This document shows, piece by piece, positions 1 through 25,035 of a stretch of DNA of 25,035 bases (positions are counted from its first letter, which is position 1; each line of letters begins with the position of its first letter). The stretch comes from a virus (Duplodnaviria > Caudoviricetes). The notes beneath the pieces were generated by a model. The model made no database searches, was not told the DNA's origin, and worked only from the letters and a program-made list of their open reading frames with translations. A program made the translations under genes and the position numbers. Location: positions 1 through 25,035 of IMG/VR virus record IMGVR_UViG_3300005805_005355. One strand, given 5' to 3'.

Positions 1-20
1 ACTTATTGGGATAATTTAAA

Positions 21-49
21 TTGACGAAAAAGTGGTTTTGTATTAAACT
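21..49 (+). promoter_or_regulatory. sigma70-type promoter for tilS, likely leaderless transcript
   Basis: TTGACG (21-26), 17-nt spacer, TAAACT (44-49); ATG at 56 lies 7 nt downstream with no SD. Confidence 0.6.
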
Positions 50-55
50 TCATGC

Positions 56-646
56 ATGATTAAATTACTTTTTCCAATGCCAAAACAGGTCACAGTTGCA
101 TTCAGCGGCGGTGTGGATAGTGTTGCCGTTGTGGACTTCTTGTCCAAAAAACATGATGTAACTTGTGCCTTCTTTCATCATGGTACAGATAATAGCGAAC
201 GGGCATTAAAGTTTGTTAGTCATTTCTGTTCTGATAGAAATTTTCCTATGTTTTTGGGTATACTTAATCGTGACAAACCCAGTGACATGAGCTATGAAGA
301 ATTTTGGCGTGAGGAGCGTTATCAGTATTTGAGTACACTGGGACCAGTCATTACTGCTCACCATTTAGATGATTGTGTAGAAACATATCTTTGGTCAGCA
401 ATGCATGGTAAGCCTAAAGTACCTAAACTTGTACGCGGTAATGTTATTCGGCCGTTTCTTACTACACCAAAAAGTGAGTTTATTGACTGGTGTAAAAGAA
501 AAGATTTAGAATGGTGTGAGGACCTTAGTAATGAAGATGAACGGTATACACGCAACTATATCCGTAAAAATCTAGTACCCCATGCGTTCAAAGTAAACCC
601 TGGTCTATACAAAACTGTGAAGAAAATTATTGAGAAGAACCTTTAA
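56..646 (+). CDS. tilS: tRNA(Ile)-lysidine synthase, minimal catalytic domain only
   Basis: PP-loop AFSGGVDS, R..RY, TAHHLDDCVET, IRPFL, EDLSNE..YTRNYIR; 196 aa, lacks the C-terminal tRNA-binding domains. Confidence 0.85.
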   Translation: MIKLLFPMPKQVTVAFSGGVDSVAVVDFLSKKHDVTCAFFHHGTDNSERALKFVSHFCSDRNFPMFLGILNRDKPSDMSYEEFWREERYQYLSTLGPVITAHHLDDCVETYLWSAMHGKPKVPKLVRGNVIRPFLTTPKSEFIDWCKRKDLEWCEDLSNEDERYTRNYIRKNLVPHAFKVNPGLYKTVKKIIEKNL

Positions 647-935
647 ATTCATTATACGTTCGCACGATTTCTAAATTATTAGGATCGTGCTTTTTATTAT
701 ATGGCACAGGTAGATTTTGCCATTCATCTTCACTTACATCACAAGTAATTAATATTTCATATTTGTGACCATCACTTGTGTAAAGTTCTAAGTTTTCTAA
801 TCCAATCACACTTTTACTTGCCTTAATTAATGCTTCCCCAAGTGTTTTAAGTGCCTGCTTTTCTCCAATAATAAACGCACGACCATTTGGTCCATTATGG
901 TTGTGCATATGAAGTCTAGCCTTAGCGTTATGCAT
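627..935 (-). CDS. hypothetical protein
   Basis: 102 aa ORF overlapping the dnaE stop (coupled) and converging on tilS. Confidence 0.65.
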   Translation of the reverse strand: MHNAKARLHMHNHNGPNGRAFIIGEKQALKTLGEALIKASKSVIGLENLELYTSDGHKYEILITCDVSEDEWQNLPVPYNKKHDPNNLEIVRTYNEFKGSSQ

Positions 936-2340
936 TTAATATGTCCTTTAGTTTAAAGCGTTTATGCTTGTTAACTGTAACATATTCTGTGTTGTTTTTG
1001 TAGCCTAATTTACCCACACCCCACACTATAGGTTGATCATGAAAAGAACAAGCGTGAGGAATAATAACATCTAAGTAACGTCCATTACCTGTACCCAAAG
1101 TAACAAATGTAATATACTCTTTTGGCTTGCTTTTAAACACACGATAATTAGCTACCAATCCGCAAAACTCCACCTCACCTGGTTTACGTATTTCTGTGCA
1201 TACAGGTAAAAACTTTTTACTATGCCAATGACCTTTAGATAATAATTCATTAACTTCATTGCCTTCATATATCGTTGGAATGGCTCCTGCTAATTTAGCT
1301 TCATGGTGATATACCCAATGACTATAACTTCCCTGACAATGCTTCAATGTAGCACGCCAAAATTTTTCAGGATTATGTGCTTTCTGATAAGCAATGGCCC
1401 ATATCAATCTACCCAAGTTAATAGCATGAGCACGGCACAATCCAAAATTACTTAGTTCACGTAGTGCAAAAAAGATTTCATTTTTATGTTCATGGTCACC
1501 CATCATTGTCATAAATTCAAAAATCTTTTCTTCATTCTTTTTTGCAAACGCTCTACGCCACATATCTGCCTCATACTGGTTACAGCCTAATAATTTACTA
1601 ATAAGAATAATGGCATCATCTTCAAACACAATTGTATTTTCAAAATTGTCTTTACTCCAATCTTGAAAGAAACTTGCCTTTCTACGTCCTTGTGTAGCAA
1701 CTGGTCTAATCAATGCTGTAGCCAACACACAATCTTCACGGCGTTTAGGTTTGATTGCTCTAAGCAGTCTACGCATGGCAGGGCTTTCGGCTTGTGTTAC
1801 CCCAAGTACGTTGCCACTACTCAACAACTCGGCTGTTTTTTCATCGTACTCAGGATAATCTAATAAATTCATGTTTGGTTCTATCTCAAACAATTGACTT
1901 AAGCCACGATTGGCTAATATATCAATTTTGAAATGTTCTAAATCTTCTATTTCATATTTGTCTAGTAGGATTTGATTCTCTGCATTGATTAAACTTTTAG
2001 GTACTGGTCTATCAAATATTAGTATTCCACCACAATGCTTACTAATACAACGTTTTTTACCTAATAATTTATTTGCCAATCTTTTAGCATCATCGGCAAA
2101 TTCAGGTACAACTTTTTCTAAATCTACATTACGGGGTAGTCTACCTTTAGCACCAAATCTTTTTGCTGCCTCACGCACAGCACTTTTTTCTTTATATGTT
2201 ACATAGTTGCTGACTCTAGCACTCTGACCTTTCCATTTACTAAAGATACGATTCATAACCGTTTCTTGTTGATAGTGTGGGAAGTCCAAATCAATATCGG
2301 GTAAGTCATCACGCTTTGGGTTCATAAATCTTGATTCCAT
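928..2340 (-). CDS. dnaE: DNA polymerase III alpha (DnaE/family C)-like protein, N-terminally truncated (no PHP domain, no GRGS motif)
   Basis: RFMNPKRDDLPDIDLDF, KHCGGI, KIDILANRGL, GVTQAES, ALIRP, ADMWRRAF, RAHA..AYQKAHNP, C-terminal OB-like segment. Start placed at 2340 (AAGGT upstream) rather than 2391. Confidence 0.8.
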   Translation of the reverse strand: MESRFMNPKRDDLPDIDLDFPHYQQETVMNRIFSKWKGQSARVSNYVTYKEKSAVREAAKRFGAKGRLPRNVDLEKVVPEFADDAKRLANKLLGKKRCISKHCGGILIFDRPVPKSLINAENQILLDKYEIEDLEHFKIDILANRGLSQLFEIEPNMNLLDYPEYDEKTAELLSSGNVLGVTQAESPAMRRLLRAIKPKRREDCVLATALIRPVATQGRRKASFFQDWSKDNFENTIVFEDDAIILISKLLGCNQYEADMWRRAFAKKNEEKIFEFMTMMGDHEHKNEIFFALRELSNFGLCRAHAINLGRLIWAIAYQKAHNPEKFWRATLKHCQGSYSHWVYHHEAKLAGAIPTIYEGNEVNELLSKGHWHSKKFLPVCTEIRKPGEVEFCGLVANYRVFKSKPKEYITFVTLGTGNGRYLDVIIPHACSFHDQPIVWGVGKLGYKNNTEYVTVNKHKRFKLKDILNA

Positions 2341-2368
2341 ATTTAACCTTAAGATGGTCTTAAAAACA

Positions 2369-2374
2369 TATTTA
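2369..2374 (-). promoter_or_regulatory. TAAATA late-promoter-like motif upstream of dnaE
   Basis: Reads CAATAAATA on the - strand about 30 nt upstream of ATG 2340; resembles the T4-type late element TATAAATA. Confidence 0.4.
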
Positions 2375-2416
2375 TTGGGTAAATTATCCATTTATAAAAT
2401 TTTTATCGCAAAATAT

Positions 2417-2445
2417 TTGACTTTGTTGCACAGACCATATATAAT
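2417..2445 (+). promoter_or_regulatory. near-consensus sigma70 promoter
   Basis: TTGACT (2417-2422), 17 nt, TATAAT (2440-2445); AAGGAG SD before ATG 2470. Confidence 0.8.
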
Positions 2446-2469
2446 AAATTACTTTTACAAGGAGAAACA

Positions 2470-2733
2470 ATGACAGCAGCTAAAACTTTTTCTGGCGATC
2501 AAAAGATCAAACTTACCCAACTTATCAACGAGGGTATGGCTGTAATGAACGAAATCGATACATTGCAAGGTGGACTAACAGACACAATCAAAGCAGTTGC
2601 AGAAGAATTGGAAGTTAAGCCCAGCGTACTTAAAAAAGCTATTCGTATTGCACACAAGGCTAGCTTGACACAAACTAACCAAGAACATGAAGATTTGAAT
2701 ACTATTCTTGAGGCTGTTGGTAAAACTCTATGA
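2470..2733 (+). CDS. small dsDNA-binding protein, T4 DsbA/GapR-like
   Basis: 87 aa helical protein; pattern IKAVAEELEVKPSVLKKAIRIAHK resembles T4 DsbA/DUF2312; strong SD. Confidence 0.6.
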   Translation: MTAAKTFSGDQKIKLTQLINEGMAVMNEIDTLQGGLTDTIKAVAEELEVKPSVLKKAIRIAHKASLTQTNQEHEDLNTILEAVGKTL

Positions 2734-3524
2734 CCACACCTCGTCCAATTGAAGAATATTGGAGTGAGGTTGGCTCGTATAACCCATTGAAAATAAGTAG
2801 ACCTAATAACATTGCGGTCTTGCTTAAAATATTTATTGAAAATTATGCCCCTGAAAATCACAGGGCAAAATTAAATGAATATTTTTATAAATCTCACGCT
2901 CAGATTTATCAGGATCTGATTGTATTGATGTTATTAAATTGGAAAACTCACGGATACTTTGTTGAGTTTGGAGCTACAGACGGTTACGATATTAGTAATA
3001 CGTACCTGTTAGAAAAAGAATTTAATTGGACAGGTATAGTTGCAGAGCCTGCGAAACAATGGCATGATAAACTTGCTGTTAATAGAAAGTGTAATATTGA
3101 CCATAGCGTTGTTTGGAGAGCAAACGAGCTGGTAATGTTCAACGAGAGACACCGCGGAGATGCTAGCGTAGCTGTTGAATATCTCAATCAGGCTGATGAA
3201 CCCACTGGATTTGATATACTTGAGCAATATGAATTACCGGGAATCACGTTAACCAGTTTATTGGACAAGCATAATGCACCGCGTGATATTGATTACATTT
3301 CAATGGATACAGAAGGTAATGAAATTCAAATTTTAGAAAATTTCGATTTTTCAAAATATAAGGTAAAATTCTTCACTATTGAACATAACCAAAAAGAGCA
3401 CAATAGAAAAAGAATTTACGATTTGCTTTCTACAAAAGGTTACGATAGAATTTTAGGTCATATATCCAATTGGGATGACTATTACATATTAAAAGAGTAT
3501 AATATATTCAATGAGCTACGTTGA
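2730..3524 (+). CDS. FkbM-family SAM methyltransferase
   Basis: FVEFGATDG..ISNTY, WTGIVAEP, IDYISMDTEGNE, FTIEHN. Confidence 0.85.
   Translation: MTTPRPIEEYWSEVGSYNPLKISRPNNIAVLLKIFIENYAPENHRAKLNEYFYKSHAQIYQDLIVLMLLNWKTHGYFVEFGATDGYDISNTYLLEKEFNWTGIVAEPAKQWHDKLAVNRKCNIDHSVVWRANELVMFNERHRGDASVAVEYLNQADEPTGFDILEQYELPGITLTSLLDKHNAPRDIDYISMDTEGNEIQILENFDFSKYKVKFFTIEHNQKEHNRKRIYDLLSTKGYDRILGHISNWDDYYILKEYNIFNELR
3475..3503 (+). promoter_or_regulatory. possible internal promoter for the polymerase gene (leaderless)
   Basis: ATGACT (3475-3480), 17 nt, TATAAT (3498-3503); ATG at 3511. Confidence 0.45.
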
Positions 3525-6222
3525 CGCAATACACGACAGAGATGGTGACCGCATTTATGTGGTTGAACGTACGCCTGAGGGGAAACGTACATACAAAGAA
3601 TATCCTTGTAATTATACTTTCTACTATTCTGATTTAAAGGGCAAGTATCGCAGTTTGTTTGGTGATCCAGTAAGTAAGTTTAGTAGTCGTAAACGTGCTG
3701 AGTTTGAAAAAGAACGACGGATACATGCAAATAAAAAATTATTTGAAAGCGACATTAATATTGTATTTCGTTGCCTTTCAGAAAATTATCTTAAAGTAGA
3801 ACCTCCAAAACTAAACACAGCATTCTTTGACATTGAGGTTGACTTTGACCCTGAAAAGGGTTTTAGTCCTACTAGTGACCCTTTTAATCCTGTTACTGCA
3901 ATCAGTCTTTATTTGGATTGGCTTGACCAACTAGTTACATTAGTTATGCCTCCCAAACATATGAGTGACGAGACTGCTACAGAAATATGTAATCAGTTTG
4001 ATAACTGTTTGATGTTCCGTAGTGAGATAGAAATGTTTGAAACATTCTTCCAACTCATAGAAGATGCTGATGTATTGACTGGTTGGAACTCAGAGGGCTA
4101 TGACATACCCTATATGGTCAATCGTGTCACACGTGTAATGAGCAAAGACGATACACGTAAGTTTTGCTTAATGGGTCAGATGCCTAAGCCAAGAGTTTAT
4201 GAACGTTTTGGTAAAGAAGAAACAACATTTGACTTGGTTGGTCGTGTTCACATGGACTATCTACAGTTGTATAAGAAGTACAACTATGAAAGTCGCCATA
4301 GTTATTCACTAGACGCTATTGGCGAAATGGAAGTTGGTGAACGCAAAACACAATACGAAGGTACACTTGACCAGTTGTATAACAAAGACTTTAAAACATT
4401 TATCCAGTATAACAGACAGGATACAATGTTGATGGTTAAGATTCACAATAAACTTAAGTTTTTAGATTTGGCTAACGCACTAGCACATGAAAATACTGTG
4501 CTACTGCCAACTGTCATGGGGTCTGTTGCAATGATTGAAATGGCAATCATGAACGAGGCTCATGAGCGAGGTCTGGTCGTTCCAGACAAAAAACGAAAGG
4601 AAGCAAATGGTGATGAACAACAAGCGGCAGGTGCCTATGTTGCTACGCCCAAAAGGGGCATACACGAATGGGTCGGGGCAGTCGATATCAACAGTCTCTA
4701 TCCGTCAGCAATCCGCGCTCTTAACATGGCCCCGGAGACCATTGTCGGACAGGTTAGACAAACACTTACTAACCAATACATGCACGACAAAGGTAGAAAA
4801 CTAGCAAGTGAAAAGAAACGTGCTAAAGATGATGACGAAGTAACAGGTAGTATCTTGTGGGAAGGATTGTTTGGTAGCTTAGAATACACAGCAATCATGA
4901 ACCAAGAACGTGGTACTATGCTTACACTTGACTATGAAAATGGTGACAGTGTAGAAATGAGTGCCGCCGAATTGTGGAAGCTTATCTTTGACAGTCACAA
5001 GCCATATATACTTTCAGCGAATGGCACAATCTTTCGTAGTGATCAAGAAGGTGTGATTCCAGGACTGCTTACACGTTGGTATACAGAACGTAAATCAATT
5101 CAAAAGCAGGCTAAGGAAAGTTATGGAACCGACATGTTTGAATATTACGACAAGCGACAACTTGTACGTAAGATTTTGCTTAACTCGGCATATGGTGCAT
5201 TGTTGAATGAACATTGTCGTTTTTATGACAAACGCATTGGTCAAAGTGTTACGTTGAGTGGTCGTCAAATTGTTAAGCACATGATGAGTACAATCAACGA
5301 AGTTGTTGCGGGGCAATATGATCACAATGGTCCCGCAATCGTGTATGGTGATACTGATTCATGCTATTTTACTGCGTACCCTATTCTCAAAGAACAAATT
5401 GATAAAGGTGAGTTAGAGTGGAATAAGGATGCGTGTGTTCAGGTATATGACACTATTGCTGAACAAACTAACGAAACGTTCCCTGCGTTTATGGAACGTG
5501 CGTTTCATGCTCCTCGTAAGAATGGCGCTATCATCAAAGCTGGTCGTGAATTGATCGGTGATCGTAGTATTTTTATTACTAAGAAACGTTATGCTATCAA
5601 CATCTTTGACAAAGAAGGTAAGCGTAAAGACAAAGATGGTAAACTAGGTGATATCAAGGCTATGGGTCTTGATTTGAAACGTGCTGATACTCCTAAGTAC
5701 GTACAAGAATTCTTAATGCGTGTTTTGAGTATGGTTATACAAGAAGGTAAACAAAGAGAGGACATTATTGAAGCCATCAAAGACTTTAAAAAGATTTTGT
5801 CTGCTCAGGATAGTTGGACTAAAGGTAGTCCTAAATCTGTCAACAAACTTACCTATTATGAAGAACTTGAAAAGTCTAGTCCAACAGGTCGTGCCAACAT
5901 GCCCGGTCACGTTCGCGGTGCATTGAATTACAACTATCTACGTAAAGCAAATAGTGATAATTATTCTATGAAAATTGTAGATGGTATGAAAGTCATTGTT
6001 TGTAAATTAAAACCTAACCCATTGAACTTTACAAGTATCGCATATCCAACTGATGAATTACGTTTGCCAAAATGGTTTTGTGAGCTTCCATTTGATGATA
6101 ATGAAATGGAACGTACTCTTGTAGACGAAAAAATAGAAAACTTATTGGGTGTATTAAACTGGGATCTTAGAGACAATACGAACACTAATAGCACATTTGA
6201 TGATTTATTTTCATTCGGCTAA
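3511..6222 (+). CDS. family B DNA polymerase with 3'-5' exonuclease (gp43-like)
   Basis: ExoI FDIEV, ExoII GWNSEGYDIPY, ExoIII YNRQD; polymerase motifs DINSLYPS, KILLNSAYG, YGDTDS, KKRYA; C-terminal FDDLFSFG tail. Confidence 0.97.
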   Translation: MSYVDAIHDRDGDRIYVVERTPEGKRTYKEYPCNYTFYYSDLKGKYRSLFGDPVSKFSSRKRAEFEKERRIHANKKLFESDINIVFRCLSENYLKVEPPKLNTAFFDIEVDFDPEKGFSPTSDPFNPVTAISLYLDWLDQLVTLVMPPKHMSDETATEICNQFDNCLMFRSEIEMFETFFQLIEDADVLTGWNSEGYDIPYMVNRVTRVMSKDDTRKFCLMGQMPKPRVYERFGKEETTFDLVGRVHMDYLQLYKKYNYESRHSYSLDAIGEMEVGERKTQYEGTLDQLYNKDFKTFIQYNRQDTMLMVKIHNKLKFLDLANALAHENTVLLPTVMGSVAMIEMAIMNEAHERGLVVPDKKRKEANGDEQQAAGAYVATPKRGIHEWVGAVDINSLYPSAIRALNMAPETIVGQVRQTLTNQYMHDKGRKLASEKKRAKDDDEVTGSILWEGLFGSLEYTAIMNQERGTMLTLDYENGDSVEMSAAELWKLIFDSHKPYILSANGTIFRSDQEGVIPGLLTRWYTERKSIQKQAKESYGTDMFEYYDKRQLVRKILLNSAYGALLNEHCRFYDKRIGQSVTLSGRQIVKHMMSTINEVVAGQYDHNGPAIVYGDTDSCYFTAYPILKEQIDKGELEWNKDACVQVYDTIAEQTNETFPAFMERAFHAPRKNGAIIKAGRELIGDRSIFITKKRYAINIFDKEGKRKDKDGKLGDIKAMGLDLKRADTPKYVQEFLMRVLSMVIQEGKQREDIIEAIKDFKKILSAQDSWTKGSPKSVNKLTYYEELEKSSPTGRANMPGHVRGALNYNYLRKANSDNYSMKIVDGMKVIVCKLKPNPLNFTSIAYPTDELRLPKWFCELPFDDNEMERTLVDEKIENLLGVLNWDLRDNTNTNSTFDDLFSFG

Positions 6223-6230
6223 ACTAGTTG

Positions 6231-6281
6231 TTGACATTCGCAATAAATTCCATTATATTACACGCTATAGATGCCTAAATA
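6231..6281 (+). promoter_or_regulatory. sigma70 promoter plus TAAATA motif upstream of the clamp gene
   Basis: TTGACA (6231-6236), 17 nt, TATATT (6254-6259); TAAATA at 6276-6281; AAAGGA SD. Confidence 0.65.
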
Positions 6282-6302
6282 TCTAACACATAAAGGATTA
6301 AC

Positions 6303-7034
6303 ATGAAAGATTATTTACTCGACCTCATTCAACACACACATGGACTAGGTGAAATTGACCTAGTTAAAATTACAGGAACTGAAAAAGAAACACAGATTAA
6401 TGCTGTTGCCGAAAACAAGTCTGTTGTTGTCAGTGGCACATTTAAAGCTCCTGTTGCTGATTTCATTGGCACTTTTGGTATGCCTAATTTGGGTAAGCTT
6501 AAGACAATTGTTGGCTTTGACGAATACGATGAACACTCAAAGATTAATGTAACACGTACTAAACGTGACAATGAAGACGTACCCACTACGATTCACTTTG
6601 AAACAAAGAATGGTGATTTTGTTAATGATTATCGTTTGATGACCAAGAGCATTGTCGAAGAAAAAGTTCGCACATTGATGTTTAAGGGTGCTACTTGGAA
6701 CGTTGAGTTTGAACCAAGCGTTGCAGGTATTATGCGGTTAAAGAAACAAGCTAGTGCTAACAGCGAAGAACAACATTTTACAATGACTACAGTTGGTTCT
6801 GATCTTAAGATTAACTTTGGGGATCCTAGTACTCATAGTGGTAATTTTGTATTCCATGCAGGTGTTACTGGCAAACTTGCCCAGCCATGGAAGTGGCCTG
6901 TTAAGGTATTTCAGTCTATCATGGATTTGCCCGGTGACAAAACTGTTAAGATTGCCGATCAAGGTGCTACTGAAATCACAGTTGATAGTCCATTTGCAAC
7001 TTATAAATATCTTCTTCCTGCACAAAGCAAATGA
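6303..7034 (+). CDS. probable DNA sliding clamp (gp45/PCNA-like)
   Basis: 243 aa (two-domain clamp size), directly after the polymerase, alternating beta/alpha pattern, ends YKYLLPA like clamp C-termini. Confidence 0.6.
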   Translation: MKDYLLDLIQHTHGLGEIDLVKITGTEKETQINAVAENKSVVVSGTFKAPVADFIGTFGMPNLGKLKTIVGFDEYDEHSKINVTRTKRDNEDVPTTIHFETKNGDFVNDYRLMTKSIVEEKVRTLMFKGATWNVEFEPSVAGIMRLKKQASANSEEQHFTMTTVGSDLKINFGDPSTHSGNFVFHAGVTGKLAQPWKWPVKVFQSIMDLPGDKTVKIADQGATEITVDSPFATYKYLLPAQSK

Positions 7035-7402
7035 TTAAGAACCTATCAGGTGGTCCAGGCATTATAGTACACGGTGGTAATAGTTCATATCCATATGTGA
7101 ATATGAGTCACCCCAGTGCAGGTATGGTTAGATATAATGGTAGTAATCAAACCTTAGAAGTATATGATGGTTCAAGTTGGATGACTATGAGTGGTAATTA
7201 TACTACACTAGAATTAGACGCTGATACTAGGTCGTTGCTTGAATGGGCTAGGGCTAAACGTGCTGAAGAAGAATATCTGAAAAAAGAAGCAGAAACTAAT
7301 CCAACCATTAAAGATTTAATTGTCCAGCGTAATCAAATTGATGATAAAATTACAATGGTTAAAACATTATTGAAAAATGAATGTAAGGTTTGTGAAGTTT
7401 AA
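7031..7402 (+). CDS. hypothetical protein
   Basis: 123 aa, ATGA overlap; GMVRYN..LEVYDGSSW motif then coiled coil. Confidence 0.7.
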   Translation: MIKNLSGGPGIIVHGGNSSYPYVNMSHPSAGMVRYNGSNQTLEVYDGSSWMTMSGNYTTLELDADTRSLLEWARAKRAEEEYLKKEAETNPTIKDLIVQRNQIDDKITMVKTLLKNECKVCEV

Positions 7403-7410
7403 TAAAGTCT

Positions 7411-8946
7411 ATGATAGAACAAAATAATCTTTCTAACAATCAAAATCCAGATTGGGCGTTGTTTTTGCCTGCTGTATCTAGTTTCTTTATAAGCGGATTA
7501 GGAAAACAACGTGAAGGGGAACAATACTTTGATAAAGCCCGTATTCCTGCAGGCTTCAACGGTGATGTTGAATGTCTTAACTTTCTAAACAGTAAACAAG
7601 GACTTTATACTTACAAATGGGGATTATATAGCGCAGGTCATGCCAACTTAGACCCTACTAAAAATGATAACGCTGAATCTATAATCCGTAAACGTGAACA
7701 AGGTACGTTTATGTTAGGTGACAGCGGAGGTTTTCAGATTTTAAAAGGACAATGGCCAGCTGATTGGAAGGATCCTAACTGTCCTAAAGCTATGGCTAAA
7801 CGTAAAGAAGTATTATTATGGATGGACACATACATGGACTATGGTATGTGTTTGGATGTACCTAGTGAAAGTTATCGCAATACAAAAGCATACGAACAAC
7901 ATAAGATTGCAAATCTGGCAGATGCGGTAAAAGCCACGCATATCAACAATGAATATTTTATTCAACATCGTAATGGCAATTGTAAGTTCCTTAACGTAAT
8001 GCAAGGATTGACACATTCGGATAGTGATAATTGGTACAACGAAATGAAAAAATATTGTGATCCAAATATCTATCCTGATAATCATTTTAATGGTTGGGCA
8101 TTTGGTGGTCAGAACAAAATTGATGTAGATTTAATGCTACGTAGGCTTGTTAATATTATCCATGATGGATTATTAGTAGAAGGAAAGCATGATTTACTGC
8201 ATTGCTTGGGTGTCAGTATTATGGAGTATGCCGTATTGTTTACAGATATACAAAAGGCTATTCGTAAATATCATAATCCCAATTTCAAAATTACATTTGA
8301 CTGTGCAAGTCCTTTCTTTAGTGCAGCCAAAGGTCTAGCGTATTTCAATACCAGTATTGAACACAATAGAAAATGGTCATATAGTATGGAAAAAACTGCT
8401 GAAAATAAAAATTATGCAACTGATAACAGAAAGTTTAGGGACGCTGTATTGGCTGATGGTATCCATGATCTATTTACAGATAGTCCTGTAACTGATAGAA
8501 TGCTTATTAAAGATTTGTGTTACAGAGGTCATGGATTTATTAATAATCAAGGTAAAGAAACAAAAACAAGTTGGGACACATTAAGTTACACATTACTTCA
8601 AGCACATAATGTATACCAGCATATTGTCGCAGTACAAGAAGCTAACCGTCGTTATGAACAAGGTATTATACCAAAAATGTTGATGCGTGAAACTTTTGAA
8701 CGTGAACGTTTTGGTGAGATAGTAGATGAAATTTTTAGATTAAATAATAGAAATAAAAGTCTTGCATTGATTAAAAAGCATGAAAATCTATGGACACAAA
8801 TGCAAAGCGGTAGTCAAGGTTTAAGTGGCAAAAAAACTATTAATGCAATTACGATGTTTAATCAATTATTTGAGAGCACACAATCTGAACCCGAAATTGA
8901 GGAAGAGGATAGTGATGATGAAATGCTAAAAGCATTGGAGGATTGA
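7411..8946 (+). CDS. dpdA: TGT-family guanine transglycosylase, probable DNA-acting DpdA
   Basis: GDSGGFQI, MCLDVP, LNVMQG, GWAFGG, HCLG, TFDCASP, HNV; no CxCxxC zinc motif of tRNA TGTs; folE/queD/queE context. Confidence 0.75.
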   Translation: MIEQNNLSNNQNPDWALFLPAVSSFFISGLGKQREGEQYFDKARIPAGFNGDVECLNFLNSKQGLYTYKWGLYSAGHANLDPTKNDNAESIIRKREQGTFMLGDSGGFQILKGQWPADWKDPNCPKAMAKRKEVLLWMDTYMDYGMCLDVPSESYRNTKAYEQHKIANLADAVKATHINNEYFIQHRNGNCKFLNVMQGLTHSDSDNWYNEMKKYCDPNIYPDNHFNGWAFGGQNKIDVDLMLRRLVNIIHDGLLVEGKHDLLHCLGVSIMEYAVLFTDIQKAIRKYHNPNFKITFDCASPFFSAAKGLAYFNTSIEHNRKWSYSMEKTAENKNYATDNRKFRDAVLADGIHDLFTDSPVTDRMLIKDLCYRGHGFINNQGKETKTSWDTLSYTLLQAHNVYQHIVAVQEANRRYEQGIIPKMLMRETFERERFGEIVDEIFRLNNRNKSLALIKKHENLWTQMQSGSQGLSGKKTINAITMFNQLFESTQSEPEIEEEDSDDEMLKALED

Positions 8947-8947
8947 T

Positions 8948-9115
8948 ATGTCTTACGAAAATAAAATAAGAATTTTAGAAAATCAACTAAAGCAATTAGA
9001 AAATGTTGAAACCAAAGATAAAGAAAAAATTCAATCAGTTTTAAATGAATTGCGCCAATTGCGTAAGGCTCAATATGAAGAAAGCCAGCGTGTTAGTTTT
9101 GATGATGATCGGTAA
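8948..9115 (+). CDS. small coiled-coil protein (55 aa, not in ORF track)
   Basis: MSYENKIRILENQLKQLE...SFDDDR; GGAGG SD; fills the gap exactly. Confidence 0.75.
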   Translation: MSYENKIRILENQLKQLENVETKDKEKIQSVLNELRQLRKAQYEESQRVSFDDDR

Positions 9116-9117
9116 TC

Positions 9118-9348
9118 ATGGATAATACTACACAATTTGAACCTTATCTTAATGTGGGCATACCCGCTACGATTGAACCTAGCAATATAGTATTGAATAG
9201 CAATATGACAGAAATGTTGCGTATAGCAAAAGATGGTTTCTATGTTCGCGGTGTAAAAATTGAGCAGGACGAAAAAGAAGCAGAAAAGGTATACAATGCC
9301 TTTCATCAATGGTTAACTTGGGCAACAATTACTAGAGACTTCGGATGA
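9118..9348 (+). CDS. hypothetical protein
   Basis: 76 aa, tightly packed, ATGA overlap with next gene. Confidence 0.65.
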   Translation: MDNTTQFEPYLNVGIPATIEPSNIVLNSNMTEMLRIAKDGFYVRGVKIEQDEKEAEKVYNAFHQWLTWATITRDFG

Positions 9349-10187
9349 AGTATAAAAAAATTATTACATCAGGATGTAGTTTTAGTTCAAATGAAACTCC
9401 CTATACTTGGCCATTGCAACTAGAATCATATGTACAAAAAAATATTAATTCAAATGTAAAATTTGACCATCGGGGCTTATCTAGTCAAGGGCAAGAATTG
9501 ATTGCAAAAAAATCAGCACATGCAATTTATGAAGCATTGTCTACTGGATATAAGCCTGAAGAAATAGCTGTATTTGTAATGTGGTCTAGTAGTGATAGAA
9601 AATCTTTTTACATCGACAACCCAGACACTATTAAAGAATTAGTTAATAATTGGACTGGTTCTAAACAGGGCTGGTCATTGCAATTATCAGATTTACAAAA
9701 CAATAGAAATAATTTAGAATTATGTCATTCTAAAGCCGAAAATAATAATTTGATTTATTATCATTCAGGTGGGGGTTGGTACATTACTTCAGCGCATGTT
9801 AAGGACGAATTAAAATTTGTACGTGATTATTTTCTGACTAGTAAGGATAGTGTATCTTTGGCACTATGCCATGATGCATTACAATATATTACGTATTTGC
9901 AACACCTTTGCAAATCAAAAGGTATCAAACTATATCAACAATTCTATATGGAAAATATCGTTGAGGATATTGAAAGATACAAAGGGCATCAAATTATTGA
10001 CTATTTGTATAATGATATTGATTGGTCTACGTTTATTTCTAAACAATCAATCCATAATTATTTAAGCAGCAACATCGACTATTTTGTTGGAGTTAATAAT
10101 GCACATCCCAATGGATTAGGTCACAGAATTTGGTTAAACGAGGTAATCTTACCGCATTTACAAGACGATGGTTTTTTTGAGGACTAA
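9345..10187 (+). CDS. SGNH/GDSL-like protein, paralog 1
   Basis: TSGCSFS, TWP, VMWSSSDR, AHPNGLGH. Confidence 0.6.
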   Translation: MKYKKIITSGCSFSSNETPYTWPLQLESYVQKNINSNVKFDHRGLSSQGQELIAKKSAHAIYEALSTGYKPEEIAVFVMWSSSDRKSFYIDNPDTIKELVNNWTGSKQGWSLQLSDLQNNRNNLELCHSKAENNNLIYYHSGGGWYITSAHVKDELKFVRDYFLTSKDSVSLALCHDALQYITYLQHLCKSKGIKLYQQFYMENIVEDIERYKGHQIIDYLYNDIDWSTFISKQSIHNYLSSNIDYFVGVNNAHPNGLGHRIWLNEVILPHLQDDGFFED

Positions 10188-10189
10188 AA

Positions 10190-10648
10190 ATGGATAATAG
10201 AGAAGTAGAACTTAGCAATAAACGTCAACGTATTAAAGACAAAGCCAGGCGTATGATTTGGGTTACATTTCGTAAAGAAGGTATACATAAATACCCGGCA
10301 GCACTGGAAGACCCTGCGCTAAAAACAGGAGACATGTATGACGTTTCGTTCTTGGGCTATCCCCATAGGCATATTTTTCATTTTACTGTTGCCATTCAAG
10401 TATGGCATAACGACAGAGATGTGGAATTCATTCAATTCAAGCGTTGGCTTGAACAATTGTATTCTAGCGCACAAGGTGTTTTGTCGCTAGATTTTAAAAG
10501 CTGTGAAATGATTAGCGATGATTTATATGAACAAATCGCTAGTCGTTACCCAGGGCGTGACATTGAGATTACCGTTTCCGAAGACGGTGAGAACGGTGCC
10601 ACAATTTATTATAAAACTCATCAACCTTATCAACAACTAGCCATTTAA
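10190..10648 (+). CDS. QueD-like T-fold protein, candidate CDG decarboxylase (DpdL-like)
   Basis: QueD-like layout F..EGIH, LGYPHRHIF, EFIQFK, SCEMI, VSEDGENGA; Leu replaces the catalytic Cys of CxxxHGH. Confidence 0.6.
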   Translation: MDNREVELSNKRQRIKDKARRMIWVTFRKEGIHKYPAALEDPALKTGDMYDVSFLGYPHRHIFHFTVAIQVWHNDRDVEFIQFKRWLEQLYSSAQGVLSLDFKSCEMISDDLYEQIASRYPGRDIEITVSEDGENGATIYYKTHQPYQQLAI

Positions 10649-10658
10649 AGGAGCAAAC

Positions 10659-10871
10659 ATGGCAAAGCAAAAACTCGGCGGAACTTTTAGTACTAACCAC
10701 CAACTTTTTGAGGATCTAGAAAAGTATCTAGATTTTTGTAGGACATTCGGATATAAATTTGACGAAAGCGATCTTTACAGTAATAAAAGTTTTGTTCACC
10801 GTCAGTTTACTAAATATCTTTCAGGGAAACCTGTAAAAGATAATTGGGAACTGGATGCAAAAACCGACTAA
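10659..10871 (+). CDS. hypothetical protein
   Basis: 70 aa, AAGGAG SD. Confidence 0.75.
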   Translation: MAKQKLGGTFSTNHQLFEDLEKYLDFCRTFGYKFDESDLYSNKSFVHRQFTKYLSGKPVKDNWELDAKTD

Positions 10872-11625
10872 AATTGTACTAGTGACTGGGGGATTTGACC
10901 CCCTTCACTCAGGTCACATTGAATATTTTAAGGCTGCAAAGGAGTTAGGTGACATATTAGTTGTAGGTCTTAATTCTGATGCATGGTTGGCTCGTAAAAA
11001 GGGCCAACCTTTTATGCCATTTAATGAACGACAAAGTATTGTTGAAAATTTATACATGGTAGACCATTGTATTTTGTTTAATGATGACGATGGCTCAAGT
11101 ACAGAGGCAATTAAAAATGTAAGAATGATGTATCCTGATGCAGAAATTATTTTTGCAAATGGTGGCGATAGAACATCAGTCAATATTCCAGAATTAGAAT
11201 TTAAAGATAGCAATTTAATTTTTAAATTTGGTGTAGGAGGTTCTACAAAAAAGAACAGTTCCAGTTGGATATTAGAAGAATGGAAGAATCCAAAATATAA
11301 ACGCCCATGGGGTTGGTATCGTGTACTTGATGATAAGCCAGGATACAAAGTAAAAGAATTGGTAATCGAACCTGGCAAAAGATTAAGTATGCAACGCCAT
11401 TTTCTACGTAGCGAACATTGGTATATATTAAAGGGTAAATGCGATATTGCAACTGACTACAAAGGTAGTAAAATAACAGTACATAAAGAAGTACATGAAA
11501 CATATGTTATTGGAAAAGAAGTTTGGCATCAAGGACAAAACAACTATGATGAATATTGCCACATACTTGAAGTCCAATACGGTGACGAATGTGTGGAAAC
11601 AGATATAGAGAGGCGTGATGCGTAA
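10855..11625 (+). CDS. cytidylyltransferase-like (RfaE/HldE type) domain fused to type II mannose-6-phosphate isomerase cupin
   Basis: TGGFDPLHSGH, VGLNSD, FANGGDR, NSSS; RPWGWY, LSMQRH..RSEHW, ILEVQYG. Confidence 0.85.
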   Translation: MQKPTKIVLVTGGFDPLHSGHIEYFKAAKELGDILVVGLNSDAWLARKKGQPFMPFNERQSIVENLYMVDHCILFNDDDGSSTEAIKNVRMMYPDAEIIFANGGDRTSVNIPELEFKDSNLIFKFGVGGSTKKNSSSWILEEWKNPKYKRPWGWYRVLDDKPGYKVKELVIEPGKRLSMQRHFLRSEHWYILKGKCDIATDYKGSKITVHKEVHETYVIGKEVWHQGQNNYDEYCHILEVQYGDECVETDIERRDA

Positions 11626-12793
11626 ATTATATTACATGGGTCTAGAACCCTACAAAGCAAGATACACACTACAATTGACGGATTGGAATGAAAGAGTTTT
11701 CAAACGTAGAAAAATTAACTATGAAATCGTACATGGTGAAACATTAACTAGTGATCAAAATATTGTTACAGGTCAAGTGTTAGATGCACATGGTCGAAGC
11801 TATTTTGGCATGAGTCAAATGATGAATCTTGTTAAATTAATGAAAGAAGGAAAAGTTACAAATGAAGATGTTATCTACTTTGAGGACATGTTTCAACCCG
11901 GTATCGAAAGTTTACCTTACATATTGGACCAAATCCCTAGTAATCTACGTCCCCGCATTTATGTTAGGTGTCTTGCTCAGTCCATTGATCCTGATGATTT
12001 TGTCCATGTATGGGATATGGCGAAATGGATGGGAGCCTACGAAAAAATGGTTAATGAGTTCGTGGATGGGGTTCTCGCCACAAATGAAGAAATGGTTGCT
12101 CATATGCGTATTGCTGGATGGAATGCTCCTGTATACAATATTAGTGGCTTAGCATTTGGTAAGGAAGAAGTCGAACAGCGTGTTGAAGGTAAAATTAAGC
12201 CCTTTACAAATCGTAGAATGCGTGTAGTGTTTGCCGCACGTTGGGATCAAGAAAAGCAACCTGATTTCTATATGGATGTAATTGAAGAATTCAATCGTAG
12301 ACATCCCAAAACTGTTGAATTCGTTTTGTGCAGTGGTGGTAAATTGCGTAGTAACAATGATAGTTACATGAAACGCACACGCAAATTAGAAGCAGAAAAC
12401 AAACTGACTATCTATGAGGACTTAGATAAAAATACTTACTATGATATTCTTAATGATAGTAGGGTTTTGTTTAATTGCGCTTTACAAGATTGGGTATCAA
12501 ATACTGTATCTGAAGCAGATACATTAGGATGTAACGTGTTGTATCCTGCTTATCGCAGTTTCCCAGAAACTTTTGCCAACGACCATGAACGTCTTTATGT
12601 TCCATGGTCAATAGATGATGCTGTCAATAAACTTGAAACATTATTAAAAAAGCCGCACACAAACATGGGAAAAATTAGTAATTACAATAACGGTACTATC
12701 GACAGGATATGCGATATCCTTGAGGGTAAAGGTGAACAATGGCTGCGTATGTCAAGTGATTATCGCAAACATACAAGAGAAGCGAAATATTAA
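11618..12793 (+). CDS. GT-B (GT4-like) glycosyltransferase
   Basis: VFAARWDQEKQP, FNCALQDWVSNTVSEA (D-x7-E), YRSFPE; ATG 11618 after GAGAGG. Confidence 0.7.
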   Translation: MRKLYYMGLEPYKARYTLQLTDWNERVFKRRKINYEIVHGETLTSDQNIVTGQVLDAHGRSYFGMSQMMNLVKLMKEGKVTNEDVIYFEDMFQPGIESLPYILDQIPSNLRPRIYVRCLAQSIDPDDFVHVWDMAKWMGAYEKMVNEFVDGVLATNEEMVAHMRIAGWNAPVYNISGLAFGKEEVEQRVEGKIKPFTNRRMRVVFAARWDQEKQPDFYMDVIEEFNRRHPKTVEFVLCSGGKLRSNNDSYMKRTRKLEAENKLTIYEDLDKNTYYDILNDSRVLFNCALQDWVSNTVSEADTLGCNVLYPAYRSFPETFANDHERLYVPWSIDDAVNKLETLLKKPHTNMGKISNYNNGTIDRICDILEGKGEQWLRMSSDYRKHTREAKY

Positions 12794-12807
12794 TATAGGA
12801 GAAAAAT

Positions 12808-12999
12808 ATGAGCGCACACAATGATATTAAAACACAACTTGCCGCATATGAGGCAGAAAATGATAAGTTTGAAAAGGGTAATAGTGCCGCAGGCACACGT
12901 GCCCGGAAGGCATTAGCAGAATTGGCTAAAGCAGTCAAGGCTCGCCGCAACGAAATTACTGCTGAAAAGGCAGCACGTAAGGAAGCAAAAGCAAAGTAA
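12808..12999 (+). CDS. histone H1-like Hc1-family protein
   Basis: KFEKGNSAAGTRARKALAELAK; basic, Ala-rich; AGGAG SD. Confidence 0.75.
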   Translation: MSAHNDIKTQLAAYEAENDKFEKGNSAAGTRARKALAELAKAVKARRNEITAEKAARKEAKAK

Positions 13000-13002
13000 A
13001 AA

Positions 13003-14082
13003 ATGCGTATCGAAGATGACATTAAGCTAGACTTTAGAGATGTATTGATACGTCCTAAGCGTAGCACTCTGGCTAGTCGTAAAGAAGTTGATTTGAAACG
13101 TACATATAAATTTAAGCACAGTGGTTTTGGTTGGACAGGTGTTCCTATCATGGCAGCTAATATGGATGGTGTAGGTACGCCTGCTATGGCTATAGCACTT
13201 TCCGAACATAAGATGTTTACGTGTCTAGTCAAATCATTAGATCGGGATGAATTCCCTAAACTATCTGATAGTATCGGTGGTAATTATTTTGCCGTAAGTA
13301 CTGGAACTAGTGAAAAAGACTTAAATAGATTAGTAGCCATACTAGAAGATAATCCTGCAATACATTTTATTTGTATTGATATTGCAAATGGATATAGCGA
13401 ACATTTTGGAGACTTTGTTGCCGAAGTTCGTAGACTATATCCTAAACACACTATCATAGCAGGCAATGTAGTAACGGCTGATATGACACAGGAGTTGATA
13501 CTACGTGGAGCCGATATTGTTAAAGTGGGGATTGGGCCTGGTAGCGTTTGTACTACTCGTATTCAAACAGGCGTTGGCTATCCACAACTTTCTGCAATCA
13601 TCGAATGTGCGGACGCTGCTCATGGTCTTGGTGGACACATTATTGCTGATGGCGGTTGTACTTGTCCTGGGGATGTCGCTAAAGCCTTCGGAGCTGGCGC
13701 TGATTTTGTCATGCTCGGGGGCATGTTAGCAGGCCATGATGAAGGTGGCGGTGAAATTATTTATAAAAGTATTTTACTTAATGAATTGAGTAATGAGACT
13801 GGTGAACAGTTTGTAGATACAATCGAATATGTAAAATTCTATGGTATGAGTAGTGACACAGCCATGAATAAACATCATGGTGGCGTTGCTAATTATCGTA
13901 GTAGTGAGGGTCGCACAGTAGAAGTTAAATACCGCGGTCCAGTTAAAAATACTGTACTAGATTTACTAGGTGGTTTGCGTAGTACTTGTACATATGTCGG
14001 AGCTCCTTCATTAAAACAACTAAGCAAGTGTACTACATTTATAAGAGTAAATAGACAAATAAATGATGTATTCTTAAAATGA
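13003..14082 (+). CDS. guaC: GMP reductase
   Basis: [64 protein letters not shown]; no CBS domains. Confidence 0.92.
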
Positions 14083-14855
14083 TAAACTATTTTATAAGCA
14101 CTGGTTGCAGTTTCACCGAAATTCCTGTGAAGGAATTTCATAAGGAAACCTATGTAAATACTGATGCTTACCCGCATTATGCGTTTTCATGGCCTGTACA
14201 TGTCAATAATATATTAAAGTCTAAACCATGTTACAAGGGTAAAGGTGGATCTGGTAATGGTATCATAAGTCGAACCACAATTTATGAAGTTAATAAGGCA
14301 TTAAGAACATATAAACCTGAAGAATTATTAGTAGGTATCATGTGGAGCGGTGCATATAGACATGAGATTTATTCTTCAAATATGCATAATAGTTACCATG
14401 CTATAGACAATGGTGTTAAGAATCAAAATAACCCAGCATCAATTGGTAGAGGATACAAATATTATAAAGTGATGCCTTATTGGGATGATGAACTATCAAA
14501 AATGTATTATAAAAACATTTATGATGAAGTAGGTTCATATATAGAAACAATTGAACATATATTAAGAGTTCAATGGTTTCTAAAAAATCATAACATAAAA
14601 TATTTTATGACCACTTACTTTCCTGAAGTTTTTCCTAAAAATAAAAATCATGAAGATATAAAATACCTGTATGATATGATTGACTTTGATAATTTTTTAG
14701 ATGTTGATAGTGAATGGGAGTGGTGCGCCAGATATCAAAATCCCAAAACATGGGATGATCTTGGTCATGATCACCCACATCCACATACAAAACAGCACAA
14801 AGCATTTGCGGAACAGGTAATCATTCCTCATTTACAGAAAAAAGGATACATATAA
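14079..14855 (+). CDS. SGNH/GDSL-like protein, paralog 2
   Basis: [35 protein letters not shown]. Confidence 0.6.
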
Positions 14856-15124
14856 TGGTGACACGAAAAAAGAAAACGAGCGATGTTTGGCCCAAAGTTA
14901 CAATAGGTAGCCATAGCACACGAACTGAATACGAAGATGGTAGTGTAGAGTTTGTAACGGATTGGGAGGCACTAAAACGTGATGTAGGTCAAGCATTACG
15001 TGAATATGAACAAAAGAAATTGGTAGATAATGCACCGTACCACCCTGGTTATGAAGGTGCTGTGTTTGAAAAAATAGAAGAAAAAGTGAAAAAAGTTAGG
15101 AAAGTCAAAGCAAAGACTAAATAA
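14855..15124 (+). CDS. hypothetical basic protein
   Basis: 89 aa, TAATG overlap, AAGGA SD. Confidence 0.7.
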   Translation: MVTRKKKTSDVWPKVTIGSHSTRTEYEDGSVEFVTDWEALKRDVGQALREYEQKKLVDNAPYHPGYEGAVFEKIEEKVKKVRKVKAKTK

Positions 15125-15127
15125 GTA

Positions 15128-15185
15128 TGTCACACAACGGTGACAACAATTCAAATTTAACATCCGTGTAAGGAAGGATATCAAT
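15128..15185 (+). promoter_or_regulatory. structured 5' leader of folE
   Basis: Hairpin TGTCAC/GTGACA (15128-15145); ATCC/GGAT stem enclosing the SD; preceded by TAAATAAGTA. Confidence 0.4.
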
Positions 15186-15875
15186 ATGTCATATAACAAA
15201 ACAAAAACCGATCCCGATTTGGGTCAACGAGTACACGAACATCTAGTCAAGATGGGAGTAGAAACTCCAACATCAAATCACCCATTGGGTCAGATGGATC
15301 GTAAAAGTAAAATTGCAGTATTAGAAACACACTTTAAAGAAATTCTAGAGGTTTTGGGATTAGATTTAAGTGATGATTCACTAAGCGAAACACCTTTGCG
15401 TATTGCAAAGATGTATATCAACGAAATCTTTTGGGGACTTGACTATGAAGCTTTCCCCAAGTGTACTACAGTTGATAATAAAATGAAGTACAATGAAATG
15501 GTGGTGGAAAGAAATGTCAGTGTTCAAAGTAATTGTGAGCACCATTTTGTTATTATTGATGGGCTTGCTACTGTTGCATATGTGCCTAAGGATAAAGTGT
15601 TGGGACTATCTAAGATTAATCGTATCGTAGAATATTTCAGTAAGCGTCCTCAAATTCAGGAACGACTTACAGAACAAATTTTTCATACGTTACAATTCAT
15701 TCTTGATACCGAAGATGTTGCTGTAATGATTGATGCACAACATTATTGCGTTAAGAGTCGTGGTGTCGAAGATACTGGTAGTTCGACTGTCACTAGCCGT
15801 CTTGGTGGTGGGTTTAAGAACGATCCAGCAGTACGCAATGAATTTTATCAGATTGCAAGACAGGGATGTAAATGA
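15186..15875 (+). CDS. folE: GTP cyclohydrolase I
   Basis: ETPLRIAKMY, SNCEHHF, GLSKINRIV, RPQIQERLT, HYCVKSRGV. Confidence 0.95.
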   Translation: MSYNKTKTDPDLGQRVHEHLVKMGVETPTSNHPLGQMDRKSKIAVLETHFKEILEVLGLDLSDDSLSETPLRIAKMYINEIFWGLDYEAFPKCTTVDNKMKYNEMVVERNVSVQSNCEHHFVIIDGLATVAYVPKDKVLGLSKINRIVEYFSKRPQIQERLTEQIFHTLQFILDTEDVAVMIDAQHYCVKSRGVEDTGSSTVTSRLGGGFKNDPAVRNEFYQIARQGCK

Positions 15876-16003
15876 TTAGTTACATTTTATTCATTATCTT
15901 TATAATAGGTTTGGCATATTTTATTCAAACAAGATTGCCAAAATCTTCATGCACTGGTAACTGTAACCAAGGTCGCAATTGCAACTGTATGCCTAAGGAG
16001 TAA
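15872..16003 (+). CDS. small Cys-rich membrane protein (43 aa, not in ORF track)
   Basis: MISYILFIIFIIGLAYFIQTRLPKSSCTGNCNQGRNCNCMPKE; ATGA overlap with folE. Confidence 0.75.
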   Translation: MISYILFIIFIIGLAYFIQTRLPKSSCTGNCNQGRNCNCMPKE

Positions 16004-16005
16004 TT

Positions 16006-16242
16006 ATGGGATTTCGTAAACCAATGGATTATAATAGTGTTCATCATCAAATTTATTTGTCTGGTGTAGAGTTAAACAGTCCGTATAATGATGGATTTGT
16101 ACAATGGGAAGTCAAAAAAGAATTGTATAAAATCAAATGGCTTGTTGACGCAATATTAAAGGACAGTAGTAATTTTGTAGGTGAAGAAGAATTCTTAAAA
16201 GAAAATGAAAAGAAAGAAATGTGGAGAACGCTTAAGCAATGA
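16006..16242 (+). CDS. hypothetical protein
   Basis: 78 aa, AAGGAG SD. Confidence 0.75.
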   Translation: MGFRKPMDYNSVHHQIYLSGVELNSPYNDGFVQWEVKKELYKIKWLVDAILKDSSNFVGEEEFLKENEKKEMWRTLKQ

Positions 16243-16715
16243 TTTTTAACAAAATCAAAGACCTTAAAGCACAGGGTTTAAAAATAGGTATTACCTTTAG
16301 TCAATTTGACTTGTTACATGCAGGTCATATAGCAATGTTGGCTGAAGCAAAAAATCATTGTGACTATCTAATTGCTGCATTGCAAAATAATGCTAATTGG
16401 GATAGACCCGCAAAGAATGCACCTATACAAAGTATTGTTGAAAGACAAATAAGTTTAAGTGCTGTAAGGTTTGTTGATGAAATCGTTGTTTATAACACGG
16501 AAAAAGACTTAGAAGATATATTGTTAACACTGCCAGTTGATGTACGCATACTTGGTGTTGAGTATATGGAGAAAGATTTTACTGGTCGTGCTATTTGCGA
16601 AAAACGTGGAATACAATTAGTGTTCAACGGTCGTGATCATAGCTTTAGTTCTAGTAGTTTACGTAAACGTGTTGTAGAGGCAGAGTCAAATAAAGGAAAT
16701 AATAATGCAGGCTAA
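16239..16715 (+). CDS. glycerol-3-phosphate cytidylyltransferase (TagD)-like
   Basis: FDLLHAGH, EAK..CDYLI, VERQ, VDEI, SSSSLR. Confidence 0.8.
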   Translation: MIFNKIKDLKAQGLKIGITFSQFDLLHAGHIAMLAEAKNHCDYLIAALQNNANWDRPAKNAPIQSIVERQISLSAVRFVDEIVVYNTEKDLEDILLTLPVDVRILGVEYMEKDFTGRAICEKRGIQLVFNGRDHSFSSSSLRKRVVEAESNKGNNNAG

Positions 16716-17562
16716 AAGAATATTAGTAATGGGTTTACCTGGGGCAGGAAAAACATACTTTGCAGAAAGACTTAAAAAATACCTTGAGGACAATAGCAGT
16801 ATTGATACTATGCCAGTATCCAGAATGACTGAATATGAAGTTGCTCCGCGCACATATAACAGTAAAGTAGATTGGTTCAATGCGGATGATGTCCGTAGAC
16901 AATTTAATGACTGGGATTTTAGTAAAGAAGGACGCATACGCCAAAGTTTACGAATGCTTGAGTTTGCTATTAAGTGTACTGGTGATTTTGTCATTTGTGA
17001 CTTTGTTGCACCATTACCTGAAATGCGTAATAATTTTAAAGCAGATTGGACTATTTGGATTGACACTATTGAAAAAGGTCGTTATGAAGATACCAACAAA
17101 GCATTTACCCCACCTGATGTGTATGATTTTAGAATTACAGAACAAAACGCTGAAAAATGGGTAGAGTTTGTGGGCGATCATATACTTTATAATAAACGTA
17201 GACCTACATTTGATTGGCGTAAAGAAACTGTACAAATGTTAGGTCGTTGGCAACCATGGCATGCAGGGCATCGTGCGTTGTTTGAACGTGCTATAGCTAA
17301 GACAGGACAAGTTGCAATTATGATACGTGACTGTCAAGGTTGGAACGGTAGTAACCCATTCGAAATAGAAAGAGTCAAAGATTTTATAAAACGAGATTTA
17401 GATCCTATCTATCAGGGTCAATATGAAATCCTAGTTGTGCCAAATATAGTCAACATTACATATGGGCGTGATGTGGGTTACAAGATTGAACAAGAAACAT
17501 TCGATGAGTCTATAACTAGTATTTCAGCAACAAAAATACGTAAGGAAATGGGTTTTGAGTGA
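16705..17562 (+). CDS. adenylylsulfate kinase-like domain fused to a HIGH nucleotidyltransferase domain
   Basis: P-loop GLPGAGKT, NADDVR..DFSKEGR, CDFVAP; then GRWQPWHAGH, YGRD, SISATKIR. Confidence 0.75.
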   Translation: MQAKRILVMGLPGAGKTYFAERLKKYLEDNSSIDTMPVSRMTEYEVAPRTYNSKVDWFNADDVRRQFNDWDFSKEGRIRQSLRMLEFAIKCTGDFVICDFVAPLPEMRNNFKADWTIWIDTIEKGRYEDTNKAFTPPDVYDFRITEQNAEKWVEFVGDHILYNKRRPTFDWRKETVQMLGRWQPWHAGHRALFERAIAKTGQVAIMIRDCQGWNGSNPFEIERVKDFIKRDLDPIYQGQYEILVVPNIVNITYGRDVGYKIEQETFDESITSISATKIRKEMGFE

Positions 17563-17764
17563 TACGAATAAAAGAAGTTTGGCAAAAACTATCAGTTGGA
17601 GAATAACTGGTAGTTTTGCTACCTTTTTAATATCCTTTTTAGTTACAGGCGACTTGACATTTGCTGGCAAAATTGCTATTATACAAATTACAGCAAATAC
17701 AATTTTATATTATCTGCACGAAAGAATTTGGAACAAAGTTCAATGGGGTAGAAGTGTTAAATAA
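17555..17764 (+). CDS. DUF2061-like small membrane protein
   Basis: RSLAKTISWR...LYYLHERIWNKVQWG; TTG start. Confidence 0.8.
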   Translation: MSDTNKRSLAKTISWRITGSFATFLISFLVTGDLTFAGKIAIIQITANTILYYLHERIWNKVQWGRSVK

Positions 17765-17768
17765 TAAT

Positions 17769-17807
17769 AGCGGTCTTTGGCATCATCCCGCTTTATAAAT
17801 TCTGCTG
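17769..17807 (+). ncRNA. candidate preQ1-I-like riboswitch aptamer in the queD leader
   Basis: P1 AGCGG/CCGCT, loop starting with U and ending CAUC, A-rich tail, possible pseudoknot UGGCA/UGCUG. Confidence 0.5.
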
Positions 17808-17842
17808 TCATCAAACTTGCTACTTTTATAAGGAGACTAGAG

Positions 17843-18349
17843 ATGGCAAACTTACAACCAATAACTTACAAATATGTAAGTACAAAAGAATATCACGATG
17901 CATTTCCCTGTGCGTATCGTCAATGGCGTGCTGATAGTCATTGTAATCTTATACACGGTTACAGCTTTAGCATGAAATTCTATTTCGGCACAAACGAACT
18001 AGACGTTCGTAACTGGGCTATGGACTATGGTGGCCTAAAAGAACTGAAGAAGATTCTTGAGGATCAATTTGACCATACATTACTTGTAGCCGAAGATGAT
18101 CCCGAGTTAGAAACTTTTAAACTATTACAAGAAAAGAAATTAGCAAAACTAACGATCCTTCCGAGGCTAGGTTGTGAAGGTCTTGCTGATATGCTTTACG
18201 AATATGTAAATAGTGTTTACATTCCTGATATGTTAGGTCAATGTGAAGCAGATCGTCTTTGGTGCTATCGTGTAGAAGTAAGAGAAACACAAAGCAATAT
18301 GGCTTATCGTGAAGGCCATCGTGAATGGAATGAATTTTTATTAAAATAA
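17843..18349 (+). CDS. queD: 6-carboxy-5,6,7,8-tetrahydropterin synthase
   Basis: HCNLIHGY, MDYGGLK, FDHTLL, GCEGLA, VEVRET; ATG 17843 follows AAGGAG (TTG 17777 extension unlikely). Confidence 0.85.
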   Translation: MANLQPITYKYVSTKEYHDAFPCAYRQWRADSHCNLIHGYSFSMKFYFGTNELDVRNWAMDYGGLKELKKILEDQFDHTLLVAEDDPELETFKLLQEKKLAKLTILPRLGCEGLADMLYEYVNSVYIPDMLGQCEADRLWCYRVEVRETQSNMAYREGHREWNEFLLK

Positions 18350-18351
18350 TT

Positions 18352-18960
18352 ATGTTAGAAACAGTAAGTGAATTATTTGAAGAGGCGTACAAACGCAACT
18401 GGATTACAGCACGTGATGGTAATGCTAGTATTCGCTGGCACGATAGAGATCATATGTATATCACTCCAAGTGGCATAAGGAAACAAACACTTCAACCTGA
18501 AATGTTTATCAAATGGTCATTGTCTGGACAACGTGCTATGAAATACACTGATATCAGTAGTGCTTTAAATCCTAGCGGTGAATTACCATTGCATTACGGA
18601 TTACAAAGAAACATTGACACAGAAGTTCGTGTGGTATTGCATATGCATCCTACATATACAGTGGCAGCTATGTATGCAGGCATTGAACTAAGTGACTTAG
18701 TAAAACAATTTCCTGAACTAGGTCGCTATACTAAAGTAGGAAAAAATGTTCCTGATGTGCCACCAATCAGCAAAGCATTAGCTGATGCCACAGTACCAAA
18801 TCTAGATTTAGACCCTGATGGTAAATGTAATAACCATATCGTAGGCATTGACAGGCATGGCGTAGTTAGTGTAGATACAAGTCCATGGCGTGCATTTGAA
18901 CATATTGAACGATTAGAACATATTTGTAAGATAGTTCTATCTAGTAAAGGTTACAAATGA
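18352..18960 (+). CDS. class II aldolase/adducin-family protein
   Basis: DGNASIR, ITPSG, PSGELPLH, HMHP, RHGVV. Confidence 0.85.
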   Translation: MLETVSELFEEAYKRNWITARDGNASIRWHDRDHMYITPSGIRKQTLQPEMFIKWSLSGQRAMKYTDISSALNPSGELPLHYGLQRNIDTEVRVVLHMHPTYTVAAMYAGIELSDLVKQFPELGRYTKVGKNVPDVPPISKALADATVPNLDLDPDGKCNNHIVGIDRHGVVSVDTSPWRAFEHIERLEHICKIVLSSKGYK

Positions 18961-20135
18961 AAAAGATTGCTGTTGTAGGCGCAGGTGTTGCTGGTATAAC
19001 CACAGCATATTATCTAGCAAAAGCAGGATTTAACGTTACTGTATTTGAACAAGATCGTTATCCTGCCATGCGTTGTAGCTATGCAAATGGCGGACAAATT
19101 AGTGTAAGCAACAGTGAAGTTTGGACTACATGGGCTAATATTAAAAAGGGCCTTAAATGGATGTTCAAAAAAGATGCTCCTTTACTTATTCGTCCTAGTT
19201 TGGATTGGGACAAGTTTTTTTGGCTTTTAGATTTTATTAAGCATACAGCTAATAATGACTATTACAAAAACACTATTGAAACTATACGAATGGGTATGCA
19301 ATCACGCAGGCTTTATCAAGAAATGTTAGAATCAGAACAAATAGAATTTGATAAAGCTGATTCAGGTATATTGCACATTTATAAAAACCAAGAGTACTTT
19401 CAACATGCAATACGTGTTCAACAAATGTATGAAGAAAATGGTTGTGAATGGGATATCATTAACTATGAAAAAGCTTGTAGTATAGATCCTGCATTAAAAA
19501 CTGTAAGCGGTGTAGTTGGCTGCGCTTGGACTCCTAGTGATTTTGTCGGTGATATACATAAGTTTTGTTATAATCTTGCCGACATTTTAAAATCTAAGTA
19601 TAATGTAACTTTTGTTTATAATTATAAAAAGCACATCATTAGCAATTCATATGACTATCATATTGTTTGTGCAGGTGTTAACAGTACGGAAATTGCTAGA
19701 GACTTGGGCGAGAGACTTCCTGTGTATCCTGTTAAGGGATATAGTATTACTATTCCCACAAAAAATTTGTCGCAGGATGCTGTACCAAAAGTAAGCTTGC
19801 TTGATGACGAAGCTAAAATTGTATCTTCATTTTTAGGAGATAAGTTGCGTGTAGCAGGCACAGCAGAATTAACTGGAATTAACTATGATATTCGTAGAGA
19901 TAGAATTGAACCGTTATTACAATGGGTAAATACTAACTTTCCAAATGTAAACACGCATGAATATTCTAGCTGGGCATGTTTGCGTCCTATGACTCCCAAT
20001 ATGATGCCTATTACCAAACGTAGTGACAAGAACGAAAAAGTATTTTATAATACAGGACATGGTCACCTAGGATGGACATTGGCACCATATACTGCTAAAC
20101 TAATTACGGATACATTATGCACCACATTAAAATAA
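18957..20135 (+). CDS. D-amino acid dehydrogenase (DadA)-like FAD oxidoreductase
   Basis: GAGVAG, SYANGGQIS, YPVKGYS, LRVAGTAEL, LRPMTP, NTGHGHLGWT. Confidence 0.85.
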   Translation: MKKIAVVGAGVAGITTAYYLAKAGFNVTVFEQDRYPAMRCSYANGGQISVSNSEVWTTWANIKKGLKWMFKKDAPLLIRPSLDWDKFFWLLDFIKHTANNDYYKNTIETIRMGMQSRRLYQEMLESEQIEFDKADSGILHIYKNQEYFQHAIRVQQMYEENGCEWDIINYEKACSIDPALKTVSGVVGCAWTPSDFVGDIHKFCYNLADILKSKYNVTFVYNYKKHIISNSYDYHIVCAGVNSTEIARDLGERLPVYPVKGYSITIPTKNLSQDAVPKVSLLDDEAKIVSSFLGDKLRVAGTAELTGINYDIRRDRIEPLLQWVNTNFPNVNTHEYSSWACLRPMTPNMMPITKRSDKNEKVFYNTGHGHLGWTLAPYTAKLITDTLCTTLK

Positions 20136-20968
20136 GTGAGTTGTTTTACAGCATTCAAGGCGAAGGTAGATACATGGGAGTACCCAGTGTCTTTCTCAGA
20201 ACATTTGGTTGTAACTTCAAATGTGCTGGCTTTGGAATGCCTAAAGGTGAATTAAGCGAGGAGAGAATTAAGGTTGCTGAATTTATCGAATTTTATAAAG
20301 ATTATAAATCCTTACCGCTTGTCGGTACGGGATGTGATTCTTATGCATCTTGGGACCCTAATTTCAGGCATCTTAGTCCTTATATTGATACCATTGATAT
20401 TGTTACTCGCATTATGGATTTACTTCCATATAATCGTTGGGTGGATGAGCATTTGGTTATCACAGGTGGTGAACCGTTACTAGGATGGCAACGTGCGTAT
20501 CCCGAACTACTAAGCTATCCTCAAATGCTAGCATTGAAAGAACTAACATTTGAAACTAACGGCACACAACCACTACAAGAAGAATTTAAAAAATTCTTAC
20601 AAAAGCAATGGCATAAACAAAAAGGTATTGAAACAATTACATTTAGTGTTAGTGCAAAGCTTTCTAGTAGTGGCGAGAAACGTGAAGATGCTATTTGTCC
20701 CGAAGTGGTACGTGAATATGAAATGTATGGTCATGCATATCTAAAATTTGTTATTGCAACCGATGAAGATATGGAAGAAGTTTTAGACGTTGTAAACGAA
20801 TATCGCAAAGCCAGTTTTATGGGTAACGTTTATGTTATGCCCGTTGGCGGCGTCGAAAAAGTATACAGTATGAATAATCGCAAAGTTGCTACACTTGCAA
20901 TGAAGCATGGTTTGCGTTATAGTGATAGATTACAAGTTCCGCTGTTTAAAAACGAGTGGGGAACTTAA
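20117..20968 (+). CDS. queE: 7-carboxy-7-deazaguanine synthase (radical SAM)
   Basis: ELFYSIQGEG, VFLRTFGCNFKC...CDS, ITGGEP, ETNGT, LKFVI, RLQV. Confidence 0.9.
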   Translation: MHHIKISELFYSIQGEGRYMGVPSVFLRTFGCNFKCAGFGMPKGELSEERIKVAEFIEFYKDYKSLPLVGTGCDSYASWDPNFRHLSPYIDTIDIVTRIMDLLPYNRWVDEHLVITGGEPLLGWQRAYPELLSYPQMLALKELTFETNGTQPLQEEFKKFLQKQWHKQKGIETITFSVSAKLSSSGEKREDAICPEVVREYEMYGHAYLKFVIATDEDMEEVLDVVNEYRKASFMGNVYVMPVGGVEKVYSMNNRKVATLAMKHGLRYSDRLQVPLFKNEWGT

Positions 20969-20985
20969 TTTTCAAAGGAAATAAA

Positions 20986-21150
20986 ATGATTACACAAATA
21001 TTGTTAGGTATATTTTTTGCTCCGTTTATTTTAGTAGTAAGCTATATTGTTGCTAAGGTAACAATTGATATAAGTCTTACTATTTTGGGAGATGCATTGA
21101 GTATTGTTGGGTATGACAATCTGAGACAATACAATTTGCATCGACAGTAA
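20986..21150 (+). CDS. small membrane protein
   Basis: AAAGGA SD before ATG 20986; hydrophobic N-terminal half. Confidence 0.55.
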   Translation: MITQILLGIFFAPFILVVSYIVAKVTIDISLTILGDALSIVGYDNLRQYNLHRQ

Positions 21151-21151
21151 A

Positions 21152-21373
21152 ATGTTTTTTGACGTTGATATTTTTAATAAATTTGTAATAGGCACAGAGT
21201 TAAAATTTGTTTTTTTACCAAAAAGGTGCTATATAACAGGAAAATTGTTATGGCTCCAATATGTATATAAACAAACTGCTATGTACGTGGGTCCTGATAT
21301 TCCCTTGTTTGAATATCGATACTATGACAAGAATGAATTCATAATTAAAAGATTAAAAGATTTGGTTACATGA
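21152..21373 (+). CDS. hypothetical protein
   Basis: 73 aa, tightly packed, FLPKRCYITGKLLWL. Confidence 0.65.
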   Translation: MFFDVDIFNKFVIGTELKFVFLPKRCYITGKLLWLQYVYKQTAMYVGPDIPLFEYRYYDKNEFIIKRLKDLVT

Positions 21374-22173
21374 GTCGATTATTTACTTTTGGTTGTAGCT
21401 TTACTGCTTATGAATGGCCCACATGGGCTGATATTTTAGGTCGTCAATTTGATTTTTTTGAAAATTGGGGTAAACCTGGTGCTGGCAATCAATTTATTTG
21501 CAATTCAATTGCGGAAGCTGATGCAAAATATAATTTTGGTAAAGATGATACCATAATTGTCATGTGGTCAAGTATGATGCGTGAAGATCGTTATATTCAA
21601 AATGGATGGCTGACTCCGGGCAATTTTTTAGGACATGGTAAAGAATATTATAGTGAAGAATTTCAAAAAAAATTTATAACAGTTCGAGGATGCTATATAC
21701 GTGACCTAGCATCGATGTATTTAGTTTACACAATGTTAAAAAATAAAGGATGTAACTTTCACTTTTTAAGTATGATTGATATTAATTTTCCAAGTGACAT
21801 GTATACAAACTATTTTATCCAAAAATTAAAATTACAAAAAGAATTAGATAGTATTGCAGATGTCCTTGACAGATACAAAGATTTAATTGAGTTAATAAAA
21901 CCAAGTGTACATAAAGTGATTTTTAATTATGATTGGCAAAGTAGAAAACTATTTATGGCCCCATCATCAAAAACAGGACAACTACATAGAGCAGACACAC
22001 ACCCGTTGCCAATAGAACATCTTGAATATTTAGAAAAAGTATTGCCTGAGTTTACACATTCAACAGAAACTAAAAACTGGGTTAAACAAGTCACTGATGA
22101 GGTCTGTAGTTTAATTTTTTACAAAAATACTAGTTGGAATCCATTAATGTATACACCAAAGAACAGATTATGA
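21370..22173 (+). CDS. SGNH/GDSL-like protein, paralog 3
   Basis: TFGCSFT, WPTWAD, GKPGAGNQFI, VMWSSMMREDR, DTHPLPIEH. Confidence 0.65.
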   Translation: MSRLFTFGCSFTAYEWPTWADILGRQFDFFENWGKPGAGNQFICNSIAEADAKYNFGKDDTIIVMWSSMMREDRYIQNGWLTPGNFLGHGKEYYSEEFQKKFITVRGCYIRDLASMYLVYTMLKNKGCNFHFLSMIDINFPSDMYTNYFIQKLKLQKELDSIADVLDRYKDLIELIKPSVHKVIFNYDWQSRKLFMAPSSKTGQLHRADTHPLPIEHLEYLEKVLPEFTHSTETKNWVKQVTDEVCSLIFYKNTSWNPLMYTPKNRL

Positions 22174-23531
22174 AAACATACGATAAGAGAATTGCATTTT
22201 TAATTAGCGACCAACATTTTATACCACACGGTGGTATTGGTAGTTTTGCTAAAGGCTTCACAGAAATGTGTCAACGTATAAATTGGAAAGTTGACATTTT
22301 GCTTGACAAAGCTCCTAGAAACAAAGAATTCTTTTCACTTATAGAATCATTGGGAGCCAATGTATTATGGCCATCAGAACCTCTTCGGTACGATGACCAT
22401 GTTAATACTTTTGCATTTAGTGATACGATTAATTTTGAAAAAATAATCAACTTTAGAAAGATTATTGTAGAGGCTTTTGAAAAAAACATCTATAATATGA
22501 TTGTATGCAATACACAAGAGGCAATGACTGCGGCATATGCAGTAACAGTTAACAAGTATATACCTGTTGTTTTTTACACACATTTGCATAGCATGATTTT
22601 CCGCGAAAGCCAAGGTAGTGATGTATTTTTAGACAGTTATCATAACTTCTATAATAAACATATGGAGTTTACTGATATTATTATAGGTACGCAAAGTCAA
22701 AAAAACATCGATGAACTTACAAAGTTTGGAGCAACAAATTGTAGATTATTGCGTATGCCTATGAGTGAACGTGGTTTACTTAATCGTTATGCAGGTACAC
22801 GTGAGGGTGTATTGTTTATTGGTCGTTGGGAATCAGGAAAAAATCCAGAAGCCTATATACGTGTAATGAAAGAATGTGGCTTACCTTGTCGTGTAATGAC
22901 AAATGAAAATGGTCGTAAAAAGTTTAAAAAAGCTTTTGAAGAAGCAGGTATAAAAGACTACGTTATACAAGCGGGCATTACTGGACAAGAAAAAGTAGCA
23001 TTCATAAAAGGTTCTAGCGTATTTTTTATGCCGAGCCTTCGTGAGAATTATCCATTTGCATTTTTAGAATGTTTGGCACATATGCCATGTGTGGTTTTAG
23101 ATAATCAAGATTGGAGTGATAATTTCGAAGGTCAGTATTATCATAAAGTAAATATTAAAGATGCTGCCAATCTTATTAAAACAATTTACGGTGGTGATCA
23201 ATTAAGTTCTGCACTTGGTTACGTGAAAAAACTAGATGATGAAGTAACGGAAGGTTGGAAACAATTTTTAAAAGATTTTGTTCCTAAACAAAGCAAAACT
23301 AATAGTGCCAAAATAAACAGTTATCAAACTGTAAAGTACCGCGATTATATTAAAGACCTTGGCAGAAAACATTTGGCTAGGGAAGATTTTGAAAGTGTAT
23401 TAAGTAATATACAAAAGTTTTGCAAAGTAGTATATACAGACCAAGATACCTATTTAAGTAAAGACAAGAACTTTACACCAATAGATGAGTCTTTGGAACT
23501 TAACGGTTTATCATTGTTAGAAGAAGTGTAA
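22170..23531 (+). CDS. GT-B (GT4-like) glycosyltransferase
   Basis: HGGIG, YTH, FIGRWESGKNP, PSLRENYPFAFLE (E-x7-E); ATG 22170 overlaps the upstream TGA. Confidence 0.8.
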   Translation: MKTYDKRIAFLISDQHFIPHGGIGSFAKGFTEMCQRINWKVDILLDKAPRNKEFFSLIESLGANVLWPSEPLRYDDHVNTFAFSDTINFEKIINFRKIIVEAFEKNIYNMIVCNTQEAMTAAYAVTVNKYIPVVFYTHLHSMIFRESQGSDVFLDSYHNFYNKHMEFTDIIIGTQSQKNIDELTKFGATNCRLLRMPMSERGLLNRYAGTREGVLFIGRWESGKNPEAYIRVMKECGLPCRVMTNENGRKKFKKAFEEAGIKDYVIQAGITGQEKVAFIKGSSVFFMPSLRENYPFAFLECLAHMPCVVLDNQDWSDNFEGQYYHKVNIKDAANLIKTIYGGDQLSSALGYVKKLDDEVTEGWKQFLKDFVPKQSKTNSAKINSYQTVKYRDYIKDLGRKHLAREDFESVLSNIQKFCKVVYTDQDTYLSKDKNFTPIDESLELNGLSLLEEV

Positions 23532-24193
23532 TGGAAACAGTAACACTTTGTAATGGCTGGACTGTTCAATTCCCTATTGAATTAGACGGGGGAGGAGTTG
23601 AACAACGTGTCATGTTTGCAAAAAAATTAGGTTTGCAAAAGAAAAAATATATCAATGGTTTAGAATGGTGTGCGGGTATGGGTATCATAGGTTACGATAT
23701 GATGGCTCGCGGATTGTGTCAAAATATGGCATTCATTGATAAACATTTACCAGCAGTCAATAACTTAACATACACATCAAAATTTAACGATATTCGCAAG
23801 CGTGTTGATGTTTATCATAGTGATAGCATATCCATTATACCCAAAGATAAAAAATTTGATTTAATTGTATCTAACCCGCCACATACAGATTCACGTGAGG
23901 TTTGGGAAAAACTTGTACGTGAATCATTTAACAGAACCAAACAAGAACCGTGGTCTAGTGAATTGTTTGATAATTGGGCTAGACTAATTATTGATGAAAA
24001 TTGGAATACACATATTGACTTTTTTAAGCATATAGCTTATTATCTAGCTGAAGATGCGGATATGTTTATATGTGAAAACAATGAATATGAATTTTTAGAA
24101 AATTTATTTAGGCAAGATTTTAGAATAGTTTCTAAAGATGCATTTCCCCAATTAGGACCAGATGGATTACTATATCACTTAAAGGTAAAATAA
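23531..24193 (+). CDS. class I SAM amino-methyltransferase (NPPY-like)
   Basis: LEWCAGMGIIG, FID, FDLIVSNPPH. Confidence 0.75.
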   Translation: METVTLCNGWTVQFPIELDGGGVEQRVMFAKKLGLQKKKYINGLEWCAGMGIIGYDMMARGLCQNMAFIDKHLPAVNNLTYTSKFNDIRKRVDVYHSDSISIIPKDKKFDLIVSNPPHTDSREVWEKLVRESFNRTKQEPWSSELFDNWARLIIDENWNTHIDFFKHIAYYLAEDADMFICENNEYEFLENLFRQDFRIVSKDAFPQLGPDGLLYHLKVK

Positions 24194-25023
24194 TGAAAAA
24201 GATTTTAATAACAGGTAGCTCAGGATATATTGGATCGCACTTATGCGATATGTTGTCAGGTGAATATGAAGTTCACGGACTTGACATTGTTCAACCCCAA
24301 GTTGAAACTGAAAAGTTTTATAATATTGATATCAATAAACAATTCGCAATTGATGGTATTGAATTTGATGCAGTAGTTCATCTGGCGGCACTTACAAGCG
24401 TACCTGAAAGCCAAGAGCGTCCTATTAGTTATTATATTACTAATCTCAATGGTACTATGAACGTATTAAACAAATGCAAAACTAAAAACTTTATATTTGC
24501 AAGTACAGGTGCCGCACAAGATTGTCTAAGTGCATATGGCGTTAGCAAGCGTGCCGCAGAGGATGTGGTTCGTTCTTATACTAAAATGGCAGAAGCAGAG
24601 TATACAATTTTTAGATTTTATAACGTCATAGGATCTACAGTTGCAATGCCCACCAATCCAGATGGATTATTTTATAACTTAGCCAAAGCACGTGAAACAG
24701 GTGAATTCACAATTTTTGGTAGTGACTATCCTAATACTGTTGATGGAACCTGTGTGCGAGATTATGTACACGTTGAAGAAATATGTCATGCCATTAAAAT
24801 GGCTATTGAAAAACCTGCAAACAATACAGAATGTTTAGGACACGGGGTTGGGTATACTGTACAAGAAATGGTAAATATATTTCAACGAGTTAATGACTGT
24901 GAATTTAATGTAAACAAAGGTCCACGCAGAGACGGGGACATTGAATACTATGTATTAGAAGATGTGTCCCCATATATGAAAAACCTCTACAGTGTAGAGG
25001 ATCTTCTTAAAGTTAATGTTTAA
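24193..25023 (+). CDS. NAD-dependent sugar epimerase (GalE-like)
   Basis: ITGSSGYIG, VHLAA, FAST, YGVSK, FRFYNV, CVRDYVHV. Confidence 0.88.
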   Translation: MKKILITGSSGYIGSHLCDMLSGEYEVHGLDIVQPQVETEKFYNIDINKQFAIDGIEFDAVVHLAALTSVPESQERPISYYITNLNGTMNVLNKCKTKNFIFASTGAAQDCLSAYGVSKRAAEDVVRSYTKMAEAEYTIFRFYNVIGSTVAMPTNPDGLFYNLAKARETGEFTIFGSDYPNTVDGTCVRDYVHVEEICHAIKMAIEKPANNTECLGHGVGYTVQEMVNIFQRVNDCEFNVNKGPRRDGDIEYYVLEDVSPYMKNLYSVEDLLKVNV

Positions 25024-25035
25024 GTAATAATGTAC

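Follow-up and report, generated by a model that had tools for sequence, protein, structure and literature searches.

The transglycosylase encoded by this phage DNA has, near its C terminus, a short peptide that resembles the peptide at the end of the phage DNA polymerase. Based on comparison of related phages, together with a model of the complex that gives weak support, we believe that the transglycosylase peptide likely binds the phage sliding clamp. The full reading that we favor, which we hold to be reasonably probable, is that the enzyme tail docks on the PCNA-fold clamp of the phage and that guanine is swapped on newly copied DNA. The window (the whole stretch of DNA that was analyzed; 25,035 nucleotides, with all features given positions here on the + strand) is a fragment of a jumbo phage, and its own record is 7% complete.

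The polymerase, clamp and transglycosylase genes

The two peptides are encoded on either side of a predicted clamp gene. The family B DNA polymerase, of the gp43 type (903 amino acids; 3511..6222; Pfam DNA_pol_B 2.7e-43; PHROG 262), has as its best solved relative 1clq_A (903 amino acids; E = 2.2e-65), which we take to be RB69 gp43, whose C-terminal peptide is LFDMF. The polymerase ends with NTNSTFDDLFSFG followed by the stop codon, and codons TTT GAT GAT TTA TTT (6196..6210) encode FDDLF (F896-F900), a predicted clamp-interacting peptide. The transglycosylase gene (511 amino acids; 7411..8946) has TTT AAT CAA TTA TTT (8857..8871) encoding FNQLF (F483-F487), also predicted to interact with the clamp; the motif follows SGSQGLSGKK and is itself followed by an acidic tail (8872..8943) with a terminal helix (501-510). 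The first-pass annotation had reported both peptides and a clamp gene between the two genes, and all three were found as described; the clamp gene is a 243-amino acid open reading frame (6303..7034) whose product folds like PCNA. That annotation had also placed FNQLF after a G/S-rich linker. A G/S segment (SGSQGxSG; residues 466-473; 8806..8829) does precede the motif and the acidic tail does follow it, but in close relatives this segment is more than a neutral spacer: S466-G470, S472, G473, and N478 were invariant in 56/56 of them. Distant relatives do not keep the residues of this segment.

FxxLF was present in just these two of the 25 window genes of at least 100 codons. On a matrix of polymerase tails, the transglycosylase tail had a modest score of 6.4 (shuffle p = 0.007).

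The gene order polymerase-clamp-transglycosylase was found in 77 of 80 close loci. Upstream of the clamp-transglycosylase gene run there is a sigma-70-like putative promoter (TTGACA-17-TATATT; 6231..6259) that has 11 of 12 matches and was the top site of a scan that found 35 sites versus 26.7 expected; a looser form of the pattern was present in 27 of 50 relatives. A 123-codon open reading frame between the clamp and transglycosylase genes (7031..7402) is missing from some relatives.

The 511-amino acid protein is predicted, from its sequence and structure model, to be a DNA guanine transglycosylase related to DpdA2. It has a TGT TIM-barrel fold with a folded core of approximately residues 1-467, and the best solved folds were tRNA TGTs, from a PDB list dominated by such entries. 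Putative active-site residues D104, D149, and D297, and F/Y at 108, were present in 58 of 58 sequences; this mapping, based on motif order and spacing, uses as its reference Asp95, Phe99, Asp130, and Asp256 of S. Montevideo DpdA, that is, three aspartates and a base-stacking aromatic. The structural zinc site of TGTs has the motif CxCxxC...H. CxCxxC was not found, and the active DpdA2 of phage nt-1 likewise lacks it, so the absence bars filing the enzyme as a classic TGT or bDpdA but does not bar a DpdA2-like enzyme. Q198, at the position inferred to be equivalent to the conserved histidine of DpdA1 and bDpdA, was present in 57 of 58 sequences, and the DpdA2 subfamily lacks that histidine. The described phage DpdA2 transglycosylases include that of Vibrio phage nt-1 (YP_008125322; accessible text of Hutinet 2019, PMC6884629, and Cui 2023, bioRxiv 10.1101/2023.04.13.536721). 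A pairwise search of our enzyme against the nt-1 protein gave no match, and a genome search with the enzyme profile missed nt-1, but a sensitive profile search of the enzyme family detected it (E = 1.1e-6). The profile reached DpdA3 of phage phiST with E = 0.003 only.

The inserted base is most likely a 7-deazaguanine made by FolE, QueD, QueE, and DpdL without QueC, judging from the genes around the enzyme. The window encodes FolE (GTP cyclohydrolase I; 15186..15875; Pfam 2.6e-61), QueD (PTPS family; 17777..18349; Pfam 1e-16), and a QueE-like radical SAM enzyme (20117..20968; Pfam Radical_SAM 5e-4, below the cut-off) whose homolog in phage Paride is annotated as QueE-like. It also encodes a DpdL-like QueD paralog (10190..10648), a predicted CDG decarboxylase that matched phiST DpdL by tblastn (E = 1e-10) and ACP17 at 53%; its motif, LxxxHRHxF, was found in 44 of 48 loci. 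There was no QueC above the cut-off in five of five records, including Paride and a relative that is 99% complete. The phiST pathway likewise has FolE, QueD, QueE, and DpdL, and apparently also shares the lack of QueC. It differs in having a 259-amino acid DpdA3 without a tail, whereas the set in the window is accompanied by a gene for a GT-B glycosyltransferase (11615..12793; weak match to Pfam Glycos_transf_1, just below the cut-off). This gene travels with the pathway: in Paride and at many loci, its homolog is a neighbor of the enzyme gene. The base is possibly further modified with a sugar. The window also contains a TilS-like PP-loop gene (Pfam).

Conservation of the tail and its match to the polymerase

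The motif in the transglycosylase tail is conserved and lies outside the confident fold. The first-pass annotation had proposed conservation in homologs as a check on its idea that the enzyme rides the clamp. It had named three grounds against the idea, of which two, lack of conservation and burial in the fold, were not borne out; the third was a lack of clamp binding. FxxLF was present in 34 of 58 enzyme tails but in just 6 of the 924 other C-termini encoded at these loci. Among close relatives, F483 was present in 55/56, L486 in 54/56, and F487 in 56/56 enzymes, and the first F of the polymerase motif in 45 of 50 polymerase tails. Residues 471-494 of the enzyme model had pLDDT below 50, compared to a mean of 92.8. 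In several relatives (L054, L063, L066, L067, and L075) the enzyme stops at the motif, as the polymerase does, and the acidic tail is absent from several of these. When all C-termini were scored in Paride (406 open reading frames) and in two other genomes (G001, 183; G002, 191), the top two scores were those of the polymerase and this enzyme; in a further genome (G003, 99% complete) the enzyme has YNALF, which scored under the list threshold. The tail is missing in a six-member clade (support 100) and in L122, although the polymerases there keep the motif.

The motif appears to have moved within the tail, in about five events. All eight close relatives with a worn motif at the canonical position had a fresh copy at the C terminus, compared to 2 of 51 with an intact tail, and the displacement was 25-50 residues. 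There were five changes on the tree and four independent pairs, of which 3.9 on average were in the same direction and none in the opposite direction (sign test, p = 0.125). The motif leucine was encoded by five different Leu codons among the relatives, indicating that selection acts on the protein.

The peptides of the enzyme and the polymerase are matched in many phages. The polymerase and enzyme have, respectively, FDSLF and FNSLF in Paride and NTDLFDW and NNDLFGW in Vibrio phage 2.275.O, and both motifs have V in L103 and L153. Co-variation at the first position was partial in the jumbo-phage group: there were two concordant events, and L071, L139, L228, L030, and the L094/L110/L131 group were discordant. 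In four of six cultured T4-like phages with DpdA2, both proteins end with the T4-type sequence [ST]L[DE]x[LF]F: SLDDLFE and TLDELFE in ACP17, TLDDFFS and SLDSFFD in BUCT-ZZ01, SLESLFG and SLEELFG in X1, and SLEDLFGW and SLDDLFG in Ps15 (polymerase first). These tails match SLDFLF of T4. DpdA2 of nt-1 has no such tail and the copy in pf16 is worn. Because enzyme and polymerase peptides are kept matched in related phages, the enzyme likely docks on the phage sliding clamp. The tail is not required, since one clade lacks it and phiST DpdA3, which has no tail, replaces all G (accessible text of Cui 2023, bioRxiv 10.1101/2023.04.13.536721).

The clients of T4 and RB69 gp45 are among the closest known systems, and the T4 part of the precedent given by the first-pass annotation is confirmed in the accessible text of two reports: gp43 has the C-terminal peptide SLDFLF, and DNA ligase has the loop LDFLF, which binds with a Kd of 10.7 uM (PMC6212786, PMC12746103). 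The features in common are the hydrophobic-x-x-L-F spacing, the acidic context, the terminal or flexible site, and a peptide common to the polymerase and a second enzyme. In contrast to T4, the motif here begins with F instead of L, the closest match to the clamp model is PCNA, and the client is a base-exchange enzyme and not a replication or transcription factor.

The clamp, the complex model, and other explanations

The 243-amino acid protein is a sliding clamp according to its structure model and the annotation of its homologs. It had no Pfam match and no significant sequence match among solved structures. The AlphaFold model of the monomer (pLDDT 90) has the two-domain clamp fold and resembles PCNA (Foldseek E = 2.8e-10; TM about 0.66-0.70), with T4 gp45 a poorer match among the top Foldseek rows, and phage homologs are annotated as PCNA or sliding clamp. 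There is no clamp-loader gene within the window.

A model of the clamp with the transglycosylase peptide scored 0.41, compared to 0.02 for the best control, which is weak support and gives no contacts; the runs shared at least 55% of contacts and the partner pLDDT was at least 52. Of the solved pairs, 116 of 157 attained the mark used, as did 2 of 215 mismatched pairs, and those at the mark with a score of 0.60 or less comprised only 18 solved pairs plus both mismatched pairs. The alignment was chosen for the motif, and the result may reflect memory of solved PIP-PCNA complexes. The proposal that the enzyme rides the clamp is supported by the clamp fold, by the TGT fold with its active-site residues intact, and by a conserved motif that varies with the polymerase tail and lies beyond the confidently modeled fold; the complex model adds weak support. 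The tail-less members, and the activity of nt-1 and VH7D DpdA2 in E. coli without a phage clamp, count against it.

Chance likeness, or a duplication or signal at the level of DNA, is already largely refuted. The motif is short, a background of 22 per 209,255 residues gives a 511-amino acid protein a roughly 5% chance of containing FxxLF somewhere, and the DNA encoding FNQLF and FDDLF is identical at 12 of 15 bases. However, the motif is conserved down to ~30% identity, its synonymous codons are spread, it relocates, and enzymes encoded away from the clamp gene also have LF endings (L082, L120, L191, L200). We also consider it very unlikely that the enzyme is a tRNA-guanine transglycosylase with a tail that serves another use. 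The tRNA TGT folds and the TilS-like gene would fit such an enzyme, but the PDB list is mostly tRNA TGT entries, the profile reaches DpdA2-type proteins, and DpdL and the QueC-less FolE, QueD, and QueE set are nearby. If the peptide instead folded onto the enzyme or its oligomer, or bound another partner shared with the polymerase, this would fit the conservation of all of 461-487 in close relatives, beyond F, L, and F, and the helix drawn at 479-486 in the enzyme model; we find this improbable, given a low pLDDT despite a 140-row alignment, a motif that alone is kept in distant relatives and that moves, and its turn to the T4 form along with the polymerase in T4-like phages.

The peptide might bind the clamp as a sliding or localizing platform away from the fork, with modification not timed with synthesis, as in late scanning of finished genomes, action at recombination sites, or plain marking of phage DNA. 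The motif evidence fits this equally well, and in T4, gp45 has a role in late transcription as well, by way of gp33 and gp55. The insertion of deazaguanine is called post-replicative in the accessible text of Cui et al. (bioRxiv 10.1101/2023.04.13.536721). The placement of the clamp and enzyme genes together downstream of a promoter-like site, in a single run, and the close resemblance of the motif to the polymerase tail argue against a platform away from the fork but do not settle timing. We regard such a platform as rather unlikely.

In the favored mechanism of docking at replication, FNQLF would insert between the domains of a clamp subunit, into the pocket used by the T4 gp43 and ligase peptides, and a trimeric ring would allow the polymerase and the enzyme to bind together. 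Clamps that stay behind on new phage DNA would carry the enzyme along, and it would exchange G for a 7-deazaguanine there. Phage DNA would be the only DNA bearing this clamp. We infer, with somewhat better than even confidence, that such tethering raises the local concentration of the enzyme, so that DNA is modified in the wake of its synthesis, with a bias toward phage DNA.

Implications for DNA modification in phages

Our literature searches found no report of a clamp-docking tail on a DpdA-type transglycosylase, and the accessible text of Cui 2023 (bioRxiv 10.1101/2023.04.13.536721) and Hutinet 2019 (PMC6884629) describes no link between DpdA and a clamp. A clamp tether, if true, would be a phage parallel to DNMT1 on human PCNA (PMC5264654, accessible text), also a DNA-modifying enzyme on a sliding clamp via a short peptide, but in eukaryotic cytosine maintenance methylation, where the enzyme, the chemistry, and the motif all differ. 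Among phages, the single previous claim of this kind, as far as the accessible text of its re-examination goes, is T4 alpha-glucosyltransferase on gp45, another phage DNA modifier proposed to ride the clamp, and neither in vitro nor in vivo could that interaction be reproduced (bioRxiv 10.64898/2025.12.06.692756); here, in contrast, the peptide resembles that of the polymerase, is conserved, and changes along with it.

Docking would bear on two questions: how base-by-base exchange keeps pace with phage replication and how phage DNA is told from host DNA. In the accessible text of the published work, deazaguanine levels range from <0.1% to 100% of G (Cui 2023, bioRxiv 10.1101/2023.04.13.536721), DpdA2 of nt-1 and VH7D was active in E. 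coli without the phage clamp, and several phage DpdAs failed there, with no product from ACP17 DpdA plus DpdL. A need for the clamp, if true, would explain the ACP17 failure, and heavy substitution would be predicted in the tail-bearing Paride, ACP17, and Ps15, compared to ~0.1% of G in the tail-less nt-1. Two genes that were 'hypothetical' in Paride- and PA5oct-like phages are now named as clamp and transglycosylase. More tentatively, and short of an even chance in our view, in large lytic phages that encode a clamp of their own, from at least two clamp lineages, the base-exchange enzyme may be the main co-passenger of the polymerase on the clamp, 'post-replicative' modification may be a step of the replisome that is restricted to phage DNA, and DpdA may depend for good activity on the clamp and clamp loader of its own phage.

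Gene order and the probable clamp partner

The genes for the polymerase, a putative clamp and the transglycosylase lie in the same order in nearly all close relatives. In the window, a full linear virus record (25,035 bases; estimated completeness 7%), the polymerase gene (3511-6222) is followed by a 243-aa ORF (6303-7034), a 123-aa ORF and the 511-aa enzyme ORF (7411-8946), and then by DpdL-like, GT-B, FolE, QueD and QueE-like genes. Of 80 close loci in IMG/VR, 77 had the order polymerase-clamp-enzyme, and contig ends interrupted the other three. Cultured relatives are jumbo phages. The 511-aa protein matched 14 records, among them Pseudomonas phages Paride and PA5oct (33.6%), Vibrio phage 2.275.O and Sinorhizobium phage Phosso. 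The Paride polymerase gene (L081:2605-7831) is interrupted by a homing endonuclease gene, and the motif sits on the C-terminal piece. The minus strand at 928-2391 encodes a minimal part of DNA polymerase III alpha, similar to the split DnaE described for group 2.2 jumbo phages.

The 243-aa protein is probably a sliding clamp, in agreement with the first-pass annotation. A Pfam search with this protein found no family. Its structure model (97-row alignment; pLDDT 90) matched PCNA chains in all matches shown (best E 2.8e-10). The available text of Iyer et al. 2021 (PMC7824862) describes loading of a PCNA-superfamily clamp by jumbo phages whose replication apparatus is T4-like, and a deazaguanine system in PA5oct; no mention of a link between the two was seen there. 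For the PA5oct clamp homolog (EST35_0314, L292:412-1158), the annotation reads structural protein and derives from mass spectrometry of virions.

A polymerase-like motif in the enzyme tail

FxxLF was found in two of the 25 window genes of at least 100 aa: at the C terminus of the polymerase (FDDLF, 6196-6210) and in the 511-aa protein (FNQLF, 8857-8871), both as first annotated. The enzyme motif is conserved at the sequence level. We reduced 218 loci in which the enzyme gene is complete to 58 representatives at 80% identity. FxxLF was found in the tail of 34 of these enzymes, versus the last 60 residues of 6 of 924 other genes, which were called mechanically. With a scoring matrix made solely from 50 polymerase tails, 29 of 58 enzyme tails scored at least 10, versus 2 of 924 other genes, and 41 of 58 outscored their own shuffles (p < 0.05), all these counts coming from related, non-independent rows. 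The window enzyme tail was a modest match (score 6.4, p 0.007). Polymerase and enzyme had the top two C-terminal scores in the whole records of Paride and two other relatives (G001, G002); YNALF of the G003 enzyme scored too low to be listed, and the G004 enzyme is tail-less. Scoring at any protein position gave further matches, one of which outranks the polymerase in G001. The motif leucine is spread over five codons, indicating that selection acts on the protein.

The motif appears to be exposed rather than buried in the fold. Enzyme residues 471-494 were modeled with pLDDT < 50, and in several close relatives only a few residues separate the motif from the protein end. We compared tails of close relatives fitting the anchor pattern (489 sequences, 110 distinct tails, reduced to 59). 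A new C-terminal xxxLF or FxxFF was present in 8 of 8 tails with a degraded canonical site, versus 2 of the 51 whose site is intact. On a 54-row tree there are five changes and four independent pairs, with the same direction in 3.9 on average and the opposite in none (sign test p 0.125; four pairs cannot reach significance). Because the motif can shift by 25-50 residues, it behaves like a linear docking motif. A point against this is the full conservation of SGSQGxSG and N478 in close relatives; some of the tail may thus serve another function as well. A conserved terminal helix (residues 501-510, 8911-8940; pLDDT ~72), DxDDxMxxxL in close and DDxxLxxLE in distant relatives, may be a second docking element.

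In several phages, the enzyme tail resembles the polymerase tail of the same phage. Polymerase and enzyme carry FDSLF and FNSLF in Paride, and NTDLFDW and NNDLFGW in Vibrio 2.275.O; two loci (L103, L153) have V in both motifs. Several lineages are discordant (L071, L139, L228, L030, L094/L110/L131). Judging by sequence, T4-like phages outside the jumbo group, in which both proteins have the FxxLF form, are the clearer case of the enzyme tail tracking the polymerase. From 71 matches to the ACP17 enzyme we sampled ACP17, nt-1 and one record from each of four other genera. The C-terminal sequences (polymerase/enzyme) are SLDDLFE/TLDELFE in ACP17, TLDDFFS/SLDSFFD in BUCT-ZZ01, SLESLFG/SLEELFG in X1 and SLEDLFGW/SLDDLFG in Ps15. 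Thus, four of six share an L-form ending, with LF or FF matched within each pair, and this is the form of the T4 tail, SLDFLF (PMC6212786, PMC12746103, as far as their available text goes). The enzyme copy is degraded in pf16 (SLEDFFS/TLDLMCA) and absent from nt-1 (TLESFFG/AEYPDFKS). We infer that these T4-like phages carry gp45-type clamps; a search with the window clamp did not find them.

Probable docking on the clamp and proposed action near the fork

Modeling gave weak support to the predicted pairing of clamp and enzyme peptide. The clamp monomer with enzyme residues 468-498 scored 0.41, versus 0.02 for the best control; runs agreed in at least 55% of contacts, with partner pLDDT of at least 52. 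Of 157 solved pairs, 116 reached the mark used, as did 2 of 215 mismatched pairs, but among pairs reaching it, scores of 0.60 or below came only from 18 solved pairs and both mismatches. The score may stem from similarity to PIP-PCNA complexes with solved structures.

We think it very likely that the enzyme peptide would dock in the same clamp pocket as the polymerase tail. That the docked enzyme would also exchange G on fresh phage duplex close to the fork, completing the chain, is favored less strongly. The main alternative, that clamp binding is kept and timing with the fork is not, seems rather unlikely. Any such tether would be an option and not a requirement, since some relatives do without it. 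In a six-row clade the enzyme gene has moved behind the glycosyltransferase; the enzymes are tail-less and retain their catalytic residues, and the polymerases still carry the motif. These enzymes (L134, L140, L141, L143, L147 and L176, the last from G004; ~550 aa, not adjoining the clamp) are a natural negative control. Many shorter relatives also end without the motif. The phiST DpdA3 has no tail yet replaces all G, and nt-1 and VH7D DpdA2 function in E. coli (available text of Cui et al., bioRxiv 10.1101/2023.04.13.536721). According to the same text, ACP17 dpdA and dpdL expressed in E. coli gave no detected dDG. Because the ACP17 enzyme tail is polymerase-like, absence of the clamp is a testable explanation; failure of the tail-less phiST pair in E. 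coli, from the same source, counts against it.

Neighboring genes and possible place among clamp clients

Some other genes, in the window or in its relatives, may belong to the pathway or be clients of the clamp. In the window (11615-12793), Paride (L081:10617-11678), ACP17 (L294:5993-7021) and Phosso (L084:9832-10923), a GT-B glycosyltransferase gene adjoins that of the transglycosylase or DpdL, a position hinting at a sugar-modified deazaguanine. A TilS-like PP-loop protein (56-646; Pfam ATP_bind_3, 9.7e-33) has a weak N-terminal match to a QueC-like PHROG and could conceivably take the role of QueC. Three ORFs of 258-280 aa (9345-10187, 14079-14855, 21370-22173), with a similar GCSF segment at the start and an HP motif at the end, look like paralogs interspersed among the modification genes; one matches DUF6071. 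In two relatives, an endonuclease-like ORF a short way downstream of the enzyme gene (L114:12230-12811, L121:11557-12141) also has the motif near its C terminus (FNSLF, FQNLF), and one of the two gives a weak T5orf172 match (E 0.043). These ORFs may encode clamp clients or have arisen as insertion duplications. Phosso gene 228 (L084:12520-12927; 135 aa, no Pfam family) ends LNDLFDFG*, similar to FNDLFTF* of the Phosso polymerase, and the gene 228 product is a further candidate client.

Peptides that bind clamps, DpdA enzymes and DNA modifiers held on a clamp are each already known. DNMT1 is such a modifier (available text of PMC5264654), and a claim for T4 alpha-glucosyltransferase and the clamp was not reproduced, according to the part available of bioRxiv 10.64898/2025.12.06.692756. 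Our literature search, which reached few subscription journals, found no paper joining DpdA to a clamp. What appears to be new here is a DpdA-type enzyme that would be joined to the clamp by a polymerase-like peptide.
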